Part shown: piece after piece, positions 1-54,631 of the stretch
Position numbering within the stretch: position 1 is the stretch's first letter
Layout: the number at the start of each line of letters is the position of its first letter
NCBI RefSeq assembly: GCF_000315625.1
Contig: NW_005434514.1
Coordinates: forward strand, 70,740 to 125,370
Direction of reading: 5' to 3'
DNA from: Guillardia theta CCMP2712
Lineage: Eukaryota; Protista; Cryptophyta
Length of the DNA stretch: 54,631 bases
Translations under genes and position numbers: made by a program
The notes under the pieces: generated by a model
Database searches by the model: none
Told to the model about the DNA's origin: nothing
What the model saw: only the letters and a program-made list of their open reading frames with translations

Positions 1-3000
1 CCTGACACTCAAGTGAGAGAATGAAAGAGAAAACTAGCAAATCCAACACATCGTCAGTCTTATCTTCTTCACATCACAATCATCATCACCACCACCAACA
101 CCAACACCAACACCAACACTTTTATTTATCAGCATCATCGTTATTGTCATCGCTCTCATCATCGCCTCTATCTTCATCTTCACGATCATCATTATTATGA
201 TCATCATCATTGTCATTGTCATTGTCATTGTCATTGTCATTGTCATTGTCATATTCGCGTCCATCACAGCAAGCAACGTCTCTATCACCAACACTACACT
301 CACTCTTCCCCCTCACCTCAAATTTCTTCTCTTCCTCATGTCGGAAGACTCTTGTGATCTTGTAGGGAGGTCGCTCACTCAGCTTGATACCAAGACCTGA
401 AAATCGAAACTTGTGATGAGGAGGCGAGGAGAAAACAACACATCGCAAACACATTGCAAACACATTACACACACATTACAGACAATATAAAAACAAAAAC
501 AAACATTACAAACACAAGTACAAACACAAGTACAAACACAAGTACAAACACAAGTACAAACACATCACAGCAGAGAACAACTGAAACACGATACATTTGG
601 CATCGCATCACTCACCGAGCCATCCTTTCTTCTTCGACTCGAGAGAAGCAACTTCAGTGTTGAATCGTTCCTCAGCATCGAGAACCTAAACCAAGCACGA
701 CCGAGCGGGAGGAGCATCAAGCCGAAAAAAAGGAGGACGCAGACAAAGATGAGGACGAGGACGAAGGAAGAGGACGAAGGACGGGGAGGAAGAAGAAAAA
801 AAACTGTCAGCCGCTGATCATCTTGACGTTCAACGTCGTGATTACAATCGCCTGCTTCTCCGCCACATCCTTCGAACCAGAGTCCTTAGCCTTCCTCAGG
901 TCTTCCCTCGCCATGCTGAGTGCCAACAGGAGCATCTCTTCGCGGTCTTTGATTGCCCTGCTGTCTGTCAGGNNNNNNNNNNNNNNNNNNNNNNNNNNNN
1001 NNNNNNNNNNNNNNNNNNNNNNNNNNNNNNNNNNNNNNNNNNNNNNNNNNNNNNNNNNNNNNNNNNNNNNNNNNNNNNNNNNNNNNNNNNNNNNNNNNNN
1101 NNNNNNNNNNNNNNNNNNNNNNNNNNNNNNNNNNNNNNNNNNNNNNNNNNNNNNNNNNNNNNNNNNNNNNNNNNNNNNNNNNNNNNNNNNNNNNNNNNNN
1201 NNNNNNNNNNNNNNNNNNNNNNNNNNNNNNNNNNNNNNNNNNNNNNNNNNNNNNNNNNNNNNNNNNNNNNNNNNNNNNNNNNNNNNNNNNNNNNNNNNNN
1301 NNNNNNNNNNNNNNNNNNNNNNNNNNNNNNNNNNNNNNNNNNNNNNNNNNNNNNNNNNNNNNNNNNNNNNNNNNNNNNNNNNNNNNNNNNNNNNNNNNNN
1401 NNNNNNNNNNNNNNNNNNNNNNNNNNNNNNNNNNNNNNNNNNNNNNNNNNNNNNNNNNNNNNNNNNNNNNNNNNNNNNNNNNNNNNNNNNNNNNNNNNNN
1501 NNNNNNNNNNNNNNNNNNNNNNNNNNNNNNNNNNNNNNNNNNNNNNNNNNNNNNNNNNNNNNNNNNNNNNNNNNNNNNNNNNNNNNNNNNNNNNNNNNNN
1601 NNNNNNNNNNNNNNNNNNNNNNNNNNNNNNNNNNNNNNNNNNNNNNNNNNNNNNNNNNNNNNNNNNNNNNNNNNNNNNNNNNNNNNNNNNNNNNNNNNNN
1701 NNNNNNNNNNNNNNNNNNNNNNNNNNNNNNNNNNNNNNNNNNNNNNNNNNNNNNNNNNNNNNNNNNNNNNNNNNNNNNNNNNNNNNNNNNNNNNNNNNNN
1801 NNNNNNNNNNNNNNNNNNNNNNNNNNNNNNNNNNNNNNNNNNNNNNNNNNNNNNNNNNNNNNNNNNNNNNNNNNNNNATCTCAAGCTCGGTTCCATTCCT
1901 GGAAGGCTGCAGTGAGAAGAAGAAGAGGAGGGAGAGGGAAGATGGACGCGAAGAGATGACAGCGAAAGAGAGGGAGAGAAGGAGAGACTGCGGAAGGGGA
2001 GGAATGGAAGTTGGCAAAGGGGAGAGGAGGGGAGAGGAGGACGAGCAAGAGAACGAGTAGATAGAAGCAACCTTTCTGCACTTGGTACTTGGAGTTCTCC
2101 AGACGTTTGATCGCATCGTTCTTCTCAACCGTCTCGATCTTCTCGAAGTTACAAAGGCAGAGAGCAAGAAACCAACCGCATGTGAAGTTTGAGAGGGACA
2201 GGACAGGTCAAGTCGTTCAAACAAGAGAACCAATAAGAAGTACACAATGCAACATCATGAAGACATAAAATGACAACAGCAACAAAAGTGCAAAACATGA
2301 TCAAAGGACTTGAAATGGAAACAGCATGGCAAATTCACCAGACAACAAAAATTCGTCACAAAGATGATCACCACATACCAACACAATCGGCAAAGACTTA
2401 ATTGACACTACAAGATCACAGACCAACAAACAATCATCGTCGTCACACTATGCACTGACAACTCAAAACTCCTCCCCTTTCACCTCGTTCTCGAGCTCGA
2501 AGATCGTAGTCTCGACCCTCTTCGTGCGCGAGAAGAAAAGTTCCAACTCTTTCAGCTCCTTCGATCGCTGCGAACGATCCTCTCAGCTCAGCTTCTCCTG
2601 TCTACCTCCTTGATCTCCCGATGCTCCTTGGCTCTCCTCACTCGTCCCTCGTCCCTCGTCGCTCCTCATTCCTCCCTCCTCCGTTTCTCGCTCCTCTCTC
2701 ACCGTCTCGTTGAACTGCGCCTGCCAAGCACTCCTAGCGCTGAAGTCTTCTTCGAGATATTGACGCTCCTTCACAGCCTGTCAGTGCTACAACAGCTCCC
2801 TCCCTCTCCCTGCCTNNNNNNNNNNNNNNNNNNNNNNNNNNNNNNNNNNNNNNNNNNNNNNNNNNNNNNNNNNNNNNNNNNNNNNNNNNNNNNNNNNNNN
2901 NNNNNNNNNNNNNNNAGGAGTGGAGGTTTTGGGTAGATGGGGCAAAGTCAAGGAGGAGGAGGAGGAGGAGGAAGAGGAGGAGGAGGAGGAGGAAGAGGAG

Positions 3001-4454
3001 GAGGAGGAGGAGGAAGAAGAGGAGGAGGAAGTAATGGAACACAAGAAGCAGACGAGGGGTGGGGTGCAGGTCACCTAGCAAGATCCAGCTGATGCTTCTT
3101 ATGCTTCATGTCTGCCTTCCCCAGTCAGCGTGTGCAGATTGAGAGCAGAGGACTGGCAGTTCCTTCTTGCTCCAGGAACTTGTCGATCATCGATTGGACG
3201 TCGCTGACTCGAGTCGTCAAAGTTTGACTAGCCCAACAGCTGCCTGCCCTCTCACCGACTGAAACGATCGTTGAAACGCCTCTCTGACTTCTTCACAGCT
3301 GGTTTCTTGAGCACCTGAGCACAACAGTAAGTGCAGACTTCGCGCCAGGAGCTGCGAGGGGATGCGGTCCGACCTCCTCGTATTCGCCTGTGGGGATTTT
3401 GCTGTATGACTCCACAACCTGCGGGGTAGAACATCAAAGATGGGAGATAGAGGACAAATCGACATGACCTTGATCCTTGAGTTGTCTCGAGACAATGTCG
3501 AGTTCTGCATGACGAGCTCTTTACGGAACCTCCATTGTTCCGTCTGCGGCAGGTGTAAGATTTCATCACAACCAACACCACCAACACCATCTCCTCCTCC
3601 TCCTCCTCCTCCTCCTCCTTTTCATCCTCCTCCTCCTCATCTTTACCTCTGAAACTTCCGATCCAAGTGGATAATCGAGGATGGCACTCTCCGTCTTCAA
3701 TTGCTCGGAGATTGTTTGACCCATCGGTTTAGCATCGACGATGGGGTATAACAGAAGGCTCAAAGGATCTACAAGCACGGCAACTTCAAGAGATGAAATG
3801 ACCGTCTGTGTCTTCACCTCCCACTGTCTGCTTCACTTGCTCCGGCTCGATTACACCACGAGTTGGCCAGCTTGACGAAATCTCAATTGAAAGTTTGAAA
3901 TTATCAAGAGAAAATCTCTCAACCTGGTGAGTACTGGACAGTCAGCTTTGCAGATTTCCTGCATCTTCTTCTTGGTTGCCGTCAGAAGATCCTGGACAAT
4001 GTGAATGCCAAACGTTCGTATCTGACTGATCCTCGTCTGTACCTGCACAACTTTGTCGTCTGCAGATTGAGTAGCTGCCATACCCCTTGTCACTTGTCTG
4101 ATCTCAGCCATCACAATGTATACCCGTGAAACGAGCCTTGACAGACTTGAGAGCTTCAGCACTGATGCTTGGAAGATCTACTCACTCTTTCAATGACTAG
4201 GAAGTGTATCCCATCACAACACAATACCTGTCGTCTTTGACTTGTTCACTGCTGCCGGTTGGCTGTCAGCTACGGTTTGGTTGCCAGATGACACAGGTGC
4301 AGTCTTCTCTTGGACTTCATGTACAGGCACAGCCTTCTCTTGTGCTTGATGCCACGTATAAGAAACCAGGACAGGGAGGAGTTGAGCACAAGGAGTTACC
4401 GACTGGCGGATTAGGTTGAGCAGCCGCTGCCTGCGACTTCTTGCCTTTCGCCAT
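1..4454 (-). CDS. Multi-exon coiled-coil protein with the probable start of a PDZ domain; 3' end lies outside the window
   Basis: ATG at 4454 gives MAKGKKSQAAAAQPNPPV. GT-AG flanked exons encode helical charged segments (QDLLTATKKKMQEICK, KELVMQNSTLSRDNSRIK, DVQSMIDKFLEQE, KELKELELFFSRTKRVETTIFELENE, EEMLLLALSMAREDLRKAK). The last visible exons read KKKGWL|GLGIKLSERPPYKITRV, resembling a PDZ carboxylate-binding loop. Two N gaps interrupt the gene. Confidence 0.55.
509..562 (+). repeat. 12-bp tandem repeat (ACAAACACAAGT) x ~4.5, intronic
   Basis: Directly visible; it generates the spurious TNTS-repeat ORF. Confidence 0.9.
973..1877. other. Assembly gap (905 N). Further 100-N gaps at 2816-2915, 13622-13721, 15845-15944, 24755-24854, 34084-34183, 35498-35597 and 36494-36593
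   Basis: Runs of N, mostly abutting microsatellites or low-complexity tracts. Confidence 0.99.
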
Positions 4455-5094
4455 GGTGAGCTGCCGATGAATGTGAGGAAGGAAAGAGGACAAGCAGACT
4501 CAGCGAGCTTATGAATGCAAAAACTTTCATGCCTGAGCATGGAAGGGCAGACGATCGTTCTGCAAGGTGGAAGACTACAGAAGGGAAGAATGAATGTATA
4601 TCGTACACGGTAGGACAGGTGAGAACTAGGAGGAGAACAAAGAGCAACAATTCTGGGGTGCCAGCAAGACAAGATATCATGTCACATGATCATCACCATC
4701 ACCATCACCATCATCACCATCACCATCATCATCACCATCATCATCATCATCACCATCATCAACATCATCAACATCATTCGGAAGGGTTCTCATCATTCGT
4801 CAGGGAAGGGTCATTGCGCAGAGGAAAGTTGGACCAACCCCTACCTGGAGACTCCAAGAAGTACCTGGTGCTTTTCCTTTGAATAATGGGAAAGAGGGGG
4901 TGAGGTACTTCAGAACCACCCTACCCCCCTGGGCCAGTGGGACATTGCATGGACCTGATTTTGACTACTTTGGTGGGAGGAACAGCAGCCACATCCCCTC
5001 TCAAGCCCGAGAGTCTAAGCCCACCTGAGCCCATACCTGCCCATGAAGGAGCCCCGGCCAGGCTCTTTCAGGGCTATCATGGCAGGCATGTATG

Positions 5095-5415
5095 ATGGCT
5101 CCCGTCGCCCGCCCAGTCCCGACGGGCCCAGTGACGGAGCACACTCGGAAGTTTGTTAGGCTTGTTCGGGGCTATCTGACTGGCACGGCTGGCATGTGAT
5201 CCATCACCCAGCCCGGCTGGCCGCGGTGGCCACCTCCCGAGTACGGCAACCTCGGCGGACCGCACGGCACCGGCGCCGTCCGGCCGGGACCCGGTGAGGC
5301 TCAGTGACTTGTGACTGGACCCCGGGCCCTGCGGCGTGACTGTCCGAACTTGAGTGAGTGAATCCGGGTGAGCCCGGTACCTGTCGGAGTGTTCGGCCCT
5401 ATCAGTGACCGACTG
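5095..5415. promoter_or_regulatory. GC/CpG-rich intergenic island between divergent genes
   Basis: Dense in CCGG, GGCC, CCCGGG and GTGAC words; lies between ATG 4454 (-) and ATG 5647 (+). Similar islands occur at ~28130, ~29540, ~38700 and ~39355. Confidence 0.5.
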
Positions 5416-5646
5416 AGGAATGGAGGGCGAAGTTGAAGAGTAGGAGTAGGAGAAGAGCCAGGGAGGAGAGGAGGAGCGAGAAAGACGACGATCAGGTGCA
5501 GAGAGCAGGAGGGACGTGAAGCTTCCTCTTGTCAACATGGACAATCTCTGTTCGGTGATGATCAACGGGATCAGGTAGAGCCGCTCGTTGGGAGGCTTGC
5601 GACAGCAGAAGCTGCTGCTGAGACTTTTGCCTTGCCGACTTGACCC

Positions 5647-8600
5647 ATGTCATTCCAGAGGAACAAGGAGAAGTTGGAGCTCCCTCCTCTCAGCAGACAT
5701 TCTCCATCACATGTTCGCTCAGCTCAGATCGACAGCGACAAGGAGTCTGAGAGGGACAGTCACGATTGGCTGATCCTGGCCAACTGTCAGGAGCGGGTGA
5801 TATCCTTCACAGGGGTGATCGATGTCAAGAACTTCGGCATCACAAGTCACATGTGTACAACCCTTGCTAAACGATTGTCCAAGGTCAGCAGCCATGTCAA
5901 GTCCATCGACCTGAGCTCGAACCCCATCAAGACACAAGGGCTGCTGTCGCTGTCGGGGCCTTTACAAGCTTTCACAACCTTGTCGAGGCTCAACTTGTCG
6001 TCTTGCTCTCTCAACTTCCCAAGGTCAGCGTCTTCAAGCAGCAGCGCTGACGACGGTATGGCTGCCAAGAACTTCTTCGATCGGATTATCAGCCCGTCCC
6101 TCGCGCTCACTGCTCTCGACCTGTCGAACAACAACCTCGGGCCGGACGGTTTGAAGGCTCTGCAGCAGGCGAGCTCGAGGCGGTTGCTGTGCAACGTCAG
6201 AGAGCTTGACGTGTCCCGGTGCGGGTTCGATCATACCTCCTCCTTCTACGCCAAGCAGCTTCTCTTCAACCTGAGCAGCCTCACCCGGCTCAACCTCGCC
6301 GACAACTCTCTTCGCAACGCCGCAGCCGAAGACGTGATCGCTGGGCTAGAGAAGTGCACAGCGTTAGAGGATCTGAATCTCTCCTTCAACGGGTTTGGAG
6401 GAGACAAGACAGCTGAGCTGCTTACAAGGTACCTGAGCGAGGCGTGTTGCTCGAAGCTGAAGCGACTGAACTTGAGTCACAATCGATTCGAGCTCCGGCT
6501 TGCTCAAACCTTCTCCCTATCGTCTCCTTACCGATGCGGCGCCAGCCATTGTCAGAACTTCGTGCGAGCAGCGATGTACCTCATGCGCTACCGGAGCTCT
6601 AGGGAGTTTTACAGCAACACCGAGGTACTCGAGAACGCTCACGAGAAACATAGCAAGATCGGAGTCAAGTACGAGAATATGTTGAAGTCCGGTGAGTTCA
6701 CCGGTTCTCTTGTGACAGTGCTGTTGAAACTGAAACGATCGTCTCCTCTCGTGTTGGAGTTGTTGGACATATCCGGCAACTTGCTCTCTTACGAGGCCGA
6801 ATGCCTTGTGTTGTATCTCTTCTCCACTTCTGCTGATACCTTGAAGTGCCTGGTGGAAAAATCGTCAGATGTTCATGGAAGGGAGAACTCAAACTTCGTG
6901 TGGTTGGAATCGAAGGCAGAGAGGGGCTTTCCTGTGACTGCTCTTCAAGTCAACGGGCTTCCAGTAGTTCGGGCGTCATCGAGCAAGATCCTGCTGTTTC
7001 TGAACCAGCACAAGTTCGATCCTGTAGCAGCGTTCCCGATCACATTGGAGTACAAGTGTCAAGTCATTTCAAACTTGTCAAAGAGTATCTTGACAGACCT
7101 CACCGAGGATGTCAATCGACTGCAGCACAGGTACGACTCAGTCGGTGACTCTTGCCTGACGACGGACGCGATTGTAGAGGCTGTACATGTTCTGATCAGG
7201 CAGGAGAACTCAAACCCCTTGGGGTACTGGGATGATACCGTCTTGTCTGTCATCGAAAGGTTGCACGACCAGCCGTTCCTCAAGTCAGGCCCTGGCGCAA
7301 AGACTCTTGCGATGGAGGTAGAGGAGGAGGAGGACAAGGAGGACAACATGGAAGAGCTGCTGATGCTCTCGAAATCAAACAGCTTCTACAAGAAGCAGCG
7401 AGCAAACACCTCCCGCTGGTTTCAAGTCCGCAAGAAGCTCAACTTCGCGGAGGAGAGTAAGTTGCCTATGGCTGATCCCCTCGGCCTCCTCGTCGTCCCT
7501 CCCGCCATCGCTGGCCTGCCCTCCTTCGCATGCGCCCAGCATGTGTGCATGAACGACAGCACGTGCGGCGATTTCATGGTGGCGCACGAGGTAGACGAGA
7601 AGGGGGAGTACCTGCAGCAGCCGCTGTTCTACGAGGGTTTCTCAGCTCCTTCCAACGGAGTCATGATGAAGTCCCTCGAATACCGAGGAGACGTGCTGGG
7701 CGTGGCGAACCTGGCGGTGAGGTATGAGACCTCGGAAAGCTTCTGGAGCTCTCTCAACAGACTGCGAGAGTCTCTCCCCTCTCACCGAGACGACATCTTC
7801 GTCGCCTCCATCGACTGTCCTGAGATGCTCATCATCGGGGAGACGTTCGAGTTCGCCTACGAGTACATGGAGACCGAGCGCAGGATCCCGGACTCCTACC
7901 GCTCCGACTACTTCGCGCTCTTCAAGTGCCATCAACCCAACCAGGACGTGTTTGACCTGCAGGAAGACACTCTGTTGTGCAAGATCAGACCTCCTCACCC
8001 CCGTCGAGCTCAAGTCCAGCTGAGGCACGTCAAGTGGACCCCTGGGACGTACAGGATTGTGCTCTTCTTCATGAACAGCGAGACTGTCGTCGGTCGCAGC
8101 CCTGACTTCACCGTCAAGTACGCCACCGCATCCTTGACCTGCGTCCCGGAGGTGACGGTCAAGACCAAGCAGCTCGAAGTCCAGTACTCCCTTGACTACC
8201 CGCACTGCATGCACCCTGACACTGACTGGATCGGACTCTTTCCCCACGACTCCAACGTGCGCTCGGAGCAGGACGCGCTCTTCAAGTGCAAGGTCCCCTC
8301 CAAGAACGCTGGGTCCGCCGTCATGGCGATCAACAACCTGCCGGTGGACGAGCTCTACGACGTGACGTACATTCAGAAGATTCAGGAGGAGCGGATTATC
8401 CTCGGGAAGACGACCCTCAAGGTGGTGCCGAACCCGCCCGAGGTGCTGATCAACTTTGAGAGGACGTCGCAGCGAGACAAGAGCGATCGCAACATCCGCT
8501 TCTACCTCTCCTGCTCCCATGACGACATGCAGGAGGAGAGGAATCTGATCCACAACGACCTGATGCCCAGGTTGAGGCAGTTTGCCGACTCGATCCGGGT

Positions 8601-10965
8601 CTCGATCACAGTGGTGGACCTTCGGTTCGGGATCTCAGAGCAGGTCATGGAAGAGATGAGTCAGAGCCTTTCCCTCTCCCATAGGAACCTGATCGACATC
8701 TGCCTCGACGAGCTTGAGAAGTGTCTCCCCTACTTCCTCTGCTTCCTCGGCAACGTCTACGGCAAAGTGCCCAAGTCCATCCCTTCCTCCTCCTCCCGGT
8801 CGTACCCCTGGCTCACGGACCGTCGCTTTCAGAACGCGAGCATCTCGTACGGGGCGCGGCTGAGCCTGACGGAGATGGAGGTCACCAACGCCATCCTCGT
8901 GCAGGCGGCCAACAGCCCGCAGGCTCGCTTCTACTTCCGTGATCAGAGCTACGCCCACGGCCGCGGTTCCAGCTTCGCCGACTCGTCGGACGGGGCGAGG
9001 CTGGCGATGAACTCGCTCAAGTCGAGGATCAGGAAGGTGGTGGACCTGTCGGCGTCCAAGAACCCGGACTACTGTATGCGCATCCACCAGTACTTCGACC
9101 CCCGCAGCCTCCTGCCTGTCATGCAGCGAGACTTGAGCGACGTTATCGAGGCTGACTTCCGCGCGAGGCCGGAGGAATCGGACTTGTTCTGGAAGGACCT
9201 GCGGTCTGTCGGGCGGCAGCACCTCAAGAAACTGCAGCCGCAAACTGCTGCGCAGCTGAGAAAGCTGACCGAGCTGGAGGCTGAGCTGGACAAGTGGCTG
9301 AGACATGGAGACGTAGGCAACAAGATGGTCTTGTACGGCCCCAAGGGATCGGGGAAATCATGCATCCTGACGTACTGGCTGGAGAAGCAGGTGGCGAGGT
9401 GGGAAGGAAGGGTGGTCCCCAGCTGGGAGGAGACGAGCTGCGTCCGTTACTTCACGGCAGCTGGGGAGGAGGAGCAGTTCTGTGTTATGTCTATCAGCTG
9501 CGGCCTGCATCACCGGCTGAGGCGGGGCTACGACGTGTTGAGGATGATAACGCTGAACCTGCGACTGAAGTTCGACTTCAAGTTCCAGGACGAGGACTTG
9601 AAGGATGAGTACATCACTAGGGCGCTGAAGGAGGTGCTAGACGGGTTTCCTCGTCACTGCACGTTCATCTTCGTGGTTGACGGGCTCGACCATGTCGTCA
9701 GCCCCGTCAACTCGGTTGGTTGGATCCCAAACACAGAGAACAACAACATCAAGTGGGTCGTGTCGACTTCCGACCCCACCACCAACAGGCTTCTCTGCTC
9801 CTCAGAGAGGAAATTCCTCTGCATCGAGCTGGAGGAGTTGGAGGAGGAGCAGCGGCGGGGGATGGTGGAGAGCTTCTTGACAAGGTACCAGGTGAAGATG
9901 GATGAAGAGACTCTAGAGCCTCTCTTGTCCTTGCCGACCCTGTCGGTACCTGAGAACGTTCACATTCTCCTTGAGGTGCTGAAGTGCGCCAACGACGCCG
10001 AGGAGAGGAAGGAGCAGCTGGAGCAGCTGCTGGGGATGGAGAGCCTGACGCAGTACACCTCCACCCTGCTGGGGCTCTACCGGCAACGAGCTCCCAGAGT
10101 AGACACGTTCCTCCACTTCCTGTGCCTCGCAGAGACAGGGCTCTTTGAGAACGAGCTCTGCTCTCTGATGCGAGTCCCCTTTGAGCTGAGCTGCCTGCGC
10201 TGGCTGGAGCTCTTGGACGTCACGAGGGAGGTAAGCTACACCTATGATGGAGTATGGAAGATGTTCGACCAGTCGTTTGCTCGCATCTACTCGCAGACAG
10301 CCATGTCCAGCAGCTCCCGGCTCGAGCACCTGGGAGCGATGGAGGCGTACTTCGAGACGATGCCAACGTGCAACAGGAAGATGGACGAATTTCCCTTCGT
10401 GCTGGAGAAGCTGGGAAACAGGGAGGGGCTCGAAAAGCTCATCATTGACATCCCCTTCTTCCTCAGGATGTACTCGGACCCCATCCGCCGCCTGCAGTAC
10501 CTCCGGTACGTGAAGGAGCTGGGCAAGACCAAGGACGACCTGCTCCTGAAGCTGAGAAATCACTTTGAGTACCACTTCAGCATCAGCAACCGCTGGTTTA
10601 GCGTCGCCCATCACCACTCCGGCACCTCCGCCCTCCATCACGAGCTAAACCCTGTGATCTACCAGTCGGAAGAGCAGCTGACTTACTTCGTCGACGTGAT
10701 TTTTCACCTTTCCTCCCTCTTCGAGATGTACGGGAGGCACGAGGAGGGTATCAGAGACCTCGAGTCTGGCCTCAAGTGCCTGTACGGCACCTCCGACATC
10801 TTCAAAATTCCCTCCATTCATCAGCAGCACTGCCGCTTTCCCCACAAGGTCCTCCTCTTCCTTGGCAGGCTCGCACGCCTCTATACTCTTCACCTGCACG
10901 CCATGCACGCGTTCTGGTCGGACGTGGATCTGGAAAGGAACATAAAGAACAAGGTAAGACTACTT

Positions 10966-11041
<76 letters not shown>

Positions 11042-11472
11042 CGCCCTCCTCCTCCCTCTCCTCCTTACAACTCTCACAGATTCCTGACCACCTTCACGGC
11101 ATCGACGTGTCCTGGTGGACTTCGGAGGTTCCAGGAGGGAGTGCGAGGACTCTCCCTTCCAAACTCCAGCTGATATTCCAGCTGGCAAGATCGTTCATGA
11201 AGGAGACGGAGGAAGGGAAGTACGAGCTGAAGAGGAGGTGACGACGCAGATGTTCTGTAGAGGGTGATGACGATGACGTGGGTTGCAGTGAGTGGGAGAT
11301 CATCAACGAGATCTTAGAGAAGGAGCGAAGGGACTCTGCCATGACAGACCTTGTCTGGCACACGGCTACGAAGCGGTTCGTCAGCAGACCGAGCAAGGCT
11401 GGAACCACGGGGACAACAACTGCGATCGATAAGAAGAAGAAGACTGGAAGGAGGAAGGGGAATGATGTTTGA
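5647..11472 (+). CDS. Large LRR - 2x SKICH-like Ig - DUF4062 - NACHT/STAND NTPase protein (NPHP3/TEP1-type NTPase module)
   Basis: RI-like LRRs (LTALDLSNNNLGPDG, LTRLNLADNSL, LEDLNLSFNGFG). Ig-like repeats with DYFALF (~7906) and DWIGLF (8224). DUF4062-type IRFYLSCSHDDMQEERNLI...VDLRFGI (8491). Walker A GPKGSGKS (9337-9360) and Walker B FIFVVDGLD (9664). Introns 10954-11079 and 11238-11288 give a last exon SEWEIINEILE...NDV*. The true start may lie in a short upstream exon. Confidence 0.85.
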
Positions 11473-11509
11473 TTCTTGTGTAAATTAGCACTCAACTGTA
11501 AAGATACCA

Positions 11510-13423
11510 TCAAAGATGCTCCTGCAGCGCTGAAGGGAGGACAGATACATCCCCAGTCAGAATCTGCTTCCACGTCAGTCACAATCTCTTCCACCTCTCT
11601 CCCTGTCTCTCTGCCTGCCTGGCTGCCTTTCCCCTCCTTCCCCCTCCCCCTCCCCCTCTCCCTCTCCCTCTCCCTCCCTCCCTCCCCCCTCCCTCCCTCC
11701 GCCCCTTGCTGCCTCCTCCTCGTCTGACCGCTTCTGCAAGTTTCTCCGCCAGCAGCGCGTGGTGTATCAGCCCCCTGCATGCCGTCATCAGCTCCTTCCC
11801 TACCGGGAGAAGTTTTACCGGGAGCCGAGCCCAGTACAGAGCCACACGGGCCTCGACACCCCAGCGACGTCGAGGAGCCTGGGGGGGGGGGGGGTGGTCA
11901 GCAGCGTGAGGGAGGCAGTAGCGGATTGACGTACCTCCCGCACATTGGGATGGAGCCTTCCGGTCCTCGGGGAGGAGAAGCTTTCACGCCCACCACAGCT
12001 CGGGCTGGGTACCAGGCGTCTGATTGCAGCGGCTGAAACAGCGTGCAGAGCTCGTGGTAGATGTTGTCTGCGGACAAGAGATGAGGCTGGCTTCATGGAG
12101 GAGGAGGAGGAGGAGGAGGAGGAGGAGGAGGAGGAGGAGGAGGAGGAGGAAGAGGAGGAGGAGGAGGAGGAGGAAGAGGAGGAGGAGGAGGATTGTCACC
12201 TAGGGCAGAAGTTACATTGGACTCCCTGTTCCATATATCCACGTTCTCTTGTGTGGCCCCACAGATCAGTTGATCAGGGCTAAGATCAAGCCCTCTTCCT
12301 CCTGCCTCCGAGACGAATGGCACTACGTATCGTCCTGATATCACAGGGACCTGAAGCCTCCCGGGATCGCTCTTGCTGCGACTGCAGTCATATAGAGTTA
12401 AACAACTCCAGCCAGCCACCTGCTCTCGTTCCTCAAGAACACGATGTTCTGCGCCTTCACCGGCTTGATCGGCAGCTCCTCCAGCTCTTTGATCCGGATG
12501 CTCCCTGCTCGTCGACGGATGTCAAGGTGACTCACAACCCCTCTGTTTCCCTCACCTGCTCCCGCGCACACCACCAGCTCGTCTGCCTGCTGAAGGTCCA
12601 GCTGGGCGAGACTTTCGACTCTCTCCCGTCGCCACGTCACGTTCCCGAGGGACTGACAAGCGCGAAGCAGCGCCCGAGCATAGACCGGCCCCCGCACCGC
12701 CATGCCGCTCTTGACGAGCAGAGCATGGCTCACGTTCTCCGAAGGCCCCCGGTACTCGCTCTGGTCCACCTCCTTCAGCTCGACCTCAGCAGGGAACATG
12801 GCGGCAGACTTCTTGTAGTCCTCGAGCTGCTTCTTCCCTTTGGTCACCACCCTCAAGATCCCCCTCCCCTCCCCGTTGAAGAAGACCTCCTCCTCGGAGA
12901 ACTGCTGCGCTACTCTTAGCAGCCTCCTGGTAGCCTCCATTCCCTCGTCTCCCTTCCATAGCTTCTTCCCCCTCGGAGTGAGGGGATGCAGCAGCCCTGC
13001 CATGGCCCCTGTCGCGCCTCCCTGCCCCACGTCCTGCTCGTCGACTATCACACAGTCTACCTTGCCCGAAGACATTCTGAGAATGTTATAGGTGATCGCA
13101 AGACCCACCATCCCTCCTCCGACGAGCACGATCCTCTTGTGCGCCCCCTCCTCGCATGCAGCAACTATACGAAAGGCTCTTGTACCAGTCCTCTGGGCAG
13201 ATAAGGATTTCGTAGCTGTTGGATTGTGGACAGACTGGAACGTCAAGGGAAAATGGCAGGGAGCAGGGAGAGGTTTGGAGGGATGTGGAGAAGTGGATGG
13301 TATGAAGGAGGGACGAGGGTGAAAGTATGAACAGAAACATGTTGAAGGTGACCTTGAGGAGGAGGAGGAGGAGGAGGAAGGGGGGAGGAGCAGGAGCAGG
13401 AGCAGGAGGGCTTGTGTAGCCAT
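11510..13423 (-). CDS. FAD-dependent oxidoreductase (DAO/glycine oxidase/MnmC-like family) with a probable bipartite plastid leader
   Basis: Rossmann motif IVLVGGGMVG, then GATGAMAGLLHP and LICGATQE. The spliced C-terminus reads TGLGSR|GLIHHALLAEKLAEA|ILTGDVSVLPSALQEHL*. The N-terminus is MATQALLLLLLLL followed by a Ser/Pro-rich segment. Confidence 0.85.
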
Positions 13424-13955
13424 CGTCCCCCACGGATTCTTGGTTGGGGGTGACTATGACAGAGGGGGTAGAAGAAGGGAATAGAAGGGGTGGGGGTGAT
13501 CGATGCGGCCAATGAGGGGAGCAAGGATGACTAAGGAAGTCGATGGGGAGAGGAGAGGAGAGGAGAGGAGAGGAGAGGAGAGGAGAGGAGAGGAGAGGAG
13601 AGGAGAGGAGAGGAGGAGGGGNNNNNNNNNNNNNNNNNNNNNNNNNNNNNNNNNNNNNNNNNNNNNNNNNNNNNNNNNNNNNNNNNNNNNNNNNNNNNNN
13701 NNNNNNNNNNNNNNNNNNNNNAGGGGAGGGGAGAGGAGAGGAGAGGAGAAGATGGTAGAATGAGGGAGGAGAATGGAGCTGTGACATAGAAAGGAGAGGG
13801 AGAGGTGTGTGTTTGGGGAGAGGGGGGATAGAGGAAAGGAGGATATTCGATAGATGGAAGATGAGGGGAGGGGAGGTAGGTTGACAGTGAGGACAGGAAA
13901 TGAGAGGAGGAGGAAGAATCGCCTGGAGGACGGGGAAGATGATTGCTGAGGTAGG

Positions 13956-16900
13956 ATGAAGATGTCTATCGATCAAGACAGCACAAGGTGCCTACGAACC
14001 CTCTCCCTTCCTCAAAGTCAAGTGTACTCATTCATGCGGATAGGGCGCTGCGGATCTTTATGATTTGCTTCCTAGCCTTGTCCCTGAATGCCGGGGGCAA
14101 GGAGCCTAGTCGCTCTTTCCTTCCTTTGCAGGCCGGACATGGCATGAGAGCCAGCGCTGCAGGAGGAGGAGCGCCGATGTGCACATGCTGTGACCTGCGG
14201 CTGCGAGGGGGGAAGGAAATGAAGGATAGGAAGATGAAGAAAGGGGATCGAGGAGAGAAGTCAAAGAGGTAACATGAAATGAGTTTATAGCGGTGGTGAA
14301 GATGTTTCTTGATGATGATGTCGTCTAGGAAGGAAAGTTCTCCGAAAACATACGAGAATCCTGTTATTCAAGCTAAGATAGACAAGAAACGATCCATGAG
14401 GAAACCGAAGGGGCCCGAGACAAAGTCACAGGTTGGCTTGTTGTGCCCAGCATCTTTGTGATGTTGGACGATGAAGGCAAGAAGGCGTATGAAGGAAGAA
14501 GCGAGGAAGAAAATGAAGTTGAGCAACAAGAAGACGAACCTTCGCAGTCTAGGTCAAACTCCTTGTAGAATCGAGAGTCCAACTGATCGCTTCCTTTAGA
14601 GCTGAATTCAAGCTTTCCGAGGTAGGTGGCCAGAATCTCCCTCGATCTCATATATCTATCAACTCCGTTTTCTCCCTCTCAACTCCTAACCATCGAAACA
14701 ACCCCTCCTTTTCATCACCACCATCATCATCAACATCATAATCATAATCACCAACACCACCACCACCACCACCACCACCACCACCATGGTACCTTCATCA
14801 TCATCATCATCTCCTCCTCCTCCTCCACCACCACCTCCTCCTCCTCATTCCCTATCATCACGTCCATCATCGTCGTTATGGTCCGTACTTGCTATTTAAT
14901 TGAAAATGCATCAGGATAGCAGGCAGGAACTGGACATTGAAGACAGGTAAGCTTTCATCAGTATCCGCTTCAAGCCATGTTTTGATTGCCTTCAATTCCT
15001 TGAAGGCTCCAACATGTCTCAAGCTCTTCCTCGCAAGTCAATCTTGACTCTGTTCTGGGATCCCTTCGAACAGGTTGGCCTGTACTGCATGGGTTGTGCT
15101 TTTCTTGACGTTGTGACTGCTGGACAGCGCAACGACATCTGCTCGCCAAATATCAAGACAAGACAGAAAGCGCAAGCCAGGTGAAGGGGGAGAGCGGGCA
15201 AGTAGCGAGGAGAAGAGCCAGTGAAAGTTCATCTTGATCAGACTTGTTCGGATTCTGTCGGACGTTTGTCTTGAAAGTCGCAACGAGACATCTCCCAAAG
15301 GAAGCAACTCGAGCTCCATGGAGCTGGTAAGAGAGTGCGACGTGACATGAAGCTTGTAAGGCTTTTTCCTCCTCTTAGGTTGAGTCCTTCCCGGACTTGT
15401 TGTACGCATGTGAGAGGCTCGTGAAGGGCCTGACTTCTCCCACCCAGTCGTCGTATGAGGTGAGAAAGGGTCGAGGTTATGAGCTGGGAGGTCCATGGGG
15501 TAGAGGTTATGAGCTGGGGTGGTGTTTATGAGCTGAGAGGGTGAAGTTTGAATCGGCAGGGCTTTATGGAGATGTTGGGAAAAATGCTTCGGCACTTCAA
15601 CGGGAGCAAAAAGAGTTTGGCAATCTTTCAACCTTCATACCTGCTGTCACTAGTAGACAAGCTCTTGCATCCTAGCGAGGTCAGTCAATCCCTTTAAGAC
15701 ACTTTCAAGTCTTAGATTCCGTATTGTAGAGAGAGAAAGACCCAACTGTATTGGCAACTGGTAGGGTGCGAGCAGGTCTGTTCTTTTTGTTCCTTTTTCT
15801 TCTATGTTACCTTCTCTTCTCTTCTCGTCTCTTCTCTTCTCTTCNNNNNNNNNNNNNNNNNNNNNNNNNNNNNNNNNNNNNNNNNNNNNNNNNNNNNNNN
15901 NNNNNNNNNNNNNNNNNNNNNNNNNNNNNNNNNNNNNNNNNNNNTCTTCTCTTCTCTTCTCTTCTCTTCTCTTCTCTTCTCTTCTCGTCTCCTCGATTCC
16001 GTTTTCTTTTCTTACTGACAACAAACAGTTTTGGTGTTATGCAATTGCTGGGATGATTGTTTCAAAGAAGATTTAAATGCAATCGGTGTGTGAAATCTTT
16101 TGCCTATAATAATCGCATTTATGCTCACTTGTGAACAAGCTTCCAAATCCCTGCTGGAGATCCTGCAATCAGTTCCTCTAATAGGATGGAACAAGTTGGA
16201 ATATCAAAGGATTTCCTTGTGTGCTCACTCGTTTCTGCAGGCCAATATCACTTGCTGCTCTGGGAACGATTGATAAAATTCTGCCGTCGTTGGACAAGAA
16301 ACACTTCCGGAAGAAGTTTGTAGTCTACTTTACAGCATGTCATCGTTGATTTCATTCCTCAGCCTCCTCCCGAGCATCTGCAAAGGGGTATCCCAGTTGA
16401 GCACAAAGGTGATTTCTTTTTGCGATTTGACGCCGAAGATTTGGAATGCTCAACCTTGCGATCATGTCATTGGTTGATATTGTGCATGATTGTCATTGTT
16501 TGATACTTCTGACTGATTGTTGTTCATTGCTACGTCTCAAATCATGTCACATGTTGATACATCTCATGTTTCAACCTTGCTCCTTGCTCTTTCCTCGATG
16601 GACTTTCCATGACATCTTTCCTGCCCACAGATCGACCTCGACGTTCCTCTCCTTCTCCTCATCATCGCGCTAGAGCGGCACGGACTTGAAAATGACGAGC
16701 TCAAGAAGCAGCTGAAGAGCCTCGAGGGCTTCGGGGGAGGCGGGATCCTCCATGCAGAGAAGAGCATCGTTGCCGCCGCTCCCATCCTCAACCAGGCCAA
16801 GTCTGCTGACTCGTCCCTGCATCCGATATGGGAACAGGTCAGTAGTGGGGAATGGCAGAGGAGGAGGAGAATGGGAAGATAAGGATAGGAAGGAGGGGGA

Positions 16901-19900
16901 AACGGAGGGAGGTGGGGGAGGACAAAGTACTGGCGGTTTTGTTAGTGGATCTGATTGGAGTAGAAGACGGGTCAAGTGCCAGACGGAGTCGGCAAGAGCG
17001 GCAGGAAGGACGAAGAGGAGTGGGGAACGAGGAGGAGGAGGAGGAGGAGGAGGAGGAGGAGGAGGAGGAGGAGGTGCGGGAGGGGGGGGAGGGGGACAGG
17101 AAAAAGAGTTGTAGTGTAAGGAGGCAATGGCAGGGCTACGTGGGCAAATGATCGGAATGACTGTGATAGTACAGGTTGTGAGATCGATCGCAAGTGAAGG
17201 AAGAGAGGTCGAGAAGGGAGGAGACTTGACGTCGACTTTCTCCAAGAGGTTCAGTGCACTATGGCAGCACTGCGTTTCCCAGCAGACCATCGGCTTCAAG
17301 CTCCAGCTCCTCTCCTTGTGCTGGAAAGTTTTCCCATCGGAGGTGGCGACTGAGAATGTTTCTTCCCTGTCGCTGAGAGTTGGTGCTTGCAGCGGCTCCC
17401 CTTCATCTTTCCAAACAGCATCTCCTGTATTCTAGAGGGTTCTAAAGGTTCTGCTGCGACGGTGAAGGTCGTTGGATGAGTTTTTGTATCTCAAGTCTGA
17501 CGTGAGTGTCAGCTGAACAAGAATTTGACTCAATGGATGGAAAGAAAGATCTCTGTTGCGCTCCCATCGGACGTTTGCTATCAGTGAGACGTGTACTTCT
17601 ATGCGCCAAAGTTTTCTTCTAGTGAATCTCTGTTTCTTCCGCCTCCAAGTTTTGTTCTGTTCTCTCTTCAAGTGTTGTTCTGTTCTTCCTTCAAGTAATG
17701 TGCTGTTCCTGAAATTTCTGCCTCAGTTTGGCTTCTACAATGTTGAAGAAGAATCCCAACTTTGACAAGAAGAGCCGAACGCAAGTCACCAAGTCGCTGC
17801 TCGCAGGCATGAATTCAACTCAACTGGTCGGCTACATCAAACTTGCCCTCGCTTCATTCAGCGACTCGACGAAGCTGCAGTTGTCGAACAAGCACGTTTC
17901 ATCCCCCCAAGATGTCGAGGAGATAAGGCGAGAGATGCTGGAGGAGGCCTTGAGAGCTATCGCTGTCCTCCCTTCCAACGTCACATCCCGTGCCCCGACA
18001 GTGAACGACTTTCTGTTCTTCCTCTGCAGACATTCCTTCTTCATCGGCGGGTCTTCCAAGGATTGGAAACAGCTGCTGCCTTCCTACATGCAAGGATCGT
18101 GCGAGTTGACCCTACTCGATCTAGTCGGCAGCTTGTCAAAAGCAAGCAGAAACCTCTGCGTCGACCGACTGTTCGGCCTGCTGATCTCAACGAGGGTCAA
18201 CCTTCCCGTCAGAGTCTCAAACTCTTCTCAGGTCAGCAGCGGCCCCCTTACAACTCCGAGCGACGTGGAGGAGGTCTGCAACAAGATCGTGGAGGGAGGG
18301 AGCAAGAAGATTTCCCTTGAGACTGCTCTGACTGAGGAGCAACGGAGAAAGCGAAGGAAACTGACCGAGTTCAAAAGCATCCTCCTCAAGGTGGCAGAGG
18401 AGGAGGAGAAGGGGAAAGGGAAAAGGAAGCGGGAGGAGAAAAAGAAAGAGAAGAGAGAGGAGAAGGAAAAAGTGTCATCCCCGAGAGTCAAGTTGAGCAG
18501 CGAGGTTTCACAGCTCCTCTCGTTCATCTCTCTCCTCCAGGTACCTGACCTTTCCGTCCTCCTCCGGTGAGCTGACGTCCTCCTTCAAAGCTGAAAACGC
18601 CAGGTGAGCTGGACGAGCTTCTGTCCGACCTCGCAGGCTACCTGGAGGATTTATGGGCTCACAGTAGCGTCAAGGCAGGGGAGGAGGAGGAGAAGATGGA
18701 GCTGCTGTATTGCAACCTCCTCACTCACCTCCTCAGCAAGGAGTCTTCTATCCTGCGGGAAGTTTCCATCAGCTCGATGAAGAACGTCGCTTCCTCCTGC
18801 TCGCACGTCAGCCTCAGGATCATGACCTGGGTCTTGCAGTCGACGGCGCTGCGGGGCAAGCTGCCGTTCTTTCGCTCCTTGCAAGAGCTTGACGAAGGAG
18901 GCAGACAGGCAGAGGAAGGGCAGGGGGGCAAGAAAGGGGGAGAGGAAGAGAAGGAGGAGGAGGGGGAGTCGAGCGATGCTATGGAGATCGACGTCTCCAG
19001 GTCGACCAACGAGTCGAGCATCGATTTTGATGCGCTGAGCCCTGACCAGAAGCTTGGGGAGAAGAGGTAGTTTCTTTCCGTCGTAGTCCTCCTTGACCCA
19101 CGTCTCCTCCTCTCTCCTCCTCCTTCACCACCACCTCATCCTCCTCCACCACCTCTACCTCCTCCTCCATGCCATCACCACCACCACCTCCTCCTCCTCC
19201 TCCCCCTTGCCCTTCTCATCCTTGCCCTCCTGCTCTCCATCGTCTATCCCTCTCCATCCTCCTCGTTGCAGCTTCTTCAACTGATGTACATGTTTGTCGG
19301 ACAGCGAGGAAGAAAAGAGCGAAAGATTCAGCATTCCCCTATCTCAGGCTGTCAGTTTTCTTTTCACGAATGCCTCCCCTTTGCTCTGCTCTGACCTACC
19401 TACCTCGCTCCCCTCCTTCCCTCCTCCCCTTCAGTCCACTCTCTCTCCCTCCTCTCTCTCCCTCCTCCCCTTCCTCTCCTCCACTTCAATCCGTCCTGTG
19501 AATCGTTGGCTGCAGGAGTCTGAAGATCTCCAGTATCTGGACAAGACTGTAACGATGTGGGTCTCCTCTACTTTCCTCTCCTGCGAGCTTGACTAGTCGC
19601 AGGGCGCTCTCCTCCAAGCGCGGGGAAGCAGGCGCAGGACCGAATCAGCTGGAATGGGAGCATTTCCGATCGAGGATGGTAGAGATGCTGGTAAGCTTGA
19701 GAACCTCAGTCCTCTGACCAGTTTCTCTTCCCCATCCATCCTCCCCCTCCCCCCTCCTCCTCTACTTCCATCCTCCCCCTTCCCCCTCCTCCTCTACTTC
19801 CATCCTCCCCCTCCCCCCTCCTCCTCTACTTCCATCCTCCCCCTCCCCCTTCCTCTTCTACTTCCATCCTCCCCCTTCCTCCTCTCTTCACCTCCTTCTT

Positions 19901-21297
19901 CTAACCTTCTCCTTTCCCATCTCGTTCTTGCGCAAAGCAGTTTGCCCGCCTCTTCTCACTCCTTTCCCCCCTCCTCTCCCCTAATCTTCTCCGGACCTCC
20001 TCCTCCTCCTCCTCCTCCTCCTCCTCACTACCTTTCCTTATCACTTCCCCACTTTCCTCTTCCTCCATGACTCTGCCTCTGCCTTCTCCTGTCCCTCCCG
20101 ACTGACTTCGTGCCTGGAGAAACTTTGGGTCTTGTCCCATCATTCAGACCATCAGCAAATACTTGAGACCACAGCAGCTCTACTGGAAGTTTTGTACCAG
20201 TGAGCCCCACCTCGCGTCACTTTGACGTCTTTCTTTCTGACCCTCCTTGTCAAGGTGTCACTCGGACCCTGTCATGGTCAAGAGTGGTCTACGAGACAAG
20301 ATCTTTCATCTCGTGAGTTCGTCTTTTCGATCCTCCCACCCTCATTGTTGGTCGCCAAGCTCATCAGCAAGGACTTCTTTCCCTCGGGAACCTTCACCAC
20401 GTCCTCTGACGTGTCTGATACGTGAACTTCGTCTGTCTCCTCCCTCCTCCACTGACTTGCGTCTCAAGGGCCTTGATAATCTTGAACAACACGCTCCAGC
20501 TCCTCTCCCGGCCCTCCTCCTCCTCCTTACCAGCCTTCCGTGAAGCTGTATGAAGCGCTTTGACCTTCCTGTTCGGGTGGACAGCTGACAGCACGAACAG
20601 GCAACAAGGGCCATCTTTTACACCCTGCGGTATTTTGCTCCTCCTCCCACTCCTCCTTCCCTCCTCTCCTCTCCCTCCTCCTCCTGAACCTCCTTCCCGC
20701 CCTTGCCTTGGCTTTCTCTTGACATTTCTCGCTCAGGTGTATCCCACCTAACAGCCCAGCTGGGTCGAAGGCCTTGCCGCTGATCAACGCCTCTCTCACG
20801 ACCTTCCTCTTCACCCGCAAACTTTCTCTGCATGCCGACGCCTTCAAGTACATCTTCGCTCACTTCCCGCACCTCACCCGCCAGGTACCTCCCCGACCCC
20901 TATCCCAGCTGAGGTTGACAGGCGTTTCTCAGCTCCTCCCGACGGTGTTGGCTGGGATTGCCGGCGCCCGGTCCGACTTCCGCAAGATGGATGCGGCGAT
21001 CATGGTGGAGGTGAGCTGGGAGTTCGGGGGGGATGGCCGGGCGGAGCTGACGAGCTTCAGGATGTCAAACTCAACGAAGAGAACCCGGGAGGAACGGCAG
21101 AAGCCTGGGAAAAGGTTGAGCTGAGGGATGTGGAGGTTGTCAGGCTTGACTCGGAGCAGGCGCAAAGATCGCTGGAGGAGCTGGGAAGAGGAGCGAAGAG
21201 GAGCACAACGAAAGGGAAGAGGATGAAGAGAGCTATTAGGATCGTGAGCAGGCTGACGCAGGAGCGGAGAGGGTTGGAGAAGCAGACAGGGCGGTAG
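13956..21297 (+). CDS. POL5: DNA polymerase phi / Pol5 / MYB-binding protein 1A family nucleolar factor, with N-terminal signal peptide and LRLRGG leader
   Basis: Spliced motifs match the family: LTLFWD...ICSPNIKTRQKAQARLV, LYACERLVKGLTSPTQSSYE|GFMEML, NFDKKSRTQVTKSLL, FLCRHSFF, LLTHLLSKESSILRE and HFRSRMVEML. The 5' exons join in frame from ATG 13956 through canonical GT-AG introns. The 3' end is approximate. Confidence 0.75.
19730..19885 (+). repeat. ~30-bp pyrimidine-rich minisatellite (CTACTTCCATCCTCCCCCTCCCCCTCCTCCT-like) x ~5, intronic
   Basis: CTACTTCCATCCTCCCC recurs at ~30-nt spacing inside a Pol5 intron. Confidence 0.8.
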
Positions 21298-21639
21298 AGA
21301 TTTACTTGCCAGCCGAAGAGAGGAAAATTCAACATGACGACAAAAGTTGGGGAGAGGAGCTGGATGGGATTGAGGGAACGAGAGGGAGAGGAACGGGGGC
21401 AGGGAGAGAGGGGGAGGCAAAGCATAAGAAGAGAGCAGGAGAGAAGGAGGAGAGGAGGAGGAGAGGAGGAGGAGAGGGAGAGAGGGAGAGAAGGAAAGGA
21501 GTTAGACATCAAACTTGCTCTCTCATCCTCAAACGTTGGTGGTGAAGTTTCGAATATCAGCTTGAGTTCCTTCTTTTTCCATCCTCTTCGCGTCCTCCGC
21601 GTTCGCGTCCGGTCTGGTGACATGTCAACAGGCAGCCTG

Positions 21640-22213
21640 CTGATGAAGCAGCCTTACTTGGCTTTCTCCTCCTGCTCCTCCGTCGTCTTCCCTTCCACTC
21701 CACCTGCTCCTGCACATTATTCGCAATTCGATCCTCCACCCTCTCCCTCCCTCCTTCCTTCTCCCTTCCTCCCTCCCTCTCTTTAGATCCTCACTTGTTT
21801 CCTGCCTCTTTCCTCCTTCCTCATCGGCCGTCCTGCATTACACGTCATCACTCCTCCCTCCCCCAACCCCAACCCCCTCCCTCCTCCCCCTCCCCCAACC
21901 CCCTCACTCCTCCTCCTCCTCCTCCTCCCTACCGGGACTTCTTCTGCTGCTCAGCCACAGCTTCCACGTGCTCGTTCTCCTCCAGCTGCCCGTGGTCGTC
22001 GGCAAGGAGGTCAGGCTCTTCCAGCTCCTCCTCCATGTTCGGGTCTCCTCGGAAGGCCTGCCGATGGTCAGGAGCGACGGAGGGTGCGAGGGATCTGGGG
22101 GAGATGGGCAAGAGGAGAGGAGGGGAGAGGGAGAGGGAAGGAGAAGTGAAGAACGCAAACGGAACGAGGGCAGAGAGGGGATTGAAATCTATGGTGCACA
22201 AGCAGGAACAAAC

Positions 22214-22264
<51 letters not shown>

Positions 22265-22302
22265 AAAAGAAGCAGAAAAAGGAGTAGAAGCAGGAGCAGC
22301 AA

Positions 22303-22366
<64 letters not shown>

Positions 22367-23070
22367 TCTCTCTACCTCCAGTACTCCTTTGATATCGCTG
22401 GCTTTCGTGCCTCGCAAGTATTCCTGTTCGGTTATGAGGACAAGGACGCCGGGAGCTGCCGACTCACCTTAGTGACTTCCCGTATCTCATCCCACGACCT
22501 CGCCTGCAGCAACTCGTCAGAATGGCAGAGGGGGTGAGAAGAAGAAAATTTCAGATTCAGATCACCCGCGCGACCCTCTCGTCGAAGTCAGTGTTGTACA
22601 GCACGTCCAGGCTTGACTCGCATCGACTTTGGGCTGAAATCTCCGCCGGACCCTCCTTGCCTCCCTGACCTCTCCCGTCCCGCAGCTCCTCCACCGTCGC
22701 CTCCGAGGACCGCAACTTGGGCGAGACGTCGGTGGCAGCCGATGGTCTGTCACTTGAGGCAGCGCCCGCGTCCTTCTCCTCCTCGTGCTCGAGGGTCGAG
22801 CTGACGAAGTCCTGGGGGGTTCCCAGGAAGGCTTTGACGCGCGCCAAGAGACGCTCTGCCGCTGCCATGACGGACCCGAGAGTCGTCGCTTCCTCTTGAT
22901 TCGGCTGCTTCCTGCTGTCCCCTGAGCTGGACCTTGCACGTTCGGAGTCTCGGGACTCTGGAGCAGCCAAGCCGAAGCATGCGGAGAGGAGAGGAGGACG
23001 GTAGTGGAGGAAGCGGCCGAGGAAGCTCCCGACGCTCTGGTGCTTGGAAAGTCCTTCTTCCCGACTTTTC
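21640..23070 (-). CDS. Hypothetical acidic protein, possibly the 3' part of the TPR gene
   Basis: GT-AG exons encode MAAAERLLARVKAFLG...NTDFDERVAR, RSWDEIREVTK, EYLRGTKASDIKGVLE and AFRGDPNMEEELEE. Boundaries are uncertain. Confidence 0.4.
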
Positions 23071-23099
23071 ATTGAGCTGGAGAAAACTTTTCAGCTGGG

Positions 23100-26000
23100 C
23101 AATAGCAGGAAAGCAGCATCGTACCGGTACTTGAGGGCGAGCGAGACGATCTTCTGATGGCGAGGGAGGAGCAGGTCGTACCTGGCATGCCCTTTCACTC
23201 GCTCCTCACTCGCTCCTCCTCCAACCTCTCTCTTGCTCTGACTGAATCAAGCTCCTGAGCTCTGCTGTAGAGCACATCGGCTTGCCGGATCTGGAAGGCA
23301 GCTGCTTAGCACCGCGCCTCCTCAGCTGGGAATTCTCACCTCCTTTCTGCTCAGCTCGTGGAAGAGCCCCTTGTGAATCAGCGCGTCTGGCATGTGACAC
23401 GTCATCACAAACCCCCAGCTCACCCCCAGCACAGGCCCTCACCCATGTTGTCCTCGTGGAAGTCAGTAGCCCTCGCATAGAACTCCTCTGCCATCTCCAC
23501 GTCTCCCTTCACCTCGCACACCTGCAATCCTCCTCACCCTCCGACTCTTCTCAGCTCCCTCCACCTGGGCAAACCCAACGAGCGCGTGAATCTGCCCTGG
23601 ATTCCTCCTCAACGCTCTCTTGTACATCCGCTCGGCCCTGAAGGGGCATGATCTCCTGAAGCAGCAGCGAGGCGAGAGGAGGAGAGGGGAGGAAGACGAG
23701 GAAGGAGAGACGAGCAGAGCAGAGGGGCAAGGGAGCGGAGAGGAACGGTTGGGGGCGGGAAGCAGGTTCACCCATCCGTATCCATCTTTGTCTCGAGCAG
23801 GAGGCGCCCGTACTGAGTCATATCGTCTTAGCTGGTGAAGAGGAGGAAGCAGGGGTCTTTACAGTCAGGCAGGTGGGGATGTGGAAGGGGTCGAGCTGGA
23901 GAGCCTTGTTGAGAAGCTCTAGAGGCATGTCAGCAGAGCGGGGGAGGGACTTGCTGCTCGGCAGACCTGCAGCCTTGTCGATCCGACCTCGCTCAGCCTG
24001 TAGAGGAGGATGAGAAGAAGAACTCAGAGCCAACGTTCTCCTACCTGGAGGATCCCAAAGTTGTGGCATGTTGTCACCATGTTCTCTTCCGCGTTGCGGG
24101 ACGTCATGGCACGACGATACATGCTCTCAGCAGCCTCATACTCTGATTGGGCACCAACAATGAGCGAGGACACGCTGTAACTGTTGAACCCCCACCTTTC
24201 AGCTGGGCCAGAACGCTTCCCATGTTGTTCAGCAGCTCCGACTTGTGAGGGTCATACTGCAGCGCCAGGTTGTACATGGCTCTGACAGGCGGTGAGAGGA
24301 GGAGTTGCTGAGAAGTGAACCCCTCACTTGGCAAGTTGCAGGTCCCTCCTCCCGTCATGCAAGAGAGCGCCGAAGTTGTACAAGACAGCTGGAAGACACT
24401 CGCTGTCACATCAACACACACCCCAGCTGAAGCCCACCTGCGTACTCCAGCCGAGATGGAAGGAGCCCAGTGGAATTTCTCAGGTCGTGATATTCCACGG
24501 TGAAATATCCAGGGGCGGACTGAATTTCAAAATGACAATTTCAAACCTTGATTGCAGAATATTTCAATGTGAACGACCCACCGGTGCCCATCCTACTGCA
24601 CGTTGATACAGTTCCTCCGCACTTGACAGCCAAGTAAGGCAGGAAGAGAGAATAAGAGAAGAGGAGAGGAGAGGAGAGGAGAGGAGAGGAGAGGAGAGGA
24701 GAGGAGAGGAGAGGAGAGGAGAGGAGAGGAGAGGAGAGGAGAGGAGAGGAGGGGNNNNNNNNNNNNNNNNNNNNNNNNNNNNNNNNNNNNNNNNNNNNNN
24801 NNNNNNNNNNNNNNNNNNNNNNNNNNNNNNNNNNNNNNNNNNNNNNNNNNNNNNTCCGCATTAGATCCTGCTCGTCGGACTTCTCCACTCGGGTATTGTC
24901 CCTGTTTCTACCCTGTGCCAGTATCCAACGCCCGTGTTATGTTCAATCGAAGATGTGGTTTTACAGTGGTCCTGGTTGTGTGTGTGGTCGGTAGCAGCAC
25001 AAAAAGCACAATGCAGGGCGCGCAGGACGCAAGAATAGTGCGGGACCGAAGGAGATTGGATAGATAGATGAAGAATGTGAAACAGAATCTGTAGAACCTA
25101 ACAGACGGTATATACTAGACGAGGGAGAAAAGTCTTGATGGCTTTGATGGGGAATGAGCAAGAAGTGTAAACTTAATGAGCAGGTGGACTTTGTTCCAGA
25201 GGAGAGGAGAGGGAGGAGGAGAGGAGAGGAGAGGAGAGGAGGAGAAGAGAGAAGAAGCCAACAGAAGGAGAGCTGATAGCTGATGGAAACGGAGTATGGG
25301 AGCAGGATGTGGAAGAAGACGGGGAGGTGGAAAGGAAGGAGGAGGAGGCGGCAGACTTCGACATCTGTCCTTCCCTCACCGATCCAAGTTGTCATTGACC
25401 GTGTGATGAAGGGCTGCAAGGTTTCCCAGGACAAGAACATGGTTGGGGTCGACCTGCACCAACGTCATACCCGACGGCAGCAGCCGGGAAGGAAACTCAC
25501 GAGCAGAGCTCGCTTGTACATCTCCTCCGCCGCCACGGCATCATGGAGAACCTGCGGGTCGTCACAGGAAGGACGGGAGGCAGCAAGGAGAGCTCTTACC
25601 TCGAAGAGAAAGTTTCCGTAGACCAGCGCGACCAGAGGATCATTGGGAGCGACCGCAAGCGCAGAGCTGAAAGAGGCGTTGGTCTGCGGTGAACCCAGTG
25701 AGTGCTAGGAAGGACCAGCTCCTCCTGCTCACCTTGGAGACTGCCTCCTCGTCCTCCAGCACCAGTCTCATGAAGTGGAAGAACTCCATGATGTTGGTGA
25801 TGTTGCTCGGATTCGCCGCTAGCTCAGCCTTCAAGGAGCTTTCGATCTCCTCGATCTGGTCGCGTCCTCTCGTCAACGAGCAGCTGAGACAGACAGCCCT
25901 CACCTCCTTCGTAACGTCATCCTGCTTCGCCTCCCCCTGCTTGGCCCCGTCGATCAACGCTTCAACCGGGAACTGATATCGACTTTTGTTCGCAGGCAAC

Positions 26001-26127
26001 TTCAGGTCGTGGCTGCCCGCGTTCAAACCTAGTAGACAAGTCAACTAAAAGCTCCTTTATGATCAAGATCAGGATCATAAGGAGGGAAGAGGGGAGGAGG
26101 AGGAAGATGGGGTAGCGATTTACCCAT
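23100..26127 (-). CDS. Tetratricopeptide-repeat (TPR) protein, multi-exon
   Basis: Spliced TPR consensus units: ALAVAPNDPLVALVYGNFL, AEEMYKRALL|VDPNHVLVLGNLA, AEELYQRAV, AMYNLALQYDPHKSELLNNMG, AESMYRRAM, LLNKALQLDPFH, AERMYKRALRRNPGQ. The gene may extend upstream toward 28085. Confidence 0.8.
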
Positions 26128-26139
26128 GCTGGAGGGGTT

Positions 26140-28085
26140 CGACGAGAGTGACGCTTGCGAGTATGTGGCAGTTAAGCTTGCGTTCCTGAGCTTATGTTCA
26201 GATTCGTTGCTATGCCGCACAGCAACTCACTTTCGAGCAACGGTCGAGCCTCCTCCTGCAGTCTGAAGTCCCCCGAAGAATTTCCTTGAATGTCAAGATG
26301 AGGGGAAAGGTGATGGTAGGGACAACCAAAGTTTCACCAGCATCCATTGCTGACGTGTCACGTTTATCATGCGAAGTTCCTGAAGATTGCAGTTGCACTT
26401 TTGAACAAGTTTCGATCAGAATTGACATCTAAACTCGAGATCGAACATGCAAATCAACTTGCACAAGCTCATGGCCGCAGACGGTTCGAGGTATTCTCAT
26501 CATCACTTCAACATCTCCTTTCTCACCTGCGGTCGCATTCCCTTTGCTCTTTTGCCGCACAGTCTCATTCCTGGGAGCTGCAGTGGCAGCTGAACTGGCG
26601 TGTCAAAGTCCAAAGTCAACGGATCACAGAGACCGGAGGTTTGAGGTGTGTTGGCCGTCTGCAGGAGACTCGCATGAGTGGATTTACAACAATGACATGC
26701 GATGGAAACCTTAGAAATGCTGCTGACTTTGACGCTCTGTTCGATTTCCAACCATTCCAGTCAGCAACGGTGAGCTCAGCAGCCTTTCGCGTCTCACCGG
26801 GTTAGCGCGATGCTCGCATGCATCATCGATGGTGTTGGCAGGATGGTTGACCTTGTGATCTTTCAGGGTATCAGAGGACTTGTCGCAACGTGGAAGTAGA
26901 ACACTAACCCTGCTGCAAGGGGATGGAGGATGGAGGAACCACGGGGGAGGATATGCTCTCATTCCTTGACAGTGATCCTTGGGCCTAAAGGAAGACTTTT
27001 TCATGTACATGTACAGTCAGTGGCTTTTGTTACCGATCTCGATTGAGGGTTCATATGATTGTCGGCAGAGATTTTCTGTTTGCAAGCAAGATCACAACAG
27101 GCTGGAGTTTATCCCCAACAACGTTACCTTGGCAGGTTCAGCAGACACAGGGGGCAACTGGGCAGGGCGATTTCAGCACAGGAGGACAGAAACGTCAAGA
27201 GTTCGAGTCGTCCATACCTTGGATGCGGTAGACGAAGTCCCATCTTCCACAGGGCCCGAGACCTGCTGTTCTACCTCACCTTGCCTATGATGGTGCCCCC
27301 TCCATATGCAGGCTCAACTTACATCATTCTGGTCTGATTTTCCTCCTCGAAGGTGCAAGGTACAGAATTTCCTTCCTGGTAATGTGACCCCTGCACTGCC
27401 ACTCCACGTCCTAGTCAAGCACTGGTGAAGCGCATGTCCCTGATTTGTGCCCGATATCTTCCATGCGCAGATTACCAATATTATGATGGAGATTGTAAAT
27501 CTCCTTGATGCATATCCCTTGTTCATCTAGATCGCATCAAACAGTAGCCTTCTCCTTCGCGTCCGCTCCTCTTCCTCGCTGTAGGACCTCAATCTCCACG
27601 ATTGCCCGAAAGCTCTTGACAGTGTTGAAGAATGGAAGTCGATCCAAAGATGAAGAGCTGAAGTCGATCAGAAGGCGATTAGCTGAGGTCGGTCGGAATA
27701 ATCTCAGCCTACAGGTGATTCAGTTGCAACACTTTGCTAATGGGTCAGGTATGTAATTCGAGTGACCACATGTTTCCAGGGCAATCAACTGCATCTTCCC
27801 CTCGCTCCTGCCTTCGCAGCTTAATCAAGTTGCAATTTCTCGGGTCCGTCCTATCTGCCCCTCCCTTTTGTCTTGACTGCTCCGCATTGGAGATCGAAAG
27901 CTTTCGCAACTTCGAGAAGATCGAATCGAAAGATGATTGTAAACTTTTCTACATGCACTATCCTTTCCACTTGGATCCATCTGCTCTTGTATCTGCTGCC
28001 CTTTCGCGCCCATCATCCTCTCTCCCCCCTCCTCCCCTCCGCCCCCTCCTGCTCCTGCACTCCTTGACCAACCTGTTGTGCCCAT
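26140..28085. other. Probable short coding exons of uncertain strand (5' extension of the TPR gene or a separate hypothetical gene)
   Basis: Non-repetitive sequence with many splice-like signals and no recognisable domain. Confidence 0.3.
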
Positions 28086-28380
28086 AGGCGAAAATTGCAG
28101 TCGTTACTTCCGTTACTATTTGCTTTCAGTGGGCTTGCAAGCGGCCTGTCACCCGGCCGGGCCCGCAGACCCGGTGGGTAATAGTAACGTGTGTGTAACG
28201 GTTTGTTTTTTTAGGGAGGGTCCTCGTGCACGCGCTTTCAAGAGGGTAATGCGCGCACGCTGGCATGCGATGCTGATGGAGGAGAGGAGGGAGAGGGGCG
28301 GGGGGATGCGGGAGGAAACGGGGGAGGGAGATGATTTCACGATAGTGTTGAAATGTTGCACTTGTGCTCATGTTTGCATG

Positions 28381-28404
28381 CTGTTCTTTCTTTCTGCTCT
28401 CTGC
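28381..28404 (+). promoter_or_regulatory. Pyrimidine tract, candidate 5'TOP-like transcription start of RPS12
   Basis: CTGTTCTTTCTTTCTGCTCTCTGC lies upstream of a probable 5'UTR intron (~28440-28556) of a ribosomal protein gene. Confidence 0.35.
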
Positions 28405-28580
28405 AAACTGTTGATCTACCAAGACCGTCCTGGGTTGAGGTGTCATCCGTGACAGATGCGAACTTGTTTCTTTATGTGCATGTCAATGTGATGAAAACCT
28501 GCTCTATGTTCCTTCATCGTCAACACTCATCCAGAATCTGACGGCCTCTCTTCCAGGACGACCCTTTGGTGACCTCCAAG

Positions 28581-29138
28581 ATGGCAGACGACGAGCCCGT
28601 TGAAACCGAAGAACAGCCCCAAGTCCCCGCTGAGGGCGGAGTCATGGATCTCAACTCTGCGTTGAAGCAGGCGTTGAAGAAGGCTCTGATCCACGACGGG
28701 GTCGCCCGTGGTGTGCGCGAGGCCGTCAAGGCTCTCGATCGCCGCCAGGCACATCTTTGCATTCTCGCGCAGGACTGCGACTCTGCCGAGTATGTTCGCC
28801 TTGTCGAGGCTCTCGCTCAGGAGAGCGGCATCAAGATCGTCAAGGTTCCTGATGGCAAGACTCTGGGCGAGTGGGTTGGTCTCTGCAAGCTTGACCGCGA
28901 GGGCAAGCCCAGGAAGGTAGTCAAGTGCTCGTGCGCTGTCATCAAGGACTGGGGCGAGCAGGTACAGCCACCTCCTCATCCTCCATGTTCTTTCTCCTGT
29001 CTTCTCTGCCTCAATATCCCTTGTTATCTCGCAGTCTCTCGCCCTCCTTGCCTCGTTCTGTGAGTCCCTCGTGCTGACTGGCTTGCGATGCAGAGCGAGG
29101 CCAAGAACTTCCTCAGCGAGCAGCTCGCCAGCTCTTAG
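28581..29138 (+). CDS. RPS12: 40S ribosomal protein S12 (eS12)
   Basis: [32 protein letters not shown]...[32 protein letters not shown]. Intron 28962-29093, then last exon [14 protein letters not shown]. Confidence 0.97.
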
Positions 29139-29895
29139 GCGACGGGACCTGTGGATATTCATTCTTTCGTTAAACTGTGAATGATGTTGCATGTCTATCT
29201 TGTGCCTGGATCAGGTCTCACAGTTTGGAGAAAACTTGTCCCCGCACACCTAAAATGCGATACCCTTTCGCAAATTCGGAGCTTGAGACTGTCGCTCCTC
29301 TTAGCTTAATCTCAATGACAGTCTGGTCTTTCGATTTCTTGATCGATATCAGACGGACTGCCTCATGCTGGTTACATACTTCGTGTCTGCTTCATGATCG
29401 CCGCCACCCTTTGCTTCACTGGGCCGTGTCGTTATTGAGGATAGCGTCGGAAGTCAGTTGTCATGTCCGTGGGTCGCTACTTTCACAGGTTCAGCTGCTC
29501 TGAGCAACTGATCATCTCTCAATGTTCACGCAAGTATCACTGAGTCGGGGCGGCCGCGCTGCTACGGACTCTGGGAGTCCCGGGGCCCGGCCCGGCCGGC
29601 CGGCGGCCCGGTGCCCCACCGGCGGCAGTCAGTTGCCGTTAACTTAGTAAAAGTAGATGGGTGGGTGCTCTACCAGTGATATCGTGGGGGGTGGGGTGGG
29701 TCAAAGTCAAATCTGAAATGCAGTCCGATCGATGGTGAAAATGGAGGAAGACAAGGGAGGAAGGAGCAAGGAGCAAGGAGGAGCTAGGGACCGACATGGC
29801 GCCTGTGAAGTTGGCTGTCTGCTCGTTTGACGTCCTGAGTGAGAGGAGGAGGAGCTCGTGCTCGTCAGGGTGTATGCTCCTGCCGCCTTGTTGAC

Positions 29896-32800
29896 ATGAG
29901 GTCGAGCCCGCTGTTTGATCCCTCTCCTCGCCCTAGAGAGCAGCCGTGGGCCCCACGAGAGAGGAGGAGTAGAGATGCTGCATCGAAGCAAGAGAAACGG
30001 CAGGTCTTGCCCCCGCAGCAACAAGGAGCGAAGGAAGCTAGGTCTTACCACAAACCATCACCAAGATCTGCGGAGTATCTCTACAGGACGCAAGCGCAGT
30101 CCGTGGAGGTCGGGAGAGGAGTGGCAGGAGGAGCAGCAGGAGCCATAGTCCACGATGTGGTCAGTCAGAGGTTGGAACAGCTCTTCCAAGAGTTCCAAGT
30201 AGACGGACCTCTGCTGGAGAGCCTGCGAGGGGCGCTGCTAGCAAGTACGATTGAAAACCCTGAGGGGAGGGGGAATCTGATGACAAACACATCAGGAGAG
30301 ACCTCCAAACATGCCAAGGATCTTGGCGATGCTGAGACGATAAGCGCCGAAGTGATCCCACCAGAGCCCCCAGGTCGACCTCCCAAGTTTGTGCAGATCG
30401 AGTCTATCAAGGTATGAGTTGCTCCAGGGGAGCTGGGGAGGAGGTGGGATGGGATGACTTTTGACGACAGGAAGCCCAACAAGAGGAGAAGGAGCCTGCA
30501 GATGATGACGAGGCAAGCGCTCCGTCTCCTGTTCAAACCAGGGATTCTCAGAGTGCTGGTCAGCCTCCCAACGGAGCGAGGCTCGTTCAGGTAGCACAGG
30601 GGCAGGAGCGATCGACAGCGGAGGGACCCATAGACGTGTCTCCGCATCCTCCGAGTCTGAAATCAGAGCCTCCATCATCCATGGCAGACGACGTGACTGG
30701 AGCTGCGGAGGGAGGGAGGACGGTGGAAGCAAGGACTGAACGACCTGTCATGAGTGAGAAACCAGCTACAAGGGAGGACCCCCCTGTGAAGGACGTGGAG
30801 ATTGGTCAGAGAGGAAAGGCGGTTGTCTCGTCACATGCTGAGGGCAGCAGGAGCGTGAGCGATGGTGTTGCTCGGATGATGCAGGCAGCGTCTGTGTGGC
30901 AGAAGCGATGCATCGATGCCGAGGAGGCGACCCAGCGGGTGTATCCGATCCTGTCAAAAGCGTGCAGCCGGCTGCAGCTCAAGGTGGAGGAGGAGGAGGA
31001 ATGCAGGAGGGTCATCAGCTTGATGAAAGCAGAGGTGAAGCGACTCCGCGCCTGGCAGCAAGACAGCGAAAACAAGCTGCTCGCTTCCCAGCAAGAGTGC
31101 CGGACTCTCTCCCAGCAGGTCCAGAGCCTGACGGGCAGGCTGGCAGACAGGGAGAAGGAGGTTGGTGGGGTCAGTAGGAGCGTCGGGCAGGAGGAGGATG
31201 CATCCTTGAGGACTCTAGAGATGGAGGAGGAGCTGAACATGTCGAGGGAGCTGATAGGTGAGCTGAAGACCCAGGTGGGTGAGCTGAGAAGTCGAAACGT
31301 CGAGCTGGAAAACATCCTCGAGCGCTACGTCCACCTCTGGAATCCGCAGGCATCACAAGAGGAGGAGAGGAGGAGGAGGAGGAGAGGGAGAGAGGAGGAG
31401 GAGGAGAGGGAGGTTGATCTTGGAGACCTTGGATCGCTCCTCTCCTCCGGCCTGGTGACGAAGGCGAGGAGCAACTGGATGGCGACATGGCGAGGGGAGG
31501 CGGAGAAGCACAAGGAGGCGCTGGAGCATCGGGAGAAGGAGATGAATGCTCTGATAGCTGTGCTGGAGCAGACGACGATGCAGGTGGCCGCGCTAGAGGA
31601 GGAGAAGGAGAGGGAGAGGGAGTTGAGAGTGAAAGCGGAGCACGAGAAGGAGAGCAGCGAGATCAGAGTGAGGGAGGCGGAGCAGCACAGCAGGTTGCTG
31701 GCGCGAGAGAAGGGGGAACTGCAGGAGGAGGTCAAGAGGCTGCAAGCTGCTGTCCGGGCATGTCAGGCGAGGATGTACCAGCACTCGCTGTCTCTCGCAC
31801 AGAACGCTCTTCCTCTTCCTCCTGGGGGGTCGCGCGAGCTCAAGGCGGCTGAGCTCCCTCACCCCAGCTCCCTCTCCGACGCCCTCCCTCCACTCTCCCA
31901 TCGATCGCTGGAGGGGAGCAAGGAGGAGGAGGCTGCCGGCAGCAAGGGCATCGAGGGCGATCCTTCTTCCTCCTTCTCTCCTCCCCCACCGGCGGCTGCT
32001 TCACACAACCAGCAGCTCGTGAGGCAGGAGGAGGAGCTGCTGAAGCTGCGGGCCAAAGTCCTCGAGCAGAGGACGTGGGGCCTCAAGGCATGGCAGGAGA
32101 TCCAGCGGCTGAACGGGATGAAGCTGAATCTGGAGCAGGAGGTGGAGTTCTTCAAGGAGAGGATAGTGGAGGACGAGAGGAGGAAAGAGAACGCCGCGAC
32201 CTCTGAGCTGCTCCGGGAGTGCCTGTGGCTGGCGGTGAAGGAGAACAAGGCTCTGCTACTTTCTGACTTCGTCAACCTGCCCAGCAGCGATAGAGAGGAG
32301 TACATGAGCAGGGTAACGGCCGTCCTGCAGGCAGCGTCCCTCTCTTCGGGGAAAGACGATTCTCTCCCTCCGAACCTTGCCTCCGCCTCCGTCAACGACA
32401 CATGCATCGGGCTGATGCAGCTGCTGAAGAAGGAGAAGGCGAAGCTCAGGGAGGCCAGGATGAGGAACAAGGAGCTGGAGGAGGAGGTAGGGCGCCTGCA
32501 GGACGAGACTAGAAAGCTGCAGGAGATCGCGGATATGAGAGGATACGTGGCAGTGCAGGTTCCTTCAAACTCGCACCCTCCTCCTCCCCTCCCACCCTCC
32601 TCTCCTCTCCTCTCCTCTCCTCTCCTCTCCTCTCCTCTCCTCTCCCCTCCTCTCCTCTCCCCTCCCCTCCCCTCCTCTCCTCTCCTCTCCTCTCCTCTCC
32701 TCTCCTCTCCTCTCCTCTCCTCTCCTCTCCTACCCTACCCTACCCTACCCTCTCCTCCCCTCCCCTCCCCTCCCCTCCCCTCTTCTCTTCTCTTCTCTCC

Positions 32801-34793
32801 TCTCCTCTCTCTGTCTTCTCCTCATTGTTCAACTGTTCTCATGATATGCGGCAGGCAAAGGAGCAGCTGAGGAGCGTCCTGGGGGTAGACGAGAGCTTCG
32901 GCTACATGCAGGGAGGACGCGAGAGGACACCAACGGAAGACATCGCGGCGATGTCAGTGAAGATGAGAGAGCTGCTGCATGTAAGAGACAACAAGACAAG
33001 TTTCATTCATATGTCCATGACAACAAATAGCACAAAGAGCGCTCTGTGCGCGCGTGTTGCTAACTTGCACCGCAGAGAGCAAAGGAGAAAGATTCCATCA
33101 TTGCCTTGTTGAAGAGAAAACTAGCAGAGGAGGTGAATTTGTTGGTTGAATTTCTTTGCTGATCTCTGACCTCGACTGGAGCAGACACGGAGGAAACAGT
33201 TGTCAAGAGAGGAGGAGGAGGAGGAGGAGGAGGAGGAGGAATTTTCGTCCTCAGATTCGGAAAATGATCAGGGGGTGGTCGGTCTCTTTTTCAATGAGGA
33301 TGACGATGGTGAGGACAGGGATGTAGAGATGGGGGAGGAGGAGGAGGAAGGGAAGGACGAGGGCGAGGACGAGGAAGAAGAGGAAGAGTTTTCTAACGCC
33401 ATGGCAGGAAACATCGTTGTTAAGAGCATCGCAGTGGGCAGTCCAGCACATGTAAATGGCTCGATCGAAGTCAGAGACATCCTGTCAGCAATCGACGATG
33501 AAGATATGACGGGGAAGGTAAAGAAAGGAGAGCGAGGAGGAGGAGAAACATGAGGGAATATAGAGGGGGGGGAGAGGAGAATTTTGTTATGAGTGGTGAG
33601 GGAGGAAGGGGAAGTTGGGGGAGAGGGGAAGGAGGAGGATGAGGAGGAGGAGAAGCAATTTCATCCTCTCTCACAGCCTCCCATATCTTTTCTCGACTGA
33701 CGAGTTTGGTTTGGTTTTAAAGTCCATCATGGAGGTCAAAGAAAAAATCAAAGGTTTTGTACATCCTCCACCTCCTTTCTTACATCCTTGCTCCTCTCTC
33801 CCCTCCTCTCCTCCTCCCTGTCCTCCTCCTCTCCCTCTCTTGCTCCCCCTCATCCTCCTTCTCCTCCTTCTCCTCCTTCTCCTTCTCCTTCCGTTCTTCA
33901 TTCTTTTCTCACTTCCTGTCGTCAAGGTGTTCCTGGGACCTCCGTCAGGTTGAGTTTCGTCCGCCTTATTTCTTCTCCTCCTACTATGGCTCCTCCAAGA
34001 TGGCCTCGAGGAAGCAAACTCTACCGGTACAACTTCTCCTCTCCCTCCTCTTCCTCCTCCTCTTCCTCCTCCTCTTCCTCCTCNNNNNNNNNNNNNNNNN
34101 NNNNNNNNNNNNNNNNNNNNNNNNNNNNNNNNNNNNNNNNNNNNNNNNNNNNNNNNNNNNNNNNNNNNNNNNNNNNNNNNNNNGGAGTCCACCTCCTCCT
34201 CTCCTCCTCCTCTCCTCCTCCTCTCCTCCTCCTCTCCTCTTCTCCTCCTCCTCCTCTTCTCTTCTCCTTCTCCTCCTCCGCCTTCTTTCCCTGCCGCCTC
34301 TTCCGCCGTCTTCTTCCCCAGCCTGACGAAGCGGGACTTGAGCAGGGATGACGTACTGGGGGCTTGCTTGACCTTCGAGGTCGTCTTGAGGAGAGAGGAC
34401 GCAAGGCTTCGCTCCTCCGATCGGATCTCTTGCTCCATCAGTGATGTCTCCTTCGGATGGCCCGACCCTCACCAGCAGCAGCTAAGCCTGGTGGGAGCAG
34501 CTGATATCCCCTCCCCTCCTCTCCTCTCCTCTCCTCTCCTCTCCTCTCCTCTCCTCTCCTCTCCTCTCCTCTCCTCTCCTCTCCTCTCCTCTCCTCTCCT
34601 CTCCTCTCCTCTCCTCTCCTCTCCTCTCCTCTCCTCTCCTCTCCTCTCCTCTCCTCTCCTCTCCTCTCCTCTCCTCTCCTCTCCTCTCTCCTCTCCTCGC
34701 CTCTCCTCTCCTCTCCTCTCTCCTCGCCTCGCCTCTCCTTTTTTTCCTCCCTCCTCTTACTGTTCTGCAGGAATCTGTTTTAATGCACAAGTA
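29896..34793 (+). CDS. Long coiled-coil protein with an acidic linker and a C-terminal PDZ domain
   Basis: Heptad-rich exon at ~30650-32559. Spliced PDZ reads IVVKSIAVGSPAHVNGSIEVRDILSAIDDEDMTGK|SIMEVKEKIK|GVPGTSVRLSFVR. Both ends are approximate. Confidence 0.7.
34515..34740 (+). repeat. (CTCCT)n pentamer microsatellite; the same family occurs at ~13547-13620, 24660-24754 and 32600-32800
   Basis: Directly visible; intronic or intergenic. Confidence 0.95.
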
Positions 34794-35009
34794 GCAAAAT
34801 GCCATACATGTTTTCATGCCCATCGATCAAGTAGAATCGATTAGAATTAGCGCAAGTTCAAATGTTTTAATGTGAAGATCGTGTTTCTTCTCTTCTCCTC
34901 ATTGTCTTCTTATCTTCTTACCATCTCATTCTCATCTTCTTGACATCTTTACATCTAATCTGCTCGACATCTTGACATCTTTTGTCCTGATTTCTTCTGT
35001 TTCTCCCCC

Positions 35010-35335
35010 TCATGACGCTTTGCATATTTTGAGACTTTCCGCAGCCGCATCCAGGTTGAGCTTGCCTGCGGAAATAGTCAGGAAGGGAGTAGGACAAGGA
35101 ACAGACGAGGAGCAGGAGAAGTAGGAGAAGTAGGAGGATGAGAAGGACCACCACCACCAGCAGGGAAGGTGATGTTGTTTACCATTCTTGATGGCTTTCT
35201 TAACATCTCCTACTTTCTGTTTGACATCAGGAACAATTCCAACCTGCCGAATGTCAGCAAAACCTCCTCATCTTTGCTCCTCCTCCTCATCATCATCATC
35301 ATCATGATTATCATCATTACCATCATCATCATTAC

Positions 35336-35385
<50 letters not shown>

Positions 35386-35629
35386 GCAGCATCATCAGCA
35401 TCATCATCATCATCATCATCACCACCACCACCACCACCACCACCACAATCATCGTCATCATCATCATCATTACCATCACCATCATTACCATCACCATNNN
35501 NNNNNNNNNNNNNNNNNNNNNNNNNNNNNNNNNNNNNNNNNNNNNNNNNNNNNNNNNNNNNNNNNNNNNNNNNNNNNNNNNNNNNNNNNNNNNNNNNGAG
35601 GAAAAGCAGCAGCAGCAGCAGCGGCGGCT

Positions 35630-35674
<45 letters not shown>

Positions 35675-36086
35675 GCAGCAGGTGCAGCGGCAGCAGCAGC
35701 AGCAGCAGCAGGTGAAGGAAAACTTGCCATAGGAGTGAGTGTTTCCAACTACCACCGCCCGGCAGTTGTCCTTCAAAGAGCCAGCAAGGACCTGATAACA
35801 AGCAAATTGAGGAGGAAGCAGATAAGAGATCAGAGGAGGAGGAGGAGGAGGAGCAGCAGCAGCAGAGGACAGAGACAATGATCAGGAGAAAGAGGAGGAG
35901 GTAACGGAAGAAAAGGTTGAGCAGCAATAGATGAAGGAAGAAGAGGAGGGGCAGGAGGAGACTCCCACCTCACTCGCGCTCGCGCTCTTATCATCCACAA
36001 GCACAAGCATGGGGGACTTGAGGTCCCAAGTCTCTCGACTCTTCAGCGTCACCTGCAAAGATTTCACAATGTGCAGGTGGAAAGAA

Positions 36087-36117
<31 letters not shown>

Positions 36118-36315
36118 CGCAGGCGCAGGCGTGGTAGTAGGTGCAGGAGCAGGAGCAGGCGCTGAGGAAGGAGGAGCAGGAGCAGGAGCAGGAGCAGGAG
36201 GAGCAACAGGAGCAGCAATGCAGTGTTTTCTCACTGGTTCTTCTTTTCCCTTCCTGTCGATCACGTTGACAAGCCTGCAGAAGATGAGTGAAGGGCAGGA
36301 GGAGGAGGAGGAGGA

Positions 36316-36368
<53 letters not shown>

Positions 36369-37130
36369 AGAAGAGAGGAGAAAAGGATTCCGCTCTCACG
36401 TGGGAAGAGGCTTGCCGTCTTTCATCCAACAAATGCCGCAACCGATTCTGCATGGTTCCATTCACACCTTCCTCTTCCTCTTCCTCCTCCTCCNNNNNNN
36501 NNNNNNNNNNNNNNNNNNNNNNNNNNNNNNNNNNNNNNNNNNNNNNNNNNNNNNNNNNNNNNNNNNNNNNNNNNNNNNNNNNNNNNNNNNNNNCTCCTCC
36601 CCCCTTTTTTAGCCGCAAGAACATGTAACAACACCCCCCCCCCCCCCCCCCCCGGCTCCTCCCTCCCCCCCCCCCCCCCCCCCCCCTCCTCCTCCTCCTC
36701 CTCCTCCTCCTCCTCCTCCTCGATCTCTTGCTCCACCCACTCGCTCCTTTCCTATACCTTCTTCCCGTCTTGGCTCTCAAAGATGGTAGAAGAAACCTGC
36801 CAGAACGGTGGGTCAGTGAAGATCATGCAAGGAAAAGCGACTAAGAAGGAGAGGACGGAGGAGGAAAAGGAGGAGAGAGAGGAGGAGAGAGGAGGGAGGG
36901 CGGGGGGGTTGAAGGAAGGGATGTAGGAGGGAGGGATTGGGGTGGTATAACAAAATCTTCTTATTTCTCTGTACCGGGTTCTCAACCGAAATTTTTCTCT
37001 CAAGCTCGAAAGAGACTATCTTTTGGCCTGTATGAAAAGAGTCAGGAGGATGACGCAATTTGAGTGAGAGAGTGGAGGGAGCGATGAACAAGAAGAACGG
37101 CAGTGATGGGCGAAGTCATTGCTGTAGGAT

Positions 37131-37184
<54 letters not shown>

Positions 37185-38589
37185 AAAGAAGAGGAGTAGA
37201 ATGAGGATGAGGATGACGAGGAGGACGTGGATAGGCCGAGGACGAGAGAACAGACGGAGAAATTTTACGGAAGGAGCATGTGGACATGAGATGAGAGGAG
37301 GAGCAGAGATTCGATTGAAGTTTCACCTTCATTTGTCTTCCTTTCGACCTCGATGGAAACCTGTAACATCGTCAACCTCTTCTACTCCTCTTGCAACACT
37401 GCTTTCCTCCCCCTCGTCCTCCTGCTCATTCATGTTCCTCCTCCACCACCCCAAACACCCCCACCACTTCCTTCTCCTCCTCCTTCTCGCTCCTACCTCC
37501 TCCTGCCTCCTCCTTTTCCACTTTCCCTCCTCACCTTGCTCCCCTTCACTCCTTGCAGCATTTCAGTGGCGTCGAACGGCGTCAGCCCCTTCATGGCGAC
37601 CCCGTCGATGCTCACGAGTCGATCGCCTTTCTGCACTCCTGCGGATGCCATGAGCGGAAACGAGAGACATTCGCTTCTTGTGATCTATCTCTCTTCCCCT
37701 CCCCCCCTTCCCGTATCACCTCACCTCCTCTCATTCTTCTCCCCTTCCCTCCTCCTCCTCCTCCTCCTCCTCCTCCTCCTTCTCCTCGTTCCATCCTCCT
37801 TCTCATCCTTCCCCTCTCCTTCCTCCGCTGCCCCGTCTCCTCCCTCTCTCATCTTCACCTGCATCAGCAGCTGTAGATCCAGCAAGCGGAGGATACCCGA
37901 TCAGCAGCCCCTGCTCATCCTGATTGACCGCGAGGCCAACCCCTGTAGCATCGTACTTGGTAAGCTTGACGAACTCGGAGGGAGGGAGGAAGCGAGTGTA
38001 GCGATCGCCCAGCTTCTTCAACACCTTCTTGATCTCCTTGTACGTCTCCTTCCTGTTCTCGAGCTTCTTTTCTTCCAGCTCCTTCTTCAACCCCTCCCAT
38101 GACACGCTGTTGTACTCATGCAGCTCGCTGCTCCGCGCGACGCCTTCCTTGTTGGAGAGGTCGATGAAGTGACGGTCGACCACGTCCATCGCCTCAAACA
38201 GCAGCGCATGCTCTGCATCTTTCATGTCCTTGCTCTCCTCTGCTGGAGCGACTGCTGGGTTGAACAGGTACATAGAGAAGGCCAGCAAGAGCATCAGGGG
38301 AGCCCTCTGCAGGAAGCGCATGGCATCTACGGGTGCCTGCTGCTTGCAAGTGATCAGACATCTCCTCGTTGTCTTGTTGCCTCCTCGAGTCTTCATCGTC
38401 CGGCTACAACGACTGGTCCTGCATTGAGCCGAAACTTGCCCGAACTTGAGGGGTAGGGAGACAAAGCAGGACAAGGGATCAGAGGGGAACGCTGCTGCTC
38501 TCGATGATGCTGAACAGGATGGAGACAATGATCGAGGTGAAGCTGACGATGAAGAGCATGGCGACAGCGCCATTCTCGTTTCTCTCCAT
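35010..38589 (-). CDS. ctpA: Carboxyl-terminal processing peptidase (S41A, photosystem II D1 protease CtpA-like), plastid-lumen targeted
   Basis: LKKLGDRYTRFLPP, ATGVGL and a PDZ domain (GSTAADAG|VQKGDRLVSIDG). Catalytic Ser motif VLVDDKSASASE|VLAGSLKDNCRAVVVG, Lys motif SYGK, and VGIVPDV. Part of the protease domain falls in N gaps. Confidence 0.9.
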
Positions 38590-38702
38590 CGCCCCATGGC
38601 GGTTGGTTGCCCTGCGGATCCTGCCATGATTTTCGGCCCCCCACAAAAAAGGCAAGAAAGAAAAATTACGAAGAAAAAACGGTTTTACACAGCCAATAGT
38701 GA

Positions 38703-39045
38703 AGGCCTCACTCAGGCTCGCCGGGCCCACCTCAGTCACCGTCACGGTCGCCGGGCCCCGACTGTGAGTTCGGGGCGACCGGCGCCGAGCCGGGCCAGCC
38801 GCCGCGGCGGATGCCGCGGCGGACACCGGGCCACCGTGATCGTGCGGAAGGCCCTGGGGTTCGCCTGCCCGCACAGCGGCACGGCCATTTAAACTCCAGC
38901 TCCCGTACGGTACTCGGATGATCATCTCGTGGTCGCTCGGACTCAGTCGGAGCGTCCGATCCTCGCCAGGCCGCCCGGCACTGCGAGCGTAACTTCGGAG
39001 ACCGGCATGACGCAGGCTACCGTACCGTGTTTGCCACGGACTGGC
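38703..39045. promoter_or_regulatory. GC/CpG-rich island upstream of ctpA
   Basis: Same word composition as the other islands, with an AT-rich flank toward the gene. Confidence 0.5.
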
Positions 39046-39961
39046 CTGATGGAACAAAAACTCTCCTGTAAACCAAGACGACTTACGTGTTTTGCGAGGC
39101 GGCATGTAGCGTGTGACAGTGTGGGACGAAGAGGGGGCTTTTCCTAGCCGTCTCAGCTTGCTAAGGTCCTCTCATGTCTGGATGCTTGGGTTTCACATCC
39201 TAGCATACAGTCTATCACTCATGTGCTCCTCAATTCTGGTTTTGTGTGCATTAAACTCGGTCTTGAGCAAAAACTGTCTTGTTACAACTAAGGTCGATGT
39301 CACGTGATATCTGCGTGACTTTGGACTAGTACAAGTCTAACAAACTTGTATTCCGTCATGGCCCGGCCGGGCTGGCCAGGCACCGCCGTTCACCCTCGGT
39401 CGACCAACACTACTTGAATGACCAGCACTATTCGGATGACCCAGCCCGGCTGCCAGTACAGGCCGGGCCGGACCCGGGCCCCGACCGTCAGTACTGTACC
39501 GACGGTGACTCGTGACCGTGACTCCAGTCCGAGGCCGGGCGGGGATGAGGGGGCCCGGGGAAAGGGAGTTAACCCCGCAGCTAGACGGACCCCCTCAGCC
39601 TCCCAGAGATTACAGGCAATACCCCTGGTGGGTACTTCGTATGGGTGGGGTACAATCAGAGGGCAAAGGAGGGGTGGGGAAGGACGGCCTTTGGTGTGAG
39701 CTGCCTTGATGGCAACCAGTAGCGCGATGGTTGTGTTGGTGCGTCCCCTCCTCCCCTCGCCGCTCCTCGCTAGTCCCTCCCTCTCCTGAGCTCTGCCGCC
39801 TGCTGACCCCCAGCCGCCGCTCTTGCCTGCGCGATGGGCACAAGGTCTCGGTAGAGGTGGTGTATCAGCTCTCGCGCGCGCAATCCGGGTGAGTCTGTAC
39901 AAGCGTCAGAGGGAGGAAGGAGATGAAGAGCGAGGGCTAGCTTCTCTTGGTCGCAGGAGAG

Positions 39962-42900
39962 ATGAAGCTCTCTGTCATCTTGCTGCATGCCGTGATCGGC
40001 TCGCTTCTTCCGTTGCATGCGTCCTCGCAGTGTGAGCGGCTGCTGGAGCAAGGCTTCGGCGGGGGAAGCTTCATCCATGGGAGCATATCATGGCGGCGGG
40101 TGTCGATGTACACGGTGGAGTTTGAGGTGATGAGCACGTGGCGGCGGAAGTTCGCGTGGCCTTGCAACCAGCAAGGCTTCAGCGGGAGGGACGGTTGGCC
40201 AGCGCCAGGGGACCGAGTGCTGACAGCAGGGCTGGGGTACAAGGAGGATCAGAGTCAAGGGGAGACGGTGGGGATCAGCTTCGAGACAGGAGACGGGGCG
40301 AGGTATCCTTTCTGGATGAGGGTGGACTCAATCTCAGTAGAGGAAGACTGGATGATGGGCACGTTTCGAATGAATCATACCTACCAAAGGGGCTATGAAT
40401 CATGCTCAAGTAACCAGTCAACTTCACCTTACATTTGCAATCCATGGACAGCGAGGCTGGCAGGGTGCTGCCGGTACAACTACTCCGGAAGCTTCGCGAT
40501 AGAGTCGCAGGTCGACCTCTCGAGCTTCAACGCCTCGTTTCGGATCGTGACCATGCCCGTCGTGTTTGCTCCGGTCGAGGCGAGCACGCGAGCGTCTACG
40601 ATATGCTTCATACCTCGGTCGGGGATGGTGTCGAGGAGCGGGGGGACCGTGGGCTATCCCCTGGACGACTACGTGTATCAGAACGCGTCCTGGTCGCTGG
40701 TGGGATCGTACGCGGGTCAGGTCGGCTTGCTGTACAACAGGTCGGCCATGGGGGAGTACTGCGTGGGACTGGAGGTGCAGCCAGGTACCGGGATGGCAGT
40801 GACGGTGATGCTGAGCGTGGGGAACCTCAACTCGACATGCGAGCTTCAGGTCAGGGCGGCGAGCGCGAGCAGCCGCTTGCCGTCCAACACGACGCTGAGG
40901 TGTTGGAGCGAGGAGTGCGCGTCGCACATGGAGGTGTTTTTCGGGTACGACTTTCCCCGGCTGTACCCCGGGGAGATCGCGAGGGCGATGGCGGACATGT
41001 ATGCAGAGAACAAGGACGGGAAGCCTCTGGAGGTGCGGTACAGGTTTGCCAGCAAGGAGCTGGCGAGCGCGGTGGTGTCGTCGGACAGCAGGGCGGTGGA
41101 GAGCGTTTACAGCTGGAACCTGTCAGAGGCTGGGCTGCACTCGAGCTTCACGCTGAACCACTTCAGCACGCCTGAGGACACGTACGTGACGGACATACAC
41201 GTGCTCTACTCGCAAGCAGTCGACCAGGCCCAGCTGCCTCTGTACGGCAGCTTGTCGTCTGCATCACCGACGCCGGGAGAGTACACTGTGAACGTGACGT
41301 CGGTGTTCACGACGTTCCCGGCGAACGTGCTGGTGCTCTCACCCGACCCGAGCAGTCAGAGCTCTCATGGCTGGTCCTTCATGTACTACAAGACGCTACT
41401 CCGCCTGACCAAGCTGAGCATGTCGACGGACGCGTACGAGCTACGAGCTATCACAGACATACGACTGGTGAACAGCAGCAAGGAGGCAGAGCCTTTGCTG
41501 CGAGAGGGCTACGTGATGCTGGGGGAGAACCTGCTGGGGCCGGGGTCAGTCGGAGAGATCTACTTGCTGTACAAGCGGGGCACGGACCCGCCAATCATCG
41601 ATGTCTCGATCAGCAACATCAGCGGATACAGCGCGGTAGGAGAGGGGAAGGGGGAGAGGAGGAGATCGAGAGGGGAGGGGAGGGGGAGGGGCACCAGAGT
41701 ACATGTATGCGAGAAGAGGGATTGGGAGGCTGGAGTTGGGGCGGGGAGTAACGCAGGATGTTGGCTGCAGGTAGAAGCTTCCTCCTATTTACCAGCAGTG
41801 GGAGCAAATTCAACGGAAACGGAATATAGAGTAGTGCTGTACTACCTGAAGAAGCCGCTGAGCTCTCTGTCGATGAGCTTCTTGTGGACGCCTTGCGAGG
41901 CTGACGTGGGAGTCTACGTGATCTGCGCTCAGCTGGTAGACTCGTTGAGCGGTAAGACGTGCGGGCGGTAGGAGGGAGGAGGCTGACATGTGGTCGTGTG
42001 TGCTGGCACGTCAGGTGGAGGCGGCAGGACCCAGTGCACGTCGGTGACGGTCGGTCGAGCTCCTGCGCCGTACACGGAGGCGCTGCCGGTACAGGTAGCG
42101 ACGATGGGAGAGGAGGTAGGAGGAGAGGGCGGGGGCGGGGGCATGGGAGCTGAGGAGATGGTGAGCAGCAACGGATCGTCTTCACGGTGGCGCGGCAGGA
42201 CCAAGGCTTTGCCGAGTACTACAGGCTGCCGTCGATCCGTCTCTCGCGCATCCTGTAAGCTCAGAGGCTGGCGGGCTAGAGCTGGGGGCAGGGAGTGACG
42301 GGGCGGACGGCAGGGGGAACGTGCCGTCGCGTGTGGGGAACCTGACCACCTTTGAGCCGCTGCATCCTGTGGTGGAGATGCGGGTCAACGGGGCGACGAC
42401 GATGACGCTGAGCAACGTGAGCGTCTTCGAGAACAAGACGCGGCTGGACGGGTCGAGGTACTCCTTCCAGGGGCTCTACAACGGGAGCATCGTGTGGACC
42501 CCGAGCCACCAGCTCAGCGGGTGGCAGGGAGCGATGTGCCTGACGACGTGCGTGTACCCGTTGACCTGTCGGGGGTGGAGCCGGGAGAGGAGGGCGGAGT
42601 GCTCGGAGTACTGCATCCCAGTGAGGGTGGAGCGGTGCAAGTGGTACGTGTCGCGGGCACAGACGTACACGGAGATAGCGGGGCTGTTCTCGACGAGCTC
42701 GCTGCTGGTACGAGACGAGAGGGGGGAAGAGGGAGGAGCTGACAGGGATGGGCAGCTCTGGTACATGAACCCAGTAAGGCAGTCCAGTCTGCATTACGAC
42801 AACTTTCAAAGCTTAACGCCAGGTTACAATTTTATGATCTACCCTGGAGAGGTAGGAGGAGGAGACGGGGGGAAGGAGGAGGGGACTGAGACAGGCTGCG

Positions 42901-43185
42901 CAGACGATCAATGTTGGTCGGAAGTATCTGTCAGAGTATGAGAATGTACAAGTGTGAAAGATGTTTCAATGTTCGACTGAAAGTCTCTCAGATTTTTGAT
43001 GTCGCACAATACTTTGGTATGAGCACCTCGGACATCTTGAGGATGAACGTCGACCTCAACTCCAGCGTTCTCAACAGCGACAAACAATTAAATCAGGTAC
43101 AGGAGTAGGCAGGTATGTTGCGATATGATCTTACGTGCTGGAACAGGATCTTTGTATAGTACCAAACGTGTGCGTGATGTTGTAA
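39962..43185 (+). CDS. Secreted multidomain protein, copy A: signal peptide, Sib-like N-terminal domain, MABP beta-prism, two LysM motifs
   Basis: Signal MKLSVILLHAVIGSLLPLHASS. Sib-like FIHGSISWRR...LAGCCR. MABP-type AITDIRLV...GYVMLGENL...IYLLYKR...PIIDV. LysM1 WYVSRAQTYTEIAGLF...LWYMNP...IYPGE|TINVG. LysM2 IFDVAQYFGMSTSDILRMNVDL...NQ|DLCIVPNVCVML*. Confidence 0.8.
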
Positions 43186-43515
43186 TGTGCGAGCAGAAGG
43201 ATCAGCGCTGACGGTCTCATGACCTTGCAGTTGGGAATCTTTTCTATGTACAGAGAAATGAAGAAAACCCTCGATCAGTGCAACTTTGTGTATATCGCAC
43301 TTGGTTTCCCTCTTGAACAATCCTAGCATCTCCATGTAAGATCGCACGCTCTGATTGTGGAAAGAATTTGGCGAGATGGTTGAATCTAGTGTAGAAACAG
43401 AAAATAAATGTAACAAGACACAGACACGAGTGTTTCAGCTAATCATTTACAAGAGCTCATTTCCTCATTCCAGCCCATGTCAAATCGTCGATCTAAACAA
43501 CTTGTACGGGGAACA

Positions 43516-46500
43516 TCATTTGAAAATGCATATGTTTGGTACTATACAAAGATCCTGTTCCAGCACGTAAGATCATATCGCAACATACCTGCCTACTCCT
43601 GTACCTGATTTAATTGTTTGTCGCTGTTGAGAACGCTGGAGTTGAGGTCGACGTTCATCCTCAAGATGTCCGAGGTGCCGATGCTGAACAGAGCAGCTAC
43701 ATGGGAAACCTGAGGTGATAGGTAAGACACAAGACAACGACCTCAAGTCGCTCATACATTCTTTCCAGTCGAATGAAACAACCTTCCAACATTGATCGTC
43801 TGCACAGCCTGTCTCAGTCCCCTCCTCCTCCCTCCCGTCCCCTCCTCCTCCCTCCCGTCTCCTCCTCCTCCTACCTCTCCAGGGTAGAACATAAAATTGT
43901 AACCTGGCGTTAAGCTTTGAAAGTTGTCGTAATGCAGACTGGACTGCCTTACTGGGTTCATGTACCAGAGCTGCCCATCCCTGTCAGCTCCTCCCTCTTC
44001 CCCCCTCTCGTCTCGTACCAGCAGCGAGCTCGTCGAGAACAGCCCCGCTATCTCCGTGTACGTCTGTGCCCGCGACACGTACCACTTGCACCGCTCCACC
44101 CTCACTGGGATGCAGTACTCCGAGCACTCCGCCCTCCTCTCCCGGCTCCACCCCCGACAGGTCAACGGGTACACGCACGTCGTCAGGCACATCGCTCCCT
44201 GCCACCCGCTGAGCTGGTGGCTCGGGGTCCACACGATGCTCCCGTTGTAGAGCCCCTGGAAGGAGTACCTCGACCCGTCCAGCCGCGTCTTGTTCTCGAA
44301 GACGCTCACGTTGCTCAGCGTCATCGTCGTCGCCCCGTTGACCCGCATCTCCACCACAGGATGCAGCGGCTCAAAGGTGGTCAGGTTCCCCACACGCGAC
44401 GGCACGTTCCCCCTGCCGTCCGCCCCGTCACTCCCTGCCCCCAGCTCTAGCCCGCCAGCCTCTGAGCTTACAGGATGCGCGAGAGACGGATCGACGGCAG
44501 CCTGTAGTACTCGGCAAAGCCTTGGTCCTGCCGCGCCACCGTGAAGACGATCCGTTGCTGCTCACCATCTCCTCAGCTCCCATGCCCCCGCCCCCGCCCT
44601 CTCCTCCTACCTCCTCTCCCATCGTCGCTACCTGTACCGGCAGCGCCTCCGTGTACGGCGCAGGAGCTCGACCGACCGTCACCGACGTGCACTGGGTCCT
44701 GCCGCCTCCACCTGACGTGCCAGCACACACGACCACATGTCAGCCTCCTCCCTCCTACCGCCCGCACGTCTTACCGCTCAACGAGTCTACCAGCTGAGCG
44801 CAGATCACGTAGACTCCCACGTCAGCCTCGCAAGGCGTCCACAAGAAGCTCATCGACAGAGAGCTCAGCGGCTTCTTCAGGTAGTACAGCACTACTCTAT
44901 ATTCCGTTTGCGTATTTGCTCCCACTGCTGGTAAATAGGAGGAAGCTTCTACCTGCGGCCAACATCCTGCGTCACTCCCCGCCCCGCTTCTGTGCCCCTC
45001 TCCTCCTCTCCCTTGGGCCCCCCGTCCCTCCCAATCCCTCTTCTCGCATACATGTACTCTGGTGCCCCTCTTCCTCCCCTCCTCTCCCCTCCTCTCCCCT
45101 CCTCTCCCCCTTCCCCTCTCCTACCGCGCTGTATCCGCTGATGTTGCTGATCGAGACATTGATGATTGGCGGGTCCGTGCCCCGCTTGTACAGCAAGTAG
45201 ATCTCTCCGACTGACCCCGGCCCCAGCAGGTTCTCCCCCAGCATCACGTAGCCCTCTCGCAGCAAAGGCTCTGCCTCCTTGCTGCTGTTCACCAGTCGTA
45301 TGTCTGTGATAGCTCGCAGCTCGTACGCGTCCGTCGACATGCTCAGCTTGGTCAGGCGGAGTAGCGTCTTGGAGTACATGAAGGACCAGCCATGAGAGCT
45401 CTGACTGCTCGGGTCGGGTGAGAGCACCAGCACGTTCGCCGGGAACGTCGTGAACACCGACGTCACGTTCACAGTGTACTCTCCCGGCGTCGGTGATGCA
45501 GACGACAAGCTGCCGTACAGAGGCAGCTGGGCCTGGTCGACTGCTTGCGAGTAGAGCACGTGTATGTCCGTCACGTACGTGTCCTCAGGCGTGCTGAAGT
45601 GGTTCAGCGTGAAGCTCGAGTGCAGCCCAGCCTCTGACAGGTTCCAGCTGTAAAAGCTCTCTACCGCCCTGCTGTCCGACGACACCACCGCGCTCGCCAG
45701 CTCCTTGCTGGCAAACCTGTACCGCACCTCCAGAGGCCTCCCGTCCTTGTTCTCTGCATACATGTCCGCCATCGCCCTCGCGATCTCCCCGGGGTACAGC
45801 CGGGGAAAGTCGTACCCGAAAAACACCTCCATGTGCGACGCGCACTCCTCGCTCCAACACCTCAGCGTCGTGTTGGACGGCAAGCGGCTGCTCGCGCTCG
45901 CCGCCCTGACCTGAAGCTCGCATGTCGAGTTGAGGTTCCCCACGCTCAGCATCACCGTCACTGCCATCCCGGTACCTGGCTGCACCTCCAGTCCCACGCA
46001 GTACTCCCCCATCGCCGACCTGTTGTACAGCAAGCCGACCTGACCTGCGTACGATCCCACCAGCGACCAGGACGCGTTCTGATACACGTAGTCGTCCAGC
46101 GGATAGCCCACGGTCCCCCCGCTCCTCGACACCATCCCCGACCGAGGTATGAAGCATATCGTAGACGCTCGCGTGCTCGCCTCGACCGGAGCAAACACGA
46201 CGGGCATGGTCACGATCCGAAACGAGGCGTTGAAGCTGGAGAGGTCGACCTGCGACTCTATCGCGAAGCTTCCGGAGTAGTTGTACCGGCAGCACCCTGC
46301 CAGCCTCGCTGTCCATGGATTGCAAATGTAAGGTGAAGTTGACTGGTTACTTGAGCATGATTCATAGCCCCTTTGGTAGGTATGATTCATTCGAAACGTG
46401 CCCATCATCCAGTCTTCCTCTACTGAGATTGAGTCCACCCTCATCCAGAAAGGATACCTCGCCCCGTCTCCTGTCTCGAAGCTGATCCCCACCGTCTCCC

Positions 46501-46798
46501 CTTGACTCTGATCCTCCTTGTACCCCAGCCCTGCTGTCAGCACTCGGTCCCCTGGCGCTGGCCAACCGTCCCTCCCGCTGAAGCCTTGCTGGTTGCAAGG
46601 CCACGCGAACTTCCGCCGCCACGTGCTTATCACCTCAAACTCCACCGTGTTCATCGACACCCGCCGCCATGATATGCTCCCATGGATGAAGCTTCCCCCG
46701 CCGAAGCCTTGCTCCAGCAGCCGCTCACACTGCGAGGACGCATGCAACGGAAGAAGCGAGCCGATCACGGCATGCAGCAAGATGACAGAGAGCTTCAT
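43516..46798 (-). CDS. Secreted Sib-like/MABP/LysM protein, copy B
   Basis: Reverse-complement paralog with intact frame and splice sites. LysM2 reads RLFHSTGKN|VSHVAALFSIGTSDILRMNVDL...NQ|DLCIVPNICIFK*. Confidence 0.8.
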
Positions 46799-47374
46799 CT
46801 CTCCTGCGACCAAGAGAAGCTAGCCCTCGCTCTTCATCTCCTTCCTCCCTCTGACGCTTGTACAGACTCACCCGGATCGCGCGCGCGAGAGCTGATACAC
46901 CACCTCTACCGAGACCTTGTGCACATCGCACAGGCAAGAGCGGCGGCTGGGGGTCAGCAGGCGGCAGAGCTCAGGAGAGGGAGGGACTAGCGAGGAGCGG
47001 CGAGGGGAGGAGGGGACGCACCAACACAACCATCGCGCTACTGGTTGCCATCAAGGCAGCTCACACCAAAGGCCGTCCTTCCCCACCCCTCCTTTGCCCT
47101 CTGATTGTACCCCACCAATACCAAGTACCCACCAGGGGTATTGCCTTTAATCTCTGGGAGGCTGAGGGGGTCCGTCTAGCTGCGGGGTTAACTCCCTTTC
47201 CCCGGGCCCCCTCATCCACCAATTTCTTTGGGTTCCGACATGGGCCGGTAGCTACGAGAACTGGTGGCTCGAGGAGGAGGGCGAGAAGGAGGAGGAGAAG
47301 GCAGACGATGAGGAGGGGAGGAGGAAGAGGAGGAGAAGGCAGGCGATGAGGAAGTGAGGAGGAAGAGAAGGAGC

Positions 47375-50300
47375 ATGGAAGGCGATAAAGAAGAGGAGGA
47401 CGAGGTCGTCGCCCCAGCATGCTACATCGAAGGATGAGCGCGATGCTATCCAGACTCGACCAAACGATCTGACGAGGACTCAAGATTCGAGGAAGATCAT
47501 CTAAGGTATGACAGTTGATATGCAAGTTCGCAGCTGTACCAAGATCCTGTTCATGATCCTTTGTTTCATCACATGAACAGACATGCAGGAAGAATCGGAG
47601 CTTTCGGGATTCGTAGCACGTAAAAGAGCTTTCATTTGAGATGCCATCCTCTCAGTTTCAAGAGATTTTGAGGTAAAGAGTGTAAAACGATCTCGAATCT
47701 CCTCTCATCGTCTGAGAACTGCAGGAGCGAGCAGTCAGATCGGAATGAGTTTCATCGGAGAATGGGAATTGAGGCCCCAGTAATGGATGTTTCCTTCACA
47801 ACCAGCTTGACAAGTGAATCAGGCGAACAAGGAGAAAGATGACATCCGATGTCATCGAACGCCAGCTGACGTGATGACTTTGGAGAAGCAACTACAGCAC
47901 AAGACTGCCATAGTCAAGAGACACCAGGAGGTTGTCTGATATCGGACTGACCTCTCTTCTTGTTGACCGCTTCCAAGATGGATGAAATCCTCAAGACTGC
48001 TGGTGTGAGGGCGACAGATAGGGTTTACATTGAATCGCTGCTGTCAGTTTCCTCGAGTATGAACAAACACTCTCGAGTTGCTGCTGCTGATTGCTCGCTT
48101 CCCAGGATATCTGGATGTCACTCTTCAAGACTCGCTAGAGGTCTCTCTGCGCGATCTTGACAGGAGAGACGTGGGTAAGTTTGAGAGAAAAGCATGTCAT
48201 ATCAAGTGATTCTTTCAAGGACATGTCAGTGTTTCTAAAGTCTACATGGCATATGATGAAGCGAAGTCAAAGCCATCGAAGAGTGAACATTGTTCTCCAT
48301 AATCTTGTTGAATTTGATGTCTGACTGCGCAGAAATTCCTGAGAGTGGAGAGAAAATTCTGTTGAAGGTATTCAAGCAGAACGCCAGCGAGTTGCAACCA
48401 GCGGAGATCGTGGACACATACCTGGACAACGACAGGAGGGTCAAGTTCATGCTCCGATTGGCTGACTCGTCGTTGAGCGAAAACTTCAGGTCGAGGATCT
48501 TCACTGAGAGGTATGAAAGGCTTGAGGTTCTTTCTTAGTGTCGCCTGCTGAAGCTGGGGTTGGAAGCGAGATTGCAGATCCACACCATGGGCTGATGCAA
48601 GAAGACGTCATTCCTCAGAGCAAAGATTTGGCATCAATGATATCAGACATCTTGCAAACACGTAAGGTTGCTCCCAACATGCAACAAGTGTGTAGTAAGT
48701 TCATCTTGAGTCAACCCTTCAAAGTCAGCAGCTGGGTGCATGGGTTTGAGGACGATGTGTTCGAGACCATCTTGATTCCTCTCAGCAAGTTTGAAATCGA
48801 CGCCCTGCTCAAGGCAGACCAGCAAAAGTTGGAGGAGACGCTGGTGGCTCGTATAGAGGGTGAGATTCTGCGGTTCATAGAGACCTTCGGAGACAGTGAT
48901 GACGTCACGTCCAAGTTCGAGTCGAATGTTGCAGAGAGTGAAGAGCCCAAGTCGTTGATCTCTCGATCCATCAGCAGCAGAAGGAGCAGGTCGACCTCCC
49001 ACAACGATGACTTGCTCTCGATGTCTTCTGCTGCTGTCACTCTCAACTCGAGAAAGAACGCTCTCAATATGAACAAGAAGAGGAATACAGGCTTCAAGAT
49101 TCGTGTCGACACCAATGACTCGAAGCGATTTGAAATCTTCGAGATGGATTTCAACTTTGACTATCAGTACACTGCTCCTTACTTTGTCTTGCGTGCAAAT
49201 TGTGAAGCGTATCTCGGGCTGTCCAAGACAGAGCGATTTGTTGATCTGCTGCTCAACTCAAAGGTGGTGGGTAAGGATCGCAAAGATGCGCTCAGCGTTC
49301 TGAACCTACAGTTTCAAAAGACTTGTGACGTCTTCATTCAGCATTTGAGTGACGCAGAGACTTCTGGTCTGCATCAGCAACTGAACTCTCTTGACAAAGG
49401 TGATGCTCTGATTTTGATATCGGTGTTGTCTGCCTCTGATTGCAGCTTTGTATTGTAGAGTTCATGGATGTCAAAGCGATGTTCGTAGAGTTGATCGCTG
49501 CTGTCGAGAAAAACCCCAAACTTGGAGAAAATCAAAAGAAGACGCAAGGAAAGGAGCCCATGGAATTTGAACATGAATACTTCGCATGGCTGATTTCAAA
49601 GAAGTTTTCATACTTCCTTGATCGTGAAGTCAATCTCAGAACCCAGCAGATCTTTGATTCTGCACTCAACCATGCCATGACCCACCATATCGCGAAGTTG
49701 CATATCCAAACAATCATCCCCACGTTTGAATCATTGAGCTCTGCCGTCGAGGTTGTTCAGCGAGCGTTCCGCTCGTTTCTCTCGCGCAGAGCGATCAGGG
49801 AGTGTGAGGCGTACTGGAGCAGGATAACAGGAAGCATCCTCTTTGAAGGCCCGGTAGAGCCCTTGCAGAAGAACTTCATCGTGTCGGACGGACCAGAGGT
49901 CTGGAACTACTACCGCGACCACTCCATCTCCATCCAAGTGCCGGGAGGAGGAGGAGAGGTGGAAACAAGGATCATTCGGCGGTACACAGCCTCGAGGCAG
50001 GTACAAGTGCAGACTCCCTTCTCCTTCGTCCCTTGCAAGGGCCTCAGGTACGACATGAACCATCCCGATGATCCGCGAACGGTCGAGGCGATGCGACGGG
50101 ACCTCTTCCTGACCGAAGACTTGAGTCACTCCGGCATGATCGGCAAGCAGGAGCTGCAGAGGATCTTGTTGCTGGTGGGGGTCCAGCAGGACCTCGAGGA
50201 CTGCGAGGAGCTCGTGGAGAGGTATGGGAGTAAGAGCTCGGGCAAGGTGACGTTGCAGGAGTACCTCAAGCTCATGAATGACAAGACCAGCGCTGAGCAC

Positions 50301-53135
50301 AAGGCAAGAAGTATGCTGCACATAAGCAAGTCAGAGGCTTCGTCCCTGTCGCACAGAGTCAGCATCGTCTCATCCTCCATGCCTCCCTCCTACGTCAGCG
50401 GGAGGCAGTTTGGCAGCGCAGACGACTATGAAAGTGAGGTCGAGGTAGCCGGAATGTGGGCCTTCTTCGGAGAGTACAGAGACTTTGCTGGTGAGGTGGT
50501 GCGGTCATGGCCAGACAATTCTCTTCCAGAGATCTTGAACGATGTCTCCGGCAAGGTGGTGGTGATCGACTTTGATCAGGACAACTTCTTAGAACAGGCT
50601 CAAAACGCTTCAGACTGCGGAGCTCGCGCGATTCTGTTTTCCCAGCACACCATCGCATCTGAGAAACACTTCTCGCAGGATTTCTTCTCGGATTCAAAGG
50701 CAAAAGCTCGCCAGTTTCCTCTGCCGGTAAGTCGGATGGAACTTGTTAGAGCTGCTGCAAGACAAAGACAGTGAGTTGGACATGTTCAGATCATCATGAT
50801 ACATCGGCAACATAAGCGAATGCTGCTCAACGGTTCGTTGGTGAGAGTTGAGATTGTCAACCCCGACAAGAAGAACATGTTTTCATGTTGGCCTTGCAAG
50901 GCATTGAGTAAGTTAAGTCTCTTCATGCCTGATGGTTCAATTGACACAAGTGCAGGTGTGAATGAAATTGAAGAGAACATCTCGAACAGCAGAGAAGAGA
51001 TGGAGAATATCTTCATGAAAGCACTCAACAGCGTCATAGAAGAAGCTTCTGTCTTCGGTTCAACCATGCAGGATGTGGAAGTTTGGAACGATGATGAATT
51101 GAATGAGGCGATGAAAGCTATCCACTGGAACGTGAGCGTGCAAGAGAAGAACAAGGACGAAATTCGTCTTGGTCTGAAGTTCACCAACGCTATCCACCCG
51201 CAAACCAAGTTCGAGAAGCTTGTGGAGCTTCAGTTGAACGGCGCAAGCTTCCTACCAACGTTGCCTTCACCTCAGGACCAGTACTTCATCAAGCTCAGAT
51301 GTCAAGAAGAGACAACTGAAACAGCAAAGATGGAGGGGAACGACAGTCCCTTTTGGGGGGAGAACTTTCAGTTTCGTCTCACAGATGATAAAGTGTTGAA
51401 AGAGACCTTGGTGGAGATCAAGGAAACTTTCGACAGGATTTGCGACAACGATTCGATCTCAGTGAACGACCTGCCGAAACTCTTCGGAGAGTTCAACACC
51501 TTGCTGCAGAACGAAGAGGCCACGATGATCCTCAAGAAGTACGACGCCAACAAGAACGGGACGCTTGAATGGAACGAGATCGTGAGACTGTACCAGGACT
51601 TCCAGCTTGCAAACTTCTACATCGAGCTGGAACTTTGCTTTCAGTCCGGCGAAGAAAGTTTCAAGATCGGACACAGCATCATCACCCTCCCCGAGAACCC
51701 GACGAAGAGATCCGAGATGGTCCCTGAATTTCTCAGCTCGCTGTTTGCTGACGTTGCAACAGATGGTCTACATCCAGAACGACGTCGGGAGGTTTCTCAT
51801 GAACGAGGAGGACTGCATGTCCTTCGTACGCGTGGAGGTGCAGGTGCTGCAGTATTCCTCCATGCGGCAAGAAGCCTCGCCGGCCAGTAAAGCCGTTGCC
51901 CTGGTGACACGTCAGATCGCGAGTTTGTGGCTGTGACTTGCGCCCAGCTGTTGAGCAACGGAGCTGTGAAGGAGGAGCTGAAAGCAGCTCGAGCCATCGA
52001 CTCTGACAAGTTCTCGACCTGTCTGGTCCTGCGCAAAGTTGTGCCTGACATCTCGGAGCACCCTCACCGCCTGTTCCGCTGCTTCGTCCACGACGAGGTA
52101 ACGTGCGATTCTGACGGCGATGTGTTGACTTGCGGGCTGCAGACGGTGACTGCTATCTCCCAACTCAACTCTTCCGTCTTCTACTTCGAGCTGCAGAGCA
52201 GCAAGGTGCTGCAGGGCGTGAAGGCGTCAGTCTTGAAGTTCTTCCACGTGCGACAAGAGAACTCCCGAGCATGCGTGACCTCTGCTCTCTGAACGAAGTG
52301 AGCAGGAGGAGCTTCACATGAAGATGAAGGCCATGGCGTTCGACGATTTCCTCTTCGACGTCTTCGTCCCTCCTGATCAAGGGTAGCTATCACCCCAGCA
52401 GGTTCGAAGAGGATGATCCCATGGCAGGCGATGTATCCTGCTGGAAGTCTACCCGTTCAGTGACAGCACTGACGCTGCTCTGTACGACTGGAGCAGCGAA
52501 GATGATCGGAGGATAGTGCTGGGCGACAAGGTGCCTTGAGATGGCTCCCTTGAGCGAGGAGATGATCGAGCTTCAGGTGCCGAGGTCCCATCGCAGCACA
52601 AAAGACGCGCGGAGGACGAGCTTGCTGTTTCCCCCTTGCGATGTCCGTGTTGGTGAGGGAGGATGGAGGGAGGGGAAGGAGTTGGTTCACGTTGCTCCCT
52701 CCCTAGCCCGCAGCCCGAGGCGCCATGTTGTTTCAACCCTGCCCGAGAGACTTCAGAACTGCTTCAAGGTCGCTGAGAGGAGTCGAGAGGCGCTGGGATG
52801 CTGAAGTTTGGATGCAGCGAGTTCTAGAGGAGAAAAAGTTGTCACATCTGTTGGAAGAGGAAGAGAATCAGGAAGAGGAAGAGAAGTAATCAATGCTGAA
52901 GGATCAAATTCCACGGGTTCTGGTGACTCTCTGACACAGGACTGAAGTGCATGAGCGATCAGGAATGAGGTTGTTCAACATGACAAGCTCCATCCTCCAA
53001 AGAAAAGTAAAGAAGATGACCACTAGGAATCTCAAGTCTCCTCGAACAGGTTCGAAGTCTCTCTCCCCCCTCCTCCATCTGATCGCTGGAAAATCAGAAG
53101 GTCAAGTGAAGACGAGAGTATGTACAGTATCGTGA
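47375..53135 (+). CDS. Large multidomain protein: split Cdc123-like ATP-grasp with IQ, EF-hand pair, PA domain and C2 domain (containing a second EF-hand pair)
   Basis: Cdc123-like N-half FKVSSWV...FETILIPLS. IQ-like VQRAFRSFLSRR. EF-hands DLSHSGMIGKQEL and SSGKVTLQEYLKLM. PA-like DVSGKVVVID...FLEQAQNASDCGARAILF. C2 SPFWGENFQF. EF-hand DANKNGTLEWNE. Cdc123-like C-half LVLRKVV...FRCFVHDE|TVTAISQ...FLFDVFV...ILLEVYPFSDSTDAALYDW. Both ends are approximate. Confidence 0.65.
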
Positions 53136-53208
53136 GCCCTCAACTCCCGTGAACTGACCCGGAATGGCGGGAGGAGGTTTGTTGTAGATGATTGTTCTAT
53201 GTACAAGT

Positions 53209-54133
53209 TCAGTAAAGAAGACCTTGAGTCGCCTGAAGATCGTTGATCTCCTTAACATGATATCGAAACTGAAGCGTTAGGAACGCCCCGATGCCGTCGC
53301 TCCCTACCAGCCTCTTCTCCTCTCTCGCCTGCTTGTTCTTGGCAGCTCTTTCGGGAGCGTACAGAGGAAAGTTCTTGGTCAAGGAGCCGTTCAGCATCGT
53401 TACACCACATTCTCGAAGGATGTTGTTGAGGTTTTCGCATGTCAATCTTGACCTTCCGATCACTTCATGCTCGTTCGACATGTTGTAGGTGTACAACTCA
53501 AACGTCAGCTCCGCATCGGCGCTCGATCGCAGCAGGAACTTCTCGTCCCACACTGGCGAGAGGCTGAACTCAATGTCAGCTTCTTCCGGTCCATCGATCA
53601 CGTTGCTTCACCTCTTCGCCGACACTTTAGAGGTGAAAACCGCCTAGAGGTTTGACATCGGTCAATTCTCAACGGACGTCAAGTCACTGACCTTGTTCTG
53701 CATCGTCGCCACCACAAAAGTGTCGGGAAGGGCTCCAGAGTCCAGCTTCTGCAGATGACCTACGACAAGGGTCTTAGGAACCTCCAGCTGGGCTCGAGCT
53801 GCACACCAGCTGAGGCGACGGTCACCTCCAGCCTCCTGCACTGCCCTGCGACTCCGAACAGCCCGTCCTGCCGGGGGAGCTAGTCAGCAAGCACGTAGCT
53901 GACGGGGAGCTGGGAACCTCCAGTCGGAACCGAAGATGGTTGGGCTCGAGATCAGCGATGTCGGAGTAGACAAGGTCCCTGGCGAAGTCGACGAGGAGGT
54001 CGAGGCAGTGCTCTACCTCGTCATGCGGCATGTCCTCGACCCCCGCCATGTACCTCGGCATCTGCATGTGCTGATGGGACTGCGTCAGAAGCTCCTGCTC
54101 TGAGAAAGCTTGCCTTGATATGAACGACTCTGC

Positions 54134-54232
<99 letters not shown>

Positions 54233-54598
54233 CTCCCCCATCCTCCTCTTCCTCCTTGTCCTCCTCATTGTCTTGCTCTACCGCGCGTTCTTCCTCCTCC
54301 TCTCCCTCTCCCTCTTTCCTTCTTCCTCTTCCTCATCCCGTCATTGTCCTGTTCCTTGTCCTCGTCCTCCTGTTCTCACCTTGTTCTTCTTGATCATCTG
54401 CTCGATCCATCCGCCCAGCTGGGGCTTCCATGAGGGAGCTGAAAATTGCACGATGCGCCCGCAGAGGAGGGGGCTGCCGAGGTTTTCAACCTGGAGGAAG
54501 AAGATGCTCTTTGCTTGCTCGGAGAGTACTTGTCTTGCTGTGGATGAACAATGAGTTGAGGAAAGCGAGGACGGATGATATGATAGAGATGATGGAGG

Positions 54599-54631
<33 letters not shown>
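53209..54631 (-). CDS. C2-domain protein, 3' part; start lies outside the window
   Basis: LQKLDSGALPDTFVVAT...SLSPVWDEKFLL...LTFELYTYNMSNEHEVIGRSRL, with stop at 53209. Confidence 0.75.
54131..54230 (+). repeat. (GCT)n microsatellite, intronic
   Basis: Directly visible; it generates false poly-Ala ORFs on both strands. Confidence 0.95.

What the first reader, a model, noticed from the sequence alone, without database searches (positions are those of the whole stretch)
13956..15074. Nucleolar Pol5/MYBBP1A homolog with a signal peptide: candidate nucleomorph-targeted ribosome biogenesis factor
Seven small exons join in frame through GT-AG introns (first intron 13988-14043). They give MKMSIDQDSTRALRIFMICFLALSLNAGG-KEPSRSFLPLQAGHGMRASAAGGGAPMCTCCD-LRLRGG, then a long K/R-rich tract (KEMKDRKMKK...KKRSMRKPK...RRRMKEEARKKMK), then the Pol5 domain. 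A nucleolar protein has no use for an ER signal unless it crosses the complex-plastid membranes. In cryptophytes and diatoms a bipartite leader lacking +1 Phe directs proteins to the periplastidial compartment. Inference: a host-encoded factor for the endosymbiont nucleus, with an NLS/NoLS behind the leader. This model is invisible in the ORF track.
Basis: partly seen in the sequence, partly recalled or inferred. Interest (0 to 1): 0.8.

Follow-up and report, generated by a model that had tools for sequence, protein, structure and literature searches.

The report
Algal Pol5 gene with import leader
In the alga Guillardia theta, RNA data confirm that a ribosome-assembly gene of the Pol5/MYBBP1A family begins with small extra exons encoding a secretory-type import leader that the public gene model lacks, so it is a good but unproven candidate for a host-made factor sent to the alga's relict second nucleus.

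Summary
The protein belongs to the Pol5/MYBBP1A family (Pfam DNA_pol_phi, 85 bits on the public model). The organism is Guillardia theta CCMP2712.

The public model GUITHDRAFT_119875 starts at Met75. It therefore lacks the signal-peptide-like N-terminus, the 32-residue spacer and the LRLRGG motif.

The leader fits the published cryptophyte rule for periplastid rather than stromal targeting: a hydrophobic core of 11 residues, small residues at -3/-1, and no aromatic residue or Leu at +1. A 99-residue tract with 34% Lys/Arg follows it. The convergent neighbour, a TPR gene, starts with the same layout (signal peptide, spacer, LHLRGG, Lys).

Not shown: localisation, signal-peptide prediction by a trained tool, whether a second leaderless Pol5 exists, and red-algal ancestry.

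Earlier notes of this scan reported LRLRGG-ended leaders on many other genes of this genome; Pol5 was not among them. This is a new member of a known kind, of moderate interest.

The parts
13900..13959 (+). Upstream ORF of 19 codons in the observed 5'UTR. It has an in-frame second ATG at 13939, and its TGA (13957-13959) overlaps the main ATG as ATGA.
   Evidence: Sequence. Transcript contigs X1 and X2 reach back to 13895.
13956..13987 (+). Exon 1: start codon and residues 1-11 (MKMSIDQDSTR), the n-region of the signal-peptide-like segment.
   Evidence: Joint 13987/14044 in X1, X2 and X3. In-frame TGA at 13947 upstream.
14044..14098 (+). First part of exon 2: residues 12-29, with hydrophobic core IFMICFLALSL and c-region NAGG. 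Plausible cleavage after A27 or G29.
   Evidence: Hydropathy maximum 2.85 over 11 residues at 15-25; -3/-1 rule met at A27 and G29. No trained predictor was run.
14099..14194 (+). Spacer, transit-peptide-like (residues 30-61). It starts with Lys30, is rich in Ser/Ala/Gly and has few acidic residues.
   Evidence: Composition.
14195..14212 (+). LRLRGG (residues 62-67), identical to the last six residues of ubiquitin, followed by Lys68.
Evidence: Six-frame scan.
14213..15013 (+). Basic tract, residues 68-166 (34% Lys/Arg, net about +23). It is encoded by the end of exon 2, exons 3-6 (14329-14431, 14477-14552, 14600-14621, 14915-14946) and the first 8 nt of exon 7. The public model starts inside it at Met75 (14234).
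   Evidence: Joints in three runs; composition; public start.
15014..15073 (+). Met167 and the start of the Pol5 domain (MSQALPRKSILTLFWDPFEQ) in exon 7 (15006-15073). This is probably the ancestral start codon.
   Evidence: Residues 167-299 have DNA_pol_phi clusters as nearest Atlas neighbours (score 0.97). The ancestral-start reading is inference.
15128..19690 (+). Exons 8-25 of the Pol5 body, RNA-supported. These include five exons around the 100-N gap (15730-16408) that the public model lacks. The 17461/17507 versus 17467/17513 junction is ambiguous by two residues.
   Evidence: Pfam DNA_pol_phi on exon 18591-19064 and on P0005.
20120..21297 (+). Exons 26-32 and the stop codon (TAG, 21295-21297). 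The 19690/20120 joint is RNA-supported. The exons 20255-20539 are inferred from open frame and GT-AG only. From 20760 on the model agrees with the public one, including the basic C-terminal tail.
   Evidence: X2 loose end at 19690.

Best explanation
This is the nuclear gene GUITHDRAFT_119875 of Guillardia theta. Its true mRNA encodes a Pol5/MYBBP1A-family ribosome-assembly protein of about 1290 residues, preceded by a bipartite, periplastid-type import leader.

Shown here: the exon chain, the open frame, the family and the layout of the leader.

Inferred pathway: the signal peptide takes the nascent protein into the ER lumen that surrounds the complex plastid and is cut near A27 or G29. The following 32-residue transit-peptide-like spacer begins with Lys30 and lacks an aromatic residue or Leu at +1. 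It carries the protein across the periplastid membrane by the ERAD-derived SELMA translocon and leaves it in the periplastid compartment instead of passing it on to the stroma. The leader is probably removed at or near LRLRGG. The exposed Lys/Arg-rich tract then acts as a nuclear or nucleolar signal for the nucleomorph. There the protein would do what yeast Pol5 does, namely assist pre-rRNA processing and 60S maturation. Met167, directly in front of the conserved domain, is probably the ancestral start, with the leader exons added upstream.
For: - Spliced contigs from three studies give one and the same chain.
- The frame is open by chance at about 5e-5, and codon usage fits frame 0.
- Pfam DNA_pol_phi scores 85.1 bits on the public model. 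Atlas neighbours are all DNA_pol_phi, also for residues 167-299 alone.
- The organism is G. theta CCMP2712.
- The leader has signal-peptide-like hydropathy and -3/-1 residues, +1 is Gly or Lys, and the basic tract has 34% Lys/Arg.
- Published rules: signal plus transit peptide is required for nucleomorph targeting (PMC6411479); an aromatic residue or Leu at +1 decides stroma against periplastid compartment (PMC4494062).
- Yeast Pol5 is an essential nucleolar 60S biogenesis factor (PMC6795146 and PMC7145529).
- Pol5 is not mentioned among nucleomorph-encoded proteins (PMC6559170).
- An unrelated neighbouring TPR gene has the same leader geometry with LHLRGG followed by Lys.
- Earlier scan notes report the same leader type on many genes. 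These are unchecked leads.
Against: - There is no localisation data, and no SignalP or ASAFind run.
- The n-region of the signal peptide is nearly neutral (two Asp).
- Two upstream AUGs in a uORF overlap the main AUG, so use of the start codon is not proven.
- Contigs cannot exclude a second, shorter transcript that would give a leaderless protein.
- It is unknown whether a separate host Pol5 exists.
- No orthologue N-termini could be retrieved to test conservation of the leader.
- Signals for import into the nucleomorph are not defined in the literature I read.
Confidence: 0.65

Rival explanations
1. One gene serves two compartments. The long form goes to the periplastid compartment and nucleomorph. 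A leaderless form, made from an internal start (Met75 or Met167) or a downstream transcription start, serves the host nucleolus because this is the only Pol5 gene.
For: Met167 sits directly before the conserved domain and is in frame. The uORF overlapping the main AUG could modulate start choice. Intron 5 is long (293 nt) and could hold a second promoter. Dual periplastid/cytosol targeting by alternative initiation has been proposed for a G. theta tyrosyl-tRNA synthetase (PMC4494062). No second Pol5 was found, but none could be searched for.
Against: All three transcript assemblies carry the full leader, and the joint count fits no alternative joint. Many AUGs lie between 13956 and 15014, which makes leaky scanning to Met167 unlikely.
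Confidence: 0.2
2. The leader is not a working import signal. The protein is the ordinary host nucleolar Pol5, and the hydrophobic N-terminus is either not translated (translation starting further down) or not recognised by the signal recognition particle.
For: The n-region is weakly charged, the hydrophobic core is only 11 residues, and there are upstream AUGs. The public annotation chose Met75.
Against: A 166-codon open frame kept across six introns is very unlikely by chance. Its codon usage is coding-like. The exact LRLRGG at the same distance from a signal-peptide-like segment as in the neighbouring gene argues for a selected leader.
Confidence: 0.1
3. The protein is targeted to the plastid stroma or stays in the ER or secretory pathway.
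For: It has a signal-peptide-like N-terminus followed by a transit-peptide-like stretch.
Against: There is no aromatic residue or Leu at the plausible +1 positions (rule in PMC4494062). A helical-repeat pre-ribosome factor has no known role in the stroma or ER (PMC6795146).
Confidence: 0.05

Closest known systems
Nucleus-encoded periplastid/nucleomorph proteins of cryptophytes with bipartite leaders (Gould et al. 2006, as cited in PMC4494062 and PMC6411479)
   Same: Signal-peptide-like N-terminus, transit-peptide-like stretch, no aromatic residue or Leu at +1, and a cargo that is a nuclear or cytosolic housekeeping protein.
   Different: Not localised experimentally. A 99-residue basic tract lies between leader and domain. 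The leader ends in LRLRGG, a feature found in no paper of the library searched.
Yeast Pol5 / human MYBBP1A (Pfam PF04931, DNA_pol_phi)
   Same: Family match well above the curated cut-off, with a basic C-terminal tail.
   Different: Very divergent: single exons find no canonical Pol5 by phmmer, and nothing in the PDB. Carries a 166-residue N-terminal extension with a secretory-type leader.
LRLRGG-ended leaders noted earlier by this scan in the same genome (for example s1-430463, s1-433748)
   Same: Signal peptide, short spacer, then LRLRGG.
   Different: Those notes place the motif directly before the mature domain. Here a long basic tract follows it. The notes are unchecked AI leads. My only independent replicate is the neighbouring TPR gene.
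Dual-targeted G. theta tyrosyl-tRNA synthetase (periplastid compartment plus cytosol; PMC4494062)
   Same: A leader-bearing gene whose leaderless form could serve the host compartment.
   Different: No evidence here for a second isoform.

Membership tests
Pol5/MYBBP1A (Pfam PF04931 DNA_pol_phi) | Sequence match to the family model above the curated cut-off | tested here: met
   85.1 bits against a cut-off of 27.6 on P0005, residues 281-802 on profile 204-675. 30.4 bits on exon 18591-19064 alone.
Pol5/MYBBP1A (Pfam PF04931 DNA_pol_phi) | N-terminal part of the domain present | tested here: inconclusive
   Pfam's best stretch starts at profile position 204. Residues 167-299 have DNA_pol_phi fragments as nearest Atlas clusters (0.97), which counts as a lead only. 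The five exons missing from P0005 could not be scanned joined together.
Pol5/MYBBP1A (Pfam PF04931 DNA_pol_phi) | Nucleolar residence and a role in 60S maturation | not testable with these tools
   Function is known from yeast (PMC6795146, PMC7145529).
Cryptophyte periplastid-type bipartite leader | Cleavable N-terminal signal peptide | tested here: inconclusive
   Hydropathy and the -3/-1 rule fit. No trained predictor was available.
Cryptophyte periplastid-type bipartite leader | Transit-peptide-like stretch after the signal peptide without an aromatic residue or Leu at +1 | tested here: met
   +1 is Gly28 or Lys30, depending on the cleavage site. The spacer has few acidic residues. Rule from PMC4494062.
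Cryptophyte periplastid-type bipartite leader | Localisation to the periplastid compartment or nucleomorph | not testable with these tools
   Needs GFP fusion or immuno-EM.
Endosymbiont-derived paralogue beside a host copy | Second, leaderless Pol5 in the same genome and red-algal affinity of this one | not tested
   The protein searches found only fragments, and no tool searches the G. theta proteome. The blanks say nothing, because the 1057-residue public protein itself was hidden behind a 278-residue cluster representative.
LRLRGG-ended leader class (scan's own notes) | Signal peptide, short spacer, then L-x-LRGG, recurring on unrelated proteins | tested here: met
   LRLRGG at residues 62-67 here. 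LHLRGG at residues 57-62 of the neighbouring TPR gene, after a signal-peptide-like start. Lys follows in both.

The most novel reading that the evidence does not exclude
LRLRGG is a working mimic of the ubiquitin tail. After passage through the ubiquitin-dependent SELMA translocon, a ubiquitin-specific protease in the periplastid compartment cuts after Gly67. This removes the leader and releases a mature protein that begins with the basic nuclear signal. Cryptophytes lack the diatom periplastid deubiquitinase ptDUP (PMC12412216), so a different, unidentified enzyme would do this. The Pol5 gene would then be one substrate of a general, undescribed leader-processing system.
Probability: 0.3. Interest if true: 0.8.

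Novelty: new member of a known kind. Interest (0 to 1): 0.45.

Why it matters
The nucleomorph keeps its own rRNA genes and some nucleolar proteins, but it must import most assembly factors. Few such imports are identified gene by gene. The public model of this gene lacks the leader, so a screen based on signal peptides would probably have missed it. The corrected model gives a concrete, testable candidate for host-supplied 60S assembly in a relict nucleus. It also adds a case with a clear basic tract behind the leader, which is useful for defining what takes a protein from the periplastid cytoplasm into the nucleomorph. Finally, it adds two more examples (Pol5 and the neighbouring TPR gene) to the LRLRGG-ended leaders that this scan keeps finding.

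Tried and rejected
- My first reading was that the upstream exons were an artefact of purine-rich DNA and that ATG 15014 was the start. One search refuted this.
- Word search with the 271-residue exon found only a 278-residue metagenome ORF. With the leader exon it found nothing. With the full public protein it found nothing, swamped by low-complexity words.
- The whole-library phmmer search with the best-conserved exon found two fragments only: an ENA metagenome ORF and a Hanusia phi fragment.
- The JGI metagenome scan gave no relative.
- PDB sequence searches gave nothing.
- The contig of the close relative is only 877 nt, so no orthologue leader could be read.
- Paper searches for LRLRGG or LRGG with nucleomorph or periplastid, for the gene's accessions, and for Guillardia with Pol5 found nothing.
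- Curtis et al. 2012 is not held.
- The joint 13752 to 18396 (TG..GC) in X1 is a low-complexity GA-repeat artefact and was ignored.
It was replaced by enumeration constrained by contig coordinates and depth bins.

Full report
**What is there.** The window is a eukaryotic nuclear scaffold with 100-N gaps. The finding lies between a divergently transcribed DAO-family oxidoreductase gene (minus strand, start 13423) and the body of a gene with a DNA_pol_phi match.

My first reading was that the true start was ATG 15014 and that the upstream exons were an artefact of purine-rich DNA. Earlier notes of this scan named the organism as Guillardia theta. They also described a class of leaders made of a signal peptide, a spacer and LRLRGG. 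I treated these notes as leads to test.

**The exon chain.** The look-up of sequencing runs listed transcript-like contig sets from several studies that hold about a third of the words of the stretch, as expected for spliced RNA. Read laying on 13730-19700 with X1, X2, X3 and X12 showed the same joints in X1, X2 and X3, with no mismatches. After the stated cut offsets the exons are:
- E1 13956-13987
- E2 14044-14268
- E3 14329-14431
- E4 14477-14552
- E5 14600-14621
- E6 14915-14946
- E7 15006-15073

All introns are GT-AG.
- The frame runs without a stop from ATG 13956 through ATG 15014 (Met167) into the gene body.
- The other two frames of these 498 nt hold 16 and 4 stops.
- Shuffled sequence of the same composition stays open about 5 times in 100,000.
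- Codon usage favours frame 0 in the leader and in the basic tract, and GC3 (0.60-0.64) is close to that of the body (0.68).
- An in-frame TGA at 13947 excludes a longer N-terminus.
- My full model has 24 introns inside the laid stretch, equal to the 14 real joints listed plus the 10 not listed. That count fits the absence of any alternative joint skipping the leader, although the unlisted joints could not be inspected.

The raw-read RNA run gave only five reads, so transcript starts remain unknown.

**The whole gene.** I rebuilt a model of 32 exons and 1290 residues. Contig coordinates and depth bins guided it.
- RNA supports it up to 20120.
- The exons 20255-20539 rest only on open frame and GT-AG.
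- One junction (17461/17507 or 17467/17513) is ambiguous by two residues.

**Identity of organism and gene.** The listing of cluster members showed that a 278-residue metagenome ORF found by word search shares its 90% cluster with EKX33949.1 / XP_005820929.1. This is the hypothetical protein GUITHDRAFT_119875 of Guillardia theta CCMP2712, 1057 residues. The look-up of encoding contigs placed it on JH993124.1 at exactly this locus, ending at my stop codon.

The public protein compares with my model as follows:
- It is identical to my model over residues 75-299, 393-540, 543-995, 1026-1054 and 1146-1290.
- It starts at Met75, inside exon 2, so it lacks the hydrophobic N-terminus, the spacer and LRLRGG.
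- It lacks residues 300-392, which are five exons around an assembly gap.
- It differs in some C-terminal exons where RNA joints support my version.
- No public gene covers 13956-14233.

**Family.**
- Pfam DNA_pol_phi scores 85.1 bits (E 4.6e-24; cut-off 27.6) on the public protein, and 30.4 bits on the single exon 18591-19064.
- The nearest Atlas clusters are all DNA_pol_phi (DNA polymerase V, Myb-binding protein 1A) for the whole protein and for residues 167-299 alone.
- The conserved domain therefore appears to begin right after Met167.
- The protein is very divergent. The best-conserved exon finds only two fragments in 1.84 billion representatives (a close relative at about 90% from an ENA metagenome, and Hanusia phi at 51-56%), and nothing in the PDB.

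**The leader.**
- Residues 1-29: the n-region carries K2, R11 and R14 but also two Asp. The uninterrupted hydrophobic core IFMICFLALSL is 11 residues long (mean hydropathy 2.85). The c-region is NAGG.
- The -3/-1 rule allows cleavage after A27 or G29, so +1 is Gly or Lys, not an aromatic residue or Leu.
- Residues 30-61 form a spacer with few acidic residues that begins with Lys.
- Residues 62-67 are LRLRGG (14195-14212).
- Residues 68-166 are 34% Lys/Arg, with a net charge of about +23.

Published work states that signal plus transit peptides are required for nucleomorph targeting (PMC6411479). It also states that an aromatic residue or Leu at the start of the transit-peptide-like part separates stromal from periplastid proteins (PMC4494062). 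That N-terminal lysines are needed for SELMA passage is my own recollection of Lau et al. 2015; the paper is listed in the references of PMC12136025, and I did not read it.

**An independent replicate in the same window.** A six-frame scan for L-x-LRGG gave three hits:
- this leader;
- an antisense chance match with no signal peptide;
- the first exon of the convergent neighbour on the minus strand (ATG 27526).

The neighbour's first exon reads MNKGYASRRF, then a 13-residue hydrophobic core, then KISG, a spacer, LHLRGG at residues 57-62, and then Lys. The public annotation makes this the start of an 886-residue TPR protein (21529-27526). Two unrelated adjacent genes thus share the geometry of signal peptide, spacer of about 32 residues, L-x-LRGG and Lys. 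This supports the earlier notes' claim that the leader is a recurring type, but it says nothing about how it is processed.

**Mechanism.**
- Shown: the mRNA structure, the open frame, the family and the anatomy of the leader.
- Inferred: co-translational entry into the ER lumen around the plastid; SELMA-mediated passage into the periplastid compartment; retention there for lack of a stromal +1 residue; removal of the leader, possibly at LRLRGG; nucleomorph import through the basic tract; and a Pol5-like role in 60S maturation (yeast data: PMC6795146, PMC7145529).
- The paper re-evaluating nucleomorph-encoded proteins lists several nucleolar and ribosome-assembly factors but never mentions Pol5. 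This fits a need for import but is weak evidence.
- Met167 follows only 8 nt after the start of exon 7. This suggests that the former 5'UTR and six new upstream exons were recruited as a leader (inference).

**Open points and rivals.**
- A 19-codon uORF (13900-13959, with a second in-frame AUG at 13939) ends in a TGA that overlaps the main AUG as ATGA. The next Met of the main frame is residue 3, so reinitiation would give the same leader, but start-codon use is unproven.
- I could not test whether a second, leaderless Pol5 exists.
- The blanks are uninformative, because the 1057-residue public protein itself was invisible to both searches behind a short cluster representative.
- Dual use of one gene through an internal start therefore remains a live rival. 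There is precedent in the proposal for G. theta tyrosyl-tRNA synthetase (PMC4494062).
- Red-algal ancestry could not be tested for lack of homologues.

**Novelty.** Leader-bearing nuclear genes for periplastid and nucleomorph proteins are a known kind, and genome-wide predictions exist (Curtis et al. 2012, cited; not held). This gene is a new member whose leader the public model lacks. No paper in the library mentions the gene's accessions or Pol5 together with Guillardia.

The LRLRGG ending appears in no paper together with nucleomorph or periplastid. This scan has already noted it on many other genes of this genome, so it is not new to the scan. Cryptophytes lack the diatom periplastid deubiquitinase ptDUP (PMC12412216), which leaves open which enzyme would cut such a tail.

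Noticed in passing
window 21529-27526, minus strand (first exon 27526-27314): The public 886-residue TPR gene, convergent with Pol5, starts with a signal-peptide-like segment, a spacer, LHLRGG (residues 57-62; 27358-27341) and then Lys. This is the same leader geometry as Pol5. The function of the protein was not identified beyond TPR repeats.
   Followed up: partly
window 13900-13959, plus strand: A 19-codon upstream ORF with two in-frame AUGs ends in a TGA that overlaps the main start codon (ATGA). It may affect how often, or where, translation of the leader starts.
   Followed up: partly
window 13895-13897: Transcript contigs X1 and X2 stop matching the genome at 13895, next to an AG. A further 5'UTR exon may lie upstream, possibly in or beyond the N gap 13622-13721.
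   Followed up: no
window 15730-16408 and 19066-20760: The public model GUITHDRAFT_119875 omits five RNA-supported exons around the assembly gap (residues 300-392). It also uses different splice sites from the RNA joints at 19305-19690 and 20120.
   Followed up: yes
window 12398-13423, minus strand: The divergent neighbour is a DAO-family oxidoreductase. Its long ORF begins MATQALLLLLLLLPPSSSSSSSS, a Leu-run and Ser-run N-terminus that could be another import leader or just translated repeats. The public model is shorter (198 residues).
   Followed up: no
P0001, P0002, P0004 (ENA metagenome ERZ930071); P0003 (Hanusia phi, EukProt): A close relative (about 90% protein identity, with the same intron read-through) occurs in an environmental metagenome. 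Hanusia phi has a fragment at 51-56% identity in the best-conserved exon, so the protein evolves fast within cryptophytes.
   Followed up: partly
method: The full-length public protein sits in a cluster whose representative is a 278-residue ORF fragment. Both the length-windowed word search and the representative library therefore missed it. Blanks from these searches should not be read as absence for intron-rich eukaryotic genes.
   Followed up: yes
window 28566-29063, plus strand: A gene of the L7Ae family, which looks to me like ribosomal protein eS12, has no leader. It is presumably the host cytosolic copy.
   Followed up: no

What the first reader, a model, noticed from the sequence alone, without database searches (positions are those of the whole stretch)
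39543..47217. Tail-to-tail inverted gene pair, near-identical except for a variant LysM block: possible flip-flop or gene-conversion receptor switch
The two 3.6-kb arms, including ~420 bp of upstream DNA and the introns, differ only by scattered changes (Y/N, M/I, K/R, V/F, Y/S, D/N, STET/TQT, I/F), and about 1 kb next to the variable block appears identical. Both genes are intact. The only strongly different coding parts, the first half of LysM2 and the C-terminal tip, lie at the inner end of the palindrome. The outer contexts differ: copy A abuts a GC island, while copy B's upstream region stops at 47217 next to another gene. Any crossover between the arms would invert the centre and swap which LysM variant is joined to which promoter, as in bacterial invertible tail-fibre or shufflon loci. 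Arm-to-arm conversion would explain the homogeneity.
Basis: partly seen in the sequence, partly recalled or inferred. Interest (0 to 1): 0.85.

Follow-up and report, generated by a model that had tools for sequence, protein, structure and literature searches.

The report
Gene palindrome kept alike by conversion
Two mirror-image, tail-to-tail copies of a secreted sugar-binding (LysM-like) gene in the alga Guillardia theta are real and both are expressed, and they stay almost identical because the copies overwrite each other; this is a known kind of genome structure, and nothing found shows a genetic switch.

Summary
The window is nuclear DNA of Guillardia theta. Arm A is 39543-43167, arm B is 47217-43534, and the spacer is 366 bp. 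Each arm holds a complete 9-exon gene of 905 or 904 aa plus 419 bp of upstream DNA.

The arms differ by about 1% in the outer 2.1 kb and not at all over 1020 bp. A 105-bp block in LysM2 has dS about 1.4, against 0.01 elsewhere. A 145-bp identical block follows, then diverged C-terminal tips.

Two metagenome contigs from a relative about 4% diverged carry the same spacer, both tips and the start of the opposite arm. The palindrome is therefore older than that split (exon-1 dS 0.089). The G. theta arms differ far less (dS 0.015, or 0), which shows concerted evolution by arm-to-arm gene conversion.

The relative shows only the A-type block.

Both copies have their own near-identical promoter region, and RNA shows the 3' part of both. 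An inversion would change almost nothing functionally. Orientation heterogeneity could not be tested.

Verdict: a new member of a known kind, not a switch. The scan noted similar gene palindromes on other DNA of this genome.

The parts
39543..43167 (+). Arm A of the palindrome (3625 bp): 419 bp upstream DNA plus nearly the whole of gene A
43534..47217 (-). Arm B of the palindrome (3684 bp; longer because of 4-, 33- and 23-bp intron indels)
43168..43533 (.). Unique spacer (366 bp). It holds the last 5 codons and stop of both genes and their convergent 3' UTRs. The two halves keep weak inverted similarity (z 2.9, 2 of 1000 shuffles; orientation controls z -1.0 to 0.5).
   Evidence: An RNA contig spans 43144-43557, and a DNA contig in X1 and in X2 spans 43138-43563.
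39962..43185 (+). Gene A, 905 aa, 9 exons: 39962-41635, 41771-41951, 42015-42115, 42169-42254, 42314-42707, 42756-42851, 42904-42945, 42992-43096, 43147-43185. It has a signal peptide, a SIBA-E_N-like N-terminal region, a Cys-rich module and two LysM-like repeats.
   Evidence: RNA-contig splice joints. Translation. The public partial model P0004 (GUITHDRAFT_155898) matches exons 2-9. Pfam results.
43516..46798 (-). Gene B, 904 aa, 9 exons: 46798-45125, 44952-44775, 44711-44611, 44557-44472, 44412-44019, 43970-43875, 43799-43758, 43709-43605, 43554-43516
   Evidence: RNA-contig joints confirm introns 2, 3, 4, 5 and 7; the other introns are placed by symmetry. The exon 6/7 junction of B is not cleanly confirmed: one RNA contig shows a non-canonical 122-nt skip there, and six raw reads fit the canonical junction only loosely.
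41817..42836 (+). 1020-bp tract with no difference from arm B 44909-43890 (exons 2-6 with their introns); probably the most recent conversion tract
   Evidence: P(0 differences) = 6.6e-5 at the outer-arm rate. The relative differs here by 4.1-4.7%.
42918..43022 (+). Variable block, A type: end of exon 7, intron 7 and start of exon 8. It encodes strand 1 and helix 1 of LysM2 and matches the consensus of the four paralogue C-termini aligned.
   Evidence: (dS 1.37, dN 0.50 against B). The relative carries this type with 3 synonymous and no replacement changes.
43679..43785 (-). Variable block, B type (107 bp). It has the same intron position and is spliced in RNA. It departs from three positions that are invariant in the five-sequence alignment A2 (Y to F, G to S, M to I).
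   Evidence: (joint 43707 to 43756). No other copy in the genome.
43023..43167 (+). 145-bp block identical to 43678-43534 (rest of exon 8, intron 8, start of exon 9). It is identical between arms in G. theta. In the relative at least 129 nt of the inverted copy are present, about 98% identical to the forward copy. The block is 5.5% diverged between the two lineages.
   Evidence: Word depth is 164 against about 78 for its single-copy neighbours.

Best explanation
This is an old inverted (tail-to-tail) duplication of one gene, a small gene palindrome. Its two arms evolve in concert because they repeatedly repair or copy from each other (arm-to-arm gene conversion). The gene encodes a secreted, cryptophyte-specific protein with a SIBA-E_N-like N-terminal region and a C-terminal Cys-rich module with two LysM-like repeats. 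It is probably a glycan-binding surface or wall protein. Conversion has erased almost all divergence from the promoter region to within 18 nt of the stop codons. Three parts remain unconverted: the spacer (the diverged 3' UTRs), the last five codons, and a 105-bp patch encoding the first half of LysM2 in G. theta.

Shown: the structure, its age relative to a sister lineage, the concerted evolution, the patchy tracts, and RNA from the 3' part of both copies.

Inferred: the 105-bp patch is most likely a relic of the original divergence that G. theta still keeps and the relative has lost by conversion (about 55%). It may be retained because two slightly different LysM2 surfaces are useful. Less likely, it is a patch imported after the split from a donor no longer in the assembly (about 35%).

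Spontaneous crossover between the arms could invert the centre now and then. That would be a by-product with almost no effect, because both genes are complete and carry their own near-identical upstream DNA. It is not a programmed switch.
For: (1) Anatomy.

(2) Age. Contigs L031 and L032 come from two ENA metagenome assemblies of a close relative. They run from the arm through an orthologous spacer (31 of 362 positions differ) that holds both C-terminal tips, and then 16 and about 129 nt into the inverted arm.

(3) Concerted evolution. Exon-1 dS is 0.088-0.089 between either arm and the relative, but 0.015 between the arms. The 1020-bp tract differs by 4.1-4.7% from the relative but by 0% between arms. 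The 145-bp block differs by 5.5% against 0%.

(4) Patchiness. Zero differences in 1020 bp has P = 6.6e-5. In the relative, all 20 differences between L031 and L032 lie in the tract that is identical in G. theta, and none lie in the 755 bp of inner arm plus spacer.

(5) Old centre. dS is 1.37 in the variable block against 0.010 elsewhere. The intron position is the same in both block types. The spacer halves keep inverted similarity (z 2.9; controls about 0).

(6) No third copy or donor exists in the genome.

(7) RNA from both copies. There are spliced RNA contigs for both variable blocks (depth 322 and 359). 3'-end reads lie on opposite strands at depth 17 and 8.

(8) The layout recurs. C119:34175-37814 pairs with 64318-60681 in inverted orientation (3.64 kb, 98.85%), with tail-to-tail genes carrying the same LysM module.
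Against: The relative's second arm is seen only as a 16 to 129-nt stub. Beyond that it is inferred from how the assemblies behave and from the clustering of the L031/L032 differences. The claim that both of its arms carry the A-type block is therefore an inference. Whether the B-type block is a relic or an import is undecided. The block's dN/dS (0.36) gives no sign of positive selection. The residual similarity of the spacer halves is modest and is not significant in the relative (z 1.5). Orientation heterogeneity in G. theta was not testable. The exon 6/7 junction of copy B is not cleanly confirmed in RNA.
Confidence: 0.75

Rival explanations
1. Programmed flip-flop or shufflon-like receptor switch: regulated inversion of the centre decides which LysM2 variant is made.
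For: Crossover in the 1020-bp or 145-bp identical tracts would physically invert the centre. The divergent block lies in the part of LysM that forms the sugar groove in solved LysM structures (my own knowledge of the fold). Its position in strand 1 and helix 1 comes from a low-confidence model.
Against: Both genes are complete, each with 419 bp of 98.6%-identical upstream DNA, so an inversion would join like to like. RNA shows the 3' part of both variants in the same samples. The five flanking ORFs scanned have no Pfam hit at all, and so no recombinase domain. The repeats are whole genes, not short crossover sites. The related lineage shows only one block type. Similar inverted duplicates occur elsewhere in the genome.
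Confidence: 0.04
2. Young duplication plus imported patch: the arms are alike simply because the inverted duplication is recent, and the B-type block and tip were pasted in from elsewhere.
For: Arm divergence is only 0-1.4%. Patch-like replacements do occur at this locus: the relative differs from both G. theta arms by about 50% over some 45-51 nt at the end of exon 6, in a 4% background.
Against: The spacer with both diverged tips and the inverted arm start is shared with a lineage whose exon-1 dS to G. theta is 0.089, six times the arm-to-arm dS. The duplication therefore cannot be younger than that split. No donor for either block type, or for the exon-6 patch, exists in the genome. The patch-import part alone remains possible and is counted as a sub-case of the best explanation.
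Confidence: 0.08
3. Assembly artefact: two alleles or a collapsed repeat wrongly joined as a palindrome.
For: The scaffold has 100-N gaps nearby; the nearest is 36494-36593. Palindromes are hard to assemble.
Against: There are no Ns inside the palindrome. Contigs from DNA run X1, and from the uncharacterised 2011 run X2, span the spacer into both arms. The shared 145-bp block has twice the word depth of the spacer and of block A. Two further assemblies of a relative show the same layout. RNA contigs show both block types spliced.
Confidence: 0.02
4. Hairpin-RNA source: read-through across the centre makes a long double-stranded RNA that silences the family.
For: The 3' UTRs converge, and one RNA contig spans the whole spacer.
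Against: Stranded 3'-end reads fall off within the spacer on each strand: depth 17 falls to 0.4 on one strand and 8.3 to 0.9 on the other. Both genes keep intact frames under purifying selection (omega about 0.3). The mRNA contigs are spliced and abundant.
Confidence: 0.03

Closest known systems
Gene palindromes with arm-to-arm gene conversion (human and primate Y- and X-chromosome palindromes, the willow sex-chromosome palindromes of PMC7023750, and palindromes in the Folsomia candida genome, PMC5490193)
   Same: Inverted arms holding intact, expressed genes around a unique spacer. Arm identity is far higher than the age of the structure allows. The arm/spacer boundaries are sharp, and the arms evolve in concert.
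   Different: This one is about a thousand times smaller (3.6-kb arms, one gene per arm). It sits in a cryptophyte nuclear genome, is not known to be sex-linked, and has an internal 105-bp island that has escaped homogenisation.
Islands of divergence in duplicates homogenised by conversion (population-genetic models of Teshima and Innan; red/green opsin and RHD/RHCE type cases; cited from my own knowledge, not read here)
   Same: A sharply bounded, highly diverged patch lies inside otherwise near-identical duplicates, at a part of the protein likely to bind ligand.
   Different: Selection on the patch is not shown here (dN/dS 0.36). A close relative appears to have lost the second variant.
Bacterial invertible tail-fibre and shufflon loci (Gin/Cin/Hin, Rci)
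   Same: Inverted repeats flank alternative C-terminal receptor-binding segments.
   Different: Those systems have one promoter and one constant 5' part, short specific crossover sites and a dedicated recombinase, and one variant is expressed at a time. Here there are two complete genes and RNA from both, and no recombinase domain was found in the flanking ORFs scanned.
Inversion polymorphisms mediated by inverted segmental duplications through non-allelic homologous recombination (for example PMC3961182)
   Same: Crossover between long inverted repeats can flip the intervening DNA recurrently.
   Different: No orientation polymorphism has been observed here. It remains a possibility with little expected consequence.

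Membership tests
Palindrome evolving by arm-to-arm gene conversion | Two long inverted arms of high identity around a unique spacer | tested here: met
   Arms are 3625 and 3684 bp, about 99% identical outside the variable block; the spacer is 366 bp.
Palindrome evolving by arm-to-arm gene conversion | The structure is older than a lineage split, yet the arms are closer to each other than to the orthologous arm | tested here: met
   An orthologous spacer, both tips and the inverted arm start are present in L031 and L032. dS is 0.089 to the relative against 0.015 between arms. The inner tract differs by 4.1-4.7% against 0%. Caveat: the relative's second arm is seen for at most 129 nt.
Palindrome evolving by arm-to-arm gene conversion | Tract-like heterogeneity of identity along the arms | tested here: met
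   1020 bp has no differences (P = 6.6e-5). A different tract is homogenised in the relative.
Site-specific invertible switch (shufflon, Gin/Hin, FLP type) | A dedicated recombinase gene at or next to the locus | tested here: not met
   The five flanking ORFs scanned have no Pfam hit at E <= 0.01. Only ORFs next to the arms were scanned.
Site-specific invertible switch (shufflon, Gin/Hin, FLP type) | One expression site, so that orientation decides which variant is made | tested here: not met
   There are two complete genes with their own 419-bp upstream DNA. RNA shows the 3' part of both variants in the same runs.
Site-specific invertible switch (shufflon, Gin/Hin, FLP type) | Both orientations present among molecules of a clonal population | not testable with these tools
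   Only 31-mer contigs and 60-nt reads were available. The identical stretches to be bridged are 145 bp and 1020 bp in DNA and about 95 nt in mRNA.
LysM domain (PF01476) | Score over Pfam's gathering cut-off (20.9 bits) | tested here: not met
   The spliced copy-A C-terminus (P0004) scores 14.3 bits. Exon 8 alone scores 17.7 bits (A) and 13.1 bits (B). At least two paralogues pass (25.7 and 21.3 bits) in the same C-terminal LysM module.
LysM domain (PF01476) | Beta-alpha-alpha-beta fold resembling solved LysM structures | tested here: inconclusive
   The AlphaFold2 model has mean pLDDT 49. Both repeats show beta-alpha-alpha-beta topology at pLDDT 61-80. The best Foldseek matches are LysM proteins (4uz2, probability 0.96, E 0.02; also CERK1, CEBiP and Ecp6), but none reaches E <= 0.001.
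SIBA-E_N (PF24907, N-terminal domain of Dictyostelium integrin-beta-like Sib proteins) | Score over Pfam's cut-off (28.1 bits) | tested here: inconclusive
   This protein scores 19.6 bits (E about 1e-3), below the cut-off. Nine of 11 aligned family members match at E <= 1, and the best has E = 1.3e-16.

The most novel reading that the evidence does not exclude
The 105-bp block is kept different by selection. On this reading G. theta uses a conversion-homogenised palindrome to carry two co-expressed LysM2 binding surfaces on an otherwise identical protein. Short patch replacements, also seen at the end of exon 6 in the relative, would then be a recurrent way of diversifying the glycan-binding loops of this cryptophyte LysM family, and occasional centre inversions would reshuffle them.
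Probability: 0.15. Interest if true: 0.6.

Novelty: new member of a known kind. Interest (0 to 1): 0.35.

Why it matters
This locus is a clean, small and datable example of concerted evolution in a gene palindrome outside animals and plants. It has an outgroup showing that different tracts were homogenised in two sister lineages. It also corrects the gene model: the public protein covers only the last 313 of 905 residues, and no model of copy B turned up in the two searches. It defines a cryptophyte family that joins a Sib-like N-terminal domain to a LysM-like C-terminal module. It does not reveal a new switching mechanism.

Tried and rejected
1. Phasing the variable block with the spacer or tips. 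The single read-laying run (6000 letters) gave only 31-mer contigs and 60-nt 3'-end reads, which cannot bridge 145 bp of DNA or about 95 nt of mRNA identity. Orientation remains untested.

2. I first read L031 and L032 (A-type block joined to the B-side tip and spacer) as evidence for a flipped centre. I rejected this. If the relative's arms are identical up to the spacer, an assembler can attach the spacer in either orientation, so the contigs carry no phase information.

3. Donor search. Neither variable block, nor the relative's exon-6 patch, has any other copy in the G. theta genome.

4. More relatives. Two exact-pattern scans of JGI metagenome contigs found nothing. Protein searches found only Hanusia phi (an N-terminal fragment, 59% identity) and Cryptomonas paramaecium (33%), neither covering LysM2.

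5. Structure. AlphaFold2 models of the N-terminal 558 aa and of the C-terminal 313 aa were poor (pLDDT about 50). No fold assignment was attempted for the N-terminal part.

6. Literature. No paper was found on the ENA study PRJEB17505 or on inverted duplications in G. theta.

7. L032's 63-nt outer flank could not be matched to either the A or the B flank.

8. Copy B's intron 6. The only RNA-contig joint there is a non-canonical 122-nt skip in GGAGG-rich DNA. I treat it as unresolved rather than as evidence that B is mis-spliced.
Full report
**What and where.** The window is scaffold C160:70740-125370 of the 87-Mb nuclear genome of the cryptophyte alga Guillardia theta. The organism name comes from the scan's earlier notes and from the public protein GUITHDRAFT_155898.

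- The repeat finder reports inverted arms 39543-41665 / 45095-47217 (2123 nt, 99%), 41813-42882 / 43844-44913 (1070 nt, 99%) and 43023-43173 / 43528-43678.
- BLAST and a global alignment join these into one palindrome. Arm A is 39543-43167, arm B is 47217-43534, and the spacer is 43168-43533 (366 bp).
- Differences along the arms:
  - 6 in the 419 bp upstream of the start codon;
  - 12 in exon 1;
  - indels of 4, 33 and 23 bp in purine-rich introns;
  - none in 41817-42836 (1020 bp);
  - 58 of 105 positions in 42918-43022;
  - none in the next 145 bp.
- At the outer-arm rate, 1020 identical bases have P = 6.6e-5.
- Beyond the outer boundary there is no similarity (z 0.8 and -0.7).
- The genome has only these two copies, and there are no Ns inside the structure.

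**Gene models.** RNA contigs of run X6 give GT..AG joints for introns 1, 6, 7 and 8 of copy A and introns 2, 3, 4, 5 and 7 of copy B. By symmetry each copy has nine exons.
- Translation gives 905 aa (A) and 904 aa (B), both open.
In addition, 14 of 19 residues differ at 851-869, and the last five residues differ (VCVML against ICIFK).
- The arm ends 18 nt before the stop codons, so the spacer holds the last codons and both 3' UTRs.
- Caveat: B's exon 6/7 junction is not cleanly confirmed. One RNA contig shows a non-canonical 122-nt skip there. Six raw reads end at 43801 with loose letters that fit the canonical junction only loosely.

**The protein.**
- Exon 1 (558 aa) weakly matches Pfam SIBA-E_N (19.6 bits, below the cut-off). 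Nine of 11 aligned relatives match the same family, the best at E = 1.3e-16.
- G. theta has at least ten paralogues at 24-45% identity, and most of those examined show an N-terminal region followed by a C-terminal LysM-like module.
- Outside G. theta, only Hanusia phi (59%) and Cryptomonas paramaecium (33%) were found.
- LysM falls below Pfam's cut-off in this pair (14.3-17.7 bits). At least two paralogues pass it, in the same C-terminal module.
- A low-confidence model shows beta-alpha-alpha-beta topology for both repeats. Its best structural matches are LysM proteins, none of them significant.
- The variable block covers strand 1 and helix 1 of LysM2. The A type matches the consensus of the four aligned paralogue C-termini. 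The B type changes three positions that are invariant in that alignment.
- The public model P0004 covers only exons 2-9 of copy A.

**It is not an artefact, and both copies give RNA.**
- In DNA run X1, the 145-bp shared block has word depth 164, against 79.5 for the spacer and 76 for variable block A. A 426-nt contig runs from one arm through the spacer into the other.
- RNA contigs show both variable blocks spliced (depth 322 and 359).
- Stranded 3'-end reads cover A's end on one strand (depth 17) and B's end on the other (depth 8).

**Age and mechanism.** A protein search with copy B's open frame found P0003, and its cluster mate is P0005. Both come from ENA metagenome assemblies ERZ930064 and ERZ930071. 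Their contigs are L031 (1904 bp) and L032 (4251 bp).
- They are 4.1-4.7% diverged from G. theta in the arms.
- They continue through an orthologous spacer (31 of 362 positions differ) that contains both C-terminal tips.
- They end 16 and about 129 nt inside the inverted arm.
- The palindrome therefore predates the split of these lineages.
- Exon-1 dS is 0.088-0.089 between either arm and the relative, but 0.015 between the arms. The inner tract and the 145-bp block are 4-5.5% diverged between lineages and 0% between arms. This is concerted evolution.
- All 20 differences between L031 and L032 lie in the tract that is identical in G. theta. None lie in the 755 bp of inner arm plus spacer. This fits L031 and L032 sampling the relative's two arms, with other tracts homogenised there.

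**The variable block.**
- Its dS is 1.37, against 0.010 for the rest of the gene, and its dN/dS is 0.36.
- Both types keep the intron at the same place.
- The spacer halves keep weak inverted similarity (z 2.9; orientation controls near 0).
- No donor exists elsewhere in the genome.
- The relative's contigs carry the A type, with 3 synonymous and no replacement changes. They pass from it through the 145-bp block without breaking. With k = 127, this suggests that both of its arms are A type.
- I therefore read the B type as a relic of the original divergence that G. theta retains and the relative has lost (about 55%). The alternative is a later import (about 35%).
- A second patch makes the import reading plausible. 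About 45-51 nt at the end of exon 6 is roughly 50% different between the lineages, in a 4% background, and it too has no donor.

**Why it is not a switch.**
- Each gene is complete and has its own 98.6%-identical upstream DNA.
- RNA shows both variants together.
- No Pfam domain of any kind, and so no recombinase, was found in the five flanking ORFs scanned.
- The repeats are whole genes, not short crossover sites.
- A sister lineage shows a single block type.
- A crossover would join like to like.
- I could not test whether both orientations occur.
- The joining of the A block to the B tip in L031 and L032 is not evidence of a flip. An assembler can attach the spacer in either orientation to identical arms.

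**Context.**
- A second inverted duplication lies on C119 (34175-37814 against 64318-60681; 3.64 kb, 98.85% identical, 22.9-kb spacer). It holds tail-to-tail genes with the same LysM module.
- Earlier notes of this scan describe other gene palindromes kept by conversion in this genome and other inverted duplications.
- Gene palindromes with arm-to-arm conversion are well known on sex chromosomes and elsewhere (PMC7023750, PMC5490193).
- This locus is therefore a new, well-dated member of a known kind.

Noticed in passing
window 39962-41635 and 45125-46798: The public protein GUITHDRAFT_155898 (313 aa) starts inside exon 2 of copy A. Neither protein search returned a model containing the 558-aa first exon or any part of copy B. 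RNA contigs cover exon 1 and splice it to exon 2, so the real proteins are 905 and 904 aa.
   Followed up: partly
G000:C119:34175-37814 and 60681-64318 (L022, L023, L033, L034): A second inverted duplication: 3.64 kb, 98.85% identical, 22.9 kb apart, plus a 631-bp pair at 96%. It holds tail-to-tail genes that end in the same Cys-rich module with two LysM-like repeats.
   Followed up: partly
L031:1150-1200 (window 42800-42840, end of exon 6): The relative differs from both G. theta arms by about 50% over some 45-51 nt, with a 6-nt length change, in a 4% background. The patch lies in a lineage-specific loop between the two LysM repeats. No donor was found in the G. theta genome.
   Followed up: partly
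window 42800-43800: GC falls from 0.60-0.69 in the arms to 0.40-0.46 at the palindrome centre, including coding exons 7-9. This may be a mark of GC-biased conversion in the arms, or simply local composition.
   Followed up: no
G000:C4:872000-983000 (L019, L020, L021, L024): Four paralogues of the family lie within about 105 kb on scaffold C4. One pair is convergent (938797 onwards on the plus strand, 950251 backwards on the minus strand) but only about 30% identical.
   Followed up: partly
window 43144-43557: One RNA contig spans the whole spacer from the last splice acceptor of A to that of B. The convergent 3' UTRs therefore meet or overlap by at least 31 nt.
   Followed up: no
window 41200: DNA run X1 and RNA run X6 both show C>A at 41200 (about half the depth in X6). 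Neither reference arm has this variant.
   Followed up: no
window 43801-43924: An RNA contig joins 43924 to 43801 (a 122-nt skip with non-canonical ends) instead of the expected 75-nt intron 6 of copy B, in GGAGG-rich DNA. It could be an assembly artefact or an aberrant isoform.
   Followed up: no

What the first reader, a model, noticed from the sequence alone, without database searches (positions are those of the whole stretch)
42918..43785. Sharply bounded ~105-bp divergent block in the second LysM motif
Block 42918-43022 encodes RKYLSEYEN|IFDVAQYFGMS, and block 43679-43785 encodes RLFHSTGKN|VSHVAALFSIG. Length in codons, intron position and hydrophobic pattern are the same, but exon and intron sequences barely align. 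Identity resumes abruptly on both sides, including ~145 bp downstream. The block covers the beta1-alpha1 region that contributes to the GlcNAc-binding groove in LysM domains. The pattern fits an old duplication homogenised everywhere except a specificity determinant, or a patch copied from another paralog.
Basis: partly seen in the sequence, partly recalled or inferred. Interest (0 to 1): 0.75.

Follow-up and report, generated by a model that had tools for sequence, protein, structure and literature searches.

The report
Old divergence island in mirrored LysM genes
Two mirror-image copies of a cell-surface sugar-binding gene in the alga Guillardia theta are kept almost identical by copying from each other, except for one 105-base piece coding half of a sugar-binding surface; this is a clear but not new kind of gene evolution.

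Summary
The window is Guillardia theta CCMP2712 nuclear DNA. The two blocks lie in the two arms of a 3.6-kb palindrome: 39543-43167 (+) and 43534-47217 (-), around a 366-bp unique centre. The arms are two convergent copies of a secreted gene that ends in a tandem LysM pair. Outside the block the arms differ at about 1% of sites, with no differences over 1020 bp on one side and 145 bp on the other. Inside the block, DNA identity equals that of shuffled sequence. Exon lengths, the phase-0 intron and 7 of 21 residues are kept, and 6 of the 7 use different codons.

A close relative, seen in two metagenome contigs, has the same palindrome, centre and both gene tails. The arms are far more alike within a genome than between genomes, so arm-to-arm gene conversion is shown. 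The relative's arms carry only the A-type block.

The block covers strand 1, the following loop and helix 1 of the second LysM. I read it as an old island that escaped conversion (0.55). Import from an unseen donor stays open (0.25); none exists in the assembly. Selection, expression and binding are untested. This is a new member of a known kind.

The parts
39543..43167 (+). Palindrome arm A. Holds the promoter region and nearly the whole of gene copy A.
   Evidence: Inverted-repeat search and full arm alignment. 99% or more identical to arm B outside the block.
43534..47217 (-). Palindrome arm B. Holds the promoter region and nearly the whole of gene copy B.
43168..43533 (.). Unique centre. 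Holds the last six codons and stop of each copy (diverged tails) and the 3' intergenic DNA between the convergent genes.
   Evidence: The two halves show no inverted similarity above shuffles. Collinear and 91.4% identical with the relative's centre.
39962..43185 (+). Gene copy A, start to stop. Signal peptide, SibA-N-like domain, Ig-like sandwiches, tandem LysM pair.
   Evidence: Start and stop translated. The C-terminal 313 aa match GenBank model P0004. Pfam results. The first-exon donor near 41635/41636 is my inference.
43516..46798 (-). Gene copy B, start to stop.
   Evidence: The first exon is open, with 6 synonymous and 6 non-synonymous differences from A. No annotated protein was found for it.
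42918..43022 (+). Divergent block, A type. Spans the end of a 14-codon exon, a 46-nt intron and the first 11 codons of the next exon. The A type is typical of the family.
   Evidence: The same type occurs in the relative at 90% DNA identity. It keeps the nearly invariant Gly275.
43679..43785 (-). Divergent block, B type. Same layout with a 48-nt intron. The B type is atypical: Ser replaces the nearly invariant Gly.
   Evidence: Unique in the genome. Pfam LysM scores 13.1 bits for its exon against 17.7 for the A exon.
42904..42945 (+). Copy A, exon coding the end of LysM1 strand 2 and LysM2 strand 1.
   Evidence: Splice model agrees with P0004. Codon table.
42992..43096 (+). Copy A, exon coding LysM2 helix 1, helix 2 and the following loop.
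   Evidence: Secondary structure from the AlphaFold2 model.
43758..43799 (-). Copy B, counterpart of the 14-codon exon.
43605..43709 (-). Copy B, counterpart of the 35-codon exon.
43023..43167 (+). Segment S in copy A: 145 bp with no differences from its mirror, lying between the block and the diverged tail. It includes a 50-nt intron.
   Evidence: It has 8 differences from the relative, all shared by A and B.
43534..43678 (-). Segment S in copy B, the mirror of 43023-43167.
43147..43185 (+). Last exon of copy A. Identity with B ends inside it, at 43168.
   Evidence: The family-invariant Cys is kept in both tails.
43516..43554 (-). Last exon of copy B. Same length as in A, with the stop at the same codon.
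42796..42842 (+). Second sharply bounded patch, in the helix2-strand2 loop insertion of LysM1. It is the same in A and B (mirror at 43884-43930) but replaced in the relative, with a 6-nt indel.
   Evidence: The relative's version is absent from this genome.
40390..40445 (+). Third sharply bounded patch, in the first exon. It is the same in A and B (mirror at 46315-46370) but replaced in the relative, with an 18-nt indel.
   Evidence: The relative's version is absent from this genome.
43840..43862 (-). 23-bp extra repeat unit in the GGAGG-rich intron of copy B, just upstream of the block.

Best explanation
The block is an island of old paralogous divergence inside a palindromic pair of convergent genes. 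The rest of the two arms is kept almost identical by repeated arm-to-arm gene conversion.

Shown:
- The palindrome, its unique centre and the two diverged gene tails predate the split from a close relative.
- Within each genome the arms are much more alike than between genomes, so they evolve in concert.
- The two block types are homologous LysM segments that have diverged to saturation while keeping frame, intron and fold pattern.

Inferred:
- Conversion tracts have covered the long arm and the 145-bp segment S, but not the 105 bp between them.
- A stretch with no DNA homology cannot pair, so tracts stop at its edges.
- In addition, or instead, converting it may be selected against, because it codes strand 1, the strand1-helix1 loop and helix 1 of the second LysM. 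That is half of the sugar-binding surface, so the two copies would bind different or differently presented GlcNAc-type glycans.
- In the relative, the island was overwritten by the A type.
For: - Palindrome anatomy: arms 99% or more identical, with no differences over 1020 bp and over 145 bp flanking the block.
- The relative's contigs L041 and L042 show the same arm, centre and both tails. The centre is collinear at 91.4% identity.
- L042 ends with 123 nt that are the exact reverse complement of its own arm.
- Site patterns outside the block: A=B but different from the relative at 159 sites; A different from B at 37 sites.
- The tails are homologous but old. Both run six codons to a stop and both keep the family-invariant Cys.
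- Block DNA identity equals that of shuffles, in the intron too.
- 7 of 21 residues are kept, and 6 of the 7 use different codons, including the family-invariant Gly.
- Neither block has another copy in the 87-Mb assembly.
- The block maps to LysM profile positions 1-19 and to E258-261 and H267-274 of a confident model.
- A divergence peak inside converting duplicates is a described pattern (PMC3924837, PMC3728101).
Against: - The relative appears to have the A type in both arms, so the B type could equally be a gain in this lineage.
- The island would have had to survive many times longer than the species split (saturated, against 8.6% neutral divergence) and then be lost quickly in the relative.
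- Two other saturated patches differ between the two genomes but not between the arms. This would need several old islands resolved in opposite directions within a short time.
- The B type is seen in one assembly only.
- The B type lacks a nearly invariant Gly, so it could be under relaxed rather than new constraint.
- No test of selection, expression or binding was possible.
Confidence: 0.55

Rival explanations
1. Recent import. One arm received a 105-bp patch by gene conversion or recombination. The donor would be a diverged source not present in the assembly: a third family member lying in a gap, or a divergent allele circulating in the population.
For: - Both contigs of the relative pass the block without a break and carry the A type, which suggests A/A there.
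- The B type is unique and atypical of the family.
- The flanks are perfectly identical, as after a recent event.
- Two further sharply bounded replaced patches, at 40390-40445 and 42796-42842, show that segment replacement recurs in this gene.
- Distant paralogues share the intron position, so any family member would fit the exon layout.
Against: - No donor was found at the DNA or peptide level in 87 Mb.
- A recent donor should be nearly identical and easy to find.
- Known paralogues are only 30-40% identical in protein, too far to supply the flanking homology that conversion needs.
- The diverged but homologous tails already prove old divergence between these two copies.
Confidence: 0.25
2. 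Assembly artefact. Block B, or the whole second arm, is a mis-join or a collapsed allele in the draft assembly.
For: Block B has no independent support. No annotated protein, transcript-derived protein or metagenome contig carries it. Palindromes are hard to assemble.
Against: - The palindrome with the same centre and both tails is recovered in independent assemblies of a related organism.
- Block B keeps the reading frame, GT..AG intron ends, the exact exon lengths and a LysM-like residue pattern, and it abuts perfect identity on both sides. A chimeric or erroneous stretch would not do this.
Confidence: 0.05
3. Programmed variation. The palindrome would act as a switch, by flip-flop inversion or directed conversion, that exchanges alternative LysM cassettes to vary receptor specificity.
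For: The arrangement is inverted repeats around a short centre. The variant cassette lies on a binding surface. Replaced patches recur in loops.
Against: - Inversion between the arms would not change either coding sequence.
- No recombinase or recognition site was seen.
- Only two cassettes exist, and there is no silent donor array.
- The centre has the same orientation relative to the tails in both genomes.
Confidence: 0.05
4. Divergence in place. The block diverged recently by local hypermutation or strong positive selection on the protein.
For: 14 of 21 codons are non-synonymous, and the block lies on a binding surface.
Against: - The intron inside the block is as diverged as shuffled sequence, and 6 of the 7 conserved residues have changed codons.
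- Selection on the protein cannot do that.
- A mutational burst would not spare the frame, splice sites and fold pattern within such sharp edges.
Confidence: 0.03

Closest known systems
Divergence peaks in duplicated genes under gene conversion: human red/green opsin exon 5, GOT1 paralogues of Tigriopus (PMC3924837; PMC3728101; Teshima and Innan 2008, as cited there)
   Same: The paralogues are homogenised by conversion except for a short stretch with high divergence at a functionally important site. There is a shoulder of raised divergence on one side.
   Different: Here the island is a physically unconverted tract that includes a saturated intron, not a few selected sites. The copies form a palindrome with a 366-bp centre. 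Selection is not demonstrated.
Palindromes with arm-to-arm gene conversion, such as the primate sex-chromosome palindromes (my own knowledge, not checked in a paper here)
   Same: The inverted arms hold gene copies, arm identity is much higher than orthologue identity, and the spacer is unique.
   Different: This one is much smaller: 3.6-kb arms with a single convergent gene pair. It has an internal island, and it occurs in a cryptophyte alga.
LysM carbohydrate-binding modules (Pfam PF01476; AtlA, CERK1, Ecp6)
   Same: A beta-alpha-alpha-beta unit. In solved complexes the ligand contacts lie in the strand1-helix1 loop, the start of helix 1 and the helix2-strand2 loop (PMC4083421). This gene has a tandem pair with disulphide-type Cys residues, as in eukaryotic LysM proteins.
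   Different: This protein itself scores below the Pfam threshold. Its LysM1 carries a 10-residue loop insertion. Its ligand is unknown. The module sits at the C-terminus of a SibA-N-like, Ig-rich secreted protein family that so far has named members only in cryptophytes.

Membership tests
LysM domain (PF01476) | Score at or above the Pfam gathering threshold | tested here: not met
   P0004 scores 14.3 bits against a cut-off of 20.9 (residues 267-299, profile positions 9-40). The single exons score 17.7 bits (A) and 13.1 bits (B).
LysM domain (PF01476) | Homology to proteins that do pass as LysM | tested here: met
   37 of the 40 proteins in alignment A4 (P0004 and 39 homologues) match PF01476 at E <= 0.01, best 2.4e-18. 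The aligned tandem motif is conserved.
LysM domain (PF01476) | Beta-alpha-alpha-beta fold | tested here: met
   The AlphaFold2 model built on 40 sequences gives E258-261, H267-274, H278-284 and E302-305 with pLDDT 87-95. The Foldseek search was dominated by the Ig-like part, so it did not test the LysM part.
LysM domain (PF01476) | Binds GlcNAc-containing glycans | not testable with these tools
   Needs binding assays.
Concerted evolution of a palindromic gene pair by gene conversion | The duplication is older than the split from a related genome | tested here: met
   The relative has the same arm, unique centre and both diverged tails, collinear at 91.4% identity.
Concerted evolution of a palindromic gene pair by gene conversion | Paralogues within a genome are more alike than orthologues between genomes, at neutral sites too | tested here: met
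   159 sites have A=B but differ from the relative, against 37 sites where A differs from B. Segment S, with its intron, shows 0 differences between A and B and 8 against the relative. Caveat: the relative's arm is a collapsed metagenome consensus.
Divergence island kept by selection (neofunctionalisation under conversion) | A sharp divergence peak flanked by homogenised sequence | tested here: met
Divergence island kept by selection (neofunctionalisation under conversion) | Evidence that selection, not heterology or chance, maintains the peak | tested here: inconclusive
   Sites are saturated, so no rate ratio can be computed. There are no population data. The relative seems to have lost the island.
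SibA-like adhesins (PF24907 SIBA-E_N) | N-terminal domain at or above the Pfam threshold | tested here: inconclusive
   The first exon scores 19.6 bits against a cut-off of 28.1. 13 of the 40 A4 members match at E <= 0.01, best 1.9e-17.

The most novel reading that the evidence does not exclude
The gene may carry long-lived alternative cassettes at its glycan-recognition surfaces. Three short, sharply bounded, saturated replacements sit in a gene that is otherwise 96-100% conserved between close relatives. One is a first-exon loop, one is the helix2-strand2 loop of LysM1, and one covers strand 1 to helix 1 of LysM2. This would fit ancient variants kept by balancing or diversifying selection and shuffled between arms, alleles and strains by conversion. 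That would make it a recognition-receptor polymorphism system in a cryptophyte, comparable in logic to immune or mating recognition loci.
Probability: 0.15. Interest if true: 0.65.

Novelty: new member of a known kind. Interest (0 to 1): 0.36.

Why it matters
The locus is a compact case in which concerted evolution and escape from it can both be read directly from sequence. It is a 3.6-kb palindrome in which one 105-bp piece, coding half of a LysM binding surface, has stayed different while everything around it is homogenised.

If the two copies bind different glycans, this would be a natural experiment on which part of a LysM sets specificity. It would also give a first functional handle on an uncharacterised cryptophyte family of secreted SibA-like proteins with LysM tails.

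The work also corrects the public gene model, which covers only the last 313 residues. It does not change how gene conversion is understood.

Tried and rejected
**Donor searches in the genome**
- Both block regions were searched as 300-bp DNA, block B alone as DNA, and both 35-residue exons as protein. Only the two known places matched.
- The peptide search is insensitive. It also missed the distant chromosome-4 paralogues, which a local tblastn did find.
- The relative's two alternative patches are also absent from this genome.

**Searches for relatives elsewhere**
- Two scans of JGI metagenome contigs were blank: one with a conserved 28-mer next to the block, one with a degenerate B-type pattern.
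- Hanusia phi transcript proteins P0001 and P0006 run into introns or are frame-shifted, and gave no readable LysM2.
- The accession PRJEB17505 occurs in no paper in the library.

**Tests that gave no answer**
- The 66 nt of L042 outside the arm did not clearly match either outer flank (score z about 2.4, not collinear). The orientation of the centre relative to the outer flanks could therefore not be compared.
- The Foldseek search of the model returned only Ig-like sandwiches.
- The phmmer search against solved structures gave only weak LRR-like noise.

**Readings rejected**
- A small inversion inside one arm: the block shows no similarity in either orientation, by eye on the sequences.
- Chance: the Fisher test and the conserved frame, intron and residues rule it out.

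Copy B was handled exon by exon.
- In one script the two LysM2 exons of each copy were concatenated in memory, only to count codon differences. The count was repeated exon by exon.
Full report
**1. What the sequence is**

The best protein matches are cryptophyte proteins. One hit is the GenBank protein GUITHDRAFT_155898 of Guillardia theta CCMP2712, encoded on a 125,370-bp contig that matches the length of the window's contig. The assembly has 87 Mb in 669 contigs. The window is therefore G. theta nuclear DNA, and the gene has short GT..AG introns.

**2. Anatomy**

The two blocks are not direct repeats. They lie in the two arms of a palindrome:
- arm A, 39543-43167, plus strand;
- arm B, 43534-47217, minus strand;
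- a 366-bp unique centre between them.

Each arm holds about 420 bp of upstream DNA and almost a whole gene, so the two genes converge. Each gene codes:
- a signal peptide;
- a 558-codon first exon with a sub-threshold SibA-N-like domain;
- Ig-like sandwiches;
- a C-terminal tandem LysM pair.

The public model P0004 covers only the last 313 residues of copy A. It confirms my splice model through the block. No annotated protein was found for the first exon or for copy B.

**3. The observation**

The full arm alignment gives the following differences between the arms.

| Region (arm A coordinates) | Differences |
|---|---|
| 39543-41600 | 18 substitutions |
| 41661-41816 | indel-rich GGAGG intron |
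| 41817-42836 (1020 bp) | none |
| 42837-42917 | about five substitutions and a 23-bp indel |
| 42918-43022 (mirror 43679-43785) | the divergent block |
| 43023-43167 (145 bp) | none |
| from 43168, inside the last exon | divergence |

- In the block, DNA identity is 56%, the same as for shuffled sequence (55 +/- 3%). This holds for the intron and for both exon parts.
- The contrast with the rest of the arms has p = 6.5e-72.
- The layout is nevertheless the same in both copies: 14 codons, a phase-0 intron of 46 or 48 nt, then 35 codons.
- 7 of 21 residues are identical, and 6 of these 7 use different codons. They include the family-invariant Gly and the Arg at the very edge.

The two blocks are therefore homologous coding segments. 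They diverged to saturation while both stayed under protein-level constraint.

**4. Concerted evolution is shown, not only inferred**

A word search with the read-through ORF of copy B found an ORF protein, P0003, on an ENA metagenome contig. Its 90%-identity cluster held one more member, P0005, on a second contig (project PRJEB17505; L041, 1904 bp; L042, 4251 bp). They come from a close relative.

- L042 holds a whole arm, then the B-type tail, the centre and the reverse complement of the A-type tail. It ends with 123 nt that are the exact reverse complement of its own arm. The relative therefore has the same palindrome.
- Its centre and tails are collinear with the window's at 91.4% identity. 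I take this 8.6% as the neutral divergence between the two genomes.
- The duplication and the divergence of the tails thus predate the split.
- Outside the block, A and B share 159 differences against the relative and differ from each other at only 37 sites. In segment S, which includes an intron, the counts are 8 and 0.
- Paralogues more alike than orthologues, at neutral sites too, is the signature of gene conversion between the arms.
- The two tails are themselves homologous but old. Both run six codons to a stop and both keep the Cys that is invariant in the family. The edge of identity at 43167 is therefore a tract edge, not the duplication breakpoint.

**5. What the relative says about the block**

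Both contigs carry the A-type block, at 90% identity to block A: 51 sites where A matches the relative but not B, against 4 where B matches the relative but not A.

The contigs are MEGAHIT k127 contigs. The arms are collapsed into one path, so the join of an A block to a B tail is not evidence of linkage. However, a second, unrelated block type would have made a branch that such an assembler cannot merge, and both contigs pass the block unbroken.

L041 and L042 differ at 20 sites in their first 1149 shared bases and at none in the last 755. This looks like the two arms of one genome.

I infer, with moderate confidence, that the relative has the A type in both arms. The polarity is therefore open: either the relative lost an old island or CCMP2712 gained one.

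**6. Two further patches**

The three-way alignment shows two more short, sharply bounded, saturated replacements. Both are the same in A and B but different in the relative.
- 40390-40445 in the first exon, with an 18-nt indel.
- 42796-42842 in LysM1, with a 6-nt indel. [quoted passage not shown]

Neither version from the relative exists elsewhere in this genome. Either the ancestor's two copies differed at several islands that each lineage resolved differently, or segment replacement from unseen sources recurs in this gene.

**7. Is it LysM, and what does the block code?**

P0004 itself is below the Pfam threshold (14.3 against 20.9 bits).
- An exhaustive search found 99 representatives that share the C-terminal module. 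The only named ones are cryptophytes, Hemiselmis and Rhodomonas.
- 37 of the 40 aligned proteins (P0004 plus 39 homologues) match PF01476, best E 2.4e-18, and 13 match SIBA-E_N.
- The AlphaFold2 model on that alignment (mean pLDDT 79) gives a beta-alpha-alpha-beta unit for residues 258-305 with pLDDT 87-95.

The block, residues 257-277, covers strand 1, the strand1-helix1 loop, all of helix 1 and the first loop residues. In solved LysM complexes the ligand contacts lie in the strand1-helix1 loop, the start of helix 1 and the helix2-strand2 loop (PMC4083421).

The A type fits the family consensus and keeps the nearly invariant Gly275. The B type has Ser there and scores 4.6 bits lower.

**8. 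Donor search**

Neither block has another copy in the assembly at the DNA or peptide level. The paralogues found are only 30-40% identical in protein. They comprise four on contig 4 and others on contigs 11, 37, 119 and 202. They share the intron position in LysM2. The intron position is thus a family trait and does not discriminate between models. Two metagenome scans were blank.

**9. Reading**

- Best reading, 0.55: an old island of paralogous divergence that conversion has not overwritten in this lineage. The cause would be that a stretch without DNA homology stops tracts, or that overwriting it is selected against, or both. This is the pattern described for duplicated genes under conversion (PMC3924837; PMC3728101).
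- Import from an unassembled paralogue or a divergent allele: 0.25.
- Artefact: 0.05.
- Programmed switch: 0.05.
- Divergence in place: 0.03.
- The remaining 0.07 is left for explanations I did not think of.

Untested here: expression and splicing of copy B, read support for block B, any ligand, and selection.

**10. Limits and omissions**

Copy B was treated exon by exon, so there is no model of the B-type LysM2.
- The relative's sequence is a collapsed metagenome consensus of unknown organism.

Noticed in passing
window 39962-41635 and 45125-46798: The public gene model (GUITHDRAFT_155898, 313 aa) covers only the C-terminal part of copy A. The 558-codon first exon, with its signal peptide and SibA-N-like domain, had no self-hit in the protein database for either copy. 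Copy B seems to have no model at all.
   Followed up: partly
window 40390-40445 (mirror 46315-46370); L042 915-988: A sharply bounded patch in the first exon, replaced between this genome and the close relative, with an 18-nt length difference. It is identical in both arms here.
   Followed up: partly
window 42796-42842 (mirror 43884-43930); L041 1150-1200: A sharply bounded replaced patch in a lineage-specific loop insertion of the first LysM. The two arms here differ in it at one site only (42837, Ile in A, Phe in B). The relative has an unrelated sequence.
   Followed up: partly
G000 contig 119, L014 and L017 (about 37.3 kb and 61.2 kb): A second convergent, near-identical (about 99%) pair of LysM-tailed paralogues, about 23 kb apart. 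Identity ends just past the 3' end of the gene. No internal island is seen in the 2 kb compared.
   Followed up: partly
G000 contig 4, about 874-981 kb (L007-L010, L021-L025): A cluster of four distant paralogues (30-40% protein identity) of the same gene family within about 105 kb. Each has the tandem LysM tail and the same intron position in LysM2.
   Followed up: partly
window 43840-43862: A 23-bp extra unit in a GGAGG-rich intron puts the intron of copy B in frame. Copy B therefore reads as one 217-residue ORF across two introns, and it was this ORF that found the metagenome relative.
   Followed up: yes
P0001, P0006 (Hanusia phi transcript 767046): The two predicted proteins from one Hanusia transcript run into intron-like sequence and a shifted frame. 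The transcript appears to be unspliced or the ORF calls are wrong.
   Followed up: no
window 41817-42836 against 39543-41600: Arm identity rises towards the centre of the palindrome: no differences in the inner 1 kb, about 0.9% in the outer 2 kb. The relative's two contigs show the same gradient (20 differences, then none).
   Followed up: partly
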